Of a stretch of DNA of 64,000 nt, positions 1-64,000 are shown one piece after another. Under the pieces are notes generated by a model. The model did no database searches. It was not told the origin of the DNA and saw only the letters and a program-made list of their open reading frames with translations. Numbering within the stretch: the stretch's first letter is position 1; every line of letters starts with the position of its first letter. The stretch comes from a bacterium (GTDB lineage Bacteria; RBG-13-61-14; DATKZS01). A program made the translations under genes and the position numbers. The stretch is taken from assembly GCA_963674965.2 (NCBI GenBank), contig CAXXFL010000007.1:608001-672000 (forward strand). Reading direction: 5' to 3'.

Positions 1-745
1 TGGTCTCTCCGGGCAGAAGGTAACTATCCTTGTGCTTTTCGAGAAGTTCCTCGGCCTGGTCCGCCCAGAAGTTGGTGGGATGGTCCCGCCAGAGCTTGAC
101 CAGTTCCTTCCTCGCCTCGGCCACCGAGCCCGTCATGGTCTTGGCCCAGGCCGAGGTGTAGTCTATCTCACGGTCCCACAGGCCGTCCTTTTCCGTGGAT
201 TTGAGCGCCGCCAGCCTTTGCAGGACCTTCACCGCCTCCTCGGGCGCTTCGCCCCGCCTGCGGCAGCGCAATAGCTCCATCATGGCCCTGCCTTTCAGGT
301 CGCCCGGCGGGTCACTGGATATAAGTTTCTCCCAAAGGGGAACGGCCTCGGAGTAGTTCTCCGCGTCCTGGTAGGTGAGGGCGCCGTAAAAGAGACCGTG
401 ATAGGAAAGCTCGGGATGGAGTTTCGAGGCCTGGTAAAAACGGGACCTGGCCGAGTCGTATTTCTTTTGTTTATACTCGCAGTATCCCGCCAGGAACTGG
501 GCTTTGCCCCAAAGAGTTTTGTCCTGCCCGGACGCCCGCGCCCGATCGCAAAGCTCGACGGACTTATCGTATTCCCCGGCCTTGAGCCTGGCCGCGGCCA
601 GAGACAATAGCGCCTCGGGAGAGGCGTCGGGGTCGTCCGCGAAGACGGCGGGCGAAAGCATAATAATAATTATAAGGACGAAGACGCGAAGAGCGCTCGA
701 AAACCAAAAACGACGGAAAGGGGTTATCATGGCGACCTTACCCAT
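1..745 (-). CDS. Exported TPR-repeat protein, partial (runs off the left edge)
   Basis: Hand translation from ATG 745 (or 730): hydrophobic signal, then TPR-like helices (EALLSLAAARLKAGEYDKSVELCDRA). Absent from the ORF track because it is truncated. Confidence 0.7.
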   Translation of the reverse strand, partial: MGKVAMITPFRRFWFSSALRVFVLIIIIMLSPAVFADDPDASPEALLSLAAARLKAGEYDKSVELCDRARASGQDKTLWGKAQFLAGYCEYKQKKYDSARSRFYQASKLHPELSYHGLFYGALTYQDAENYSEAVPLWEKLISSDPPGDLKGRAMMELLRCRRRGEAPEEAVKVLQRLAALKSTEKDGLWDREIDYTSAWAKTMTGSVAEARKELVKLWRDHPTNFWADQAEELLEKHKDSYLLPGET

Positions 746-866
746 GGCGCGCGGGGCCGGGTTCCCCGCTGGAAATATTTAAGGGGCCTTCTCATGGCGG
801 AGCAGCTTAGTATTTATTTCGACTTCAAAAGAAGCGGACCCGTTCCCGCCGGGACCGCGAAAAAAA

Positions 867-993
867 GTCGGATTCACTCGTCAGGGCCCACTAACCGCGT
901 CGCCCCCCTCAGGCATCCACTTCAGCGCAGCTTCCACATTCCGCATTAGAGCACCGCATCCGCTCAACTTGGACCCTGACGTGTAAATCCGAC
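867..993 (-). ncRNA. Candidate 127-nt structured RNA / 3' element with long closing stem and U7 tail
   Basis: Arms 867-889 and 971-993 are inverted repeats (20/23). Two of the three mismatches are G-U pairs on the minus strand. Internal hairpins; A7 at 860-866. Confidence 0.5.
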
Positions 994-1200
994 CTAAATA
1001 CCCATTATGTCAACCGTTTCTTTGAGTTCTTCTTTCCTATTATCGTAGTAGCCCTCGAAATATTCACGCTCGATCCCCATCTCCTCGAGGGCCGCCGCCA
1101 GCATGGCGCCGAATTCATCGCGGCCTTTGCCCGATAGTTCCCGGCGGGCCTTCATGACGGCCAGAAGATACAGAGAATCAAGCTCGACTTTGTTAAGAAT
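994..1200 (-). CDS. Small hypothetical protein, 68 aa, probable ATT start (alternative internal ATG gives 53 aa)
   Basis: Open frame (I/M)LNKVELDSLYLLAVMKARRELSGKGRDEFGAMLAAALEEMGIEREYFEGYYDNRKEELKETVDIMGI*. Purine-rich SD-like tract just upstream of ATT; in-frame TAG 18 nt upstream. Confidence 0.55.
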   Translation of the reverse strand: MLNKVELDSLYLLAVMKARRELSGKGRDEFGAMLAAALEEMGIEREYFEGYYDNRKEELKETVDIMGI

Positions 1201-1272
1201 CTTCTTTCCCCTTTTCCTCTAAGCTATGAATTGATATTAAGTTAATAGTTAATTAAGCAAAATTATACGTAT

Positions 1273-1301
1273 CTTATACCGATATTTTAGTAATTTGTCA
1301 A
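1273..1301 (-). promoter_or_regulatory. Sigma70-type promoter TTGACA-N17-TATAAG
   Basis: Near-consensus -35/-10 with 17-nt spacer in an AT-rich tract, pointing at the small ORF. Confidence 0.7.
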
Positions 1302-1468
1302 GTAAAAAATGTAAATTTATGAAAATTAATTAAAAAAATTATTAAAATAATATGACGGCGCGCCGTCCCGGCCGCTGCCCGAGCGGCCGGGCGCGTTTTA
1401 ACCGGTTATGATTTTTTACAATAAGCGGACTTTTGCCCGGAAGGAAAGTAAATGATATCCTCTTATAC

Positions 1469-2329
1469 ATGAACATGAAAAAGAAAACTCTGAACCTGGC
1501 CCCACCGGTCCTGGCGGGGATCATATTCGCGCTGGCCCTGGGGGGATGCCCCAAGCGTCCGGACGTAACCGCCGTCGTTCCCTCCCGCGTGGCCGACGCA
1601 GACTCGCTTATCGCCAAGATAAGGCGCGACGGAAGCGGTCTCCAGAGGATGGACGCCTCGGTCAAGATAAAGCTCTCGGGCACTCCCATGCCCTTTCGTG
1701 GCAACTTTTACGGGAGCCTTAGGGTGGACAAGGAAATGGAACAGTTGGCCCTTTGGTTCCAGGTCTACAACATGCCCGGCGTTCCCATCATGGAGATCAT
1801 CACCAGGGGCGACAGGGTCGAGGTATTCTCGCCGCTCGAGAGAACGGTGTACGTGAATTTCTCGGAGTTCGCCGAGGCGGGAAAAGTGGAGGAGTTTCCC
1901 CTTTCGGCCTTTGGCGAGGTCTTCATTCCCCTGGACCACATCGTGAAGCAGATCGAGCTTTTATGGGGCCTCGGGATAGATGAAGCCTTCCGGTACGAGT
2001 TCGTGGCCTCGGACGACATTTACATCCTCAGCGAGTGGGACGGGACCGTGCTCCGCCGGGAAATGGAATACTCGAAAAAAGGCGCCTTGCTGACCCGGGT
2101 CAAAGTCTATCAAGGCGGGATACTAGCCGGCGGCATGGAATGCTCGGGCCACTCGGGCGGCGGCGCGGCCGGGTTCCTTCCCGGCGAGATAACTCTTTAC
2201 CAGGGCGACGTGCAGGTCAAGCTCAGCCTGTCCAAGCTAAGGTCCAACCTCGAGGTCACGGGGCAGCCCATAAGGTTCAGGCCGCCCGAGAACAACAGGG
2301 TGGTCCTTTTAACTCCGCCCGTAAGATAA
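1469..2329 (+). CDS. Lipoprotein, possibly LolA/LolB-fold (DUF4292-like)
   Basis: Lipobox LGGC after a basic/hydrophobic N-terminus; beta-rich body. Confidence 0.55.
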   Translation: MNMKKKTLNLAPPVLAGIIFALALGGCPKRPDVTAVVPSRVADADSLIAKIRRDGSGLQRMDASVKIKLSGTPMPFRGNFYGSLRVDKEMEQLALWFQVYNMPGVPIMEIITRGDRVEVFSPLERTVYVNFSEFAEAGKVEEFPLSAFGEVFIPLDHIVKQIELLWGLGIDEAFRYEFVASDDIYILSEWDGTVLRREMEYSKKGALLTRVKVYQGGILAGGMECSGHSGGGAAGFLPGEITLYQGDVQVKLSLSKLRSNLEVTGQPIRFRPPENNRVVLLTPPVR

Positions 2330-2341
2330 AGGCCTACCCGC

Positions 2342-5300
2342 CTATTCGACTCCAATTATGGTAACGACGCCGGCGGCGTTTATAGCGTCCATGTACCTTC
2401 CCTTGCCGCCGCTTCCGCATTGCGGGGCGAGGGCGTCAATTATTATCGTGCCCGCCGCGTCCACCCGGACGACCACGCTCGAGCGTCCGCCCTCGGCGAT
2501 GGGGCCGGAGACGTCGTACCTTGCCTGGACTCCCGCGCTTCCCTCTCCTCCCAGCAGGGTGGCCGAGCCCGCGGACCCGACGCCGATGGAAAATATCACT
2601 CCTATGCCGGCGGTATAATTGGGATAATCGTTTTTAACCCCCACCGTGATTCTGGTGGTCGAGCCCACCTCGACCATGCGGAGACCGTCCCCGGAAAGCT
2701 CGAGCGTGACGGGAATGCTCGGGTTGGACAGGGTACCTTGAATGGCGATCATCTGTTTGAGCACGTTCGCGTCCAGCGGCGAGATGATCTCGTCCATGTC
2801 CAGTTCCTGGCTGTCTCCGTTGGGTGGGATCACGCCCGTGTATGAGGCTGGTTTCAGGTCTATCCTGGACTTGAGGGCGATAAGGTCGAGGGGAGAGATC
2901 ATGCCGTCGGCCGAGATGGTGTCTCCCGAGTCGGCCCAGCAAAGGCACCCCGTGCCTCCCGCGAGAGACTCGGTCCAAATACCGGTCCCATTATAGTACT
3001 CGTGTGAGTTGGGCGCGCCGTCGCCGTCGAAGTCGGCGCCCATGCCGTCGTCCGGATCGAGGGGATCTAGGTTTTGCGAGTGACCCGTCATGTTGGCAGC
3101 CTCGAAGGCGTCGGGCAGCGCGTCTCCGTCCGTGTCCCAGGAGGTGGGGTCCGTGCCGAGGGAGTTGTATTCCTCCCCGTCCGAGAGGCCGTCGGCGTCC
3201 GAGTCGGGATGATAGGGGTTGGACCCTATTCCCGTCTCGGTCTCGTCCGGGACCCCGTCGGCGTCGGAGTCGGCCGACAGGGAAACGCCCCATACCTCGA
3301 CGTCGTCTATGTTCCATCCGAAATAGTTGTCCGTCGCGTTGGTCGGTCCCATGGTCCATCTTAACCAGACCGTGGATTTCCGGTCGGCGTAATACGCTAT
3401 GTCGAGATCAGCCTGGGTCCAGGCCGTGTCTATCAGCACGTAATGGGGGTTGGTCCAACTCCAGGACCAGGAACTCATGTCGCTCGAGACCCGGACGTTG
3501 GCCCCGTCGTAGGCCCCGTTGTCGATTCCCATCCACCTTTGGAACCGTAAAAGCACGGAAGTGTAGTTGGAAAGGTCCATGGACCCGGTGGTCAGGTTGC
3601 ATACCGCGGCCATCGAGTTGGGGTAATCCCCGTCCAGGTTGTAGCCGTAGACGTTGTCGCCGGTGTAGCCGGAGGTCGGGTCACCGTTCCCTCCGGTCCC
3701 CTGCCCGGTGGGAACGCCGAACTCCCACTGGCCCTCGACGCTCCAGCCGGGGTCGGAATCGAAATAGAACCCGTAGGCCACTTGCCTGTCGGAGGGGATG
3801 GCAGCCCGCTGCGCCGTGTTCCCGTCCTCGTTCCCGAAGCGGTCCATGGCCCGGACCACGTAGAAATAGGCCTGGCCGTTGGTCAGGCTCGTATCGGTCA
3901 TCTCGAGCTGGCCCGATGCCGCGTGAGGGTCCCCAAAGTCCTGTCCGCCCCGGGTCTCGGCGCGATAAACGTTATAGGTAATGGGCGCGTTGACGTCGGA
4001 GGCCGCGCTCCATGCCAGGAAGGTCTTGTTCAGTCCCGGCAGGGCGGACTCGATGCCCCCGAAGGACGGGGGCTCGAGGTCGATAATCGCCCGGTCGTGC
4101 TTGGCCGCGTTGGTGTCCCCCGCGCCCGTGTCCGCGTCCACGTACATGGCCGTGATGGTGTCGCCGTTTGCGACCTGCAAGTCCTCTCCCACTATCAGGG
4201 AGCCGAGAAACTTGCCCGATCCCGCCGGATCCTCGGTCATGGACAAGGGGATGGGCGTCGGGTCCGAGGCGCTCCAGACGTCCACCGTCAGGGAGTCCGT
4301 GCAGATGAGGTCGTAGTCCTCGACGTAAAGCCCAGCCTCGCTCGCGTCCCCGTAATAGAAGTTGTCCCACTCGACGTACCCGTTGCGGTTCATGCCCGTG
4401 CAGACGTTTAGACGCTGGGTAAAGGGCGCCGAGTCGCCTGACGTATAATTGATGGTGACCGTGGACCCCGGCGGATAGGAAACCAGGTTTTCGGGCACTC
4501 CCGTCTCGGTCACGCCGAAGGTTTCCGCGTACGGGACCGTGCCCCCGAAATAGTAGCGCGCCCAGTGGTTGGCGGCGAAGCCTATATAGTAGCGCTTGCC
4601 CTTTTTCAGGGTCACCGATATGTCTCCCGAGTTGAACCAGGAGTGGTTGGGGAAATAGCCCTGGTAGGGCGCCTGGTTGCTATGGATAAGCTCGTACTCC
4701 CCGGTCACGGAGTCGTTCTCGTAGACGAAGAACCAAAGTGACCCGTTCTCCCGCAGGCGGATATCGACGCTCGTCAGCTCGACGGTCTGACTCACGGTGT
4801 AGACGTTTCCCCTCGCGACCGTGCCGTGCAGGTAACTATCGTAGTTTCCCACCGCGTCCAGGGTGCACTCGCGCCCGGCCAGGTGAGGGAGGGTGGAAAG
4901 CTCGACCGTGTTCCCCTCCTCCTGCCCGAAGCGGTCCTCAGCCCGGACCACGTAGTAATAGCGCGTGCAGAAGACGGCCGTATAGTCCACGAAGGCCGTG
5001 TCTCCCGCCGAGGCCAGGGGCTCGAGGAAGTTCTGGCCGCCCGAGGTCTCGGCGCGATACACGTTGTAGGTGATGGGCCCGTTGTCGTCCGCGGCGGGCG
5101 CCCAGTCTAAAAGTATCACCGTGTCCGAGGGAAGGGCCTGGGCAAGGCCCGAGAAGACGGGAGGCGCTCCGTCCACCAGGGCCTCGTCCGTCTTGGGCAA
5201 AAAGGTGTCGCCGTCACCCGTGTCCGCGTCCACGTATAGGGCCGTGATGGTGTCGCCGTCATCCACTAAAAGGTCCACGCCCAGGGCCGGGAGTCCCGAA

Positions 5301-7735
5301 AAGAATCCGCTGTCCGGCGGGTCTTCCCCCAGGTCGAAAGCCACCGGAGTGGGATAGCTCGAGCTCCATAGCTCGATGGTGACCGTGTCGCTTCCCTCGA
5401 GGTCCGCGTCGGCCAGGGAAAGCCCGGCGTTTTGAGTCCATCCGTAGACATCGTCGCTCCAGAATACGATCCCGTCCGAGGGAAGCGCCACCGCGGCCTG
5501 GCCCTCGTAGGGGTAGGCGTCGTGGGCGGTCACGGTCACGTTGACCGGGTCGGGCCTGATAATGGGGGAGAAGGTCACGGTCACGCTGTCCGCTTGAATA
5601 ATCCCCACGCCCAGCACCACTCCGTCCTGGACCGCGGCCGCCCTGGCGCCCTCGCGGTCGCCGTACACCTTGAGGGACTGGGAGCCGAAGTCCACGGTCG
5701 AGGCGTGGGACACGGTCATCGAGAAGGGCGTGGTGGTCCTCATATACATGAGAGGGTCGCCGAAGTAATGATAGATGCGGAAGGTGTAAAGGGCCTCGTC
5801 GTCCAGGCCCTCGTAGGTCCGAAGGTAGTACTTGGCGAAGTTCATGGCCTCGACGGGCCGAAAGCCTCCCGGGTAGGCGGTCTCCCCGTGGCTTAAGTCA
5901 TACTCCGGCCACATGGAGGTAAAAAGGCCGTGGGTCAGGAGGTCGTTATAGCCCGAGTAGCTGACCCTGTCCGCCGCGATCACGGCCACGGCCCCCCCGC
6001 CGGACTTCTGCAAAAGGGCCTCGGCCAGGCAGTTGGCGTAGTAGTCGAACATCCCCGTCTCGCAATTGATGGAGAAGACCACCGGCGTCATGTCGCCGTT
6101 GGTAAGGGACGAAGTGTTCGAGGTGCTAAGGCGCGGCTGGTCCCAGTAGCGCGCGGCCCCGTGTCCCCTGTGGAAGGCCAGTCCCACTCCGGCGTTGAAC
6201 TGTGTAATGACCTCGGCCGCCGAGGTCGAGTAAGAGGAGATAAGGCTCACGATCTCGGCGGGTATTTCGTCCGGATGGTCCGGCCGGTGGGGGTATCCCA
6301 GGTACAGGTAGGTGGCCGGGTCGCACGAAAGGCCGTCCACGTTGTGAGTGCTGGTAAAGGCGGGGTGGGTGGTCATGCCCGCCGTGTCGCCGTCCAGGAA
6401 ATCCTTGACGTGGGCCGCCGTCTCGAGGAACCACCGGTCGGCGCCGCAGTTAAGGTTTTCGTCCTCCATGTAGGTCGCGATAAGCGCGTCGTCATACCAG
6501 GAGCCCATGTCGGGCCGGCGGTCGTACTTGAGGATTTTATTGACCACGATCGAGCACTGGGCCGCGGTGAGGACGGGTATTCGGCCCGCGTTGATATCCG
6601 GGAAGTAGCCCGCGTCCATGCACGAGTAAGGCAGGTCCGAAATAAAGGACCCCGTGCCCGTGTAGCTGGGCGAGACGACCTGACTCGGGGTCTGGTTGTA
6701 GTCTCCCACCAGAAGAAGATAGGAAGGCGCCGGCGTCCAGGTCTCGTAGGCGTCCCGGATATAGTCCTCCACCTCGTCGGCCGTCGTACCGATCTCGCTC
6801 ATGGCCGCCACCCTGGTCACGTAGCCCTTCAGGGTCGTCCATTCAGCCAGGGGCTCGACGCAGTCAAGGTAGGAATCATGGGCGATGATAAGGTAGTCCG
6901 CCCCGTTCTCCTCGCCCGGGCCGCCGCCGTCAAGACCCGAGAAGTCCAGGCCCGGATCGTCCGAGCCGCCGCTTATCTCGCCTTCCCCGTCCACCCGGAT
7001 AGAGGTGGCGCTTTTCCATCCCCGGGATAAATCCTTGACGTCCTTGTTGGCGTCTTGATAATTGGCGATCGTCCGCTCGCCCAACCGGTTGAAGCTCTCC
7101 GAGAAAAGGCGCGCCTTTTTTATTTCTCCCCCCGGGTCCACGTCGCCCTCGAGTTCGATGGTTATCTCCAGTTCCTCGGCCGCGAAAAGGCGCCCGGACG
7201 AGGGCACGTATCCGATCGGATAGACCTCGACCTCGATCACGCGCCTTCCGCGCATGAAGGAAGGAGAGGACACGGAAAAAGGCTGGGGACGAACAAGCTC
7301 GTCAAGCTCGTAGGCCCGCTCGTCGATGGTGAACTCCGGCCGCTCTCCCGGCTGGTCGATCATGGCCGGCTGGCGGGGAAGTACTTTGTAGCCGGGGCCC
7401 AGGTCGGTCCATTTCTCGGCCGTGACGCGTCCCCTGGGCGCGACGCCGTAGGGTATCTCGAGAAGGACGCTCTTGAAGGGCAGGTCCGGCCCTCCGATCT
7501 CACCGCTTTTTCCCAGGCCCGCAAGGCGGACGTCGTAATAGGACTCGCCGTTTATCTTGATTTCTTTCAAGCTGGGACTTGCCTGGCCCGTCCTTATTAT
7601 GATGGCCTTGTTCCCGTCCTGGCTGACCTGGAGGCCGAAGCCCCGCGCCAAGCCGGGTAAAGCCAGCGCCGCGGCGGACAAGGCCATAATCCAGGTCAGC
7701 CGCCTGGCCAGGCTTGTAACGCGTTCTTCCATCAT
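2342..7735 (-). CDS. Secreted gingipain-like C25 cysteine peptidase with propeptide, duplicated Ig/Fn3 module, Ca-binding repeats and dockerin-like C-terminus
   Basis: Propeptide (G..GGPDLP), ADYLII, YLLLVGD, catalytic HRGHG and SINCETG, DxDxDG repeats, paired DGMISPLD/DEIISPLD. Confidence 0.85.
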   Translation of the reverse strand: MMEERVTSLARRLTWIMALSAAALALPGLARGFGLQVSQDGNKAIIIRTGQASPSLKEIKINGESYYDVRLAGLGKSGEIGGPDLPFKSVLLEIPYGVAPRGRVTAEKWTDLGPGYKVLPRQPAMIDQPGERPEFTIDERAYELDELVRPQPFSVSSPSFMRGRRVIEVEVYPIGYVPSSGRLFAAEELEITIELEGDVDPGGEIKKARLFSESFNRLGERTIANYQDANKDVKDLSRGWKSATSIRVDGEGEISGGSDDPGLDFSGLDGGGPGEENGADYLIIAHDSYLDCVEPLAEWTTLKGYVTRVAAMSEIGTTADEVEDYIRDAYETWTPAPSYLLLVGDYNQTPSQVVSPSYTGTGSFISDLPYSCMDAGYFPDINAGRIPVLTAAQCSIVVNKILKYDRRPDMGSWYDDALIATYMEDENLNCGADRWFLETAAHVKDFLDGDTAGMTTHPAFTSTHNVDGLSCDPATYLYLGYPHRPDHPDEIPAEIVSLISSYSTSAAEVITQFNAGVGLAFHRGHGAARYWDQPRLSTSNTSSLTNGDMTPVVFSINCETGMFDYYANCLAEALLQKSGGGAVAVIAADRVSYSGYNDLLTHGLFTSMWPEYDLSHGETAYPGGFRPVEAMNFAKYYLRTYEGLDDEALYTFRIYHYFGDPLMYMRTTTPFSMTVSHASTVDFGSQSLKVYGDREGARAAAVQDGVVLGVGIIQADSVTVTFSPIIRPDPVNVTVTAHDAYPYEGQAAVALPSDGIVFWSDDVYGWTQNAGLSLADADLEGSDTVTIELWSSSYPTPVAFDLGEDPPDSGFFSGLPALGVDLLVDDGDTITALYVDADTGDGDTFLPKTDEALVDGAPPVFSGLAQALPSDTVILLDWAPAADDNGPITYNVYRAETSGGQNFLEPLASAGDTAFVDYTAVFCTRYYYVVRAEDRFGQEEGNTVELSTLPHLAGRECTLDAVGNYDSYLHGTVARGNVYTVSQTVELTSVDIRLRENGSLWFFVYENDSVTGEYELIHSNQAPYQGYFPNHSWFNSGDISVTLKKGKRYYIGFAANHWARYYFGGTVPYAETFGVTETGVPENLVSYPPGSTVTINYTSGDSAPFTQRLNVCTGMNRNGYVEWDNFYYGDASEAGLYVEDYDLICTDSLTVDVWSASDPTPIPLSMTEDPAGSGKFLGSLIVGEDLQVANGDTITAMYVDADTGAGDTNAAKHDRAIIDLEPPSFGGIESALPGLNKTFLAWSAASDVNAPITYNVYRAETRGGQDFGDPHAASGQLEMTDTSLTNGQAYFYVVRAMDRFGNEDGNTAQRAAIPSDRQVAYGFYFDSDPGWSVEGQWEFGVPTGQGTGGNGDPTSGYTGDNVYGYNLDGDYPNSMAAVCNLTTGSMDLSNYTSVLLRFQRWMGIDNGAYDGANVRVSSDMSSWSWSWTNPHYVLIDTAWTQADLDIAYYADRKSTVWLRWTMGPTNATDNYFGWNIDDVEVWGVSLSADSDADGVPDETETGIGSNPYHPDSDADGLSDGEEYNSLGTDPTSWDTDGDALPDAFEAANMTGHSQNLDPLDPDDGMGADFDGDGAPNSHEYYNGTGIWTESLAGGTGCLCWADSGDTISADGMISPLDLIALKSRIDLKPASYTGVIPPNGDSQELDMDEIISPLDANVLKQMIAIQGTLSNPSIPVTLELSGDGLRMVEVGSTTRITVGVKNDYPNYTAGIGVIFSIGVGSAGSATLLGGEGSAGVQARYDVSGPIAEGGRSSVVVRVDAAGTIIIDALAPQCGSGGKGRYMDAINAAGVVTIIGVE

Positions 7736-7984
7736 GGAGTCTCCGATGTTTCTGGGTCGTGAACTAAAGCGCGTATTCTAAAGAAGCGGCGCAAACGAGC
7801 GACTCCCCGCGGCCGCCCGACGCGCGAACCATGCCTTTAGATCAGTTTACCACCCGGGATTGGTTATCGCCAGGAAAATTTTGGGGCAAGGGAAGAGGGC
7901 CGGGCCATTGAAACGGCGTTGAAGAGCTCTGGTAATATTATATCTAAATCGATTGTTCCCCAGCGGAGGTTGCCCCGCCTTCGA

Positions 7985-8941
7985 TTATGTCTTCCTGAAA
8001 ACCACGTAAATTACGAATCGCCCATTTTCCTTTTTATGGTAGTAGAGGCGCTTTCCGTCGCGGCTGATACTGGGGGCCTCGACGAAGGTGTGGACGCCCT
8101 CGTCCATGACGGCTAAGACGGCGCGGGGCGCGGCGAAGGGTTGGCCGCCCGCGGAGCGGACGGCGCGCATGATTTTGAACTCCGGGCGGGAGGGCCGGGA
8201 GAGGTCGAGCCTGGTGAAGAACAGCTCGAGTCCGTCGGCGGAGATGGACGGCGCGTACTCGAGGTCCCTGGTGTTGATCGCGGCCATGAGCTCCTTTTCA
8301 TTGGGCGGAGTCACGAACCGGTCTCCCTCCCGGACGGCGACCCGCAGGTCCGACTCGCGGGGCGGTCCCTTGTAGAGGGGGAAGGCGGCGCTCGAGAGAT
8401 AAAGGGTTTGGCCGGCGGGGTCCACTTCCACGTCCATGGTAACCTTGCCCCACTTCCGGACGTAAAAATCTCCCCGGACCGGCGAGGCGTTTTTCACCTC
8501 TCCATTATCGAACTCGCCCGCGTATATGGTCTCGTAAGTTTTGCCGATGGGGTTATAGGAGCGGAGAGTGGTGAAGTAGAACCGATCGTTCTCATCGAGA
8601 CTGGCCACGGCGTCGAGTTTCTCCGAGTTGGCGCCGCCCACCTCTCCCATGAACTTAAAGGTTACGTGGTCGATCTTCTTCGCGTAATGAAGATTGGTAT
8701 TGACGCCGGGGTCGTTGGAGTCGTTGAAGAAGAGGAAGCGTTCGTCCCGGGAGATGAAGGGATCCATGGCGTCTCCCTGGTATCCCTCGATCCTGACCCG
8801 GGTGGGATTTTCAAACTCACGGTGGCGGGGATTGGCGGCCAAAGTCGAAATTTTCGCGAGCAAGAGGACCGTCAGGGCCAAGGCGCCCGTAAGGGCCGGC
8901 GTGATCTTTATCGACGCGACAATCTTGTCGGAACCGTTCAT
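7985..8941 (-). CDS. Exported PD40/TolB-like beta-propeller protein
   Basis: Repeated P.IS.DG..L(F/Y)(F/Y) motifs; N-terminal signal. Confidence 0.75.
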   Translation of the reverse strand: MNGSDKIVASIKITPALTGALALTVLLLAKISTLAANPRHREFENPTRVRIEGYQGDAMDPFISRDERFLFFNDSNDPGVNTNLHYAKKIDHVTFKFMGEVGGANSEKLDAVASLDENDRFYFTTLRSYNPIGKTYETIYAGEFDNGEVKNASPVRGDFYVRKWGKVTMDVEVDPAGQTLYLSSAAFPLYKGPPRESDLRVAVREGDRFVTPPNEKELMAAINTRDLEYAPSISADGLELFFTRLDLSRPSRPEFKIMRAVRSAGGQPFAAPRAVLAVMDEGVHTFVEAPSISRDGKRLYYHKKENGRFVIYVVFRKT

Positions 8942-8999
8942 TCGCGTACCCCGCCGGCTTGTTTAAACCACTTCCCTCCAGACGACTAGGCGCGTGACC

Positions 9000-9830
9000 C
9001 TAATCGATATCCACGTGGCCGCCTACGCGCTCGATCATGTCGCCGATGAAGGTCTCATTATCGATCCTGACCTGGATGGCCTTGTTCGGGCACCTCTCGA
9101 CGCAGCGTCCGCAGTGGCGGCACTTGTCGCTTATCCTGGCCCGCCCGTCCTCGATACTCATGGCCTCGAAGATGCAAAAGCCCTGGTCCACGCACTCTCC
9201 GCATCCGACGCAGTCGTCGGTGACCTCGACGGTCACGCCGGGCATGCCCATCAGCTTGTCCGCAATAAGGTCGGGCAGATAGGGCGTCATCCTGGTTATG
9301 CAGCAGCAGGGGCAGCAGTTGCACACGGTGAGGAGTTTCTCGCCCGGACCTATGTCCAGCCATACCGTGTCGGTCTTGCTCTTGCCGATCACGTGGACCA
9401 TGCCCGCCTCCCGGCACTTGCGAACGTGCTCCTTGGCCTCCTCGGCCGTGGCCGGGCGGCAAAGGTCCGGGTGGATGCCCCTGGCCGCCTCACCCATGAA
9501 CACGCATCCAAGGTCCCTGGGGTAATCCTTACACTCCATGGACTCGCGGCACATGCAAAAGTTCATGATCGCTATGTAGCCGGCCCGGTCGATAAAATGA
9601 TCGACCACCTGGGAGGGTAACACCACGTTGTCCTGCCCGGCGGCCGACTCCCCGATCCGGATCACCCCGTCCTTGGGAAGGCAGAACATGTTGTCGCCGT
9701 CAAAGAACCACTTGTCGATCTTCCTGGCCACGGCCGGGTACTTCTCGATGGGGTTCCCGTGGTACAGCTTCCTTGGAAAGGTTAGCTGAAAGAACTTGAC
9801 CCTGAGTTTTCTCAAATCCATCGTATTCAT
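9000..9830 (-). CDS. 4Fe-4S binding protein
   Basis: CMCR, CNCCPCCC, CVGCGEC..C and CRHCGRC...CP motifs. Confidence 0.85.
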   Translation of the reverse strand: MNTMDLRKLRVKFFQLTFPRKLYHGNPIEKYPAVARKIDKWFFDGDNMFCLPKDGVIRIGESAAGQDNVVLPSQVVDHFIDRAGYIAIMNFCMCRESMECKDYPRDLGCVFMGEAARGIHPDLCRPATAEEAKEHVRKCREAGMVHVIGKSKTDTVWLDIGPGEKLLTVCNCCPCCCITRMTPYLPDLIADKLMGMPGVTVEVTDDCVGCGECVDQGFCIFEAMSIEDGRARISDKCRHCGRCVERCPNKAIQVRIDNETFIGDMIERVGGHVDID

Positions 9831-9927
9831 CCCCTTCGATTTTCCCCGGATGGCGTCGCTTCACGGCTCCATTAAACGGTGATCATAGTCCGAACGGCCG
9901 CGAGGGGCAAGGCGCCTCCCGGCCAAT

Positions 9928-9954
9928 TAAAGTTTGGTCCATAAGGGCCGATAA
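9928..9954 (+). promoter_or_regulatory. Sigma28 (FliA) promoter
   Basis: Exact consensus TAAAGTTT-N11-GCCGATAA upstream of flagellin. Confidence 0.9.
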
Positions 9955-10012
9955 GTAGTGTGTAGACAACGTGACGCCGGGATTCATAAGAACGGCGGAT
10001 TGGAGGAAGAAA

Positions 10013-10879
10013 ATGAGCATGGTAATCATGAACAACGTGGCCTCGATAAACGCCCAAAGGCGAGTCAACGACGCCCATCAGCAGGTTAACAAGACCCTTT
10101 CCAAGCTCAGCTCGGGCCTTCGGGTAGTGACCGCCGGAGACGACGCGGCGGGCCTGGCCATCAGCGAGGATATAAGGGCCGACGTGGCCAGCTCGGAGCA
10201 GTCCACCCGCAACGCCAAGGACGGAATAAGCATGCTCCAGATAGCGGAGGGCGCGCTCAACGAGGTGAACTCGAGACTCATCCGGCTGCGCGAGCTGACC
10301 ATGCAGTCCAATAACGATACCCTCGGGGACGAACAGCGCGACATGATCCAGAGCGAGGTGGACGCCCTGGTGAGCGAGATCGAGCGGATCGGCCAATCGA
10401 CCGATTTCAACGGGGTCCAGCTCATGGGGCACGCCGCGGGCACGATGGTGGACGTCGAGTTCCAGATCGGAAACGGGACCGAGGCCGCCGACAAGTTCCA
10501 GGTGACCATGAAGACGATCATGGACCTTATGGATATGGGGGTCTCCGCGCTGAACGTAGGCGGCTCGAGCGTTCAGGCGGACAGGGAAAACGCGCTCACC
10601 ACCATTGACCGGGCCATCGACTGGACCGTCGATTTCAGGGGAGATTTGGGAGCGGCCATGAACTCCCTCGAGACGGCCATCAGCAACATCGGGATTTCCA
10701 TCGAGAACAACATGGCCGCCGAGTCCCGCATACGGGACGCCGACGTGGCCCGCGAGTCATCGCGCATGATCAAGTACCAGATCATCGAGCAGGCGGGAAC
10801 AGCCACCCTCAGCCAGGCCAACGCCAACCCGCAAATGGCCCTCTCCCTCCTGCAGAGCGCGAGCAATCGGAACAGATAA
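10013..10879 (+). CDS. fliC: Flagellin (288 aa, short variable region)
   Basis: N-terminal [21 protein letters not shown]-terminal [26 protein letters not shown]; sigma28 promoter. Confidence 0.95.
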
Positions 10880-10906
10880 TTACCGGTCGCAAGATCGTTC
10901 GCATAA

Positions 10907-10937
10907 AAGGGACCTCGCAAGGGGTTCCTTGTCGTTT
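10907..10937 (+). terminator. Intrinsic terminator of flagellin; target hairpin of the group IIC intron
   Basis: AAGGGACCTC-GCAA-GGGGTTCCTT stem-loop followed by GTCGTTT. Confidence 0.75.
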
Positions 10938-12038
10938 GTGCGCCCGGCAGGGCGCACCCACTTGAAGGTGAAAGTCCTTTGCAGGCCCGACAGGGGGAAC
11001 TGCTAACCGGACGGCAAGGGCGTCCGTCGCGAGGCGGAGTCTGAAGGGAGCCGAAGGCAAAACACTGGCCCGACGGACAGAAATCGCATACGAGGCGGGC
11101 ATGTCGGATGAGGAGGCAAATATCTCTAAAGTCCGATACCTGTACGGAAGGCATGCTCGTATAGCCCGCAAGGTAGGCGACAAGCGGGTGCTCAGGCTTA
11201 TCCGTCGTTATCTCCAGGCGGGGATGATGGACACCGGCCTCGTGCATCCGCGCACCGAGGGCACACCGCAGGGCGGCCCCCTGTCTCCGCTCCTTTCCAA
11301 CGTCCTTCTGGACGACCTGGACAAGGAGTTGGAGCGGCGCGGTCACCGCTTCTGCCGTTACGCGGACGACTGCAACATTTATATTCGGACCGAGCGCGGC
11401 GGCGAGCGTGTGACGTCCTCGATCACGGCCTTCCTCGGCAAGCGTCTCATACTGAAGGTCAACGCGGATAAAAGCGCGGTTGGCCGGCCTTGGAACCGCA
11501 AGTTCCTCGGCTACAGCTTGACGAGCGAGAAAGAGCCGCGCCTGAAAGTTGCGCCTGAATCGGTGGAGCGTTTCAGAGGCAAGCTCAAGGTCTTGTTCAG
11601 GCAAGGTCGCGGGCGCAACCTTGGCCGCTTCATTCAAGAGTATCTCGCCCCGGTTCTCCGCGGCTGGATCAATTATTACCGGTTGGCAAGAGTGAAAATC
11701 GTCTTCGATGAACTGGACCAGTGGATCAGACATCGCCTCAGATGCATCCTCTGGCGTCAGTGGAAGCGGAACTGCACCCGCGCTAAGAACCTGATGCAAC
11801 TTGGGTTAAGTGAGGAACGCGCTTGGCGCTCGGCCACCAACGGACGCGGTCCCTGGTGGAACTCCGGAGCGTCACACATGAACCAAGCCTTGCCCAAGAG
11901 GTACTTTGACTCGCTTGGTCTCGTGTCGTTGCTTGGTCAATTCAAGCGATTTTGATGTATCATATGAACCGCCGTATACGGAACCGTACGTACGGTGGCG
12001 TGAGAGGACGGGGGAGGCGACTCCCCCTCCTACTCGAT
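10938..12038 (+). mobile_element. Group IIC intron with a large internal deletion
   Basis: Starts GTGCG just after a terminator. Domain V (GAACCGCCGTATACGGAACCGTACGTACGGTGGCG) and domain VI ending ACTCGAT. Only 1101 nt long. Confidence 0.9.
11101..11955 (+). pseudogene. ltrA: N-terminally truncated group II intron reverse transcriptase/maturase
   Basis: [18 protein letters not shown] and maturase region (LRGWINYY) present. N-terminal RT blocks absent; no endonuclease domain. Confidence 0.85.
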
Positions 12039-12719
12039 TCTTTCTCGTAAGCCGGCGCGCGAGGATGGTGGGGACGCGGAGTCTCCGGCCTGGACGCCCG
12101 TGGGTTGGTCGTCATCGGGCGCGTCTTCCTCTTTCTCCGGGGGCTGGGCCTTGATGAGGTTGGTCAGGTAATCGACCACCGACTGGTCGCCCCAGTCGGC
12201 GGCGCCCATGATTTTATTGTCCACCGTGCCGTCGGGGGCGATGATAAAGGTGGTGGGAGTGGCGTAGACGCCGAAACGCATGGCGGCGGCCCCGTCGGGG
12301 TCCAGCAGGATATCGACGTTAATGTTGTGCCTCGCCGCGGCCTTCTCGACCGAGTCGCGCGGGTCGGGCGTAATGGCCAGAATCTGGAAGGGCTGGCCGG
12401 CCATCTTCCGGTTCAATTCCTCGAACGCGGGCATCTCCAGGATGCAGGGGAAGCATGAGGTGCTCCAGAAATTGATTACCACCGCCTTGCCCCGAAGGTC
12501 GGACATGCTGATTTTGCCGCCGTCAAGGGTCTGCAAGGTGAAATTAGGCGCCGGGGCCTTCGAGCCTGGCCCCGCGGCAGGACCGTCCGGGGCGTACATG
12601 TCCCCTCCCGCATCTGGAAGAGGAGGCGGAGGGGGCTCGGGATTGCCGGACACGGCAAGATATACCAGTGCTCCAAGGCATAAAACAATTACGCCCATTA
12701 AAAAGGCTTGTTTATTCAT
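12030..12719 (-). CDS. TlpA/ResA-family thiol-disulfide oxidoreductase
   Basis: APNFTL..LDG, INFWSTSCFPC..EMP; N-terminal membrane anchor. Confidence 0.9.
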   Translation of the reverse strand: MNKQAFLMGVIVLCLGALVYLAVSGNPEPPPPPLPDAGGDMYAPDGPAAGPGSKAPAPNFTLQTLDGGKISMSDLRGKAVVINFWSTSCFPCILEMPAFEELNRKMAGQPFQILAITPDPRDSVEKAAARHNINVDILLDPDGAAAMRFGVYATPTTFIIAPDGTVDNKIMGAADWGDQSVVDYLTNLIKAQPPEKEEDAPDDDQPTGVQAGDSASPPSSRAGLRERIE

Positions 12720-12740
12720 TCAACTCCTCTGGTCGGAAAA

Positions 12741-13262
12741 TCACTTATCATATTGTAGGATGGAAAAAACGGAATTTGGTTCCAATTTTTCTCTGCCCTT
12801 CAGGAAATCGAGCTCGATCAAAAAGGCCAGTTCCATTACCTCGGCCCCGCATTGCTTGACCAGGTCGATGGCCGCCTTGGCGGTCCCGCCCGTGGCCAGG
12901 AGGTCGTCCACTATCACGACAAGGTCGCCGGGATCGACCGCGTCGCGGTGCATCTGCACCTCGTCCGTGCCGTACTCTAGCTCGTAGGTGGAACTTACCG
13001 TCTTGTAGGGAAGCTTTCCTTTCTTGCGGATGGGCACGAGCCCTACTCCCAGCCGGTATGCAAGGGCCGCGCCGAAGATGAAGCCCCTCGCGTCGATCGC
13101 CACTATGCGAGACGGGTTCCGTCCCTCGTAGCGCTCCGCCAGGATATCGATGACCTTGGTGAAGGCCTCGGGATCGCCCAGAAGAGTGGTGATATCGTAG
13201 AAAAGAATTCCCTCTTTAGGGAAATTGGGGATCGAGCGAACGGTCTTTTTCAGGTCTTCCAT
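12741..13262 (-). CDS. apt: Adenine phosphoribosyltransferase
   Basis: PNFPKEGILFYDIT, YELEYG, VDDLLATGGT; GGAGG before ATG 13262. Confidence 0.95.
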   Translation of the reverse strand: MEDLKKTVRSIPNFPKEGILFYDITTLLGDPEAFTKVIDILAERYEGRNPSRIVAIDARGFIFGAALAYRLGVGLVPIRKKGKLPYKTVSSTYELEYGTDEVQMHRDAVDPGDLVVIVDDLLATGGTAKAAIDLVKQCGAEVMELAFLIELDFLKGREKLEPNSVFSILQYDK

Positions 13263-13362
13263 GATTACCTCCATTGGCAGATTGATTACTGATTTCCGAG
13301 AGCCAATATCATACCCCATTTAACAAGCGTTACAAAACCCCGGCGGCCATTATTTTTATAAA

Positions 13363-13550
13363 TGAGCCTCTTGCAAAATTCCCGCTTTGGAGTGCGGCGG
13401 CTCGACGCCGCTTTTCTTCCGAGCGGCTTGACGCGAGGCAAGCCAGCGTATTAATAGGCCTTGTCAAGCCAAGGCCATCGAAAGCGGTCTCAAGCGACCG
13501 CACTCCAAAGCGGCTATGCCGCAAAGAAAAGGACTTTTGCAAGAGACTCA
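13363..13550. repeat. Nested palindromic REP/MITE-like element
   Basis: Outer IR 13363-13378 / 13535-13550 (15/16). Inner perfect 16-bp IR CCGCTTTGGAGTGCGG at 13382-13397 / 13498-13513. Further internal IRs. Confidence 0.75.
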
Positions 13551-13610
13551 CAAATATTACAAACGGCCCGGACTTGCAATAAGTTCGGGCCGCATCGCTG
13601 AAAGATCGAG

Positions 13611-14564
13611 TTACGGCAGATAAAGCTCGGGGTCCACCGGCTGTTCCCCGTACCTGACCTCGAAATGGAGGTGGGGCGTCGAGGCCTTGCCCGTCTGGCC
13701 CACCTTGGCTATCTTCCGTCCTCGTTTTACCAGTTCGTCCTGCTTGACCAGGTTGGCCTTGTTATGGGCGTAAACCGTGGCCAGGTTGCCCGCGTGCTTG
13801 ATGATGACCACGTTGCCGTAACCCCGAAGTTCTCCCACGTAGACCACCTTGCCGTCGTCGGCCGCCAGGATGGGCGTTCCCTCTTCGGCCAGAATATCCA
13901 CGCCCTCGTGCATCTTCCCGTTCCGGGGTCCGAAGCGTGAAGACATCTGGCCGCCAGGAATGGGATAAAGCAGGGTCCCCTTCGTCTTGGAAGGATCGAT
14001 GTTCGGTACGACCGTGGGGGTTGGAGAATAATCGCTTTTGCTCTGACTGGCCGTGGTGGCCTGCACCGCCATGACCTCGGCCGCTCCGGGTATCCAGATT
14101 CTTTGCCCGACCTCGATGGCGGTCGGATCGTCCAGGTCGTTGGCCCGGACCACCTTGGCCAGGTCCGCCCCGTAGGTCTGGCAGATGCGCCATAGGGTCT
14201 CGCCCTTCTTGACGGTGTGGTAAACGCCATCGCCCGACTTCTCCCGAACGGGCCGATAGGTCACCGCGTCCTCATCCTTGTCCCGCCGGGGGGAGCGCCT
14301 GGTCCTTGTCTCCGAGTCGCCTCCCCGGTCGGGGCGCTCTCGGTTCAGATAGTCCCTGGCCTTTTCCCCGCGCAGTTTCGAGCGACACAGAAGACCGCAA
14401 TCGTTTCCCGGGTCCTGGGTCGAGATATCGGATTCAGTGACTCTGGACGAGTCGGTCGCGGCTAAAGTCTGATTCCTTGGCGCCCGCTTGACGCACGCCA
14501 TAGGCATGAGGGCAAGGCAGATGACAAAGATAAAAGATTTCCGCTTATAACAACTTTCGAGCAT
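13611..14564 (-). CDS. nlpD: LysM + M23 peptidase lipoprotein (NlpD-like)
   Basis: LysM (HTVKKGETLWRI), M23 HEGVD and PHLHFE; position downstream of surE-pcm. Confidence 0.85.
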   Translation of the reverse strand: MLESCYKRKSFIFVICLALMPMACVKRAPRNQTLAATDSSRVTESDISTQDPGNDCGLLCRSKLRGEKARDYLNRERPDRGGDSETRTRRSPRRDKDEDAVTYRPVREKSGDGVYHTVKKGETLWRICQTYGADLAKVVRANDLDDPTAIEVGQRIWIPGAAEVMAVQATTASQSKSDYSPTPTVVPNIDPSKTKGTLLYPIPGGQMSSRFGPRNGKMHEGVDILAEEGTPILAADDGKVVYVGELRGYGNVVIIKHAGNLATVYAHNKANLVKQDELVKRGRKIAKVGQTGKASTPHLHFEVRYGEQPVDPELYLP

Positions 14565-14651
14565 GTCGCGTCTCCCATAAAGAACAAGCTTTCATCTTCA
14601 AAATATTATTTTACACCCTGAAAGACGAAATGTCCACGATAAAATCACGCC

Positions 14652-15128
14652 TTAGGTGTTTTTTCTCGAAATCAGTGAAAGGGCGGTCCTCACGGCCTCG
14701 GCCGGATTGGCCGCCGATATCACGTCGTCGCTTATCTGCCAGCTTCCAAGGGACACCACGGGCTTGCCTATTTTCAGGGCCAGGGCCACCTCGGAAAGGG
14801 TGCCGTATGCCCCGCCCACGGCTATGACCGCGTCGGCCGTTTTCACGATGACGGCGTTCCTGGCCTGGGACATGTCGGTGGCCACGGCGGCCACGATCCA
14901 GGGGTTGGCCGCGTTATGGTCGGGTCCGGGCAGGACGCCGATGGTCAGGCCGCCCGCCTCCTTTGCCCCCTTGGCCGCGGCTTCCATAACTCCTCCCAGC
15001 CCCCCGCAGATGAGGGCCGCCCCCGACTCGGCGATGGCCCGGCCCACGGCCTCGGCTTTCTTGGAAAGCGCCTCGTCGCAGGACCCGGCCCCGCACACGG
15101 CAACGGTCGTTCGTTTTAAGGAAGTCAT
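14652..15128 (-). CDS. LOG-family (TIGR00725-like) protein
   Basis: GGLGGVMEAA, ARN, GGAYGTLSE. Confidence 0.85.
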   Translation of the reverse strand: MTSLKRTTVAVCGAGSCDEALSKKAEAVGRAIAESGAALICGGLGGVMEAAAKGAKEAGGLTIGVLPGPDHNAANPWIVAAVATDMSQARNAVIVKTADAVIAVGGAYGTLSEVALALKIGKPVVSLGSWQISDDVISAANPAEAVRTALSLISRKNT

Positions 15129-15150
15129 GACTCCCCCTTTTCTCGTCTTT

Positions 15151-16401
15151 CTATTCCAGTTTCTTTTTCGTCTTTTGCTCGCCTATCTTGATAAGGGTTC
15201 CACCCACCATGCGGTAATGGTACTCGAAAACGTCCGCCGTAACCTCGCCCCCCTTGGCGCTGGGGTTGTGAGTTTCCTCGATCTTGACGATGATTTCCTT
15301 GATCCCGTCTCCCGTCCGGTCCTCGGTATCGATGGAAAGGGACGCGTTATCATAAGCGCCGGTTTTGTCCAGCCGGTACTGTTTGAAACCGAGTATATTG
15401 AGGAACTTCAACTTTCCGCCTTCGATAGCGTGGAAGAAGATGGTCCCGTCGGTCCCGATCTCCGGTTCGGGCACGTCGCCGTAAATGGAGGACGCTACTA
15501 CGGTTGTTTTATCGTCAAGGATTAAACCCCATACCTCCGCTTTCCCAAGTGACGGAGAAGCAAGAGGCTTTTCGGAAAGCGAGGCCGACGAGGTCGAGCC
15601 GTCAAGGGCGATTGAAATTCTATAGTCGAAGGCGTCTTTAACTTCTTCAGACTTGGCGGACATAAGGCGGACTTCCATTTTTCCTCCGCCTCCGGCCAGT
15701 TCGACTTCCTTTTTCACGTCAACCTGGTCGCCGGGCAGTACCAGCTTGACCACCAGAAAACCCAGAACGCCGAGGACGGCCATTAAAATCATGAACCATT
15801 CGATATATTTGTCCATGAACTCCCGGGTTGACATGTTAAGGTATTTTTTAGTGTACTTGTCCCCGTACTTGATCACAACGGCCTCGGCCATGAAGCGAAG
15901 GCCCCGGCTGAATATCGAGCCCGCCACGAACACTGGGAAGTTCACCGCCGCCACTCCCGCCGATATGGTGAAGACCTTGTAAGGAAGGGGCGTCATGCCG
16001 GCGACCATAATGATGGCGAAGTTGTATTCCTCGAACCATTGCCGGAAAATCACGTACTTGTCCATGAACCCGTAGAACTCGATGATGGGTATTCCTATCG
16101 AGTCGAACAGGGCCCAGCCGATGAGGTACCCGAGCATTCCTCCCAGCACGGAGGTAACGAAGGTGATGAACCCGAACCTGATGGCCCTGTCCGGCCGGGA
16201 CGCGCACATGGGTATGAGGAGCACGTCCGGGGGGATGGGAAAAAAGGACGACTCGGCGAAGGACAGGACGCCGAGCATGGGCGCGGCGTAGGGCGTGTCG
16301 GCCCAATGCATGACCCACTCGTAGAGCCGCCTGAACCACCGAACGAGAAAGAAGCCTTTTTTGTCTTGTGACGTTTCCGCGTTTTCAGTCTTGCCAGCCA
16401 T
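15151..16401 (-). CDS. YqaA/DedA-family membrane protein with C-terminal soluble extension
   Basis: [18 protein letters not shown] and [10 protein letters not shown]; about 190 extra residues after the last TM helix. Confidence 0.85.
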
Positions 16402-17035
16402 GCGCGCCTTTCAATTCCACGAAGCGGTAGGGCCCGATGTTTTTGGTCTCGAGCTTTCCGCCTTTTTTGACTCCCACGATCATGTTTTGAGAGTTCTGGT
16501 CCCCGACGGGGATGACGATCCTGGCCCCTTCCTTGAGCTGGTCCACCAGGGGGCCGGGTATTGATGGTCCTCCCGCCGTTACTATGACGCCGTCAAAGGG
16601 AGAGTGTTCCCGCCACCCGAGGGTGCCGTCTCCCACCTTGATGGCCACGTTATGATACTTAAGCTCGTCAAGTATCCTCCTGGCCCCGGAGGCCAGGTCC
16701 CTTATCCGCTCGACCGAGTAGACCCACTCGCAAAGCTCGGCCAGGATCGCCGCCTGATAGCCCGAACCCGTGCCCACCTCGAGCACTATCTCGTGGCCCT
16801 CCAGGCCCAGGGCCTCGGTCATCCGGGCCACCGTGTAGGGCTGGCTGATGGTCTGGCCCTCCCCTATCGGCAGCGGCGTGTCGTCGTAAGCCTGGTGCCG
16901 AGCGTGCTCGGGCATGAACAGATGACGCGGGACCTTGCGGAAGGCCTCGAGCACGCGGGGGTCCTTGACTCCCCTCCGCTCGATCTGGGAGCGGACCATC
17001 TTTTCCCTCCGGCCCGACCGGCCGCCTACTTCCAT
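16385..17035 (-). CDS. pcm: Protein-L-isoaspartate O-methyltransferase
   Basis: [21 protein letters not shown]. Confidence 0.95.
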
Positions 17036-17802
17036 GGAGCGCCCTGGCCGTTGAAGTTAATCCTGTCCCGAAGCCAGTCCATGGCGCAGTCGTGGGTCTG
17101 GTCCAGGGTCATGGGGGTTACCGAGATGAACCCGCGCCCCACGGCCACGATATCGGACTCGGGTATGTTCTCGCCTCCCACCGCCGCTCCGGTAAAGACG
17201 TAGTAAACCTTGCCGTCCTCACCCACCGTCTCCGCGATGGAACCCTCGTAGTTGCGCTTGCCCATCGTGGTTACCTTGACCCCCTTTATACCGTCGGCGG
17301 GAAGATCGGGCAGGTTGACGTTGAGGAAAGAGCGGGGCGGCATGACGTGCCTTGAAAGGGCCTTGGCCAGATTGACGGCGAACCGGGCCGCCGGGCCGAA
17401 GTCGGGGGCGTCGCTGAAGGTCTCGAGAGATATGGCGAAGGCGGGAATATCTAAAAGCGCCGCCTCCCTGGCCGCTCCCGCCGTGCCCGAGTAATGCACG
17501 TCGCAGGCCAGGTTGGCCCCCTTGTTAATGCCCGAGACAATGAGGTCGGGAAGGCCGTCCTTGACCAGGTGCTTGATCGCCAAGTGGACCGTGTCCACCG
17601 GCGTTCCCGAGACAGCCCACCTCTTGTCGCCCCGAGGCTCGACGGTAAGGGCGCTTTTAAAGGAGATGGAATGACTCGAGCCGCTGCGCTCCGAGTCGGG
17701 GGCCGCCACCATTACCTCGGCGTCCGTCTCGGAAAAAGCGGCCTCCAAAGCCGCTATGCCGGGGGCGTCGATGCCGTCGTCGTTGGTAAGAAGTATTCTC
17801 AA
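17026..17802 (-). CDS. surE: 5'/3'-nucleotidase SurE
   Basis: [25 protein letters not shown]. Confidence 0.95.
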
Positions 17803-17994
17803 TTCTCTCTCTCTTCATCCATCGCAAAATATCTATATTATCGCCCCTGTCTCCGGCCAGTCAAGGAAGGCCGCCGCGGGCCGCGGCCTTTAAAACGGGG
17901 CCCGGCCGGTTTTTTAAATACCGCCGCCCTGGGGGACGGATTAATACGCCGCCCGGCGGGCCAACTCTTACGCTCTGAAAGAGAAAAAAATGAA

Positions 17995-18741
17995 ATCTGG
18001 GGACAGCATACTTAATTGTTGACATACATCTTCCTCTGTTGCAAAATTTTACCATGGTCAGGATGGCGAGAGCCGTTGTTCCTCACGCGCCCCACCAGGT
18101 TACCCAGCGGGGCAACAGGAGACAGCAAACGTTTTTCACGGGCGAAGACTACGAGGCGTACGTCTCCCTCATTTCCGAGTGGGCCCGAAAGCGCGGCGTC
18201 GAGGTTTGGGCCTATTGCCTGATGCCCAACCACGTCCACCTCATAGCCGTGCCCGAAACCGAGGACGGCCTGCGACTGGCCATCGGGGAGGCCCATCGGC
18301 GCTACACCCGCATGATTAACTTTCGCGAGGGATGGCGCGGACACCTCTGGCAGGGCCGTTTTGCCTCCTATGTCATGGATGAAATACACCTTATGGCCTG
18401 CGCCCGCTACGTCGAGATGAACCCCGTCCGAGCCGGTCTCGTCGATTCTCCCCAGGCCTGGCGCTTCTCGAGCGCCTCGGCCCATCTCATGGGCAAGGAC
18501 GACGAATTAGTCAAAGTATCCGGCTTGTTAGACAAGGTACCACATAAATGGGAGGACTTTTTGAATCTGCCCGTAATTGGCTCCGAGGTATCGCGAATAA
18601 AAACGCACGAGCGCACCGGGCGCCCCCTCGGGGAAAAGGACTTCGTCGCGGGACTCGAGACCGCCCTCGGCCGCCGCCTCTCCCCCCAAAAGCCGGGCCC
18701 AAAACCCGAAAAGAAGTGAGTTAAGTATGGTGTCCCCAGAT
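17995..18741 (+). mobile_element. RAYT locus bounded by 23-bp inverted repeats
   Basis: ATCTGGGGACAGCATACTTAATT (17995-18017) versus 18719-18741 reverse complement, 21/23. Confidence 0.75.
18054..18719 (+). CDS. REP-associated tyrosine (Y1/HUH) transposase
   Basis: VTQRGNRRQ, YCLMPNHVH (HUH), WQGRF, YVEMNPVRAG. Confidence 0.9.
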   Translation: MVRMARAVVPHAPHQVTQRGNRRQQTFFTGEDYEAYVSLISEWARKRGVEVWAYCLMPNHVHLIAVPETEDGLRLAIGEAHRRYTRMINFREGWRGHLWQGRFASYVMDEIHLMACARYVEMNPVRAGLVDSPQAWRFSSASAHLMGKDDELVKVSGLLDKVPHKWEDFLNLPVIGSEVSRIKTHERTGRPLGEKDFVAGLETALGRRLSPQKPGPKPEKK

Positions 18742-18842
18742 CTCCCCAGATCTCAAATATGGGGGCGGTAGAAACTCGTGGGAAAATATTCTAACAGACA
18801 CCATTTTCCCGAAAAATTAATTATCGTAATAGGAGGAAAATA

Positions 18843-19961
18843 ATGTTTATCAAAAATATATTAATATATTTTATTCTATTGGTCATTTCATTTATATTTC
18901 CATATTATGCGCACGCCGCCACTTATTACGTTCTCCTTGGAAGAGATAGTCCTTATCCGCATAATGTCCACGCTGACGGAAGCGCGACAGCCATATATAA
19001 AATAGACTCAAATTTCGACGTAGATCTCATTAGTATTAATGATTACTCTAATTATTATATAGACTTGATAGATTTTGACAAACAGGATTATATTATTAAT
19101 AATATTGGTAATAAATTTGTAAATTGCCGTTCATATATAATAAATGATGCCGATAAAAATTACATTGAAAACTTCATTAAATCAGCTGATAATATTTTTA
19201 AAAATAATTCCGGCCTAAAATATGCAAATAACGACGATGATTTCTGGTGGGATATAAAAACCATAATTAAAGTTGACAATAATAAAGTGATGGCTTTTGA
19301 GTATTGGAAAGCACGTTATTCCATCGAGGCAAACATTAAACTGAATAAGGAAGATGTTCAAATGCTGGAATCTATAAATGAAGCGATTTTCCAGCTACGT
19401 GAGAATATTTACTTTTCCGATACATCCAAGAGCAAATTGGGAGATCCCGAAGATCAAGTGATAACTGAATTAACGACGTTGTTTAGAAATGTCATCGATA
19501 TGTATGAAGATGAATATATTATTGATAGGCAATTTACGGACGTCGCGTGCTTTTATGCAATGTTGATGCTAACTCAGCAAAAAATATTGCCTGATGTATT
19601 CCTTAATCCATCATTGAGAAACTGCCTAGGGAATATTGTAAGTTATTCATTTTCAAGAGACAGAGAATATATTCTATATTTTTATTTTGATGATAAACCC
19701 GGCATGTATTTACAGGCCGTAGGAAAAGCCGGCTATGGATTTATAAATTCATGCGGGCATGATATGAATGATGCATGTAGAGATCATCTACGGTCCATTA
19801 AACTTATGTACCTTTATGGAACCCATGATAAAATTATTGAATTAGATAGACTTATATCTCCTGATATCTATTATAATGATACTGGGGAACTTGCCGCTGA
19901 GCTCAACTCATTTAAAAAGAAGATCAATAAAGAGAAATATGGAATAACGTTTGATGAATAG
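18843..19961 (+). CDS. AT-rich hypothetical exported protein
   Basis: 372-aa ORF, AGGAGG RBS, signal peptide ending AHA; markedly AT-rich. Confidence 0.7.
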   Translation: MFIKNILIYFILLVISFIFPYYAHAATYYVLLGRDSPYPHNVHADGSATAIYKIDSNFDVDLISINDYSNYYIDLIDFDKQDYIINNIGNKFVNCRSYIINDADKNYIENFIKSADNIFKNNSGLKYANNDDDFWWDIKTIIKVDNNKVMAFEYWKARYSIEANIKLNKEDVQMLESINEAIFQLRENIYFSDTSKSKLGDPEDQVITELTTLFRNVIDMYEDEYIIDRQFTDVACFYAMLMLTQQKILPDVFLNPSLRNCLGNIVSYSFSRDREYILYFYFDDKPGMYLQAVGKAGYGFINSCGHDMNDACRDHLRSIKLMYLYGTHDKIIELDRLISPDIYYNDTGELAAELNSFKKKINKEKYGITFDE

Positions 19962-20360
19962 TAGGACTTCTAATTATTTTCTTAAAAGCCCTTTTATTAA
20001 CGGCAACCACATACACCTTATCAACTCCAGCATTGAGACACTTCTCGATGTTCTGATGGATTTGTTTCTTCGAGTTCTTGCCTGTCTCGATTTCAAAGGC
20101 GATCTTCTTACCGTTAAGATAGGCAACCAGGTCAATGGATTTGTCCTTTGTTTTCATTCTAAACAGCCACCTCCTCTTTTACTTTGGCTCCCTGCTTAAT
20201 CAAGTCCTTCTTGATCTTATCCTTCCAGTATTCGTGCTCGGCTCCTGCGTTTATCTTACGTTCAGGAACATTCCATCCTTTTTCTCGAAGATAACTCCTT
20301 CCTTTTTCAGTTAAAGAGAGAATCTTCTTTCTAACGATCCCTTCTGAAATTTGATCTTCT
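19924..20360 (-). pseudogene. Fragment of a wHTH + PD-(D/E)XK-like domain, frameshifted
   Basis: LTEKGR..HEYW.. ends at a stop (20159-20161); IDLV..AFEIETG continues in another frame; no clear start. Confidence 0.5.
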
Positions 20361-20556
20361 GAAATTGTATTTCCATTTTGAACGTAGTCGTCAGACCAGT
20401 AGGGGCATATATCGGCGAAGACTTTATCTTGGACAATGATAATAATTACTCTTGTTTTCATCATATCATTCTCCTTCCCGCGCCTTCGGCGCCCAGATTG
20501 CGAAGCTATCCGGCCCATCCCCCACCCCAGTCAGGCGCTCGCCATGCGAGCGAATT

Positions 20557-21636
20557 TTATTTATCCGGTCCGCCGGTTTTGGTCCATTCCTGGGTCAAGT
20601 CCCTGAAGTTTTTCATGGAGAGGGGGAGGTATTTCACGCTGACCTCATCGGACACGGTCTGGGCGAACTTTTCGACCGCGCCGGATAAAAAGCTCATGGA
20701 GCTCGGGATGAAGGCCGCCACGTTGACCCGGCTCTTGAGCGTGTAATCCACCACCAGGTAAGGGTAGTCCTCCTGGATGTTCCAGTTCGCGTCCGTCTGC
20801 TTCACCGGGCACTCCTCGGCCATGTTGGCCACCACCTCGTTGTAGATCTTCAGGATATCCTCGTCCGAGACCTCGTAATTGCCCTTGGAGTCCTTGGTCT
20901 GGAAATAAGGATGCAGCCGGCAGGCGTCGATGAACTTCTCGTCCGACTTGTCCCGGCCCTCCTTGACGGGCTTGAGGCGGGCCAGGGCGTCCTGCATCTC
21001 CTTTTCAGTGGGCATGCGGCAGGTAAAGGTCCGCTTGGCGTCGTCCTTCCAGAACACCAGGGGAACGTTAACCGCCTGGGTGATGCCGAAAAAGGAGCCC
21101 TCCGTCTGCAGCACCGTGTACATCTTCTCGTCGCCCTCGTTATATAGTCCGATCGAGTAGTTGTAGGTGTGGAAGAGGTTCTCGATGCCGTTGGCGTCGG
21201 TCAGCCAATCCCAGTACTTGGCCTGGGGCGAGAGGAAAAGGACCTTGAGCTGCACCCCGTCGGTCTGGTATTCCTTGTAGATAACGTAACTGCCCTGGTT
21301 GACCTCGTCGATCATCTTGTCCAGCATGGCCTCGTCGGAAATACCGAAGAACGATTTCGAGTACTCCTTGAGCCTCGCCCGGTCGGCGTCGGTCACCTTG
21401 AAGTCGTATTTTCCCTTCTCCTTGTCGAAGATGACGGAAAGGTAGTCGCCCTTATCGTCCAGTTTCTTCTCCGACTTGTTCTTGATCTCGTCCCGGAACT
21501 TACGCCTCTGCTCGATGAACTCGGACGCGCTGACCGTGGCCGCTATAAAGGCGGCGAAGAAGAACGCTACGGCCAACCGCGTGAGCGCGCTTTTTATTTT
21601 TTGGTTATTACCCTTGTCCATATTTTTAAACTTCAT
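20557..21636 (-). CDS. Hypothetical exported protein
   Basis: 359-aa ORF with signal peptide and host-like codon usage. Confidence 0.75.
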   Translation of the reverse strand: MKFKNMDKGNNQKIKSALTRLAVAFFFAAFIAATVSASEFIEQRRKFRDEIKNKSEKKLDDKGDYLSVIFDKEKGKYDFKVTDADRARLKEYSKSFFGISDEAMLDKMIDEVNQGSYVIYKEYQTDGVQLKVLFLSPQAKYWDWLTDANGIENLFHTYNYSIGLYNEGDEKMYTVLQTEGSFFGITQAVNVPLVFWKDDAKRTFTCRMPTEKEMQDALARLKPVKEGRDKSDEKFIDACRLHPYFQTKDSKGNYEVSDEDILKIYNEVVANMAEECPVKQTDANWNIQEDYPYLVVDYTLKSRVNVAAFIPSSMSFLSGAVEKFAQTVSDEVSVKYLPLSMKNFRDLTQEWTKTGGPDK

Positions 21637-21756
21637 TTTACACCTCCACTTTTTTTCCCAAGCCTCCGGGACGGGCCTTCCCTCTCGGGGCCGGAGTTTT
21701 CAAAATACAACACTTTATCGCCAATTGAAACACAAGCGTATCGTAAATTTTTCCTT

Positions 21757-23667
21757 TTACCGGCCTCCGCGGCCGTCCGTCTCCTGGAGGGGAGGAAGGC
21801 TTACCTCCACCCTCGTTCCCTCCCCCGGTTTGCTCGAGACCTTCAGCTCTCCCCCGTGGGACTTGACTATGCCGTAGGCGATGGACATGCCCAGGCCCGT
21901 GCCCTTACCCACCTCCTTGGTGGTGAAGAAGGGCTCGAAGGCCCGGGCCATCTCCTCCTCGCTCATGCCCCGGCCCGTGTCCGAGATGGACACGACCACC
22001 CCGCCGTCCTGCACCCCAGTGGCCACGGCCAACTCGCCCGAGTCGCCCATCGCCTGGATCGCGTTGACGAACAGGTTCATGAAAACCTGGGCCAGCTCGC
22101 CCGAGTTGGCCATGACCCGAGGCGTTTCCGAGTACTCCCTTTTCAACTCGATGCCCTTTTTCAGCTCGTGACCCAAAAGCATGAGGGCCGTCTCGATGGG
22201 CTCGCGCACCTCGATGGGCTTTCCCGGTCCCTTGTCCTTCCTCGAGAAAGCCGACAGGCCCATGACGATGTCCTTGGTCCTTTTCGCGCCTTCCCGGGTG
22301 CTCGCGACCAGCTTGTCCATGTTGGAGAGGGCCCTGGCAAAGGACTCCTCATCCCCCTCCCGGTGGGCCTTTTGCAGGACCGCCAGGTATTTCTCGAAGT
22401 GGTCCGTGTTGGCGTAGATGTAGCCCACGGGGTTGTTGATCTCGTGGGCCACGCCCGCCACCAACTGTCCGAGTCCGGCCATCTTCTCGGACTGGATCAG
22501 CTTGGCCCGGGCCTCGTCCTTCTCGATGAGGGCTTCCTTCAACTCGCGGGTCCTCTCCTCGACCTTCCGCTCGAGCCCGCGGGAGAACTCCTGGATGGAC
22601 TCCTCCTTTTCCCTGAGCGCCCGAGCCATCGAGTTGAAGCCCTCCGTGACCAGCCCGAACTCGTCGTTGGCCCGGACCGGAATCTGGACGGAGAGGTTTC
22701 CGCTCCTGACCTTTTCCATGCCGCCTTTCACGCGGCCGAGGGGACCGGACACGCTCCTGGCCACGTACATGGCCAGGAGGCCGGCCAACCCCACGCCGGT
22801 GGCGACCAGGAAGAGGTTGAACAAAAGCAGGTTCCCCAGCACCTCCTCGGGCGGCTTGAAGGCCAGCTCCGCCGCCCGCTGATAACTTAGCACCCCGATG
22901 AGGATTAAAGGGACCGTTCCCACCAGTCCGAAGATGACGATCAGCCGGTACTTGACCGGCACTATCATCGAGTCGTCCACCGCGGTGATCTTGCCGGTGG
23001 GAAAAAAGCCCGGAAGCTCGCGCTCCCAAACCTGCTCGACGGCGAAAAAGATCGCGGCCGATATCATGCCGCCTAATAGCGCCGCCAGTCCCACGCCCTT
23101 GGCCGACTGGACGATGAAGGTCCAGTACATCTTCATGCTCGAGCCTTTATTAAGTATTTGTTCGGCCAGGATATCTCCCGACCCGGGGGAGGACATGTAG
23201 GAGGTGGCGTTTATCGTGGCCTGGGCGTGAAGCGCGTTCCACACGCCATAGGCGATGGCCACGCCCAATATGGCCCAGCCGAAAAGGGAGCCGCCCGCGC
23301 ATACCATGGGAAACCTGAGCGCCTTCCTCCTCAGGTGGATTATCCTGCCGCCGCCCACGCTTTCCTCGAGGGGAGACATGCCCGGCCTCTTGACCACCCG
23401 GAGGTATTCCATGATGGACCTCGAGTACAGGTGGGCGATCAGGACGCCGGCCGCCGCGGGAATAAAGGAGATGGCCAGGGTCTCCCAGCTCTTGACGAAA
23501 CGCATCCTGGAAAGGGAAGACACGTCTATGACGGTGAGGAAAAGATACATCAGAAGCCCGCCCGCCAGGTTGACGGCGAACACGAGCAAATGCACGCGCC
23601 AGGCGATGAGCCGCCCGGTAAGGGATACCTCGCGGCCGCCGGGGGAACGGGGGACGGGGGCCGCCAT
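21757..23667 (-). CDS. Multi-TM HAMP sensor histidine kinase
   Basis: GVAHEINNP H-box, N/G1/F/G2 boxes, HAMP (DEFG). Confidence 0.92.
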   Translation of the reverse strand: MAAPVPRSPGGREVSLTGRLIAWRVHLLVFAVNLAGGLLMYLFLTVIDVSSLSRMRFVKSWETLAISFIPAAAGVLIAHLYSRSIMEYLRVVKRPGMSPLEESVGGGRIIHLRRKALRFPMVCAGGSLFGWAILGVAIAYGVWNALHAQATINATSYMSSPGSGDILAEQILNKGSSMKMYWTFIVQSAKGVGLAALLGGMISAAIFFAVEQVWERELPGFFPTGKITAVDDSMIVPVKYRLIVIFGLVGTVPLILIGVLSYQRAAELAFKPPEEVLGNLLLFNLFLVATGVGLAGLLAMYVARSVSGPLGRVKGGMEKVRSGNLSVQIPVRANDEFGLVTEGFNSMARALREKEESIQEFSRGLERKVEERTRELKEALIEKDEARAKLIQSEKMAGLGQLVAGVAHEINNPVGYIYANTDHFEKYLAVLQKAHREGDEESFARALSNMDKLVASTREGAKRTKDIVMGLSAFSRKDKGPGKPIEVREPIETALMLLGHELKKGIELKREYSETPRVMANSGELAQVFMNLFVNAIQAMGDSGELAVATGVQDGGVVVSISDTGRGMSEEEMARAFEPFFTTKEVGKGTGLGMSIAYGIVKSHGGELKVSSKPGEGTRVEVSLPPLQETDGRGGR

Positions 23668-24446
23668 TATTTCACTCCTCGCGCCCTCTCGGCCTCCTTG
23701 ATCCTGGCCTCCTCGGCCTTGGCAAAGGAATTCTTCGAATCCAGGGCGAGGGCGCGGTCGATATATTTTCTTGCTTCCTTGACGTCCCCTTCATTCCTGT
23801 AGCTGGCGGCCATCCAGATGAGGGGCGTCGGGTCCTCGGGCATAAGCTGGGAGGCCCTTTTCAAATGGCCCCTTGCCCGGTCCGTGTCCCCTCCCAGGAA
23901 GCGGGGTATGAACATGTAGTAGACGCCCAGACCCAGCTCGGCGTCACCGCTGGTCGAGTCTATCTCGAGCGCCCGCCTGTACTCAGCGGCCACCGGCGAG
24001 TCGCGCAGCACGGCCTTGCTGAGCTCGGGGAGGGGAAAACGCGAAAGACGCACCTGGTAAACCCGCCCCAGCAGTACGTGCTCCTCCGCGCTTTGCGGCC
24101 CGCGGGTTATGGCGGACCTGGCGTAGGCCTCCGCCTGGTCCAGGGCCCGGGTGGCCTTGGCCTCGTCACGACCCGCCCAGTAGCTGTACTGGGCCAGGTA
24201 GAGCCGGGCCAGCTCGTAATCGCACTCGAGGCGAGGAGCGTTGATCGAGCAGTAGTTGACTAAAAGCTCCTCCGCCTGCTCGAGTTTCCTTACGTCGAGG
24301 TTTTTCTCGCCCTCGTCGATGAGGGCCACGGCCTTCTCGAAGTTGCTGGTCCCGGCCCGGGCGTGGACGGGCATCAAACCCGCCGCCGCGGCCAGAATTA
24401 GCATGTAGGCCAGAAGATTTCGAGCAATGTTTTTCGTTACACTCAT
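23667..24446 (-). CDS. Exported TPR protein
   Basis: Signal peptide and TPR-like helices; abuts the kinase start. Confidence 0.75.
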   Translation of the reverse strand: MSVTKNIARNLLAYMLILAAAAGLMPVHARAGTSNFEKAVALIDEGEKNLDVRKLEQAEELLVNYCSINAPRLECDYELARLYLAQYSYWAGRDEAKATRALDQAEAYARSAITRGPQSAEEHVLLGRVYQVRLSRFPLPELSKAVLRDSPVAAEYRRALEIDSTSGDAELGLGVYYMFIPRFLGGDTDRARGHLKRASQLMPEDPTPLIWMAASYRNEGDVKEARKYIDRALALDSKNSFAKAEEARIKEAERARGVK

Positions 24447-24677
24447 TTTTCGCCGATTCCCGGAAATTATATGAGCAAAGGCCGTTCCAACCGGACAAAA
24501 AGTTTCGTCTTTGCGTTAAAAGTGTTTAAGTGACTGATAAATAAAGTATATATAATTGCCTTTGCCATGATTCCGAGGCGGTTACGGCTTGGATCGAGAA
24601 AAAGGAGCAACTCTCCATGGCGCCAAGATATAATATTTTCTTGCGTTTTTCCAGGGCCTTCGGATAAGGCCGTCCGG

Positions 24678-25295
24678 TCAGTTGGCCTTATGCCCCATGC
24701 CCACCTCGAGGAAGTGCTTGAGTATCTTCGCCGTTGCCCCCCACACCGTGTACCCCTTGATCCTGTAAAAATAAACCGGATAATCGTCGCTTCCCTTTTT
24801 CCAGTTCTGTACGGTCAGGTTTTCCGGCTTCATGAACTCGCTGAGGGGAAGGATGAGTATCTCCGCTATCTCCTCCTCCTGGGGTGTGAACTCGATGGGG
24901 TAAGGAATGACGCCCACGTAGGGCCGGATGCGAAACCCGGTGATGGTGATTTTATCGTCGAGCCTGCCCAGCACCCTGACCTTGCCCGCGGGCACGCCTA
25001 TCTCCTCCTCCGTCTCGCGCAAGGCCGTGTACTCGAGGTCCGGGTCGTCCTCCTCGTAGTGGCCGCCGGGAAAGGATATCTCGCCCTTGTGGTGCTCGAC
25101 CTTGTCCGTGCGCCTGGTCAGAACCACGTGCCACTTGCCGTCCTTCTTGAGGATGGGAATGAGCACCCCCGCTATCTTCATGCCCTCAGGGTCGATCCGC
25201 CTCGGTTCCCAGGCCGCCAGGGCCGACTTGATCTCCGACTCCTCCGGCTCCCGAGAGTTTCCTCCCCCATCCGTCCTGTTTATAGATTCATCCAT
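24678..25295 (-). CDS. CoA pyrophosphatase (Nudix, NudL-like)
   Basis: LTRR..HKGEISFPGG, ALRETEEEIG, VWGATA. Confidence 0.9.
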   Translation of the reverse strand: MDESINRTDGGGNSREPEESEIKSALAAWEPRRIDPEGMKIAGVLIPILKKDGKWHVVLTRRTDKVEHHKGEISFPGGHYEEDDPDLEYTALRETEEEIGVPAGKVRVLGRLDDKITITGFRIRPYVGVIPYPIEFTPQEEEIAEILILPLSEFMKPENLTVQNWKKGSDDYPVYFYRIKGYTVWGATAKILKHFLEVGMGHKAN

Positions 25296-26151
25296 CTCAT
25301 CACCATGTTCTTCCGATGGCGGCGCATAGGGTTTACCAAAACCGCTTGCGTCCCGCCCCGCGGTACGGGTACCTCCAGGCGCCGCTAGGCCGCAGGGTAA
25401 CCCGTCCGGTTTCAAAGAAACCGCGCGGATCCCGCAAAGCGGGATGGGTACTCCGGCCTCGCCCTCCCAACCCGCTTCCTTGTCAAATGATACCACCTTA
25501 CGCTCGATTAACGCCAATCGTGGGGAAGAGACGGTGAGGGGCCGTGGAGGGGGATGAGAAATGATCATGATTATACGGACTATTGGAGTTGTTTTTTTAC
25601 ATTTGATTCAGAAGCTCATTAAACTTTTCTTTAGCATTATTGAACCGTTCATAAGAACCGCCAAAAAGGCCCGCTTTTAGTGGGGGCCATTCATCTTTTA
25701 ACTCATCGGCCTCTGTTGCGATTTGTACTCTAAACCATGATTCAGTCAATTGCTTTCCTCTTATGAAACTTCCTATTGGAAAATATTTTGGCTCTTGCGC
25801 TTGAATTCTTGAATCTGCATGAATAAGCGCGTAAAGATATTCAAATCTGTCAAAGATATTTTGGAATTCCAATTCAGACGCAAAGAGTTCTCTGAACTCA
25901 CCGAGAAGAAGATTGTAGAGGTGATCATTCAGTGGAGTTACTGCGTTGTTTGATTCTGGAATTAGCTTGCCTTTCATCACGCTCCATGTGTATATGAGCC
26001 TTGCGATTGGAATAATATGGCCATGCTTTTTTTCGCCTGCTTTAACAGTCAATGCGTGTAAAGTTTTATACTTATTCTTCGCTATTGCCCCCATGCCCCC
26101 TGAGTACAGTAGAAGCAATGCAGGGTATTTTGTAAGGTTTATTAAATCTTC

Positions 26152-27585
26152 CTGAACTTTAGAACTTTTTAGCCATGTTCCACCATGTAAAAATAGCGTT
26201 CACCAGTTTTTCCCGTATAATGAGAGGTGTGATCGGCCCTCATAACGCGGGAGTGAACGCTGATGAACGCTCAAGCTCTTATGTTGCCGCTGATGCTTGT
26301 ATTTGTCAACTGCTTCTCCAAGCCCGGGTTCGAGCACTTCCAGACCTTCATTATCGCCCACGCGGCGCTGTTCGGTCTCCAGCACTGCGTGACCGAGGTC
26401 ATGCGCCTCACCCAAGTCCACCGGGTCATGCACTGGACCACGCCCTACGCTTTCATGCGCAAGGGCCGGTGGTCCTGCCAAAAGGTGAGTCAATGCCTGC
26501 TCGACCTGGTGGCCCAACGACTCAAGATCATGGACGAGATCGTCGTCGCCGTCGACGACACCCTGGTCAAGAAATGGGGCAAGAAGTTCTTCGGTCTGGG
26601 CTATTACCCGGACCCGACGGACAAAAACCCCGGCCATCAAAAGCGCCGGGTGCTCGGCCACTGCTGGGTGGTGATGGCGCTTCTATGGGAGCGCGGGGGC
26701 AAGTGGTTCGCCTTCCCCCTCTCGGCGCTGCTCTTCGTCCAGGAAAAGTTTTGCCCCAAGGGATGGGAGTTCAAAACCAAGATCGAGTTGGCCGCCATGA
26801 TGATAAAAAGGTTCTCCTGGCCCGCTCGGAGACTGGTCCTGGTGGTGGACAACCTCTACGCCAAGGCCAAGTTGGCCGGTCTCGAGTTCGACGGCAAAGA
26901 GGTGGTCCTGATCAGCCGCCTCCGCTCGAACGCGGCGCTCTACGAACTCCCCAAAAGGAAGAATGGTCCGGGAAGGCCGCCCAAGCGCGGCAAGAAGTTC
27001 AGCCCCCAACAACTGTGGTTGAAAAGATCGAAGCGCGAAAAAATCAAGGCCAGGATTTACGGCAAGACCGTTACCATCGAGGCCTTCGTCGGGGTGATGG
27101 TCCCCAGCGCCACCCTCGGCGACAAGCCGATACTCGTCATCATTTTCCCCCGGCGCTCCGGCAAAAAAATGAACGTGTTTTTCACCACCGACGTCGAGAT
27201 GAAGCCGGAGCGGGCGCTGGAAACGTATTCGGGCCGCTGGAAGATCGAGGAGTTGTTCCGGGAGGTGAAGACGGCGGGCGGTTTCGGCGACTATCGCCAG
27301 AGGTCGTTCACGGCCATCAAGCGCCACGCCAACCTCTGCCTGGTCGCCTACGGCCTTTTGGGCCTGCTTGCCCTTTGCGTCCCGGAGGCGGAAAAGATCG
27401 AGGCCGAACCGTGGTGGGACCCGAGCGGCCCCCCAAGCGTCGGTCGGCTCCGACGCGCTTTCTACAAGGCTTTGCGAATTTCTCCCGCTTTCCATTCCGA
27501 CCCCAAACCAGAGGAAATTACGCCCCTCAAGGAGGCTGCTTAATGTCGATACGTGCAAACCAGACTAAAAAGTTCTAAAGTTCAG
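26152..27585 (+). mobile_element. IS element (IS701/IS4-like DDE), 1434 bp
   Basis: Perfect 21-bp IR CTGAACTTTAGAACTTTTTAG; 9-bp TSD TAAATCTTC at 26143-26151 and 27586-27594. Confidence 0.92.
26263..27543 (+). CDS. DDE transposase (IS701/IS4-like)
   Basis: AVDDT, VDNLY, YSGRWKIEELFREVK (YREK-like). Confidence 0.9.
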   Translation: MNAQALMLPLMLVFVNCFSKPGFEHFQTFIIAHAALFGLQHCVTEVMRLTQVHRVMHWTTPYAFMRKGRWSCQKVSQCLLDLVAQRLKIMDEIVVAVDDTLVKKWGKKFFGLGYYPDPTDKNPGHQKRRVLGHCWVVMALLWERGGKWFAFPLSALLFVQEKFCPKGWEFKTKIELAAMMIKRFSWPARRLVLVVDNLYAKAKLAGLEFDGKEVVLISRLRSNAALYELPKRKNGPGRPPKRGKKFSPQQLWLKRSKREKIKARIYGKTVTIEAFVGVMVPSATLGDKPILVIIFPRRSGKKMNVFFTTDVEMKPERALETYSGRWKIEELFREVKTAGGFGDYRQRSFTAIKRHANLCLVAYGLLGLLALCVPEAEKIEAEPWWDPSGPPSVGRLRRAFYKALRISPAFHSDPKPEEITPLKEAA

Positions 27586-27900
27586 TAAATCTTCATGTGC
27601 ATATATGTATTCGGGGGTATATGCTATTGCCTCCAAGGCTTTGACCCAAAGATCATCATGCTCGTCTTTGCCCCAATAACATCCATATAAAAACAATGAT
27701 CGAAGAGTTTCCGTGATGGCTTCATAGCGCTCTACTCTCTCTAAAAATTGAGAATCGGAGTAATCTTCATTAATTGGGAAATGTTCCACCGATATCTGTT
27801 GTCTGACTTTTTTTACCTCCCCTCTGTGCCAACGTAGATGAGACACTTCCCCTATGTTAAATTACTGTAGGGCGGGGGAGGTATTAGGATGTATAGAGAG

Positions 27901-28428
27901 ATGGATGAAGACAGGAAGAAGGCAGGGATTGTTGGGGAGACGGAGGGAGCCCGTAGGGCGACCGGAGTCTCCCCAACCGGGACGGCCGAGCCGGAGGACA
28001 CTCCTGCCAAGCGGCCCGAGCGGGTGGGGGCGCCGATCATTCTTCCCGAGCCGGAGGTCCCGGAAAAGCCCGCCCGGCGGCGCTTCACCGCGGCTTACAA
28101 GCTCGCAATCCTCGGGAAGGCCGACGCCTGCTCGGGGCATGGCGAGGTCGGCGCCCTGCTGCGCCGGGAGGGCCTTTATTCGTCGCACCTGACGGCCTGG
28201 CGCAAGCAGCGGGACGAGGGGGCCTTGAAAGCGCTTTCGCCCGTAAAGCGGGGCCGCAAGCCCAAGGCCAAAAACCCGCTGGCCGATGAAGTGGCCCGCC
28301 TCGAGCGCGAGAACGGGAAGCTCCAAAAGCGGCTCGAACAGGCCGAGATGATAATCGACTTCCAAAAAAAAGTTGCCGATCTGCTGGGGATACCCCTGGC
28401 CAAGCCGCCCGGCGAAGAGAGCGAATGA
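27901..28428 (+). CDS. IS3 transposase OrfA
   Basis: RRRFTAAYK HTH, LLRREGLYSS, leucine zipper. Confidence 0.85.
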   Translation: MDEDRKKAGIVGETEGARRATGVSPTGTAEPEDTPAKRPERVGAPIILPEPEVPEKPARRRFTAAYKLAILGKADACSGHGEVGALLRREGLYSSHLTAWRKQRDEGALKALSPVKRGRKPKAKNPLADEVARLERENGKLQKRLEQAEMIIDFQKKVADLLGIPLAKPPGEESE

Positions 28429-29441
28429 TGGAATCGGCAAGCACGGCCGCTCCCCGGGTCGGCGCCAAGGCCGCCTGCGAGGCCCTGGGCCTGTCGCGAG
28501 CAACGTTTAATCGTCGCGCTAAAATTCCCTTCGGGCCTCCGCCGCCGAGGCGCGCGGCCAAGCCGGCAAGGTCGTTGAGCGAGGACGAGCGGCGCCGGGT
28601 GCTGGACGAACTCCACTCCGAGCGCTTTGCCGACAAGGCCCCCCGCGAGGTCTGGGCAACGCTCCTGGACGAGGGGACATGGCTGTGCTCGGTCCGCACC
28701 ATGTACCGCGTCCTCGACTCGGAAAAGGAAGTCCGGGAGCGGCGCAACCAACTCCGGCGTCCCCGATACAAAAAACCCGAGTTGCTGGCCGAGGCCCCCA
28801 ACCAGGTCTGGTCCTGGGACGTCACCAAACTCAAGGGACCGGCCAAATGGACCTGCTACCAACTCTACGTGATCATGGACATCTTCAGCCGCTGCGTGGT
28901 GGGATGGATGATCGCCGGACGCGAAAGCGCGGAGCTGGCCCGCCGCCTGATCGGGGACAGCATCCGAAAACAGGGGATCGAGCCGGGACAACTCACCATC
29001 CACGCCGACCGGGGGAGTTCGATGAAATCAAAGCCGGTGGCCTTCTTGATGGCCGACCTGGGCGTGACCAAGAGCCACTCGCGGCCCCACGTGTCCGACG
29101 ACAACCCCTACTCGGAAAGCCAGTTCAAGACCATGAAGTACCGGCCCGAGTTCCCGAGCCGGTTCGGCTCCATCGAGGACGCCAGGGCCTTTTGCGTGAA
29201 GTTTTTCGATTGGTACAACCGCGAGCATCGGCACACCGGGATCGGCCTGATGACGCCCGAGATGGTCCATTACGGAATGGCGAGCGAGATCGTGGCCGCC
29301 AGGCAAAAAACGCTCGACCACGCCTATGAAAAAAAACCGGAGCGCTTCGTGAAAAGACCGCCGACGGCGCCGGAGTTGCCCGGCAAAGCGTGGATCAACC
29401 CACCGGCGAAACCGGAGGAAATAAACAGTTTGCCACACTAA
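28425..29441 (+). CDS. IS3 transposase OrfB (rve DDE)
   Basis: WSWDVT, HADRGS, DNPYSESQFKT; -1 frame relative to orfA. Confidence 0.92.
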   Translation: MMESASTAAPRVGAKAACEALGLSRATFNRRAKIPFGPPPPRRAAKPARSLSEDERRRVLDELHSERFADKAPREVWATLLDEGTWLCSVRTMYRVLDSEKEVRERRNQLRRPRYKKPELLAEAPNQVWSWDVTKLKGPAKWTCYQLYVIMDIFSRCVVGWMIAGRESAELARRLIGDSIRKQGIEPGQLTIHADRGSSMKSKPVAFLMADLGVTKSHSRPHVSDDNPYSESQFKTMKYRPEFPSRFGSIEDARAFCVKFFDWYNREHRHTGIGLMTPEMVHYGMASEIVAARQKTLDHAYEKKPERFVKRPPTAPELPGKAWINPPAKPEEINSLPH

Positions 29442-30596
29442 ATTCAGGAAAGGCGTGTCTCATTTTGCTTGACACATTCCGCTCTTCCATAACCAAATCA
29501 TGGAGGCTGATGGAATGCTTTTCATCGGCCAGATATTTTTTAAGGCTTGCGACGGCAACTTTTTTGGACAGCGGGTGGGGCTTATCGATTTGATCAAGCG
29601 CCGAGACCTTTTCATATAGCTCGTGGAAGAATTCATCCGCGCCTTTGATTTTTATCGACTCCGCTCTCCGAAGTTTGATTAAATCTTCGGATTTTGCGTT
29701 AGGATTGCCCCTGATTGTCCAGAAGGTAGTATATCGATGGCTTTTACATCTGCTCATTGCGTCCCTTAGCGCGTAATCCCACTCGGCCGACCACCCACAG
29801 ACAATGAGGCCAAATTCATCGAAGATTCTATCCAGCAGCTCGTCAAGCTCCCGGTCGTACTCCTTTAGCTCATCAGGAGTGTTTTTGATACGTGAATCCA
29901 GGTAATCTCCGTGAACCTTTACAATGGTGCAATCCGAATGCATCAAGGGAGTAGCGCCCTTGATGGCGTCTATTGTCGATATCACGTCGGGTCTGATTCC
30001 CTCTTCTTGTAAAGCATCCTCCATCAGGCGGTCAAAGTTGGTTGTAACGATAACCTTGACAAAACCACCCGCGACCAATTTTGCCATGGCCACATGCGCG
30101 GGAGTGGGCATTTTCAAGCCCTGTTCCTTCTCTTCATCATTTGGCTCGAAATATTGTCTCAACAATTTCTGCCTTTCAATTTGAGATTTTGCAACGTCTC
30201 CAAGTAACTTTGAATAATCTGGCCCCTCTCCGAAAGTTCTTGTATACCAGGCCTCAGCGTCCGGTTCGGAGTCTTCTCCCTTCAAACGCGCCAGCTTTCT
30301 GGTTAGATCGAGCGTAATTTCCCAACCCGTTGATATGCGGGCGGACCTTGACACGCCCGAGCCTAAAAGCAAAGCGTAGACGCCCTTGTTCGAGTGCATC
30401 GAGAAGGCCAGTGATAAAACAGGGTCTATCATTCTATCCTCCAAAATCCATTGATACCAATAGAGATATTCCCATGGGTGCTTTTCATTTTCAAGTCGGC
30501 AAAGTCCCATCCCGCCTCATCGCCGACCCGCTCGCGAAGCTCGCCCACATAGCGAGCTACGTGGGATACTTATTACGTAAATTCAATTTAACTCGA

Positions 30597-32039
30597 TCAT
30601 TCAGGATTCACGCTCAAATCGGTTGGTTTAAACATCGGGTGGGCCTCGGTGTTGAAGACCACTTTGTCGAAGTCGAATTCCCCGGGGGGCGCGAAGAGGA
30701 GGTAGAAGTATTTCATGGTCTCGGCCAGGAAAAAACTCTCCATTTCGTCGAGTTGGTTTTTGGACCTTACGTCGGCCAGGGCCGCGTAGCCGGCTTCCGT
30801 CTTGCAGTGTCTTACGAGCCCGTTGAAGAACACCGAGCCCATGCGGCGGTACTCCTCGTCTCCGGTGTAGTGATAAAGGTAATAGGCCGACTCGATTATT
30901 TCCGGCCTGAGATGATAGGGTCCGTAAACCACCTTCATGCTTTTGTAGTTCATAATCTCGGGCTCGATCCCGTGGAGGACCCACATCCGGTAACAGGATT
31001 TTTCGAGGGCCGCGGCCCGGCCCAGGTCGCCGCCCAGGGCCAGAAGGCCGGGCAGGAAAGCCTCGAGGGCGCCGAAGGTGGTCAGGGTCCGCCGGCCCGA
31101 CTTCATGCCCCCTCGGCCGTACCAGAGCCCCTCCCCCGTCTCGTCGGCCAGGTGGGCGTTGACGCCGCCGATGCTCCGCTCCCACATGTCCATGAATTTA
31201 TCGTCCTCAAAGAGGATCGCGCTCTTGAGAAGGTATTCGTAATAGCTGTCGGTCCCGCCGCCGATCGAGGCGTCCCTCCCGATCCAGAGGCCGGTCTCGA
31301 CGTCGATCATCGATCCCACCAGCCCGATATCCGAGCTCCTCTTATATAGCTCGATCGCCGCCCGCTCGGCCTTCTCGTGGTAGATCGGATTTCCCGTCAG
31401 CCTGGACAGGGTACCGTATTCGAGAAGGTAGGTACCGATCTCCGCGGGGTTGCTGAAACGGCCCGAGGTCTTCCCCGTCTTGAGGTTGACGATCCGATAG
31501 GGCATGCCGGTGGGCGAGTCGAAGACCGGCAGCATACGGTCGGCCAAGTCCCGGGCCAGGGCCAGGAAGCGCTCGTCGCCGTCCATCTGATATGCCGAGA
31601 TCAGGCCGCCCAGGACCCTGATGGACACCTCGAAGTGCTGGACCTCCATGTCATGGTCAAAAGAGAGTGAGTCGAAAATCAGCGCCTTGGCCTCCGCCGC
31701 CTCCCGGTCAAGGCCCATGATGAGCATGGTGTCGTAAGCGTCCACCGGCGTCATCAGGAGAGGCGCCTTGTACCAGTCCCGATGGCCCCTGGAAAGCGGC
31801 CTAAGAGCGTCGTGGCCCCAGGCGTATCGCTTATAGCCGTTCCAGGCGTGGAGGAATTCCGCCCTGACCATCTCCTTGGTAACGGGGGTCTCATCGATGA
31901 ACAAGGCGGCTTCCGTGGAAGTATTATTTATTGACAGCAGGGAACAACCCGCGGCGAGTATTCCGGCCGCCAGCATGGCGGCCATTGCCGGTCCGACCGC
32001 GGCCGTCAATAATTCCAATGGACTGATTTTCCTTTTCAC
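30597..32039 (-). CDS. GH47 class I alpha-1,2-mannosidase, probable lipoprotein
   Basis: HAWNGYKRYAWGHD, FEVSIRVLGGL, DSYYEYLLK, LRPEIIES, ESFFLAET, FNTEAHP; LAAGC lipobox; GTG start after GGAGG. Confidence 0.92.
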   Translation of the reverse strand: MKRKISPLELLTAAVGPAMAAMLAAGILAAGCSLLSINNTSTEAALFIDETPVTKEMVRAEFLHAWNGYKRYAWGHDALRPLSRGHRDWYKAPLLMTPVDAYDTMLIMGLDREAAEAKALIFDSLSFDHDMEVQHFEVSIRVLGGLISAYQMDGDERFLALARDLADRMLPVFDSPTGMPYRIVNLKTGKTSGRFSNPAEIGTYLLEYGTLSRLTGNPIYHEKAERAAIELYKRSSDIGLVGSMIDVETGLWIGRDASIGGGTDSYYEYLLKSAILFEDDKFMDMWERSIGGVNAHLADETGEGLWYGRGGMKSGRRTLTTFGALEAFLPGLLALGGDLGRAAALEKSCYRMWVLHGIEPEIMNYKSMKVVYGPYHLRPEIIESAYYLYHYTGDEEYRRMGSVFFNGLVRHCKTEAGYAALADVRSKNQLDEMESFFLAETMKYFYLLFAPPGEFDFDKVVFNTEAHPMFKPTDLSVNPE

Positions 32040-32480
32040 TTTGATTTTTCCTCCATTCCTTCCCGCCGGCGTCATGCGCGCTCGTCCTTTTGACAAGCCC
32101 TTGTGATTCGCTTAATCACCCCGCGTGAAAGCCAAAATCGATCGCGAAAAACAGGGCCATGCCTATGGCGCAATGGTTTCTTTCATGCTATCTTCCCAAA
32201 CAATATATGACAAGCGCCCGGGCCGCGTGGAATTTTTAGGTTTTATAACAATCATCTCCGCCGGGACCGAGGGCAAAGATCAAATGTAAATTATTAATTG
32301 CTTCGGACGGCGGCGCGGGAGAGGGGCCGTTGCCTGAGGGTTGGCTTGGCGGCGCCATGGCCGATCCCTTGTCGTTTTCCGAAAAATTGGATCACCAGTC
32401 ATTCTTTTGCATCAAAGAGGCTCTGGCATTTTCCGGCGGCCGTTCTTGCCGGCCGAGACGTGACTTAGCGAGGAGCGATC

Positions 32481-35400
32481 ATGAAGACTGAAGAACTCAA
32501 GGCTGGCGTTATAATAATCTGCCTTTCGATCCTGGCCATGGGCGCTATATTCCTTCCCGGCTCTCAGCCGGGGGAAGGCCGTACCCTTGAAGACCCGGCC
32601 AATTGCGGCTGCCACCGCGGATACGACGCCGCGGTCGAGCCCATGTACAACTGGCGGGGCTCGATGATGTCCATGTCCGCTCGCGACCCGATTTTCTTCG
32701 CCGCCCTGGACCTGGCCAACCACGACCTGGCCGACGCCGGGACCTTTTGCCTGCGCTGCCATTCCCCCTCGGCCCACCAGGCGGGCAGGACCACGCCTCC
32801 CGACGGCTCGGCCCTCACGGGCATCGACGTGGAGGGAGTCTCCTGCGACGTCTGCCACGCGCTGGTGGACCCGCTCAGCGCGGAGGGCCAGGCCCTGGCC
32901 GATCCCGACGTGACCTCCTACGGCAACGCCATGTGGGTCCTGACGGAGGGGCAGGAAAAACGCGGCCCTTACGACGACGCCGAGGCCAGGCACGTGTGGC
33001 AATACCATGATTTCCAAAGGTCATCCGAGGTCTGCGCCTCCTGCCACGACGTCAGCAATCCCCTTTTATGCGACGCCGGCGACCCCTACAACGTACAGAA
33101 ATGCTTCACCGAGCAGCGCACCTACAGCGAATGGAAAAACAGTTCCTTCTCGTCCATGGGCGAAGCGGGAAACTGCCAGTCGTGCCACATGCCGCACGTG
33201 GCCGACGGCAAGGCCTGCAAGCAGGGATCCATCCGGACTTTCCTGCCGGTCCACCATCAAAACGGCGGCAACTCCTGGGTACCCGACGCCATCGCCTTGT
33301 TGTTCGCGGGCGACAACTCGATCGACTTCGACGCCCTGGCCGACGGTAAAGACCGCGCCATCGCCCTGGTCCAGGACGCCTCGACCCTGGAGAGCTTCGA
33401 CAAGACCGACGGGGGACCGGGCCTCATCTCGGTCCGTATCACCAATTCGACCGGCCACAAGCTGCCCACCGGATACCCGGAGGGACGCCGCATGTGGATC
33501 AACGTTATCGGTTACGACGCGGCCGATCAGCCGGCCTTCGAGTCCGGCGCCTACAACCTGGCCACCGCCGATCTGACCCTCGACTCGCAGGCCAAGGTCT
33601 ACGAGGCCCACTTCGGGGTCGAGCAGGGAGACGGGTCCTGCCTGCCAACCTTCCGCCTGGTCCAGAACAACTGCCTGGAAAAGGACAACCGTATCCCCCC
33701 CCGCGGCTTTACCAACGCGGCCTTCGAGGCGGTGGGCGCGGGTCACGAGCATTACCATTACGAGGACGGCCAGTACTGGGACGACACTCCCTACGCCCTG
33801 CCCCCCGGCGTGGTCCGGGTGGACGTGAACCTTTACTACCAGACGACCACCAGGGAGTATATCGAGTTCCTGGCCGCGGCCGACGGATCGAGCGTTCGCG
33901 GCGCCGAGCTTTTAAGCGCCTTCAACTCGACGAATAAGGCCGCTCCCGTTCTCATGGAAAGCGCGTCCCTCGTCATTGACTCGGACCTGGACGGCATGGG
34001 CAACGCCTGGGAGACGGCCAACGGCCTCGACCCCGGCGACTCGGCCGACGCCGTCCAAGACCTGGACGGCGACAGCCTTTCCAACCTCGAGGAATACCTT
34101 AACGGCACGGACCCGAACCTCGCCGATACCGACGGCGACAACCTGGACGACGGCCAGGAGGTAAACCACTACTTCACCGATCCCCTCAACCCGGACACGG
34201 ACGATGACGGCCTGACCGACGGCCTGGAGGGCAACACCCTCCTCACCAGCCCGCTCGAGTGGGACACGGACTCGGGCGGGGAAGGCGACGGCTCCGAGTA
34301 CAACATGGGCCGAAACCCCCTTGACCCGGACGACGACGCGGAGATAGCCGCCTACGACGCCATATGGACGGCGCCTCGCTGCGTCACGGGCAGGGGCATT
34401 TGCCTGGTCACGGAGGACTTAATCCTCGGCCGCGACACCATGGCCGGCGGACCCGAGCCCAACCAGCCCAATACCATCAGCCTCGATCCCTGTCCCGACG
34501 GGACCACGGGGGATTTCCATTCCGACGAGTCCATCGACCGGATGATCGTGACCGACCTGTCGGGCTCGACCTTTTTCGCGGGCGACACGGTCGAGGTGAC
34601 GGTCGCCCTCTGGTGCTGGACCGACGTGGGCTACGACCAGGTCAACGTTTACAACGGGGACTCGGCGAGCGGCTGGACATACCTTGGCGGCCAGGCCTGT
34701 CCCGGCATCGGGGCCCAGACCCTGTCCGTGGTCGGCCGCCTGGGAGACCACGTGGGGGACCAGTACATCCGGGCCGTCTTCTCCTACGAGTCTCCCCCCT
34801 CGGTATGCGACGCAGGGAGCTACTCCGACCACGACGACGTGGTCATAGCGGTCACGGGCCCCGCCTCCATCGACACGGACGGCGACGGGCTGAGCGATTA
34901 CGACGAATCCACCTATTACCTGACCGACCCGGAGGACCCCGACACGGACGGCGACGGGGCGATCGACTCGGCCGAGATTCTGGAGGGAACGGACCCGCTG
35001 TCCCCCACTGACTTCCTGGCCTTTGTTCCCAGGCTGCTCAATTACCAGGCCCGCCTAAACGAAGCGGACGGCTCTCCGGTGAATGGAGCGCTGAGCATGG
35101 TCTTCTCGATTCACGAGAGCGCCGGCGGCTCGACGGTCCTCTGGCAGGAGGGCTCGACCGTGGACGTGGCCGACGGTATTTTCAGCGTCATGCTGGGAGG
35201 ACAAAGCGCCCTTCCCTCCGATCTTTTCAACGGTGACGACGCCTGGCTGGAGATCGAGGTGGAAGGCGAGGATATGGTCCCCCGCAAACGAGCGGCCGCC
35301 GAGGGATTCTCGCATAACGCCCTGCGCCTCGGCGGGCAAAGGATCGAGTCCGGTACAAAAACCGTAAGCGCGGCGAACCAGTCTAACCTGACCGTCAACG

Positions 35401-35597
35401 TGGTCTTCTCGCGCCTGTTTAACGGGGCCCCGCGGGTGGCCGTCGGTCCCTCCAGCCTGGCCGCCGGAGGCGAGACCTTCGTCATCGGCGGGATTTATAA
35501 CCTCACCTCCGTGGGCTTCACCGCGCGCCTGGAAACCAAAAGCGGGGCGCCCGCGACGGGAGAGATATCATTTAGCTGGATCGCCATGGGAGAATAA
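32481..35597 (+). CDS. Secreted multiheme cytochrome c with Ca-binding repeats and fibre/lectin-like C-terminus
   Basis: CLRCH, CDVCH, CASCH, CQSCH plus atypical CGCH; GHKLPTG; many DxDxDG repeats; LLNYQARL module; terminal FSWIAMG. Confidence 0.8.
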   Translation: MKTEELKAGVIIICLSILAMGAIFLPGSQPGEGRTLEDPANCGCHRGYDAAVEPMYNWRGSMMSMSARDPIFFAALDLANHDLADAGTFCLRCHSPSAHQAGRTTPPDGSALTGIDVEGVSCDVCHALVDPLSAEGQALADPDVTSYGNAMWVLTEGQEKRGPYDDAEARHVWQYHDFQRSSEVCASCHDVSNPLLCDAGDPYNVQKCFTEQRTYSEWKNSSFSSMGEAGNCQSCHMPHVADGKACKQGSIRTFLPVHHQNGGNSWVPDAIALLFAGDNSIDFDALADGKDRAIALVQDASTLESFDKTDGGPGLISVRITNSTGHKLPTGYPEGRRMWINVIGYDAADQPAFESGAYNLATADLTLDSQAKVYEAHFGVEQGDGSCLPTFRLVQNNCLEKDNRIPPRGFTNAAFEAVGAGHEHYHYEDGQYWDDTPYALPPGVVRVDVNLYYQTTTREYIEFLAAADGSSVRGAELLSAFNSTNKAAPVLMESASLVIDSDLDGMGNAWETANGLDPGDSADAVQDLDGDSLSNLEEYLNGTDPNLADTDGDNLDDGQEVNHYFTDPLNPDTDDDGLTDGLEGNTLLTSPLEWDTDSGGEGDGSEYNMGRNPLDPDDDAEIAAYDAIWTAPRCVTGRGICLVTEDLILGRDTMAGGPEPNQPNTISLDPCPDGTTGDFHSDESIDRMIVTDLSGSTFFAGDTVEVTVALWCWTDVGYDQVNVYNGDSASGWTYLGGQACPGIGAQTLSVVGRLGDHVGDQYIRAVFSYESPPSVCDAGSYSDHDDVVIAVTGPASIDTDGDGLSDYDESTYYLTDPEDPDTDGDGAIDSAEILEGTDPLSPTDFLAFVPRLLNYQARLNEADGSPVNGALSMVFSIHESAGGSTVLWQEGSTVDVADGIFSVMLGGQSALPSDLFNGDDAWLEIEVEGEDMVPRKRAAAEGFSHNALRLGGQRIESGTKTVSAANQSNLTVNVVFSRLFNGAPRVAVGPSSLAAGGETFVIGGIYNLTSVGFTARLETKSGAPATGEISFSWIAMGE

Positions 35598-35633
35598 AAG
35601 ACTTGCGTCCGCTATACGCGAATTTTTACGGCT

Positions 35634-35671
35634 TGAGAGGACGGGGGAGGCGACTCCCTCTCCCACTCGAT
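35634..35671 (+). mobile_element. 38-nt 3' remnant of the group II intron (domain V/VI junction plus domain VI)
   Basis: 36/38 identical to 12001-12038 and ends at the same ACTCGAT boundary. Confidence 0.85.
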
Positions 35672-35762
35672 GAAAAGACGGCCGTTCCCGGCCATCGCGA
35701 AAATGGCCACGCCCGTATTTTCTAGACCGGGCCTCTTCTCGCTATCCTGGCTTTCTTACCTT

Positions 35763-36737
35763 TCACGCCTCTTTAACCTCCTCCTCGCCCGGCGCCATCT
35801 TCTCTTTCAGCGCGATGACTTTCTCGATGCCCGCCGCGTCGATAATGAGGTTATCCACCACGTCCTCGCTGACGTACTCGGTATTTGCGGCGCCCTCGGT
35901 CTGGCCGCTCGCCTGGTCTCGTTTATCGGGGCCGTCTTTGACCAGTTTCACCTTCAGGTATCCGATCTGGAGACATTTCTTGCACCGGTGAAGCTGGACC
36001 TCCGAGCGCTCTTTCTCCCCGGGAGCGCCAAGTCCCTCCAGGACGTCGTAGTTGCCCGACTCGAGCTCGTAGCGGAACTGGCTTTTGTCCTGGACCGGAC
36101 CCAGCTTAAGAGGCGAGTCGAAAACCGACTCGGCCCATTCCCCGCAATGCTCGCAAAAGGGAGTATACCTGGCCGAGCCGTCGGCGATGGTCACGGACAG
36201 TAGAAGTATCAAAAGGGCCTCGAGAATCCAGGCGATATAAAGCCAAAGGCCCGATGGGGTCCAGCCGAATATTTGCCATGCTCCCGCGTTTCCTATTGAA
36301 ACAATATTTTTGCCAAGCTCAAGAGGGTTGAATATCCAAACGTTCAGCGGCTCTTCCGCGCCGGCGTAAAAGAAATGGACCCACGCCACCCACTGGACAT
36401 AGACTCCCAAGACGCCCGTAATCAAACCGAAAAATGAAGCCAACATGGGCGAGCGGACCTTGCCGGCGGTCACGCCGAAGCTGACGCCGAGTCCAAGTAT
36501 GAATCCGAAAATGAAGCTGATTATAAAGGTAAACGCCTCAAAGGGATTGATATAGGAACCCCATCCATAAGCCGCGCCGCCCAGGAACGCGGCCATGCTT
36601 CCGAATAAAGGCATATAGATCAGGCCAAGGGGCGATATTTTGCCCGAGGGCGTATAATATTTTGAGGGAAGATAGTCGTACTCGGGCACGGCGTAGGTTT
36701 CGGGGTTATAGTGTTTATAATCCTTCACTGGGGCCAT
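35763..36737 (-). CDS. Hypothetical membrane protein with C-terminal CxxC pairs
   Basis: About four TM helices; CEHC and CKKC. Confidence 0.75.
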   Translation of the reverse strand: MAPVKDYKHYNPETYAVPEYDYLPSKYYTPSGKISPLGLIYMPLFGSMAAFLGGAAYGWGSYINPFEAFTFIISFIFGFILGLGVSFGVTAGKVRSPMLASFFGLITGVLGVYVQWVAWVHFFYAGAEEPLNVWIFNPLELGKNIVSIGNAGAWQIFGWTPSGLWLYIAWILEALLILLLSVTIADGSARYTPFCEHCGEWAESVFDSPLKLGPVQDKSQFRYELESGNYDVLEGLGAPGEKERSEVQLHRCKKCLQIGYLKVKLVKDGPDKRDQASGQTEGAANTEYVSEDVVDNLIIDAAGIEKVIALKEKMAPGEEEVKEA

Positions 36738-36975
36738 CCTTCATTTCTCGAAATTGCAAAAAATGGTAATGCTTTGGAATAATTATAGCACGAACAAGCT
36801 TATAGCCAAGCTGTCAATTACGCTTCCACCCCGGCTAAAAGGCCGTTTCTTCAGTATAAATGCCTGATAATAAAAGATTAAAAAAAATTATTCCGCCGCG
36901 CCGCGATTGATAAAGAACTTTATAAAACGGGTTCATTTTTTGAATCCTTATTCTTCCGGCAAACATCTTAAACAT

Positions 36976-37050
36976 AGATTCCCAAAAACTTGCCAAACCT
37001 TTTCATCATTACCGAGTCCCGGAAGCAGCGCCGGGACTCGGTAATTTTTT
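36976..37050 (+). ncRNA. Candidate sRNA, unit 1 of a tandem array (5' end inferred)
   Basis: Weaker ECF-like promoter GAATCC-N18-TCTTA (36942-36970); seed CAAACCTTTTCATCATT at 36994-37010; perfect 15-bp hairpin plus T6. Confidence 0.55.
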
Positions 37051-37062
37051 GTATAAGGCGCG

Positions 37063-37089
37063 GAACTTTTCCGCCTCGGCGCGGTCTGA
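37063..37089 (+). promoter_or_regulatory. SigmaE/AlgU-type ECF promoter
   Basis: GAACTT-N16-TCTGA, matching the RpoE/AlgU consensus. Confidence 0.7.
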
Positions 37090-37094
37090 ATATT

Positions 37095-37169
37095 TGATCC
37101 CTCCAAAATGCCAACCCTTTCTTCTTGAAGCGTCTTCGGAAACGGAGGCGCTTCTCACTTTTTTTTTTT
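37095..37169 (+). ncRNA. Candidate sRNA, unit 2 (5' end inferred)
   Basis: CCCTCC plus variant seed CCAACCCTTTCTTCTT; 12-bp GAAA-loop hairpin with two G-U pairs; T11. Confidence 0.6.
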
Positions 37170-37181
37170 GCACTTTTTTGG

Positions 37182-37208
37182 GAACCTATTTTCACGGCGG
37201 GCGTCTTA
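37182..37208 (+). promoter_or_regulatory. ECF-type promoter
   Basis: GAACCT-N16-TCTTA, same spacing as unit 2. Confidence 0.6.
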
Positions 37209-37213
37209 CAATT

Positions 37214-37277
37214 AATAGCCAAATACAAACCTTTTCATCATTCTCCTAATCCCCGGTCGCCAAGCCGGGGATTTTTT
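37214..37277 (+). ncRNA. Candidate sRNA, unit 3 (5' end inferred)
   Basis: 17-nt seed identical to unit 1 (37226-37242), then CTCCT, 10-bp hairpin and T6. Confidence 0.6.
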
Positions 37278-37366
37278 ATGGCCCACCCGATCGTTACCTA
37301 CTCCTATAATATTTTTCTTGGCAAAAGGAACCAGTCCGCCTATAATCTGACCAAAGGGTAAAGGAG

Positions 37367-38605
37367 GTGGTCATGGCCGAGATAAATCTGACTAAATCTT
37401 ATGAGCTTTTCGAGCGGGCCCAGAGTATTTCTCCAGGTGGATACCAGGCTCCTCAAAACCCCTATTTTTATGGTTACGGCTCTTCTCCCGCTTTCCTGGC
37501 CAGGGGCAAAGGGTGCAGGGTCTGGGACGTTGACGGAAACGAATACATCGATTTCCTATGCGGCCTTGGAGCCATAGTGCTGGGCATGGGCAATCGGGTG
37601 GTGGACGAGGCCGCTCGCTCCCAGATGGAAAAAGGCGATTTAATGACCTTTCCCTCCTCCAAGTGGGTCGAACTGGCCCAGTACCTGGTGGACAGGATAC
37701 CGGGCATGGACTGGGCCATCTTCGCCAAGAACGGCTCGGACGCCACCACCTACATGACCCGCGTGGCCCGGGCCCACACGGGAAGGTCAGGCATAGCCAT
37801 GATAAGTCACGCCTATCACGGTTTCCATTACTGGTGCTCGGGCCCGGACCCGTCCATACCCCCCGAGTACCAGTCGGGCGTGTATTCCTTCCATTTCAAT
37901 CAGGCCCGAGAAATCGAGCGCCTGGTGGAAGAAAAAAAAGGAGAAATAGCCGCCGTGATACTGACCCCGGTGAGGCATGACGTGGCCAGCGCGCAGGTCC
38001 TTCCTACCCCCGAGTTCCTGGCCGCGGTGAGGAATATTTGCGACCGGGAGGGCATGCTCCTTCTCCTGGACGACGTGCGCTGCGGCTTCAGGTATCACGA
38101 GAACGGCTCGGCCGAGTATTTTGGCGTCGAGCCCGACATGATAGCCTTTGGCAAGGCCATGTCCAACGGTTACCCGATCTCGGCGGCCATGGGCAGGAGG
38201 AATCTTATGGAGGCGGCGCGAAAATTCATGTTCATTGGCACTCATTTTTACAGCGCCTCTCCCATGGCGGCGGCGCTGGCGTGCCTCGAGGAGATCAAAG
38301 CCTCGGGCGCGGTCGAGCATATGCTGAAAATGGGCGAGTTATTAAAGGAGGGCATTCTGGACGCGGCCGGGGAAAACGGCTTCAAGATCGATTACTCGGG
38401 CCATCCCACCATGCCCCTTATGATGTTCGAGGATGACCCGATATTCGAGAAGGCCAGACGCTTTAGCGCCCTGGCCCTGGAAAGAGGAGTGATCATCCAC
38501 CCCATCCACAACTGGTTCATCTGCGCGGCCCACGGTAAGGATGACGTTGAGCGGGCCGTCTCGGCCCTGGCCGATTGTTTCAGCGTGATGGCCGGCGAGG
38601 ACTGA
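37367..38605 (+). CDS. Class III aminotransferase (GSA-aminomutase-like)
   Basis: VWDVDGNEYID, DDVRCGFR, FGKAMSNGYP. Confidence 0.9.
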   Translation: MVMAEINLTKSYELFERAQSISPGGYQAPQNPYFYGYGSSPAFLARGKGCRVWDVDGNEYIDFLCGLGAIVLGMGNRVVDEAARSQMEKGDLMTFPSSKWVELAQYLVDRIPGMDWAIFAKNGSDATTYMTRVARAHTGRSGIAMISHAYHGFHYWCSGPDPSIPPEYQSGVYSFHFNQAREIERLVEEKKGEIAAVILTPVRHDVASAQVLPTPEFLAAVRNICDREGMLLLLDDVRCGFRYHENGSAEYFGVEPDMIAFGKAMSNGYPISAAMGRRNLMEAARKFMFIGTHFYSASPMAAALACLEEIKASGAVEHMLKMGELLKEGILDAAGENGFKIDYSGHPTMPLMMFEDDPIFEKARRFSALALERGVIIHPIHNWFICAAHGKDDVERAVSALADCFSVMAGED

Positions 38606-40223
38606 CCGGAGCTTCATGGCCTTGTTCCAGGTTGGTCAGCCTTATCTTGCCGGCCTTCTGGATGGCCTCGTCCCAGCCCGTCCCCTTTTTGAGGAAGACC
38701 ACCGTGTTTCTTTTGCCGTCCGCCTGCACCAGGACCCAGGACGGGTCGTCAATCATCCTTATGGTCAAGTCGCGAAGATAGGCGTCCCACAGGTCGAGCA
38801 CCGCGGCCTCGGGACGGTATTCGATCTCGATCGCCTTCAACCCGAGCGGGTCACGCAGGGCGTTCCTCCAAAGGTCCAGGGTGTACTCCCCCTTGATCTC
38901 CATCCTCGGGTCGGCCATCACCGTCCAGTCGGGCCAGCCGGCGAAGTAAAGATAACCTCCCAGCCTCACGCTGGTGATGACTTTGCCCTTGTAGCCGATC
39001 GACTTAAGATAATCCACTGACTCGACCGGGTAATAGCGGTAAGAAAACCCCAACCCCGGCTCGCGACCGGTCCGGTCCCAGTTCCGGTACGGCTGGATAA
39101 GGGTCAGCGTGGAAAGAAGCAAGGATATAACCACCGTCACGGCGGACGTGGAAAGTGACGCCTTCCTGACAAGGGACGGAGAAAAAGGACGGATGAACAA
39201 GACGTCAAGGTTCACCAGCGTCAGATGGATAAGGGACACGCTCGCGACGGACACGTTCCGCCTGGCGTTGACCGCCAGGTAGAAAAAAGCCGCTCCCACC
39301 AGAAGCTGAAAAGGCCGGACCTTCTTGCCCGCCAAAACGGAGGTAATAGCCGCGGAGGCCGCCGACAGGAAAAAAAATTTCACCGCTCGAAGCGCCGGCG
39401 GATCGGCAAACATGGATTGTATCTCGACGATGGTCTTTTTCTGGAGGGTCGCCCCCGTGGCCACCTCACCGAATAGCTCGAGGGGAAACAAAAAACCCTT
39501 CAGGCCGTAAGGCTGAACAAAACACGCGGCCACACAGGCGGCCAGGGTCGCAAGCCATGGCCAGGGCAAAATTCCCCTCCAGCCGAATTCCCTCTTCCGG
39601 ATCGCCTCGGAAACCATGTCCGCCAGGAAGGACCCTAAAATTACCAGACCGATAGGCCAAAGCCCCTGCGAGTTGGCCCAAAGAACCTGCACGGCGGGGG
39701 CCAGGATCAGGAGCCTCGTCTTTCCCGCGGCCGCCCTCTCAAGGACAAAGTACATGACGGCCATGTAAAGGCAGGTAAGAAGCTCGGGCCGGGCCATGAT
39801 CCGGGAGTCGATGGACAGGGCGAATATGACCCCGATCAGGGCCTTGATTGAAAGAGGCGTTTTCTCCGAGGTCGAGAAGAGAAGTAAAACCATGGTGGAG
39901 GACGCCAGGACCATGACCATAATCGACAGCCCCGTTCCGCCTCCCGCCCGATAAAAGGCGTAGCTTATCACCTGGAAGAGCCACTGGGCGTCGATCCATT
40001 CCATGCCCTGCCTGGTGAAGTTCCAGAAGTCAACCCTGGGGACGGCGAGGTTGTCGATTATCCATTCTCCCGTTTTGACGTGCCAGGGGATATCGTAGCT
40101 GTTTACCTTGTACGCCGAAAGAATCAGGATGAAGCCAAGGGCAAAGAAAAAGGATACAACGCCAAGCGCCCGGCCGAGCTTGCCATCTCCTTGGGCGGAC
40201 CCTTTGGCTCCGGCATGATCCAT
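38580..40223 (-). CDS. Polytopic membrane protein, possibly GT-C-like
   Basis: DIPWHVKTGEWI, RPEL, LWAN; many TM helices. Confidence 0.7.
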   Translation of the reverse strand: MDHAGAKGSAQGDGKLGRALGVVSFFFALGFILILSAYKVNSYDIPWHVKTGEWIIDNLAVPRVDFWNFTRQGMEWIDAQWLFQVISYAFYRAGGGTGLSIMVMVLASSTMVLLLFSTSEKTPLSIKALIGVIFALSIDSRIMARPELLTCLYMAVMYFVLERAAAGKTRLLILAPAVQVLWANSQGLWPIGLVILGSFLADMVSEAIRKREFGWRGILPWPWLATLAACVAACFVQPYGLKGFLFPLELFGEVATGATLQKKTIVEIQSMFADPPALRAVKFFFLSAASAAITSVLAGKKVRPFQLLVGAAFFYLAVNARRNVSVASVSLIHLTLVNLDVLFIRPFSPSLVRKASLSTSAVTVVISLLLSTLTLIQPYRNWDRTGREPGLGFSYRYYPVESVDYLKSIGYKGKVITSVRLGGYLYFAGWPDWTVMADPRMEIKGEYTLDLWRNALRDPLGLKAIEIEYRPEAAVLDLWDAYLRDLTIRMIDDPSWVLVQADGKRNTVVFLKKGTGWDEAIQKAGKIRLTNLEQGHEAPVSPRRPSR

Positions 40224-40243
40224 GGGACGCGGTCCTCCGGGTC

Positions 40244-40828
40244 TCAGCCGGAGGAAGGATAAAACCTTGGCCTTAGCTTCAAGGCGATAAAATAAAACGC
40301 GATGGGAGCGGCCAGCCAGATAAGCTGGGGCATGAGGGTGATATCGTGTCCGTTATTCTGGAAAAGGGACGGGTTCCAGGGCCGGGGGATGTATACCCAC
40401 GCCTCCCCCAACGTCGAGGTCATCTCGACCCAAAGCTCGGAAGCCTGACCCCAAATAACCAGCGCGATAAGGTCGCGCGGGCTGAACTTTTCGAACAAGG
40501 GGCCTTTGCCAACTATCTTCACGCAGAGGACGCCGAGCAGGAAAAGGCCGCCGTCCCAGAAAGAGTGCATGATAATGATCACCCAGAAGGGCGCGGGAGA
40601 AGGCCGGACAAACCGGTGCACGGCCAGGGCGTCGCCGAACTCGTTGAGGGTTGACATGGGTATTTCCCAGGTCAGTCCCAGTCCGAAGCCCACCCAGAAG
40701 AGGACCCAAATGAACTTGTCTATCTTGCCGGTCTTGTACAGGGCGTAAACGGAGATGGGCGTTACGGTCCCGATGGTAAAGTCGATCCAGTAAAAATAAT
40801 TCCTGAACAGCTCGAGTATGGTTTGCAT
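40244..40828 (-). CDS. Hypothetical membrane protein
   Basis: About five TM helices; in the rib operon direction. Confidence 0.75.
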   Translation of the reverse strand: MQTILELFRNYFYWIDFTIGTVTPISVYALYKTGKIDKFIWVLFWVGFGLGLTWEIPMSTLNEFGDALAVHRFVRPSPAPFWVIIIMHSFWDGGLFLLGVLCVKIVGKGPLFEKFSPRDLIALVIWGQASELWVEMTSTLGEAWVYIPRPWNPSLFQNNGHDITLMPQLIWLAAPIAFYFIALKLRPRFYPSSG

Positions 40829-40843
40829 GGCCCTTTCCCGGTC

Positions 40844-41488
40844 TTAGAGGAACCCTTCCTCGGACAGCTTTTTCATTAATTCCCGGTCGGCCGTTTGGGC
40901 CTTGTCCTTGCCCATGAGTTTGGCCACGTATTTTCCAATAAGGTCGGTCTCGAGATTGACCTTGTCCCCCTGCCGCCTGTCGCCCAGGGTGGTGCGGCTC
41001 AGTGTCTCGGGTATGATCATCATCCAGAAGCGGTCCCGCTCCACTCCGTTGACGGTAAGGCTTATGCCGTCCACGGCGATGGACCCCTTCTCGACGGTGA
41101 GTTCCGTGATCTCGGGCGGGGCGAAAACGGTGACCCTGGCGAAGGTCCCCTCCGGCCGTACGTCCGCCACCCGGCCCACGGCGTCCACGTGTCCCGACAC
41201 CAGGTGTCCGCCCAGCCGGTCGCCCAGGCGAAGGGCCCTCTCCAGGTTGACGCCCGCGCCGACGGCCAGGTCGGCCAGGGTCGAGCGGGCCAGGGACTCG
41301 CTCGAGACGTCAACCTTAAAGCCGTCCGCCGCGAGGCCGGTGACCGTGAGGCAAAGACCCGAGACCGCCACCGAGTCGCCCAAGCCAACCTCGTAATCCG
41401 GGCCCGAGTAGACGTCCAAAGCGACGCCCGAGCCGCCCGGTTTCCTGCCCCTTATCTTTCCCACGCGATCGATTAAGCCGGTGAACAT
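40844..41488 (-). CDS. ribE: Riboflavin synthase alpha chain
   Basis: MFTGLI, GLCLTV, GGHLVSGHVD, GISLTVN. Confidence 0.95.
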   Translation of the reverse strand: MFTGLIDRVGKIRGRKPGGSGVALDVYSGPDYEVGLGDSVAVSGLCLTVTGLAADGFKVDVSSESLARSTLADLAVGAGVNLERALRLGDRLGGHLVSGHVDAVGRVADVRPEGTFARVTVFAPPEITELTVEKGSIAVDGISLTVNGVERDRFWMMIIPETLSRTTLGDRRQGDKVNLETDLIGKYVAKLMGKDKAQTADRELMKKLSEEGFL

Positions 41489-42624
41489 CTCCCGCCTCTT
41501 CCTCCCCCGGACCTCGCCCGGGCCTTGGATATCTTGCCCGTCACCATGATATCGCCGCCCGCCATCCTGGCCCTTAGCGACGTAAGGCCCAAGGCGTCGG
41601 CTATCTTGTCCGGACCCTTGCCGCCGGTTATGGACACGCCGTCTCCACCGAGCAGTTTGGGCGCGAAGAAAAAGACGACCTCATCGGCCAGGCCCGAGCG
41701 GATGGCCGAGCCTAAAAGACCCGAGCCCCCCTCGATCAGCGCCGAGGCGATCTTGCGCGCTCCCAGTTCCTTCATCACCGCCGCCAGGTCCACGTATTTG
41801 CCCGAGCCTTTGACGCGGACCACCTCGGCCCCCGCCTCCTCGAACTTCTTAATCCGGGCCGCGCTCGTCTTTTCGTTACAAAAGATAAGCGGGCCGCCCT
41901 CGGCCGGAGTTTTCATTATCCTGCAGTCGAGGGGAACGTTAAGTCCCGAACTGACGATTACCGGCCGGGGATGTCTTTTCTTGCCCGCCAGCCGGACGGT
42001 AAGCTCGGGGTCGTCGGCCCGGACCGTGCCGCCTCCCACCATCACCGCCTGGCAGAAGTCCCGGAGCTTGTGTCCCTCGGCCCTGGCCTTCTCGCCCGTG
42101 ATCCAGATCGAGTCGCCCGAGGAGGTGGCGATCTTGCCGTCCAGGGTGGCGGCGGCCTTGAGGAAAACGTAAGGCTCGCGGGTCAGGATGTATTTGACGA
42201 AGGTCTTGTTAAGCTCGCGGCTTTCCTCCTCGAGCACCCCCGTCACCACCTCGATCCCCGCGCGTCTTAGTTTCTTGAAGCCCTTGCCGGACACGAGAGG
42301 GTTGGGGTCGGTCATGCTCGCCACCACCCGCTTCACGCCCGCGGCGATCAGGGCGTCGGCGCAGGGAGGGGTGGTTCCGAAATGCGAGCAGGGCTCGAGG
42401 CTGACGTAAGCGTCGGAGCCCATGGCCGCGGCGCCCGCCCGGCGCAGGGCGTGGACCTCGGCGTGGGGCTCGCCCGGCCGGCGGAAATAGCCCTCGCCGA
42501 CCTTCTCGCCCTTCTTGACGAGGACGCACCCGACCATCGGGTAATGACGCGTGTCTCCCCAGGCCCGCCGGGCCAGGGACAGGGCGCGCCGCATCCAGAA
42601 CTCGTCGTCCGGCCTTTCGGTCAT
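41473..42624 (-). CDS. ribD: Riboflavin biosynthesis deaminase/reductase RibD
   Basis: HAEV, LEPCSH..TPPC, TLDGKIA, EGG. Confidence 0.95.
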
Positions 42625-43100
42625 GCTATCTTGCCCTGTTCTTCCTTCTGGCGCTGGAGAAGGTCCCGCAACTCCTCCATGAACTGGTGGGCGTCCTTAA
42701 AGGAACGGTAAACCGACGCGAAACGGACGTAGGCCACGTGGTCCAAGTGGAAAAGCTCCTCCATAATGGCGCTTCCGACCACGCTGGCGTCGATCTCCTT
42801 GTCCCCGCTCTCCTGAACGCGAGACTCGATCTTGTCGGCTACTTTCTCGAGGGTGGTAATGGAAATGGGACGCTTCTCGCAGGCCTTCTTGAGACCGATG
42901 ATGATCTTCATCCGGTCGAAGGGCTCCCGCCTTCCGTCCTTTTTGATCACGAGCGGCAGGACTTCCTCGATGCGCTCGTAAGTGGTGAACCGGCGGCCGC
43001 ACTCGATGCACTCGCGCCGTCTCCTGATTACCTGGCCGTCCTTGGACAGCCTCGAGTCAATCACCTTGTTGTCCATCTCCTGGCAGAACGGACACTTCAT
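42621..43100 (-). CDS. nrdR: Transcriptional repressor NrdR
   Basis: MKCPFC, RRRREC..C..RFTTYE, ATP-cone, [10 protein letters not shown]. Confidence 0.97.
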
Positions 43101-43590
43101 CTTTCTTTCCTCCCTGGTAGCGGCGCACCCGGATTCGCGCCTCCTCGAATAACTTTTCCGCCAACGGGTCCGGGTACCCGTCCTCGTAAACTACCTCTTC
43201 AACTCCAGCGTTTATCAGCATCTTCGCGCATATGGAACATGGGAGGGTGGTGCAATAAAGGACCGACCCCGCTATGGAAACCCCGTGATAGGCCGCCTGG
43301 ATGATGGCGTTTTGCTCCGCGTGAAGCCCGCGGCAAAGCTCGGCCCTCTCCCCAGAGGGAACGCCAAGCTGAGCGCGGCGGCAACCCGTCTCCGCGCAAT
43401 GGGGAAGACCGCTGGGAGCGCCGTTATAACCCGTCGAGAGGACGCGCTTGTTCTTCACCAGCACGGCCCCCACCGCTCGCCGAAGGCAGGTCGTCCTCGT
43501 GCCCACCAGGCGAGTGATGGACATGAAATACTCGTCCCAGTCGGGCCTTTTGGCCGGCGCGGGCGTACTATCAGCGGCTTGCTTTTCCAT
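43057..43590 (-). CDS. dCMP deaminase family protein
   Basis: [25 protein letters not shown]. Confidence 0.92.
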
Positions 43591-43873
43591 TGAAATACCT
43601 GGATATTGTATCTCATTTTGGGGCGGTTGTAAATATCATACAAGATGTTGTGGCCAAGTAAGGGCCTTAAATAATTGAGGAAAGAAATAACGAATCATCC
43701 GGGGCCATACTAAAAAAACAAACGTGCCGGCCTTTGTCTTGACCTTATTTAGCCGGCTTGAATTAAAAAAAATACTTTGATTTTCTCGCTTGACCGCCGT
43801 CCCCCTTCGCGATAATCTTGACGGGTAGCTTGAGTGACTCCCCAAGGGCTTGGGCAAAAGGCCTTTTAAAGTA

Positions 43874-46800
43874 ATGAGTAAGGAAACCACCGACAAGGCG
43901 GCGAGGGACAGGAACCTCCTGTTCGGAGTAATAGCCGTCCAACTGCACTTCATTCAACCGGTTGACCTTGCCAAGGCGGCCGCGGTTTGGGCCACCAAAA
44001 CGCAACGGGACCTGGGCCAGATACTGGTCGATATGAAGCTGATCAAGGCCTCGGACAAGGCCGTGATCGACCAGCTTATTTTCCAGAAAATCTCCATGCA
44101 TGGGGGAGACGTGGCCGGGACCCTGGCCTCCTTTGGGGGCGGCCGGGCCGTGGCCGAGTCTTTTTCCCCCGACTCCTTCTCCTGGTCCGGGAGCGGAGGT
44201 TACGCCGCCGAGACGAGCGAGCCCTCCCGCGACCCGATGGAGGACACCACCGACTTCACCTGGAGCCAGTCGTCCCGGGAGAGACAAAAGGTGGCCATCG
44301 AGCAGCCCAACCGCTACACCATCAAGGGAGAGCGGGGGAGGGGGGCCATCGGCCGGGTGCTGGTGGCCTTTGACGAGAACATCGGGCGCGAGGTCGCCAT
44401 CAAGGAACTGCTCACGGGCGTGGGCACGGGCTCGAGCGGCGGCGCCAACCGCAGCCCGTCCAAGCACACGGCCGAGGCCACGGCTCGCTTCCTGAGGGAG
44501 GCCCGCATCACGGGCCAGCTAAACCACCCGTCGATCGTGCCCGTCTTCGAGATAGCGCGGCGTCCCGACGACTCCCTTTATTACACCATGCGCCTGGTCC
44601 AGGGCCGGAACATGGCCGAGCACCTTCGGGAATGCAAGGACCTTACCGACCGCATGAAGTACGTCCCCAACTTCCTGGACATATGCCAGGCCATGGCCTA
44701 CGCCCACTCGAGGAACGTCATCCATCGCGACCTCAAGCCCAGCAACGTCATGCTGGGCGACTGGGGCGAGACCATCGTCCTGGACTGGGGCCTGGCCAAG
44801 GTGCAGGGATGGGACGAGGACTCGACCGACAGCCTGGACGCGGCGATGAGGGCCATCGCCGACGCCGGCGTTTGCGAGACCCTGCAGGGGGCGCCCATGG
44901 GCACGCCCTCATACATGAGCCCGGAGCAGGCCGAGGGACTCATAAAAAAAGTGGATAAAAGGAGCGACGTCTGGAGCCTGGGGGCCATGCTCTACGAGCT
45001 GCTAGCCGGCCGGCCGCCCTTTATCGGCCACTCGGCCTTCGAGGTCATGGGCAAGGTGATGAAGAACGACGTGGGGCTGGTTCAGGAGATCGAGCCCGAG
45101 GCCCCCCTCGAGTTCTGCGCCATCGCCCACAAGTGCCTCGAGCGCGAGCGGGACAAGCGCTTCGCCGACGCGGGGGAGCTGGCGGCCAAGATCGAGCGGG
45201 TAAGCCAGGTGGTATTCGGCGCCATGAGCTTCGTCCGGGTGCGTGAGGAGAGGAACGTGGCGGTCGAGCAGAAGCGGATCGCCGATGAACAGCGGATGAT
45301 CGCCGAGGAACAGCGGCGCATCGCGGAGGAACAAAAGAAGCTGGCCGAGGAGCAAAGGGCCCTGGCCGAGAAGCGGGAACGGGAGGCCCGGCGCAACCTG
45401 GCGGAGGCTTATTTCCAGTACGGACTTCGCTCGGAGCAGGAAAGGCGCTTTAACGACGCCCGCGTTTATTTCGCCAAGGCCCTGGCCCTGACGGGGAGGG
45501 AGGACGCCAGGAGCGCCCTTTACCGCCAGGCCACGAGGCGATTCAAGGTCACCCTTACGAAAATCCTGGATGGACACCAGGAGAGGGTCACGGCGGTGGC
45601 CTTCTCTCCCGACGGTTCTCACCTGGCCACCGCCAGTTGGGACGAGACGGTCAAGATATGGTCCGTCGAGCTGGGTGACTGCGTCAAGACCCTGCCGGGC
45701 CACGACGCCTGGGTGACCTCGGTGGCCTTCTCGCCCGACGGCGAGATGGTCCTGGCCGGGAGCGCCGAGTCGGCCAGGCTGTGGAACGTCGAGACGGGAG
45801 CGGTCGCTCGCGAGCTTCGGGGCCATGAGGCCGAGGTCATGTCCGTGGCCTTCTCGCCCGACGGCAAGATAATCGCCACCGGCGGCGTGGACCAGACCAT
45901 CGTACTTTGGGACGCGGCGGCCGGGGAGATAATAAGGACCATGAAGGGACACGAGGACTGGGTGACCTCGCTGGCCTTCAGCGCCGACCAGAGGATGCTC
46001 GTCTCGGGAAGCTGGGACGGGAGCGTCAAGCTTTGGGACTTCGAGTCGGGAGAATGCCTCATGACCCTGAGGGGACACGACGACGAGGTCAACTCCGTAC
46101 AGATCGACATGGAGTGCATCCACGCCCTTTCCGCCTCGAACGACAAGACCCTCAAGCTGTGGAGGATCGAGACGGGAGAGTGCGTCAAGACCTTCCGCGG
46201 CCATTCGGACAGGGTCTTCTCGAACTCCCTCCATCCCCTGGGCGAGATGGCCGTCTCCGGCGGAGACGACCACAGCCTGCGAGTGTGGTCCCTGGACTAC
46301 GAGGACTGCGAGCTGTCCTTTACCGGCCACGAGGGAAGGATATGCTCGGTCCAGTTCTCGCCCGACGGAAAAAACCTGGCCTCGGCGAGCTGGGACAAGA
46401 CCGCGCGCCTGTGGAAAGTCTCGGAGGAAAGCTCGGCCATGACGCTGTGGGGCCACGAGAGCGACGTGCTTTGCGCGGCCTATTCGCCGGACGGACGGCG
46501 CGTGCTCTCGGGGGGGGAGGACGGGACCTTCTGCCTGTTCAACGCCTCGAGCGGGGAACTGATAAAGAGCCGCGCCGCCCACGTGGCGCCCATCTCCGCC
46601 GTGGCCTTCATGCCCAACGGGGCCGGTTTCATAACGGCCAGCTGGGACCACACCATCAAGCTGTGGAACGCCAAGACCCTCGAGAACGTGATGAAGTTCG
46701 AGGGACATGAGGACGACGTGCTGGACGCGGTCTTCACCATGGACGGCCGCGGCCTGGTGTCGGCGGGCTACGACAACTCGTGCAGGCTGTGGGACGTACG

Positions 46801-47452
46801 GAGCGGCAAGTGCCTCCGGACCTTGACCGAGCACAACTACCCGGTCCTGGCCTGCGACGCCTCTCCCGACGGGGGCTACGTTCTGACCGGGAGCTGCTCC
46901 GAGCGGGAGGGCTTCGACTGCGTAAAGGGCGAGATGAGACTCTGGTCCATCCGCACCGGCGACTGCCTCAGGCGCTTCGTGGGGCACAAGGACAACGTGC
47001 TCACCGTGGCCTTTTCCCCCGACGGCAGGAAGGTCGTCTCGGGCAGCCTCGAGAGCGTCATGATCTGGTCGGTCCAGTCGGGAGAGAAGATACTGACCAT
47101 GTCGGGACACGACTTCTGGGTCAAGTCGGTGGCCTTCTCTCCCGACGGGACATACCTGGTCTCGGGCGGAGACGACGGGTTGGTGAAGATATGGTCGGCC
47201 GAGACGGGCGCCTGTCTTCTGACGCTCGAGGGCCATGAGGGGGCCGTGTGCAAGACGCGCTTTTCACCGGACGGCCGGAGCGTTTTATCGGCGGCCAAGG
47301 ACATGACGGCGCGGATATGGCCCATCGTCTTCGATCTGCTCGAGTCCACGGGGGAGGAGCTTTTCGACGCGGCCCGCGCCGAGACGGGCATGGCCCTGGA
47401 CGGCTTCAAGGTGGTCCAGGACGTCGGGAGGCCGGAGTCCGCGGACCTCTGA
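43874..47452 (+). CDS. Hanks-type Ser/Thr kinase with coiled-coil linker and WD40 repeats
   Basis: VAIK, HRDLKPSN, DWG, GTPSYMSPE; about 14 GH..WD-type repeats. Confidence 0.95.
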   Translation: MSKETTDKAARDRNLLFGVIAVQLHFIQPVDLAKAAAVWATKTQRDLGQILVDMKLIKASDKAVIDQLIFQKISMHGGDVAGTLASFGGGRAVAESFSPDSFSWSGSGGYAAETSEPSRDPMEDTTDFTWSQSSRERQKVAIEQPNRYTIKGERGRGAIGRVLVAFDENIGREVAIKELLTGVGTGSSGGANRSPSKHTAEATARFLREARITGQLNHPSIVPVFEIARRPDDSLYYTMRLVQGRNMAEHLRECKDLTDRMKYVPNFLDICQAMAYAHSRNVIHRDLKPSNVMLGDWGETIVLDWGLAKVQGWDEDSTDSLDAAMRAIADAGVCETLQGAPMGTPSYMSPEQAEGLIKKVDKRSDVWSLGAMLYELLAGRPPFIGHSAFEVMGKVMKNDVGLVQEIEPEAPLEFCAIAHKCLERERDKRFADAGELAAKIERVSQVVFGAMSFVRVREERNVAVEQKRIADEQRMIAEEQRRIAEEQKKLAEEQRALAEKREREARRNLAEAYFQYGLRSEQERRFNDARVYFAKALALTGREDARSALYRQATRRFKVTLTKILDGHQERVTAVAFSPDGSHLATASWDETVKIWSVELGDCVKTLPGHDAWVTSVAFSPDGEMVLAGSAESARLWNVETGAVARELRGHEAEVMSVAFSPDGKIIATGGVDQTIVLWDAAAGEIIRTMKGHEDWVTSLAFSADQRMLVSGSWDGSVKLWDFESGECLMTLRGHDDEVNSVQIDMECIHALSASNDKTLKLWRIETGECVKTFRGHSDRVFSNSLHPLGEMAVSGGDDHSLRVWSLDYEDCELSFTGHEGRICSVQFSPDGKNLASASWDKTARLWKVSEESSAMTLWGHESDVLCAAYSPDGRRVLSGGEDGTFCLFNASSGELIKSRAAHVAPISAVAFMPNGAGFITASWDHTIKLWNAKTLENVMKFEGHEDDVLDAVFTMDGRGLVSAGYDNSCRLWDVRSGKCLRTLTEHNYPVLACDASPDGGYVLTGSCSEREGFDCVKGEMRLWSIRTGDCLRRFVGHKDNVLTVAFSPDGRKVVSGSLESVMIWSVQSGEKILTMSGHDFWVKSVAFSPDGTYLVSGGDDGLVKIWSAETGACLLTLEGHEGAVCKTRFSPDGRSVLSAAKDMTARIWPIVFDLLESTGEELFDAARAETGMALDGFKVVQDVGRPESADL
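45258..45380 (+). repeat. Imperfect 21-nt coding repeat (AEEQRRI heptads)
   Basis: AVEQKRI-ADEQRMI-AEEQRRI-AEEQKKL-AEEQRAL. Confidence 0.7.
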
Positions 47453-47456
47453 GCCT

Positions 47457-47918
47457 TCAGGGCAGGTCTTTCTCCGACTCCACCGCCACCCCGTTGAGAA
47501 GAAGCAGCGAGGTGAAACATCCGATCCCCTTGACCACTCGGGACCCGTTGTAGACCTCGTAGACCCCGCATGACGGGCTCCGGTCCTTGAGCACCGCCCG
47601 GGTCGCTCCCGCCAGCCTGGCGATCTTGAGGGACTCGGCGGCCCCCCGCAAAAACTGCCTGGTCACGTCCGTCCCGTCCCGCAGAAGCAGCCGGTTCTTG
47701 CCGCCCCTCAGCATGGACCCGTCGCCGTGGTCGAAGTCGGCCGGCTCGCGGGGCACGGGCAGACCGGAAAGGGACTCGGGACAAACGGGAACGAAGCGTT
47801 TGCCCTCCAGGTAGGCGATAACTTTGTCGTCGCGCTTGGACACCCCGTTGTACCTGCACGCCACCCCCAGAAGGCACGCGCTGACCAGTATTACCTCGTC
47901 CTTGTCCGACTCGCTCAT
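47457..47918 (-). CDS. DUF523 / 2-thiouracil desulfurase family protein
   Basis: VSACLLG..CRY, VCPE..GLPVPR, LK..SPSCG. Confidence 0.9.
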   Translation of the reverse strand: MSESDKDEVILVSACLLGVACRYNGVSKRDDKVIAYLEGKRFVPVCPESLSGLPVPREPADFDHGDGSMLRGGKNRLLLRDGTDVTRQFLRGAAESLKIARLAGATRAVLKDRSPSCGVYEVYNGSRVVKGIGCFTSLLLLNGVAVESEKDLP

Positions 47919-48218
47919 GTCATCCTCCCCGCCGATGAATCGAGTATAAACGGACGCCCCGCCGGCTTCCGATCGTATGCCATACTATATAACCACCGGC
48001 AAGGGAATTTCAACGCGGAAAAATAAAAGGGGCAAAACGACGTCCATTTCGGAATGGGTCCGGCGCCGGCCTCCATGTGAGTCTCGCCCTTCGCCTTGAC
48101 ATACGAGCGCATATCATGGCAACATTTTTTCGAGTACGCCCATTGGGGCCGGATAGTGGGAGGCAAAAGGAATCGCGCCGGGCGCGGAAAAACGCCGGAA
48201 ATAAGCGATGGAGAAGGC

Positions 48219-49193
48219 ATGAGAGACCTGAAAGACATGGGGAGCGGATGGATCGCCGCCGCGGGATGTATAATCGTCATCGCGGTCCTGGCGATTATTT
48301 ACGCCATTCAAGGCGGCCGCCGCGAAGCCATGCGACAAGAGTTCCTCGCCTCCCGCGAGACCCTCGATAAAAGCGCGGCCCAACTGTCCGAGACCGTCCA
48401 GTCATATAAAACCAGACTTTCCGATCTGGAAAATGAAAACAAGGCATTGAAAGAAGGAATTGAAAAGGAGAGAGAGAGGATAAATTATCTTAACAAAAAA
48501 GTCACAGAATTAATTCGCGAGGATAACCATTATAGTAAAAAGGGAACGGAAAGCCGCAAAGATATCATGATGTTGCAATCGCGCCTGGCTAATAAAAAAA
48601 ACAAGCGGGAGATAAGCCCACAGCTTAGCAAGTACTGGCCCGTTATAAAGAAGAAAGCCCCCGACTTCATCGATCATTATAAAAGTATTTATCCGGACTT
48701 CGGCCGGGACGCTTTCGTTTCCCGTGAGTATGAGCCTAGGTCGCATGTCGGGGCGAAAGAAAATGTGTATTATGGAGATATTGTTGGCGTTCTTATTGAT
48801 TGTACCGTTGAAAACCACGATTACCGCGTCTGTTCATCCGATGAAACAAAGTGCATATCGACCGGGGTATCCTCCCTCGACGCTGATTCAAAGGTATGTT
48901 TCGACGACAATTTTTGGGAGTTGAGCTTTACGATCGCTCCTTGCGGGGCCGCCTGCCGCTACACTCATTTGACATGGCTGGATGAAGACACTTTCATGTT
49001 CGTGAACCACTATCACTCGAGCGCGCGGACGGACCCGGACATAGCCGGCGACATGGTCGTTCCCATAATAAATATCTACCGAACTTTGCCCGAGTACAGT
49101 GTATCGAAAATTGGAGAGCACGTCGGCCCGCCCGTGGATTATGATAAATTTCATGACGTTGACTGGGCATTAATGCCAACGAAGGTCCCATAA
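48219..49193 (+). CDS. Membrane-anchored coiled-coil protein, paralog 1
   Basis: N-terminal TM, coiled coil, Cys-containing C-terminal domain with WLDEDTFMFV. Confidence 0.75.
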   Translation: MRDLKDMGSGWIAAAGCIIVIAVLAIIYAIQGGRREAMRQEFLASRETLDKSAAQLSETVQSYKTRLSDLENENKALKEGIEKERERINYLNKKVTELIREDNHYSKKGTESRKDIMMLQSRLANKKNKREISPQLSKYWPVIKKKAPDFIDHYKSIYPDFGRDAFVSREYEPRSHVGAKENVYYGDIVGVLIDCTVENHDYRVCSSDETKCISTGVSSLDADSKVCFDDNFWELSFTIAPCGAACRYTHLTWLDEDTFMFVNHYHSSARTDPDIAGDMVVPIINIYRTLPEYSVSKIGEHVGPPVDYDKFHDVDWALMPTKVP

Positions 49194-49206
49194 AAGAGGA
49201 GACAAG

Positions 49207-50196
49207 ATGAAAGGGTTAGGAGGCATTGGAAGCGGATGGATCGCCGCCGCGGGATGCATAATCGTCATCGCGGTCCTGGCGATAATTTACGCCATTCAAG
49301 GCGGCCGCCGCGAAGCCACGCGACAAGACCTCCTCGCCTCCCGCGAGACCCTCGAGAAAAGCGCGGCCCAACTGTCCGAATCCGTCCAATCATACAAAAC
49401 CAGACTCTCCGAAGTGGAAAATGAAAACAAGGAACTTAAAGACGATCTTAAGGAGGAGAAGGCGAGGATAAGTGATCTTGATAACAAACTTGAGAGCTTG
49501 AATAGAGAGGCCGACTACCATGGAAATATACTGAGGGAATGCCAAAGAAACCGAGTGCTTCTGCAGACGCGTCTGGCCACTCCTAAGAACAAGCGGGAAA
49601 TCAATCCGCAACTGAAAAAGTACTGGCCCATAATAGAGAAGAAAGCCCCCGGCTTTATCCAGCATTATCGAACCTTTTATCCCGACTTCGGCCTCGATTC
49701 CTTTATCTCCAGGGAGTTCGAGCCGAAGCTCGTGGGAGAAGGTAATGATCTGAGCTACGGCGAGCACATGGACGACATGGCCGACTATGTCGAAGGTTAC
49801 GATAATAGTTACAAGATTTACAACTACCGTGTCTGGTCTTCCGATAAAAAGAGGTACATCGCGACATGCATGGCTGATTGCGATGGTGATGAACAAGTGC
49901 GGCTACTGGACCTTGAAGCCAATTATCGCGCGACGATCGCCCCTTGCGGCTCCCCCTGCCGTTATACTAATCTGACCTGGCTGGATGAAGACACTTTCAT
50001 GTTCGTGAATCACTATCACTCCAACACTCGTACGGACCTGGACGTTACCGGCAACATGGTCGTTCCTCAAATTAATATCTACCGAACTTCGCCCGAGTAC
50101 ATTGTATCGCAAATTGGAGAGCACGTCGGCCCGCCCGTGGATTATGAGAGGTTTTACGGCGTTGAATGGGATTATAATTTGATGGTAAGCCCGTGA
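49207..50196 (+). CDS. Membrane-anchored coiled-coil protein, paralog 2
   Basis: Near-identical 5' and 3' DNA blocks to paralog 1. Confidence 0.78.
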   Translation: MKGLGGIGSGWIAAAGCIIVIAVLAIIYAIQGGRREATRQDLLASRETLEKSAAQLSESVQSYKTRLSEVENENKELKDDLKEEKARISDLDNKLESLNREADYHGNILRECQRNRVLLQTRLATPKNKREINPQLKKYWPIIEKKAPGFIQHYRTFYPDFGLDSFISREFEPKLVGEGNDLSYGEHMDDMADYVEGYDNSYKIYNYRVWSSDKKRYIATCMADCDGDEQVRLLDLEANYRATIAPCGSPCRYTNLTWLDEDTFMFVNHYHSNTRTDLDVTGNMVVPQINIYRTSPEYIVSQIGEHVGPPVDYERFYGVEWDYNLMVSP

Positions 50197-50236
50197 AGGC
50201 AAAAGAGGGAGGCGCCGAACGAGCGACGGAAGAAAC

Positions 50237-51217
50237 ATGAAAGGATTGAGCCGTAATATTGGGACCGGATGGACCGCCTTCGCGGGCTGTCTTGTCATCA
50301 TCGCGGGCATGTCGTTTTTCCACGCGATCAAGATCGACGGCTATATGGCCATGGAAAAGGACCTTCTCGCCTCTCGAACGGCCATGCAAAAAAACGCGCT
50401 GGAACTGTCCGAGTCCATCGGCTCTTACAAAGCCAAACTCTGCGCTCTGGAAAATGAAAACAATGAGCTTAAAGACTCGCTGGCCCGGGAGGAGGAAAAA
50501 GCGGATGAACTTCAAGATGAAGTAGATTCAAGGCAAAAATGGGCAGAGGAGAGTAAAAAAGATTGGCTGGAACGGCAAAAGCAGGTCGAGCGGCTTCAGG
50601 CGCGTTTGGCGACGCCAAAAAGCCGGCGGGAAATCAGCCCGCAACTTAAAAAGTTTTGGCCTATAATAGAGCAAAAAGCCCCCGACCTCATCGAAAATTA
50701 TAAACGTCATTTTTCGGACGTCGGACCGGACATGTTCGTCTCCAAGGAATACACGCCAAAGCTACTGGTCTGGAGCGACATGATATTCTACGATAAATCG
50801 GTCGATTACCGGGATTTTATATACCCTTACCGAGCGTACTCTCCCGATAAAAAGAAGGTGATTTCATCTTCATCCTGCCAGAAAATAGAAGATTGCGGCG
50901 TGGAAATGGAAGTACTGTTGCACGATCTTGAGTTCGATTGCTATAAAGCTCTTTCGGCGTGCTCGGCATGCAATTTCAAAGACCAGGCCTGGCTCGATGA
51001 AAATACTTTCATGTTCGTCACCAACATTTTAGTATATCATTATCTAACTGGTTCAGACAAGGATATGGTCAGGCCTTATATTTCCATTTATGTTTACAAA
51101 TCTTCTCCCCCCGCCGAGGCCCGTTTCGCCCTGATCGGAGAGCACTTCGGCCCGGTCGTGGAATATGAAGGGTTTATAAACACTGTTTGGGAATCTCGCT
51201 GGAGATATCACAAATGA
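50237..51217 (+). CDS. Membrane-anchored coiled-coil protein, paralog 3
   Basis: REISPQLKKFWP, WLDENTFMFV and IGEHFGP shared with paralogs 1 and 2. Confidence 0.78.
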   Translation: MKGLSRNIGTGWTAFAGCLVIIAGMSFFHAIKIDGYMAMEKDLLASRTAMQKNALELSESIGSYKAKLCALENENNELKDSLAREEEKADELQDEVDSRQKWAEESKKDWLERQKQVERLQARLATPKSRREISPQLKKFWPIIEQKAPDLIENYKRHFSDVGPDMFVSKEYTPKLLVWSDMIFYDKSVDYRDFIYPYRAYSPDKKKVISSSSCQKIEDCGVEMEVLLHDLEFDCYKALSACSACNFKDQAWLDENTFMFVTNILVYHYLTGSDKDMVRPYISIYVYKSSPPAEARFALIGEHFGPVVEYEGFINTVWESRWRYHK

Positions 51218-51521
51218 TGCGGCCATAAATAGGGAGCGGCAAAGAAGGCGCGGCGGCCTATCGGACCCCGTGAGGATTTTAGTGAAAGGGCGAATTGGAA
51301 AAACCTTTCTCGGGAGGGGAAATCTATAAACTCCGCTTCGATCATGCCATGGTAATTATCCTTCACTTTCAGGGCGCTTAATCATTGATTACTCTTTCCC
51401 GGGGTGGCGTCCCGCTTGGCGATCCTGACCCCGGGCCGTTATATTTCCGCCCCATGGGCGACAAGATTGGTTTGCATATTGGCCCCGGCTGGGCGGAACG
51501 TTTTATCTTTTGCCTTTATCT

Positions 51522-51884
51522 TTAGGCGAGGGCTTTTTTGATTTTTTTTAATAGGGCGGTGGGCCCGTCGACCTTGCAGACGAAGCCGTCCACGCCCGAG
51601 CTTCGGACCAGTTCGTCCAGGTCCTGGGCGCTCTTGTTCGAGTAGAACAGTATCTTGGGCCGAGGGTGGACGGTGCGGGAGATGATCTCGGCCAGGGCGT
51701 CCCCCGAGAGGGCGGGCATCATCACGTCCAGGAGCACCAGGTGGGGGGCGAAGCTCCTGATGGTCGAGCTGGCGCCGATGGCCCTGGTCGTGATCATGAC
51801 CTCGTAGCCGGCCTTGGTCAGCACCTTTTGCGCCAGCGCGCAGGAGTTTTCGTCGTCGTCGAGCACGAATATTTTATGAGTCAT
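51522..51884 (-). CDS. Single-domain response regulator
   Basis: VLDDD, LLDVMMP. Confidence 0.9.
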   Translation of the reverse strand: MTHKIFVLDDDENSCALAQKVLTKAGYEVMITTRAIGASSTIRSFAPHLVLLDVMMPALSGDALAEIISRTVHPRPKILFYSNKSAQDLDELVRSSGVDGFVCKVDGPTALLKKIKKALA

Positions 51885-51951
51885 AAAGCTGTCCTTTCAG
51901 CGGCGCGGCCATGGGGCTTGGCGCTCCCCGGTTTTTTAGCGGACTTCGCGT

Positions 51952-52326
51952 TCAAGCCTCGGCCAGGGCTTTTTTCACGGCCTCCACCATGGCGATGGGT
52001 CCGTTGGTTTTGCAGTGGTATCCGGTGGCCCCGTTCTTTTCGGCCAGGGCCTTAAGCTCGGCCTCGCTCAGGTTGGAGAAGAAAACGATCTTGGGTTTTC
52101 GGAGCATGGACTTGTCGCCCTGGATGATGCTCGCCAGCGTGTCTCCGCCCAGTCCGGGCATCCTCACGTCCAGCATGACCAGGTCGGGCCTGACGTTCTT
52201 GATCGAGGACATGGCCCCGTTAGGCTCGCTTTGCACGTCCACGTCGTAGCCGGCCCTGGTGAGCACGGCCTTGACCAGCATGCACTCGTTAAAGTCGTCG
52301 TCCAGCACGAAAACTCTTTTCTTCAT
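51952..52326 (-). CDS. Single-domain response regulator
   Basis: MKKRVFVLDDD, MLDVRMP; ATG overlaps the upstream stop. Confidence 0.88.
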   Translation of the reverse strand: MKKRVFVLDDDFNECMLVKAVLTRAGYDVDVQSEPNGAMSSIKNVRPDLVMLDVRMPGLGGDTLASIIQGDKSMLRKPKIVFFSNLSEAELKALAEKNGATGYHCKTNGPIAMVEAVKKALAEA

Positions 52327-52712
52327 TGAGTCACGCTCCTGTCCTTGAGCAAAGAGTCGACCTGATACCAGAACTGCTTGGGTGAAAAGGGCTTGCCGAT
52401 CAAGATGTCGGCCCCCGCCGCGATCGACCTTTCGGCCTCCCGCCTCTTGTCCGAGGCGGTGATCATCACGATTACCATGTTGCTGTAGCGCGAGTCGTTG
52501 CGAAGGAGCTTGCAAAGACCCACGCCGTCCACCTCTCCCGGCAGCACCACGTCTATCACCGCCAGGTTGGGACTGTCCCGCTCGACCGCCCGGTAGCCGG
52601 AAACGGCGTCCGTCGCCTCCGCGGTCGAGATGCCCTTGGCGTCCAGAGTACGGGCCACGATGTCTCGGATAAGGGCGTTATCGTCGACCACCACCGCCTT
52701 GATGGCGCTCAT
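52323..52712 (-). CDS. Single-domain response regulator
   Basis: VVDD, IDVVLP, KPF. Confidence 0.9.
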   Translation of the reverse strand: MSAIKAVVVDDNALIRDIVARTLDAKGISTAEATDAVSGYRAVERDSPNLAVIDVVLPGEVDGVGLCKLLRNDSRYSNMVIVMITASDKRREAERSIAAGADILIGKPFSPKQFWYQVDSLLKDRSVTQ

Positions 52713-54241
52713 TTCATTGCCCTCCTTTCAGGAAGGGTGAAGGAAAAGACCGACCCGAGACCCCTGCCAGGACTCTCGAACCACATCCTGCCCCCGTGAC
52801 CTTCCTCGATGATCTGCTTGGCGATGGGCATACCGAGGCCCGCGCCTTTGCTGTGATTGCTTACGTCGCCCACTTGCTCGAACTTGTTGAATACCCGGGC
52901 CGCGTCCGCCGGGTCTATGCCCTCGCCCTCGTCGGCCACCGAAACCATTAAGCCGTCTTCAACCGGGACGGTCGAGACGGTGACCTTTTTGCCCGCATCG
53001 GTGAACTTGATCGCGTTGTGGATCACGTTGGCGATAACCTGCTGAATCCTGTCCGGGTCGAACTCGGCCTTGCCCAGGACCTGGGAAAGGGAAAGGTCCA
53101 GGATGACGTTCTTCTTCTCCGCGTCGGCGCGAAGACCGTCAGCCGCCGCCATGGCCACCCGGTTGATCGAGTCCGTCACGTACTGGTAGCTCATACGGCC
53201 GGCCTCCATCCTCGAGAGGTCCAGGATGTCGTTGACAAGCCGCGTGAGCCGCTGGCTCTCGTGGTAGATGATCTTGATGAACTTGCTCTTCTCCTCGGCC
53301 TCCATGTCCCACTCGCTCAGGAACTCGGCGTAGCCAAGGATGTTGGCCAGAGGCGCCCGAAGCTCGTGGCCCACCAGGCTTAAAAAGTCGTCCTTCATCC
53401 GGTCCAGCCGCCGAAGTTCATCGTAGGCCCGGGCCAACTCGTCGTTTCGTTTCTCCAGGTCCTTTAAAAGAGCGTTCTCCCGCTCGTCCCTCCCCACCAG
53501 GACCATGCCCATCAGGTCGCCGCCCTGTCCCCTGATTACCGACCCGGACATGGTCACGGGGACCTCCGTTCCCTTTTTGCCGATCCACGAGGTGGAAGCC
53601 CCGGCCAGCGCGCCCGAGCGAATGCTCTTGATGAACTTGATCATGGCCCTGGAGTAGCGCTCCGGGTCCTTCTCCAGGATCGCCGCCGCCGGCTTTCCCA
53701 CCAGCTCGTAGCGGCCGTAGCCGAGCATCTTCCTGCACGGCTCGTTGACGTAGGCTATGCGGGCCTCATTGCTCAGGATGACCACGGGATCGAGAAGGCT
53801 GTCCACGAAGCGGTGGATGATCTCGTGAAGCGACTCGATCTCTTCCCGGCTCGCTCGGGTTTCCTCCGCTCCGGCGGCGTCTTTCCAGGTCAAGGTGACT
53901 CCATTTACCCGTCCGTCCGCGTACCTGGGCTCTCCCAGGACCTCGACTTTCTTAACGCGCCCGTCCGAGGCGACGAGCCGGACCGAGCGCCGCTCGAGAA
54001 ACTTCCCGCATTGACACGCCTGATCGAGGTCGCCGATAAACGACTGGCGATCGTCCGGGTGGATAAAGCGGCCAAGGCGTATGTCGCCTTGCGCTCCGTC
54101 CATGCTGATAAGACTCCTGAACGCTCCCGTGGCCTCAACCACGAGCCCCGAGGAGTCCGTCGCGCAACGGCATATACTGGAGAGTTGGTTTCCCTTCTCC
54201 AAAAACTTATCTTCTCTTTCCGTTTTTCCACCTAGGGACAT
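52709..54241 (-). CDS. Cytoplasmic PAS-PAS histidine kinase
   Basis: IHPDDR PAS, GHELRAPL, NAIKFT, GAGLG. Confidence 0.92.
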   Translation of the reverse strand: MSLGGKTEREDKFLEKGNQLSSICRCATDSSGLVVEATGAFRSLISMDGAQGDIRLGRFIHPDDRQSFIGDLDQACQCGKFLERRSVRLVASDGRVKKVEVLGEPRYADGRVNGVTLTWKDAAGAEETRASREEIESLHEIIHRFVDSLLDPVVILSNEARIAYVNEPCRKMLGYGRYELVGKPAAAILEKDPERYSRAMIKFIKSIRSGALAGASTSWIGKKGTEVPVTMSGSVIRGQGGDLMGMVLVGRDERENALLKDLEKRNDELARAYDELRRLDRMKDDFLSLVGHELRAPLANILGYAEFLSEWDMEAEEKSKFIKIIYHESQRLTRLVNDILDLSRMEAGRMSYQYVTDSINRVAMAAADGLRADAEKKNVILDLSLSQVLGKAEFDPDRIQQVIANVIHNAIKFTDAGKKVTVSTVPVEDGLMVSVADEGEGIDPADAARVFNKFEQVGDVSNHSKGAGLGMPIAKQIIEEGHGGRMWFESPGRGLGSVFSFTLPERRAMK

Positions 54242-54522
54242 GATCGGTCTCTAGCGTCCGCAAACGCCCTGCAACATGGTTATTCTTACTGATAAAAAGC
54301 CTTTCGTCAAGTTAAATTTTATTATTTTGAACGACGGTTAAAATCGGGGGCGGACGGGACCCGCGCCTTGCTCCAATTTCTGAATAGTCGGCTGGGAATG
54401 AATGGTAGCGAGAAATGAAGGAGCGAATGCTCAACCGCCACGTCAGACGGGATAATTCGTTGGGAACGATGGACGTTCTCTTGATAATTTGTTTCTTTAT
54501 CTCGCGCTTCCAAACGGTCGGC

Positions 54523-54810
54523 TTACTCCAGGTGCATGCTCAGGTTTCCTATGATGTATTGCAGTTGTCCTACGCTGTCCTTGACTTCCTGGGTGGCGTC
54601 GAGGTTCTTGGAGGCGTCGTCGCTGACCTTCTTAAGCATTCTGGCGGTGTTCTCGCTGAGCGATACCTGCCGGGTGGTCATCGAGTCGATCTCGACGAGC
54701 TTGGGCAGCATGGCCGAGTTGAACCCGAGGATTTTCTCGAATATCCGGGTGATTTCCTGTATGGTCGTTTCACCTTCCCGGACGGTTTTTCCTCCGGCCT
54801 TCCGCCATGG
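54523..54810 (-). pseudogene. Possible methyl-accepting chemotaxis protein C-terminal remnant
   Basis: Open frame ..TVREGETTIQEITRIFEKI..EI..T.Q..SE..N..T.E.. resembles the MCP C-terminal helix; no start or signalling tip. Confidence 0.35.
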
Positions 54811-55172
54811 GGGAAAGCCGCGAGCCGCTTTTTCTTTATCTCGTCGCCGCTAAACTCGATTATTATCAGGGTGTCTCGCGTGACTCTGACGGCGAGCGCA
54901 ATCCTCTCTCGTGGGCCGAGAATTTCCGTTGAATTGGAAATCGCCATCGGATATAGTGGCCGATAAGGAAGAAGATATGACGGTCCCCGGGGTGGTCCGG
55001 CCGGTTTTGAAAAGACCGTCACGATAAAGCGAGGCTGGATAGGTACAAGGGTACATCGGTGGATGGAATAATAAAGGAGCTTTCGGCCAATGAATCAAAG
55101 CACCCATCCCGCAACGCGGGACCAGCGCGGTTTCAGAGAAACCGGACGGGCCATACGTTGAGGAGAATGCAA

Positions 55173-56144
55173 ATGGATTCGAGAAGATCGTTTATAAGGA
55201 AGGCTTCCTCCGGCGTCCTATTCTCCGGGGCGGTGGTGGCGCCGGTCCGCGGGGGAGCGAAGGAAGCGGGGCCAAGGGCCGTGATTTTGGATACGGATAT
55301 TGGAAACGATATCGACGACGTTTTATGCCTCGTCTATCTTCTCGCTAATCCGGGGTGCGACCTTATTGGCGTGACCACCTCTTACGGCCAGACCGCGCTT
55401 CGGGCCAGGCTCGTCTCGGCCATACTGCGGGCCGCAAGAAGAGATGACGTGCCCGTTCGCGCCGGGTCTTCCACGCGCCTTGACGGAGGAACGGAAAAGA
55501 GGGGCGTCCTTTACGACGAGCCCCTCGGGCGCTGGCCTCACCAGGAAAGCTTCGAGGAGGGCGCGGCGGCCGATTTCCTTTACCGGCGCCTTTGCGAGAG
55601 GCCGGGCGAGATAACGCTTATTTCGGTGGGACCCCTCACCAACGTGGCCCGACTTTTCCAGCGCTATCCCGATTCCGCGCGTATGCTCGGCCGCCTGGTC
55701 ATAATGAACGGCGCGTTCAAGGCCCCGGTTCCGGAATACAACGCCTCGGGCGACGCGCTGGCCACCGGGATCGTATACGACTCGACTCCCTTGACGGCGG
55801 TGGGCCTGGACGTGACCATCAAGACCCGCATGTCCTCGCGCGAGGTCCACGAGTGGTTCCTGGCCGGTCCGGATGACGGTCCCCTCCGGGCCGCGGCCGA
55901 TATGATCGCCGTCTGGCGCCGGGTCTCCCCCATTACCTTTTTCCACGACCCCCTGGCGGCGGCCGCGGCCCTCGACCCCTCCTTCTGCTCCTTCAAAAAG
56001 GTGAAGGTCGCCCCCACTAAAAACGGCGTCACCAAGGTGGATAAAAAGTCCGCCGTCAAGCCCCACGAAATAGCCACAGGGGTCGACAAAATAAGGTTCC
56101 TGAAACACTATCTCGACGTCGTGTCCGTCTTCAAGAATGGGTGA
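55173..56144 (+). CDS. Inosine-uridine-type nucleoside hydrolase with Tat signal
   Basis: SRRSFI Tat motif, DTDIGNDIDD, GPLTN, HDP. Confidence 0.9.
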   Translation: MDSRRSFIRKASSGVLFSGAVVAPVRGGAKEAGPRAVILDTDIGNDIDDVLCLVYLLANPGCDLIGVTTSYGQTALRARLVSAILRAARRDDVPVRAGSSTRLDGGTEKRGVLYDEPLGRWPHQESFEEGAAADFLYRRLCERPGEITLISVGPLTNVARLFQRYPDSARMLGRLVIMNGAFKAPVPEYNASGDALATGIVYDSTPLTAVGLDVTIKTRMSSREVHEWFLAGPDDGPLRAAADMIAVWRRVSPITFFHDPLAAAAALDPSFCSFKKVKVAPTKNGVTKVDKKSAVKPHEIATGVDKIRFLKHYLDVVSVFKNG

Positions 56145-56238
56145 GGGAAGGCGGAGAAAGACGAGGAAATTTTTATTTTGGTCCAGGCACATCGCGAAAC
56201 GCGCAAGCAACGCGAGTTATCCGTCAAGGAGGCAAGTC

Positions 56239-56838
56239 ATGAAAAACAATAGATTAATCATCATATTAACAATGTTGTCCATTGCCATAATAGGCCCAAG
56301 GCCGTCAGGCGGTGCGTATGAACCTGAACTTTTCACGAAAGAAGAAATGATAGACTCTATCTACAAGTTTCAACGGTTAATGAACCAGGAGACTTGCCCA
56401 ACAATGGAGGATAATTACAGCCTCTTTCCCGCGGCTGATAATGGTGGTACTGAAAACGCATGCCGTGATTTCTTAAAAGATATTCCTGTAAAAGAAAGCT
56501 GTGGTCCGATTATATCTCCACAAGCATCATGCTTATTTGCCTATTTACGATCTAAAAATGGACCTTTATTTCGAAGTACGAATGGAGATAAAATTAGCAT
56601 TTACATTGAAGCTGATTTCAAAGAAGTAACTGAAAATAAAACAATCAATATTGATGCATTGATAAAAACCAACGATGGCGTAATTTTACCGGCAATATTC
56701 AGCATGACTGGGGCAAAATGCGCTTCATCTGACTTTGGGCATATTCAAATATTAAATATTAAGGGAAACACTCTAGATGATTACATTGAAGCTGATTTTA
56801 TAAAATACAAAAAGCAATACACTACAAATAAGCCGTAA
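56239..56838 (+). CDS. AT-rich hypothetical exported protein
   Basis: GGAGG RBS, signal peptide. Confidence 0.6.
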   Translation: MKNNRLIIILTMLSIAIIGPRPSGGAYEPELFTKEEMIDSIYKFQRLMNQETCPTMEDNYSLFPAADNGGTENACRDFLKDIPVKESCGPIISPQASCLFAYLRSKNGPLFRSTNGDKISIYIEADFKEVTENKTINIDALIKTNDGVILPAIFSMTGAKCASSDFGHIQILNIKGNTLDDYIEADFIKYKKQYTTNKP

Positions 56839-56886
56839 ACGGGTACGATAGATACTACGTTATGCTACCTCGAAGGATGATGAAAT

Positions 56887-57378
56887 TTGATTGAGCAATT
56901 TAATCGAGCGGTCAGGGCATTAAATGGTATGGTATTTTCAGACGGAGGAGGGTCCGTTAATACTGGTTCCATGGTGACTTTGAATTTTGGAGAAAAGACT
57001 CCGGTCATATTTTGGCAAGGCCATCCTACAAGGGAATGTAACGGATACAAGTGGGATATTTGTCTATATCTCCAGTGTTGCGCGTGGAGATTATTTTCAG
57101 ATGAGGGAATAATTTGCAGTGATTATTCCGATATTGAGAAGATCAATGAAGGAATTAGAAGCGTCCGAAACTCGACGGTTATTTCGGTTAACGTTGACGA
57201 TAGGACCTTTGACTTGGATATAAGACTAAGCAATCACGCCACTTTGCAGGTTTTTTGCAATTCAGGCGACTTAGGCGGTGAATTTGATAATTACAGCTTA
57301 TTCTCGGGCGCGGATATTTTTACGGTAAAGCCGAATTGGATACTGGAACATAGCGTCAATCCACGGAGAATAAAGTGA
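56887..57378 (+). CDS. AT-rich hypothetical protein
   Basis: 163-aa ORF; start uncertain. Confidence 0.55.
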   Translation: MIEQFNRAVRALNGMVFSDGGGSVNTGSMVTLNFGEKTPVIFWQGHPTRECNGYKWDICLYLQCCAWRLFSDEGIICSDYSDIEKINEGIRSVRNSTVISVNVDDRTFDLDIRLSNHATLQVFCNSGDLGGEFDNYSLFSGADIFTVKPNWILEHSVNPRRIK

Positions 57379-57437
57379 TGGTATAAACGCGGCCCTTAAG
57401 GGTCCTGATTGTTATGCCATTACATTCACCGTAAGGC

Positions 57438-58946
57438 TCAATAATTCGTCAGGGTCTGCACTATCCCCAGGCCGCTGTAGCCGTTGGCCAGGTAAACCAG
57501 GCCGTCTTTTACCTGGACGCCCTGCGTGTAATCGCCCGTGTCCCAGACGCCGGCCAGGACCGGCCCGTAAGGGTTGGATACGTCGATGATCTGCAGACCG
57601 CCGTCGTTGCTGTCGCCCACGTAGGCGTGACTGCCGGAGAGCCACACTCCCATGGCGTTGCCGGGCGTATTGTATGCTCCATGCAAAGAGGGGGAGGAGG
57701 GATTGGCCACGTAAATAACCATGAGCCCGCCCGTGCCGTCGGCCACATAGGCGTAATTGCCGGACACGTAAACGGCATAGGCGCTGCCGGAGGTGTTGTA
57801 AGCCCCGGCATAGGAGGGTGAAGAGGGGGTGGACACGTTGAATATTATCAACCCGGATCCGGCGTCCGCCACGTAGGCGTAATTGCCCACGACCATGACG
57901 TCAAAGGAATTGCCGGACGTATTGTAGCCGGCCGCCAAGGTGGGCGCGGACGGCGTGGATACGTCGATGATTTTCAAGCCGTCGAAGAAGTCCGCCACGT
58001 AGGCGTAGGACCCCTCGACGAAAACGCCATAGGCCCTGCCGGCGGTGTCATAGGTCCCGACCAAAACGGGAGAGGAAGGATTGGACACGTCGATGATCTG
58101 GAGCCCATCCAAATAATCGGCCACGTAGGCGTAATTTCCGGAAACGTGCACGTCCCAGGCATAACCCGGCGTATTATATGTCCCTGCCAGCGTCGGCATG
58201 GAAGGGCTGGAGACGTCGACGATTATCAGGCCATAATCATAGTTGGCCAGATAGGCGTAGTCTCCGACCACGTGCAATCCATAGGCGTGGCCGCCGGTCA
58301 GGGAAGCCACGGGAGAGCATTCCCCGTTCATACAGTCGTTGTCCAGAAAATCTCCGCACACCTCGATCGCTCCGGGATAACAAGACGGGCAATCGTCGTT
58401 GCAGTCGTCATTGGGCGTATTGGAGCTGCTGGGCTTGTAATGGCCGTCGCCGTCCACGTCCAGTTCCCTTAAGGCGGCGGCGTCAACGCCAAGCGAGACG
58501 TCCGAAGTGGCGCAGTGCTCCGCCCTAACGGCGTATGGCGCGGTAGATATCCGGGAGCGGGGGATCATCTCAGGGTCGGCGTCAACCTGCACGCCCAGCC
58601 ATACCTCGGCGTGGTTCAGGAAAACCGCGGACAGGCCGCTCTCTATGCCCGCCGTAACCGTACCGGAGCCGATGAGTACATGGTAAAGTCCTCCGGCGAC
58701 CACGACGTCCTCCTGGAGTACCGTAAGATAGAGGGCCGTGTCGCCGGACTCTACCCCATAAAATTTGAACGTAATGTCAACCGTTGTCCCGTCCGCCAGG
58801 GGAGCGCCGTCGCCGTCCATAAGTCGGCCCTGATAATTTATCAACTCGGGAACCGATTGAGCCTCCCCCGTGATTGAAAAGGTAACCATGATAATGAATA
58901 GTACGGCCGCCACCCCTGTGTTGATCTTCATGACTTCTTTCTCCAT
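57438..58946 (-). CDS. Secreted LVIVD-repeat protein with N-terminal INYQGRL module
   Basis: About seven V.G.YAYVAD..GL.I.DVS.P..P repeats; DCND..YPGA.E.C.D..DNDC Cys-rich repeat. Confidence 0.88.
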   Translation of the reverse strand: MEKEVMKINTGVAAVLFIIMVTFSITGEAQSVPELINYQGRLMDGDGAPLADGTTVDITFKFYGVESGDTALYLTVLQEDVVVAGGLYHVLIGSGTVTAGIESGLSAVFLNHAEVWLGVQVDADPEMIPRSRISTAPYAVRAEHCATSDVSLGVDAAALRELDVDGDGHYKPSSSNTPNDDCNDDCPSCYPGAIEVCGDFLDNDCMNGECSPVASLTGGHAYGLHVVGDYAYLANYDYGLIIVDVSSPSMPTLAGTYNTPGYAWDVHVSGNYAYVADYLDGLQIIDVSNPSSPVLVGTYDTAGRAYGVFVEGSYAYVADFFDGLKIIDVSTPSAPTLAAGYNTSGNSFDVMVVGNYAYVADAGSGLIIFNVSTPSSPSYAGAYNTSGSAYAVYVSGNYAYVADGTGGLMVIYVANPSSPSLHGAYNTPGNAMGVWLSGSHAYVGDSNDGGLQIIDVSNPYGPVLAGVWDTGDYTQGVQVKDGLVYLANGYSGLGIVQTLTNY

Positions 58947-59581
58947 TAAGGTTTAGACTGTTGTTATTAGGAACCACCCGTGGCTTGAACTTTATGCTAA
59001 CAGTTCTTCCATTGCAAAGTCAAGATTGTGCATTGATGAAATTGATAAAGGCCTGAAAATATTACTATCTGGAAATGGGCCAGTATAAAAACGGGCGAAG
59101 TACTGCCGCTTCCGGCATGACCGGGCACTGGGGCGCCAAGCCCAGGCAATGGCGATGGCATTTTTATAAAATACATGCCGCCAGCCGCTTTCATAGATGG
59201 GTTGCTTGCTCATTTTTCATATTTCAAGAATCGCCTGGATCAATTGGAAGGAACGGGACTAACTGAATGGAAAAAATGTCCATCGCGTTTTTGCCTTCAA
59301 TAGTGCGTGGGCGGCGAGGCAGCCGGATGATCGCCTCTGGCCTCAATTTAATTAGCGGTCATCTTTCAAGTGGAGAAGCAATATAATAATCCGCGCGGTC
59401 TTGAGCGGAGCCATGCTCAGCCGCGGCTGCGCCGGTTACCCGTTGGCCCGCGGGATAATTAAAGCCATGCCGGTTCGCTTTGCTCGCCAAAACGAGTGGG
59501 GTACCGGCAAATAACGCCGAAGGCCGCGCCATTGACAATGCACTTTTGAGTATTACCTTATTATAAAATGAGGAGGGAATA

Positions 59582-60232
59582 ATGAGTAAAGTCAGACTTG
59601 GCGTTCTATTTGGCGCCCTGGCCGTCGTTGTGGGAGGAAGCGCCCTGGCGTCCGAGGAAGTAAGCTACAAAGTAATTAAAAAATACAGGGACTTCGAGCT
59701 CAGAAAATACGATTCCTACCTCGTGGCCGAGACCGAGGTGAAAACGGACTTCGACTCCGCGGCCAACAAGGCATTCGGTCTGCTGGTTGGCTATATCGGG
59801 GGCGAGAACGTGAAAAAAGAGGAGATCTCCATGACCAGCCCGGTCAACCAGCAATCCTCCGGCAAGGAGGGCGAAAAGATCGCCATGACCAGTCCGGTCA
59901 CGCAAATACCGGGATCGGAAAGCGATGGCGAAAAATCCTACATAGTGAGTTTCGTCATGCCGGCCAAGTACAACATAAAGAACATACCCGACCCCGTGGA
60001 CCCCCGGGTCAAAATCAGGGAGGTCCCCTCCAAGCTCATGGCGGCCAGGACCTACTCGGGAACGTGGTCCAGGACCAACTATCTTGAAAACGAAAAAGCC
60101 CTGCTTGACGCCCTGGAAGAGGCGGGCCTGAAAACCGTTGGTCTCCCAATATACGCCCGCTACGACCCGCCCTGGACCCTCTGGTTCAACAGGCGCAACG
60201 AGGTGATCATCGAGGTCGAGGCCCCCAAATAA
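59582..60232 (+). CDS. SOUL heme-binding protein
   Basis: AF..L..YI.G.N, IAMTSPV, FVMP, YDPPWT..RRNE. Confidence 0.92.
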   Translation: MSKVRLGVLFGALAVVVGGSALASEEVSYKVIKKYRDFELRKYDSYLVAETEVKTDFDSAANKAFGLLVGYIGGENVKKEEISMTSPVNQQSSGKEGEKIAMTSPVTQIPGSESDGEKSYIVSFVMPAKYNIKNIPDPVDPRVKIREVPSKLMAARTYSGTWSRTNYLENEKALLDALEEAGLKTVGLPIYARYDPPWTLWFNRRNEVIIEVEAPK

Positions 60233-60723
60233 CCGGGTGACTCTCGCGCCCCGGCGCGGCCAATCCCTCAATAATAATTCGGTGGGAGTCTTATCCGGAC
60301 ATGGGAGCCGGTTTTCCTCATGAAGGATGTCGCTAAAGGTTTTTTCCAAAACCGCCGGCTTCCCGCGTCGAGGTACGGATACAATTGATGAGTGGAGGGA
60401 GGCACGGAGCGGGGGCGCTTTTTCCCATGAGGCTCCATACTCAAGATTCATTGGAGTGCCACCTCAATTACTTTTCCGGCATTATCCAATCAAATAGAAT
60501 CCGGGCGAAAGTATTGGCAGGTGATGGCCCATGCATTTAATAAAAATGAATGGATGGCGTAGCCGCGGATTGAGTATATTATTCGAAGGCAGGCGCGTAA
60601 TAATTTTAAGCCCCTCCATTGGTCGAGACTTTTTCATTGCGATCAACGATGGAGGCGTTCAGCCCGCAGCTTCGCCGCCTATGCAGTATTGAGGACAATA
60701 TTGTATAGGCCACCCCGCGATTG

Positions 60724-60966
60724 TCAAGCTAAAAGCCCGGCCACGGAGACGTCCTCGTCAATCTCCTCCCAGTGAATCCCGACGCCCTTTCCGATGAGTC
60801 TCCATGATTCCCGTTGTTGGGGCGTGGCGTCACGAAGGCGGGGGAACCATTCGAGAGGGGCGGAAATCTCGCGGCCGTCCGAGAGGAAAAGCCGGATGGA
60901 ATACTCCGTGAACTCGACCCTTAAGGCGAGAGGCTCTTTGCATATTTTATTCGTCGAAGTACTCAT
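60724..60966 (-). CDS. DUF2442 family protein (putative TA component)
   Basis: LSDGR.IS.PL.WFPRL..AT, GIHW..IDEDVSV. Confidence 0.88.
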   Translation of the reverse strand: MSTSTNKICKEPLALRVEFTEYSIRLFLSDGREISAPLEWFPRLRDATPQQRESWRLIGKGVGIHWEEIDEDVSVAGLLA

Positions 60967-61186
60967 GCCATTTTTCAAGGATAAAATCCTCGCGTTCCTC
61001 CACCAGCTTTCTTATGTCATTTATTTCATGCGGTCCGAATCCAATGGATTTATTTAAAAATACCGGACTAAGCCAAAACTTGGCATAACAATCTCCCGAC
61101 TCGACGTGTACATGAGGAGGCTCAATTCCCTCATTGCTGAAGAAAAAGAATCGATACCCTCTAATTCTTTAAACCGTCGGGGACAT
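60947..61186 (-). pseudogene. DUF4160 family gene with in-frame TAA at codon 6
   Basis: MSPTV*RIRGYRFFFFSNEGIEPPHVHV..AKFWL..KWHEYF; overlaps the DUF2442 start. Confidence 0.8.
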
Positions 61187-61501
61187 CTTTGTATTGATTA
61201 TGGTCGCGCGGGATAAGATTGTCAAGGCCTTTCGCTTGGAAAGCGGGACGCTGGGCGACCGAATCAATAGGGTTCTCGATATTCTGACTGCGTCCATTAT
61301 TTTCCATTAACTTGGAAATTCCAGTACACCGTCTGGACGTTCGCGAACGCTCCTCGAATATATCCATCCGCGTGTATCCAGTCAAATGTGATTCCAAAAA
61401 AATGGGGCGTTTTAGATCGTGAGTCTTTCCCGCGGCGCGGCCTCTTTAAAAAAAGAGAGCGGCCGTTTGGGCCGCTCTCCGGTAAGCGATGATATAAGGG
61501 G

Positions 61502-62818
61502 TCACTTTTTGGAGGGGTAGGTCATCTTCTGCCATTTCTTGTCTTTTTTGTACTCCTCGATGGGCCTTTCGCAGTATGGGTAGTCCATACCCTGCTCGTA
61601 TTCCTCGGCGGTGATGAGCCGGCAGGTGGGATCGTTCTTGCACCTGTTGATATCGACGGTGTGGCTGACTCCCTCGATTTCCCAAGAGCCGTACCTGCTG
61701 GTGAAGACCCTGTCGCCGATGGCCATTTCCCTCAGCGCGTCGGTCACCAGGCAGGTACTGGTCTTGGTCTTGGGCTCGAGCACGACGATGGTCCCGAGGA
61801 TTTTCTCGGGTATCCTTATCTTGCTCTCGGTGATCTCGTCGATGATGATCTCGCAAGGCTCGTAGACCACGAAGGAATTTCCGCGCATGACGCCGTCCTC
61901 CGCCCCCACGTCGATGTAGACCACGTCGTTCTCGCCGATAATCTTGGTTCCGGTTTTGTCGGCCACTATATAGGCGTGAAGCTGTTCGAGCTCGGCCCCC
62001 ACCAGCTCGACGTCCCTGCCCAGGGGCTGGTAATAGGGCGTGATATAATCGCCCGTCCGGGCCTCCTGGTAGGAATTCTCGATGATTCCCTCCGACACGT
62101 CGATCTCGGGCTTGGTGATGACCATCTCGCCCAGGTTCTCGAACTGGTAGCCGATAAGCTCGCCGGTCACGGGATGGGTGACCTTGATGAAGTCTCCCGT
62201 TGACAGGTCCTCCTTGATGCGGAAGAGGCTGTAGCGGTCCCCTGGCTCGACCCGGTCAACCTTGCCCACGTCCACGTATATTATGTCGTTCTCGCCGAGC
62301 AGGGCCTTCCTGTCCCGGTTGTCCACGATCTTGCCGGCCTTCTCCAGTTCCTCGAGTCCGATAAAGCCGGTGCTGGAGTGGGTGGGATAAATGATTTTAG
62401 GCCGTCGGCCGTAAGCCCCGACGCTGGAGCTGTCCGCCCCCATGTCATAGGCCGGCCTCTCGATGAGTCCCTCCGGATAGATATAGAGAATGTCGCCCGG
62501 GAAGATAAGGTGAGGATTTATGATAAAGGAATTCCTCTCCCATATCTTGGGCCAGTAATAGTTGCTGTTAAGATAGCGGCCCGCTATGTCCCACATGGTG
62601 TCGCCCGTCTGGACCACGTAGGCCAGGCGCTTTACCTGTCCCTCCTGTATCCAGATCAGCCCCATGGTTTCAAGGTCCGCGGTCGGGTCCTTGATCGTTA
62701 CCTCTCCGTCCGTCGCCAGGTCCGGCGCCGTGTCCTGGGCGCCGCCGCCGCCGGCAAAACCGATAAGCGCCATCATTATCAATCCGATGAGCGCCTTTTT
62801 TCCGCTTCCCCTTTTCAT
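61502..62818 (-). CDS. Exported LysM domain protein
   Basis: YVVQTGDTMWDIA..WPKIW..NPHLIFPGD. Confidence 0.88.
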   Translation of the reverse strand: MKRGSGKKALIGLIMMALIGFAGGGGAQDTAPDLATDGEVTIKDPTADLETMGLIWIQEGQVKRLAYVVQTGDTMWDIAGRYLNSNYYWPKIWERNSFIINPHLIFPGDILYIYPEGLIERPAYDMGADSSSVGAYGRRPKIIYPTHSSTGFIGLEELEKAGKIVDNRDRKALLGENDIIYVDVGKVDRVEPGDRYSLFRIKEDLSTGDFIKVTHPVTGELIGYQFENLGEMVITKPEIDVSEGIIENSYQEARTGDYITPYYQPLGRDVELVGAELEQLHAYIVADKTGTKIIGENDVVYIDVGAEDGVMRGNSFVVYEPCEIIIDEITESKIRIPEKILGTIVVLEPKTKTSTCLVTDALREMAIGDRVFTSRYGSWEIEGVSHTVDINRCKNDPTCRLITAEEYEQGMDYPYCERPIEEYKKDKKWQKMTYPSKK

Positions 62819-62843
62819 CTTGGACCCTCCTTCGCTTTTCAAC

Positions 62844-63788
62844 TTATTGGCAACACTCTTTCAGCTTCGCGTCGGCCTTGTTGGACGCCTCGCTGAACGG
62901 ATAAAGCAGCTTTACTTCCCTGAACGACTCGGACGCCGCGGTGGGCCGGCCAAGCTCCAGGTGACAAAGTCCTATCTTGTAAAGAGACTCGGCGGCCGCC
63001 TCGCTGGCGGGGTGGCGCTCCGTCACTATCGAGTAAACGTCCTTGGCCCGGGAGTAGTCGCCGTTGGCGAAGTGGTCCTCCCCTAGCCAGAAGGCCACTC
63101 TGTCCTCGTTGGCCCCGCCGCCGTGGTTTTTAAGGTAATCCTCCATAAGGGGGCGGGCCTGGCCGGAGTCGCCGCTCTCGATCTTTTCCTTGATCGACTG
63201 GTAGGCGGCCGACTCGCCGGGCGAGGAAACCGGCTCGGGCGCGGGCGCCTGGGCCGGGGCGGACGAGTAAGAGGAGATGTTCTCCGATTTGACGCCATTG
63301 TTGCTCGAGACCGGCATGGCCATGGTTTCCGCCGGGTCGGGCAGGGGAACGTAGTTGGTCCCCGGCAGGGGCGAACTCGACCTGGGGCTCTCGATTAGAG
63401 AGGCGGACGAGTCGCTGGAGTGGGCGATGATCAGCTTGCCCTTGGGCCTGGTGGTCGCGGGCTGGGCTCCCTCGGGCTTGAGCCTGACCACGTCCAACCC
63501 CGGCAGGTTGGGGGGAGGAGCGCTCGAGGCGAAGTCGTTCATCTCGTAGCTCGAGCCGGAGGAAAATCCGCTGGTCCCGTTAAGGCGCGCCGTGAGAAGC
63601 TCGACCTTGGTGCTCAGGTCGGCCACCTGCTTTCTGAGCTCGGCGTTTTGTTTCTCGAGTATCTCGAGTCTCTCGAGCACGTCGTTTTTCGAGGATTTGG
63701 TGGGTTTAAAGGGATTGGCTCCCATGGAGAGAATGGAAGCGGTCACGACAACCGCAACCACCGCCGCTCGGTTTGTATATCGCATCAT
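62844..63788 (-). CDS. CpoB/YbgF-like coiled-coil + TPR protein
   Basis: Signal, coiled coil, linker, TPR (AFWLGE, SLYKIG, YPFSEA). Confidence 0.75.
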   Translation of the reverse strand: MMRYTNRAAVVAVVVTASILSMGANPFKPTKSSKNDVLERLEILEKQNAELRKQVADLSTKVELLTARLNGTSGFSSGSSYEMNDFASSAPPPNLPGLDVVRLKPEGAQPATTRPKGKLIIAHSSDSSASLIESPRSSSPLPGTNYVPLPDPAETMAMPVSSNNGVKSENISSYSSAPAQAPAPEPVSSPGESAAYQSIKEKIESGDSGQARPLMEDYLKNHGGGANEDRVAFWLGEDHFANGDYSRAKDVYSIVTERHPASEAAAESLYKIGLCHLELGRPTAASESFREVKLLYPFSEASNKADAKLKECCQ

Positions 63789-63872
63789 TTTCCGCCTCCG
63801 CTGTCGCTTCCACATTGACGGCCCCAGGGCCGTCGCGCTTACCAACTTTTACGAATACAGTCGATTGATATA

Positions 63873-63902
63873 ATTATACTTAATTTAGTGGCCCATTGTC
63901 AA
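63873..63902 (-). promoter_or_regulatory. Sigma70 promoter TTGACA-N18-TATAAT
   Basis: Perfect hexamers upstream of the CpoB-like/LysM genes. Confidence 0.75.
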
Positions 63903-64000
63903 GTAAATTAATAACTTCCGTAATCGGGTCGTTTTTCGGTCCCCATTTTCCCTGGGCCGCGGGGAAAATGATGGCTTCAATAACGGCCCTTTTCCCTTAT

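Follow-up and report, generated by a model that had tools for sequence, protein, structure and literature searches.

Layout of the array

The window, i.e. the whole 64-kb stretch of DNA that was analysed, contains three promoter–seed–terminator units at 36942-37277, all on the + strand. They lie in an intergenic region bounded by a divergent gene for a 324-aa membrane protein without a Pfam family (35763-36737, - strand) and a class-III aminotransferase gene (37373-38605, + strand), with a sigma70-type promoter at 37318-37346 (+ strand). Both flanks are outside the system described here, and the aminotransferase gene was not seen adjoining the homologous sRNAs of relatives. A previous inspection of the bare letters (the sequence-only reading) had described one architecture repeated three times at this place, and its promoter sites, seeds, hairpins, and T-tracts were all found again where it had put them. 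In each unit, a promoter-like site is followed by an unpaired stretch rich in pyrimidines and then by a GC-rich hairpin with a T-tract. In unit 1, a weak promoter-like site of the sigmaE type with a degenerate -35 box (GAATCCT-N16-ATCTTA, 36942-36970, +) precedes a predicted sRNA of ~75 nt (36976-37050, +), the 5' end of which was deduced from the -10 box; its seed is located at 36992-37011 (+), and its terminator consists of a hairpin (37008-37045, +) and T6. Unit 2 has the site GGAACTT-N15-GTCTGA (37062-37089, +) and is predicted to encode a diverged sibling (37095-37169, +) with the motif CCCTCC (37099-37104, +), a variant seed (37110-37127, +), and a hairpin (37127-37154, +) with T11. The site of unit 3 (GGAACCT-N15-GTCTTA, 37181-37208, +) is followed by a predicted sRNA of ~64 nt (37214-37277, +), in which the seed and an anti-Shine-Dalgarno (anti-SD) CTCCT occupy 37226-37247 (+), ahead of a hairpin (37248-37273, +) and a T-tract. 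CCCTCC and CTCCT were thus both located as claimed.

The 17-mer reported to be identical in units 1 and 3 was present at 36994-37010 and 37226-37242, and these are its only two occurrences in the 6.5-Mb genome, both strands searched. Folding z scores against shuffles were -5.9, -3.0, and -3.9 for units 1, 2, and 3, and the corresponding seed unpaired probabilities were 0.91, 0.99, and 0.99. Two DNA runs from a single sample, possibly the source of the stretch, contained it in one piece and with no differences.

An Rfam search had been proposed as a check. It gave 13 weak matches for the array at E up to 10, all far below gathering, and none at gathering score for 11 homologue loci. The sole Rfam match of the whole window was a piece of a group II intron outside the array (D1-D4-3 fragment, 98 bits, 11023-11192, +). 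Other genes of the window encode a fusion of a multihaem cytochrome c with TSP3-like repeats (32481-35597, +) and a GH47 mannosidase (30597-32096, -).

Homologous units in related genomes and metagenomes

The accessible part of one article names RBG-13-61-14 as a phylum (PMC13170169). When the whole intergenic region was compared by BLAST with 40 other genomes, no real homologue emerged, so that only motif searches reach the sRNA family. The sequence-only reading had made its case depend on conservation in relatives, and the architecture was indeed found in 10 of the 13 phylum genomes, with 15 copies in total: four in the genome of the window (G000), two each in G001 and G003, and one each in G002 and G004-G009. 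A tandem layout is frequent among these relatives. The hairpins are unrelated in sequence and not alignable, the seed is kept, and T-tracts are poor in several homologues. No sRNA was seen in G010 (87% complete), G011, and G012, where a profile built from the 15 copies gave nothing better than E 0.12. The same profile revealed no further full-length copy in the 13 genomes (150 candidates were scored per genome, and the training copies match by construction).

One of the copies in G000 is a fourth sibling outside the window (unit 4, C7:89272-89378, -) with a strong promoter, seed, and terminator. The same glycosyltransferase gene lies downstream of unit 4 and of the tandem pair of G001; unit 4 is therefore probably the ancestral locus, and the array in the window may be a derived, relocated expansion of it.

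Scanning 185,579 genomes for the combined pattern turned up 21 stretches; six of them have a hairpin immediately behind the seed and 15 do not. Matches outside the lineage, including those in Balneolaceae, were dropped as chance when they lacked this seed-adjacent hairpin. Metagenomes contributed 30 stretches, 12 of which passed the hairpin filter; after one had been dropped as coding, 11 loci remained, nine of them distinct. An independent triple array was seen on one metagenome contig (L245) and a double array on another (L242). Several seed-sharing copies are hence carried by G000 (four), G001 (two), G003 (two), L245 (three), and L242 (two). No orthologue of the unit 2 seed TTTCTTC with a terminator occurred among the 30 metagenome matches. 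As judged from these comparisons, conservation of the predicted sRNA family extends over one order within an uncultured phylum.

In family f3 and its kin, a second unit with a sigmaE-type promoter, seed, and terminator was observed 130-200 nt downstream of the family sRNA, itself downstream of a thioredoxin gene (L104, L105, L096, L220, L227, and L236). It carries an anti-SD run (GCTCGCCCCTCCTTTTT), and no Rfam match was obtained for it in L105 and L096.

Complementarity to start codons and co-variation with the main target

The seeds had been suggested to be directed against start codons, and real gene starts do match them. Unit 1 offers an 18-nt perfect complement from the first AUG of the gene at G000 C4:324750-330923 (-), referred to below as the main target, and a 17-nt perfect complement over the start of a lipoprotein gene at G000 C3:192929-194779 (-). 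These two are its best duplexes among 4733 called starts, and the 18-nt match, at a start codon, is its longest complement anywhere in the genome outside the array. When the single-stranded part of unit 1 was shuffled 35 times, the longest matches were 11-14 nt, and one of the 35 touched a start. Unit 4 pairs with the main target over 20 nt.

Homologues of the main target were sought by protein, independently of the seed, and their starts were then read. The longest perfect duplex within one genome was 20 nt in G000, 20 in G001, 22 in G002, 26 in G004, 20 in G005, 22 in G006, 12 in G007, 22 in G008, and 14 in G009. It thus reached 20-26 nt in seven of nine genomes and always lay over the AUG, beginning 1-5 nt before it; pairing was weaker in G007 (16 nt with G-U pairs) and G009. 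The own-genome duplexes summed to 178 as compared with a permutation mean of 109, a value reached by 2 of 362,880 assignments of the nine genomes; with one genome per genus, the sum was 130 against a mean of 85 and was reached by 1 of 5,040 assignments, own-genome pairing being the best, and since the genomes are kin and not independent, these figures overstate the case.

The main target starts with MKGFGR in family f3 and with MKRLG in genus g3. The correspondingly altered seeds were predicted from these starts and afterwards found in the genomes. The co-varying positions of seed and target include bases of the 5' UTR as well as codon changes, and constraint on the protein cannot explain matching changes in untranslated bases. 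Moreover, the best match of the sRNA profile after its training copies was the antisense of the main target's start in six of ten genomes (G000, G001, G002, G004, G005, and G008).

The choice of target was not equally independent in all genomes. The G005 target came from the seed search and was assigned to the protein family by its similarity to the proteins of G006 (E 2e-24) and G000 (E 3e-07). In G004 and G009, target paralogues were chosen after the seeds were known; the top protein match alone pairs over 6 nt. The sigma54 consensus is GG-N10-GC. A motif of this type is located upstream of 9/9 chosen main targets and 0/5 other paralogues, which backs the choice in G004 and G009 after the fact. 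G003 has two sRNAs, but no main target was found there by protein search. On the aligned sequences, the seed of the sRNA family has changed in step with the start of the main target across related genomes.

The possibility that a cis hairpin masks the target start was discarded: in most orthologues accessibility was within background, and no shared structure was seen. A paralogue of the main target in G000 (C1:208939-214590, +; L070) has an N-terminus 75% identical to it, is split into frames of 302 and 1563 aa, matches the seed over 13 nt, and has no sigma54 motif.

Nature of the target proteins

The main target is a secreted protein of 2057 aa with a signal peptide. It matched no Pfam family. 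Its structure model (pLDDT 69.8) gave middling Z scores of 6.6-8.4 in wide searches: an N-terminal dockerin-like helix pair resembled 4dh2_D (Z 6.7, rmsd 3.3, 65 aligned), and an Ig-like domain was closest to domains of invasin, intimin, and complement C5 (Z 8.3-8.4) and also similar to the S-layer protein SbsB (Z 8.1). Foldseek returned nothing at E<=0.001 for the N-terminus, and the Atlas placed the protein near dockerin and Big_2 clusters at 0.90. In G000 it contains acidic repeats, and a glycosyltransferase cluster follows its gene. These two features together suggest a glycosylated surface or S-layer-like protein. The dockerin-like module recurs in ~29 mostly very large proteins (1000-4900 aa) of G000, which suggests that such modules may form a cellulosome-like surface assembly code.

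The lipoprotein (616 aa) had no Pfam family and no Atlas match, and its fold model (pLDDT 37.7) was not used. In likeness of codon use to ribosomal genes it ranked 47/3673, with the main target at rank 739. Its orthologues keep ATG ATG AAA (A/G)GG TT in the four family genomes, of four, where the start is held, and pair over 13-17 nt with the sRNAs of their own genomes; the start sequence is not kept in G007 or G010. A stand-alone gene of the PqqD family (G000 C3:194917-195156, -; L017) lies directly upstream of the lipoprotein gene, PqqD-like sequence also precedes the orthologues in G001, G002, G003, and G007, and sigma54-type motifs occur ~410-430 nt upstream of the orthologues in G001 and G003.

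Division of labor among the siblings

The sequence-only reading had expected mRNAs of exported proteins in general to be silenced, with enrichment of signal-peptide genes among the targets. Gene starts and signal peptides were called by crude scripts. Unit 3 conformed to this expectation: of its predicted targets, nine in the top 10 and 31 in the top 50 carried signal peptides against a background of 22%, and six shuffles gave 2-15/50. No enrichment was found among the top 50 targets of unit 1 (8), unit 2 (8), and unit 4 (14), with ~11 expected. Accessible seeds complementary to start regions of envelope-protein mRNAs were seen in units 1, 3, and 4 and in the homologues, but not in unit 2; one main co-evolving target is central, and broad signal-peptide targeting is supported for unit 3 only. 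Genes starting with M(M)KR use AAA AGG in 35/112 cases, compared with 48/260 for KR pairs some codons downstream (Fisher p 0.01), a modest hint that AAA AGG at gene starts may act as a common address.

Both promoter and terminator of unit 2 are strong, but the seed has mismatches to the AUG. Its weak candidate target, a 329-aa protein starting with MKGLGG (49207-50196, +), ranked 3/4733, which may be no more than chance. With no supported target, unit 2 may have drifted to another target or may be decaying. The candidate gene is the middle one of three tandem paralogous genes of ~325 aa (48219-51217 of the window, +), the products of which have an N-terminal membrane anchor, a coiled coil, and no clear family.

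Promoter motif and candidate sigma factor

The E. coli RpoE/AlgU promoter consensus served as reference for the sigmaE-type motif. The strict pattern GGAAC[CT]T-N15/16-[GC]TCT[GTA]A had three matches genome-wide, two of them within the array. A looser pattern had 11 matches as compared with 10 for the reversed control, so that the motif alone is not over-represented genome-wide. The motif is present in 15/15 aligned sRNA copies, many of which were found via a pattern that demanded it; that of unit 1 is degenerate. When scored with a relatives-only matrix, the unit 3 site reached 18.3 bits (rank 3 genome-wide) and the unit 2 site 15.7 bits, and the unit 1 site was absent from the top 70 listed; it scored 13.0 bits in a matrix that itself includes unit 1. 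The three claimed promoters hence stand at their sites, the first being weak as originally described, without genome-wide enrichment of the motif as such.

An RpoE-type ECF sigma factor, for which the sequence-only reading had advised a search, is encoded at G000 C7:771679-772494. Its best PDB matches were sigma-H (6in7) and one unnamed sigma (E 2e-39), then sigmaE (2e-35); it keeps an FRGDS loop and a GTVKSRI motif, and a zf-HC2 anti-sigma gene follows. In G000, the relatives-only matrix ranked a SurA/PpiC gene first and unit 4 second, with a second PpiC gene within the top 11 sites; lower-ranked candidates were genes for a TPR protein, a PEGA protein, and an SLT/LysM protein and a SIMPL gene. 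Above 15.5 bits, 14 of 23 sites were intergenic versus 2-10 for six permuted matrices; total site counts were similar for the permuted matrices. These sites are suggestive of a predicted regulon of the RpoE-like sigma.

It is conceivable, if unlikely, that the RNAs are real antisense sRNAs for the main target driven by another ECF sigma factor or by a signal different from envelope stress, for example in a developmental switch-off of the sigma54-made surface protein. G000 has 13 matches to sigma70 region 2 and about eight ECF-sized sigma factors, ECF groups share GGAAC -35 boxes, and the predicted regulon is small and mixed. Against this, the motif keeps its position at the RpoE-like locus (at least 15 bits at 7/11 such loci) and does not reach that score at other ECF loci (0/11), an orthologue of the RpoE-like sigma is present in 10/10 sRNA-bearing genomes and, of the three genomes without sRNA, in G011 only, and the top regulon member is SurA-like. 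In favor of another signal, the part of the Fusobacterium study at hand reports that sigmaE/FoxI answers to oxygen, not polymyxin (PMC9546586). The distribution of the sigma gene and of its motif favors control by the RpoE-like factor.

The position of the sigmaE-type promoter at the sigma locus itself differed between lineages (loci L175-L185): it is upstream of the rpoE-like gene in Hfq-positive families (G005-G009) and between the sigma and anti-sigma genes in the Hfq-less family (G000, where it lies at C7:771553-771580 on the - strand, G001, G002, and G004; weak in G003). This shift is possibly a switch from positive to negative feedback.

Absence of Hfq and length of pairing

Hfq, another suggested check, turned out to be missing from the genome. 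It was found in 0/5 genomes of the own family (95-98% complete) and in 8/8 other phylum genomes; an LSM family search gave nothing over the cut-off. This appears to be a clean loss in one family, the other sRNAs of which would also be Hfq-independent. ProQ was not found in G000, nor did a Jag_N domain turn up; RNase III, RNase E/G, sigma54, and KH-domain proteins of the KhpA/B type are encoded. The genomes without Hfq have 4, 2, 1, 2, and 1 sRNA copies, and those with Hfq have one each. The idea that long pairing replaced Hfq found no support: duplexes measured 20, 20, 22, and 26 nt without Hfq versus 20, 22, 12, 22, and 14 nt with it. Duplex length being the same, long pairing predates the loss of Hfq.

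A variant of the sRNA reading, to which we assign a very small probability, holds that the RNAs mainly guide a nuclease, either RNase III acting on a 20-26-bp duplex or a guide-binding protein, instead of blocking the ribosome. Such lengths of perfect pairing far exceed the 6-12-nt seeds that the available text gives for Hfq-dependent sRNAs (PMC6694218), and RNase III is at hand; yet the site always covers the AUG, which would be needless for a pure cleavage guide, Argonaute/Piwi was found in 0/13 genomes, and the hairpins are unrelated, so that there is no conserved handle sequence.

Coding potential of the opposite strand

The sequence-only reading had itself named translated minus-strand micro-ORFs as an explanation of the 17-mer. 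On the minus strand, unit 3 does read MMKRFVFGY with a Shine-Dalgarno sequence (SD), and unit 1 reads MMKRFGKFLGIYV, as expected for MKRF... peptides of a type I toxin-antitoxin-like system or for relics of duplicated gene starts. This origin is highly improbable: such ORFs are not conserved among the homologues, where the antisense frames comprise 8-61 aa with no conservation past the seed, the minus strand lacks an SD in unit 1 and an ATG in unit 2, promoter and T-tract point to the opposite strand in all copies, and the seed follows the 5' UTR of a distant gene. Nor was any conserved small toxin ORF, as expected for type I toxin-antitoxin or cis-antisense pairs, seen opposite or adjacent to the array and its homologues. 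A chance meeting of unrelated terminators with AT-rich intergenic sequence is barely credible, since three elements recur with unchanged order and spacing in the 15 copies of 10 genomes and co-variation with the target is seen, even though loose promoter motifs are common and most combined-pattern matches outside the lineage are chance.

A proposed noncoding arm of the sigmaE response

From the observed architecture, conservation, AUG complementarity, co-variation, candidate sigma factor, and Hfq absence, we consider it quite likely that the units encode sibling trans-acting sRNAs that are driven by an RpoE-like sigma factor under envelope stress and cover the AUG of a surface-protein mRNA. 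This reading, predicted from sequence, passed every computational test that was run. Envelope stress would release the RpoE/AlgU-like sigma from its anti-sigma. As the motifs imply, this sigma would transcribe SurA/PpiC chaperone genes together with the units, each of these separately from a GGAACYT-N15/16-RTCTW promoter to a terminator of its own. The unstructured 5' part of each sRNA would pair over the AUG plus the initial 4-6 codons of the main-target mRNA, whose gene is itself apparently under a sigma54-type promoter. By analogy with established sRNA behavior, pairing would block 30S loading, and the untranslated mRNA would decay; with less surface protein, the load on export and folding would fall, making the RNAs a noncoding arm of the sigmaE response. 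An ancestral single RNA (unit 4) would have been duplicated in this genome and the copies would have diverged, with unit 1 also fitting the abundant-looking lipoprotein and unit 3 gaining the anti-SD and fitting many exported proteins that start with MKR. In its own family, sRNA action would have to do without Hfq or ProQ.

A bolder version, which we hold to be doubtful, sees a chaperone-free, guide-like family: 20-26 perfect pairs would be kept by compensatory evolution, tandem siblings arising after the loss of Hfq would silence exported proteins via an n-region address AUG AAA AGG UUU, and the sigmaE promoter would have shifted from a place ahead of the sigma gene to one ahead of the anti-sigma gene.

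Comparison with known systems

Going by the accessible text, MicL of E. coli is likewise sigmaE-driven and dedicated to one very abundant envelope mRNA (lpp), and it pairs near the beginning of the coding sequence, blocking translation (PMC4102768), as is predicted here. MicL differs in that it binds Hfq, originates within cutC, undergoes processing, and has its core at +16 to +28 (PMC4102768, same text), whereas the array consists of stand-alone, multi-copy genes without Hfq, with AUG pairing of 20-26 perfect bases and no sequence match to MicL. FoxI and FoxJ of Fusobacterium nucleatum, as far as their reports could be consulted, are sigmaE-dependent RNAs outside Proteobacteria in a host without Hfq and repress envelope proteins, with shared and distinct targets for the two RNAs; their seeds are C stretches that address FomA and autotransporter mRNAs, and these reports do not present them as tandem siblings (PMC9546586, PMC11005410). 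In contrast, the seed of the array matches AUG plus signal-peptide codons and co-varies with one target, and Hfq was lost in one family and kept in sister families.

MicA, RybB, VrrA, and MicV are repressive noncoding members of the sigmaE response with a 5' seed, an intrinsic terminator, and a length of ~70 nt, but the excerpted source describes short, Hfq-assisted seeds of 6-12 nt directed at many porin mRNAs (PMC6694218); the main targets here are no recognizable porins, being a dockerin/Ig-like secreted protein and a lipoprotein. The streptococcal csRNAs, in the portions of text available, form a set of siblings, partly arranged in tandem, whose anti-SD and anti-AUG stretches are unpaired, in hosts without Hfq, and were predicted from a regulator site plus terminator, as was the array. 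They differ in having two stem-loops and in being CiaR/sigma70-driven (PMC3091779, PMC4211561), and in the array anti-SD plus anti-AUG is confined to unit 3, the family seed extending into codons 2-6. By sequence, the array is homologous to none of MicL, FoxI/FoxJ, and the csRNAs, like which it is predicted to function. Within the listings and beginnings of abstracts covered, drawn mostly from openly accessible papers, no sRNA was reported in the phylum, nor was this sRNA family.

If correct, the model provides short, unstructured, chaperone-free repressors of <75 nt that would be useful as synthetic sRNA scaffolds, and the assignment of promoter, sigma, RNA, and target would have needed nothing but genomes. 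It is rare to see so plainly how a trans-encoded sRNA and its target compensate each other's changes base for base in nature. The occurrence of the same RNA family in five genomes with Hfq and five without would constitute a natural experiment on sRNA action without Hfq. The noncoding arm of sigmaE would also reach an uncultured phylum and a target of a new type, namely a dockerin/Ig-like surface protein whose gene is transcribed by sigma54.
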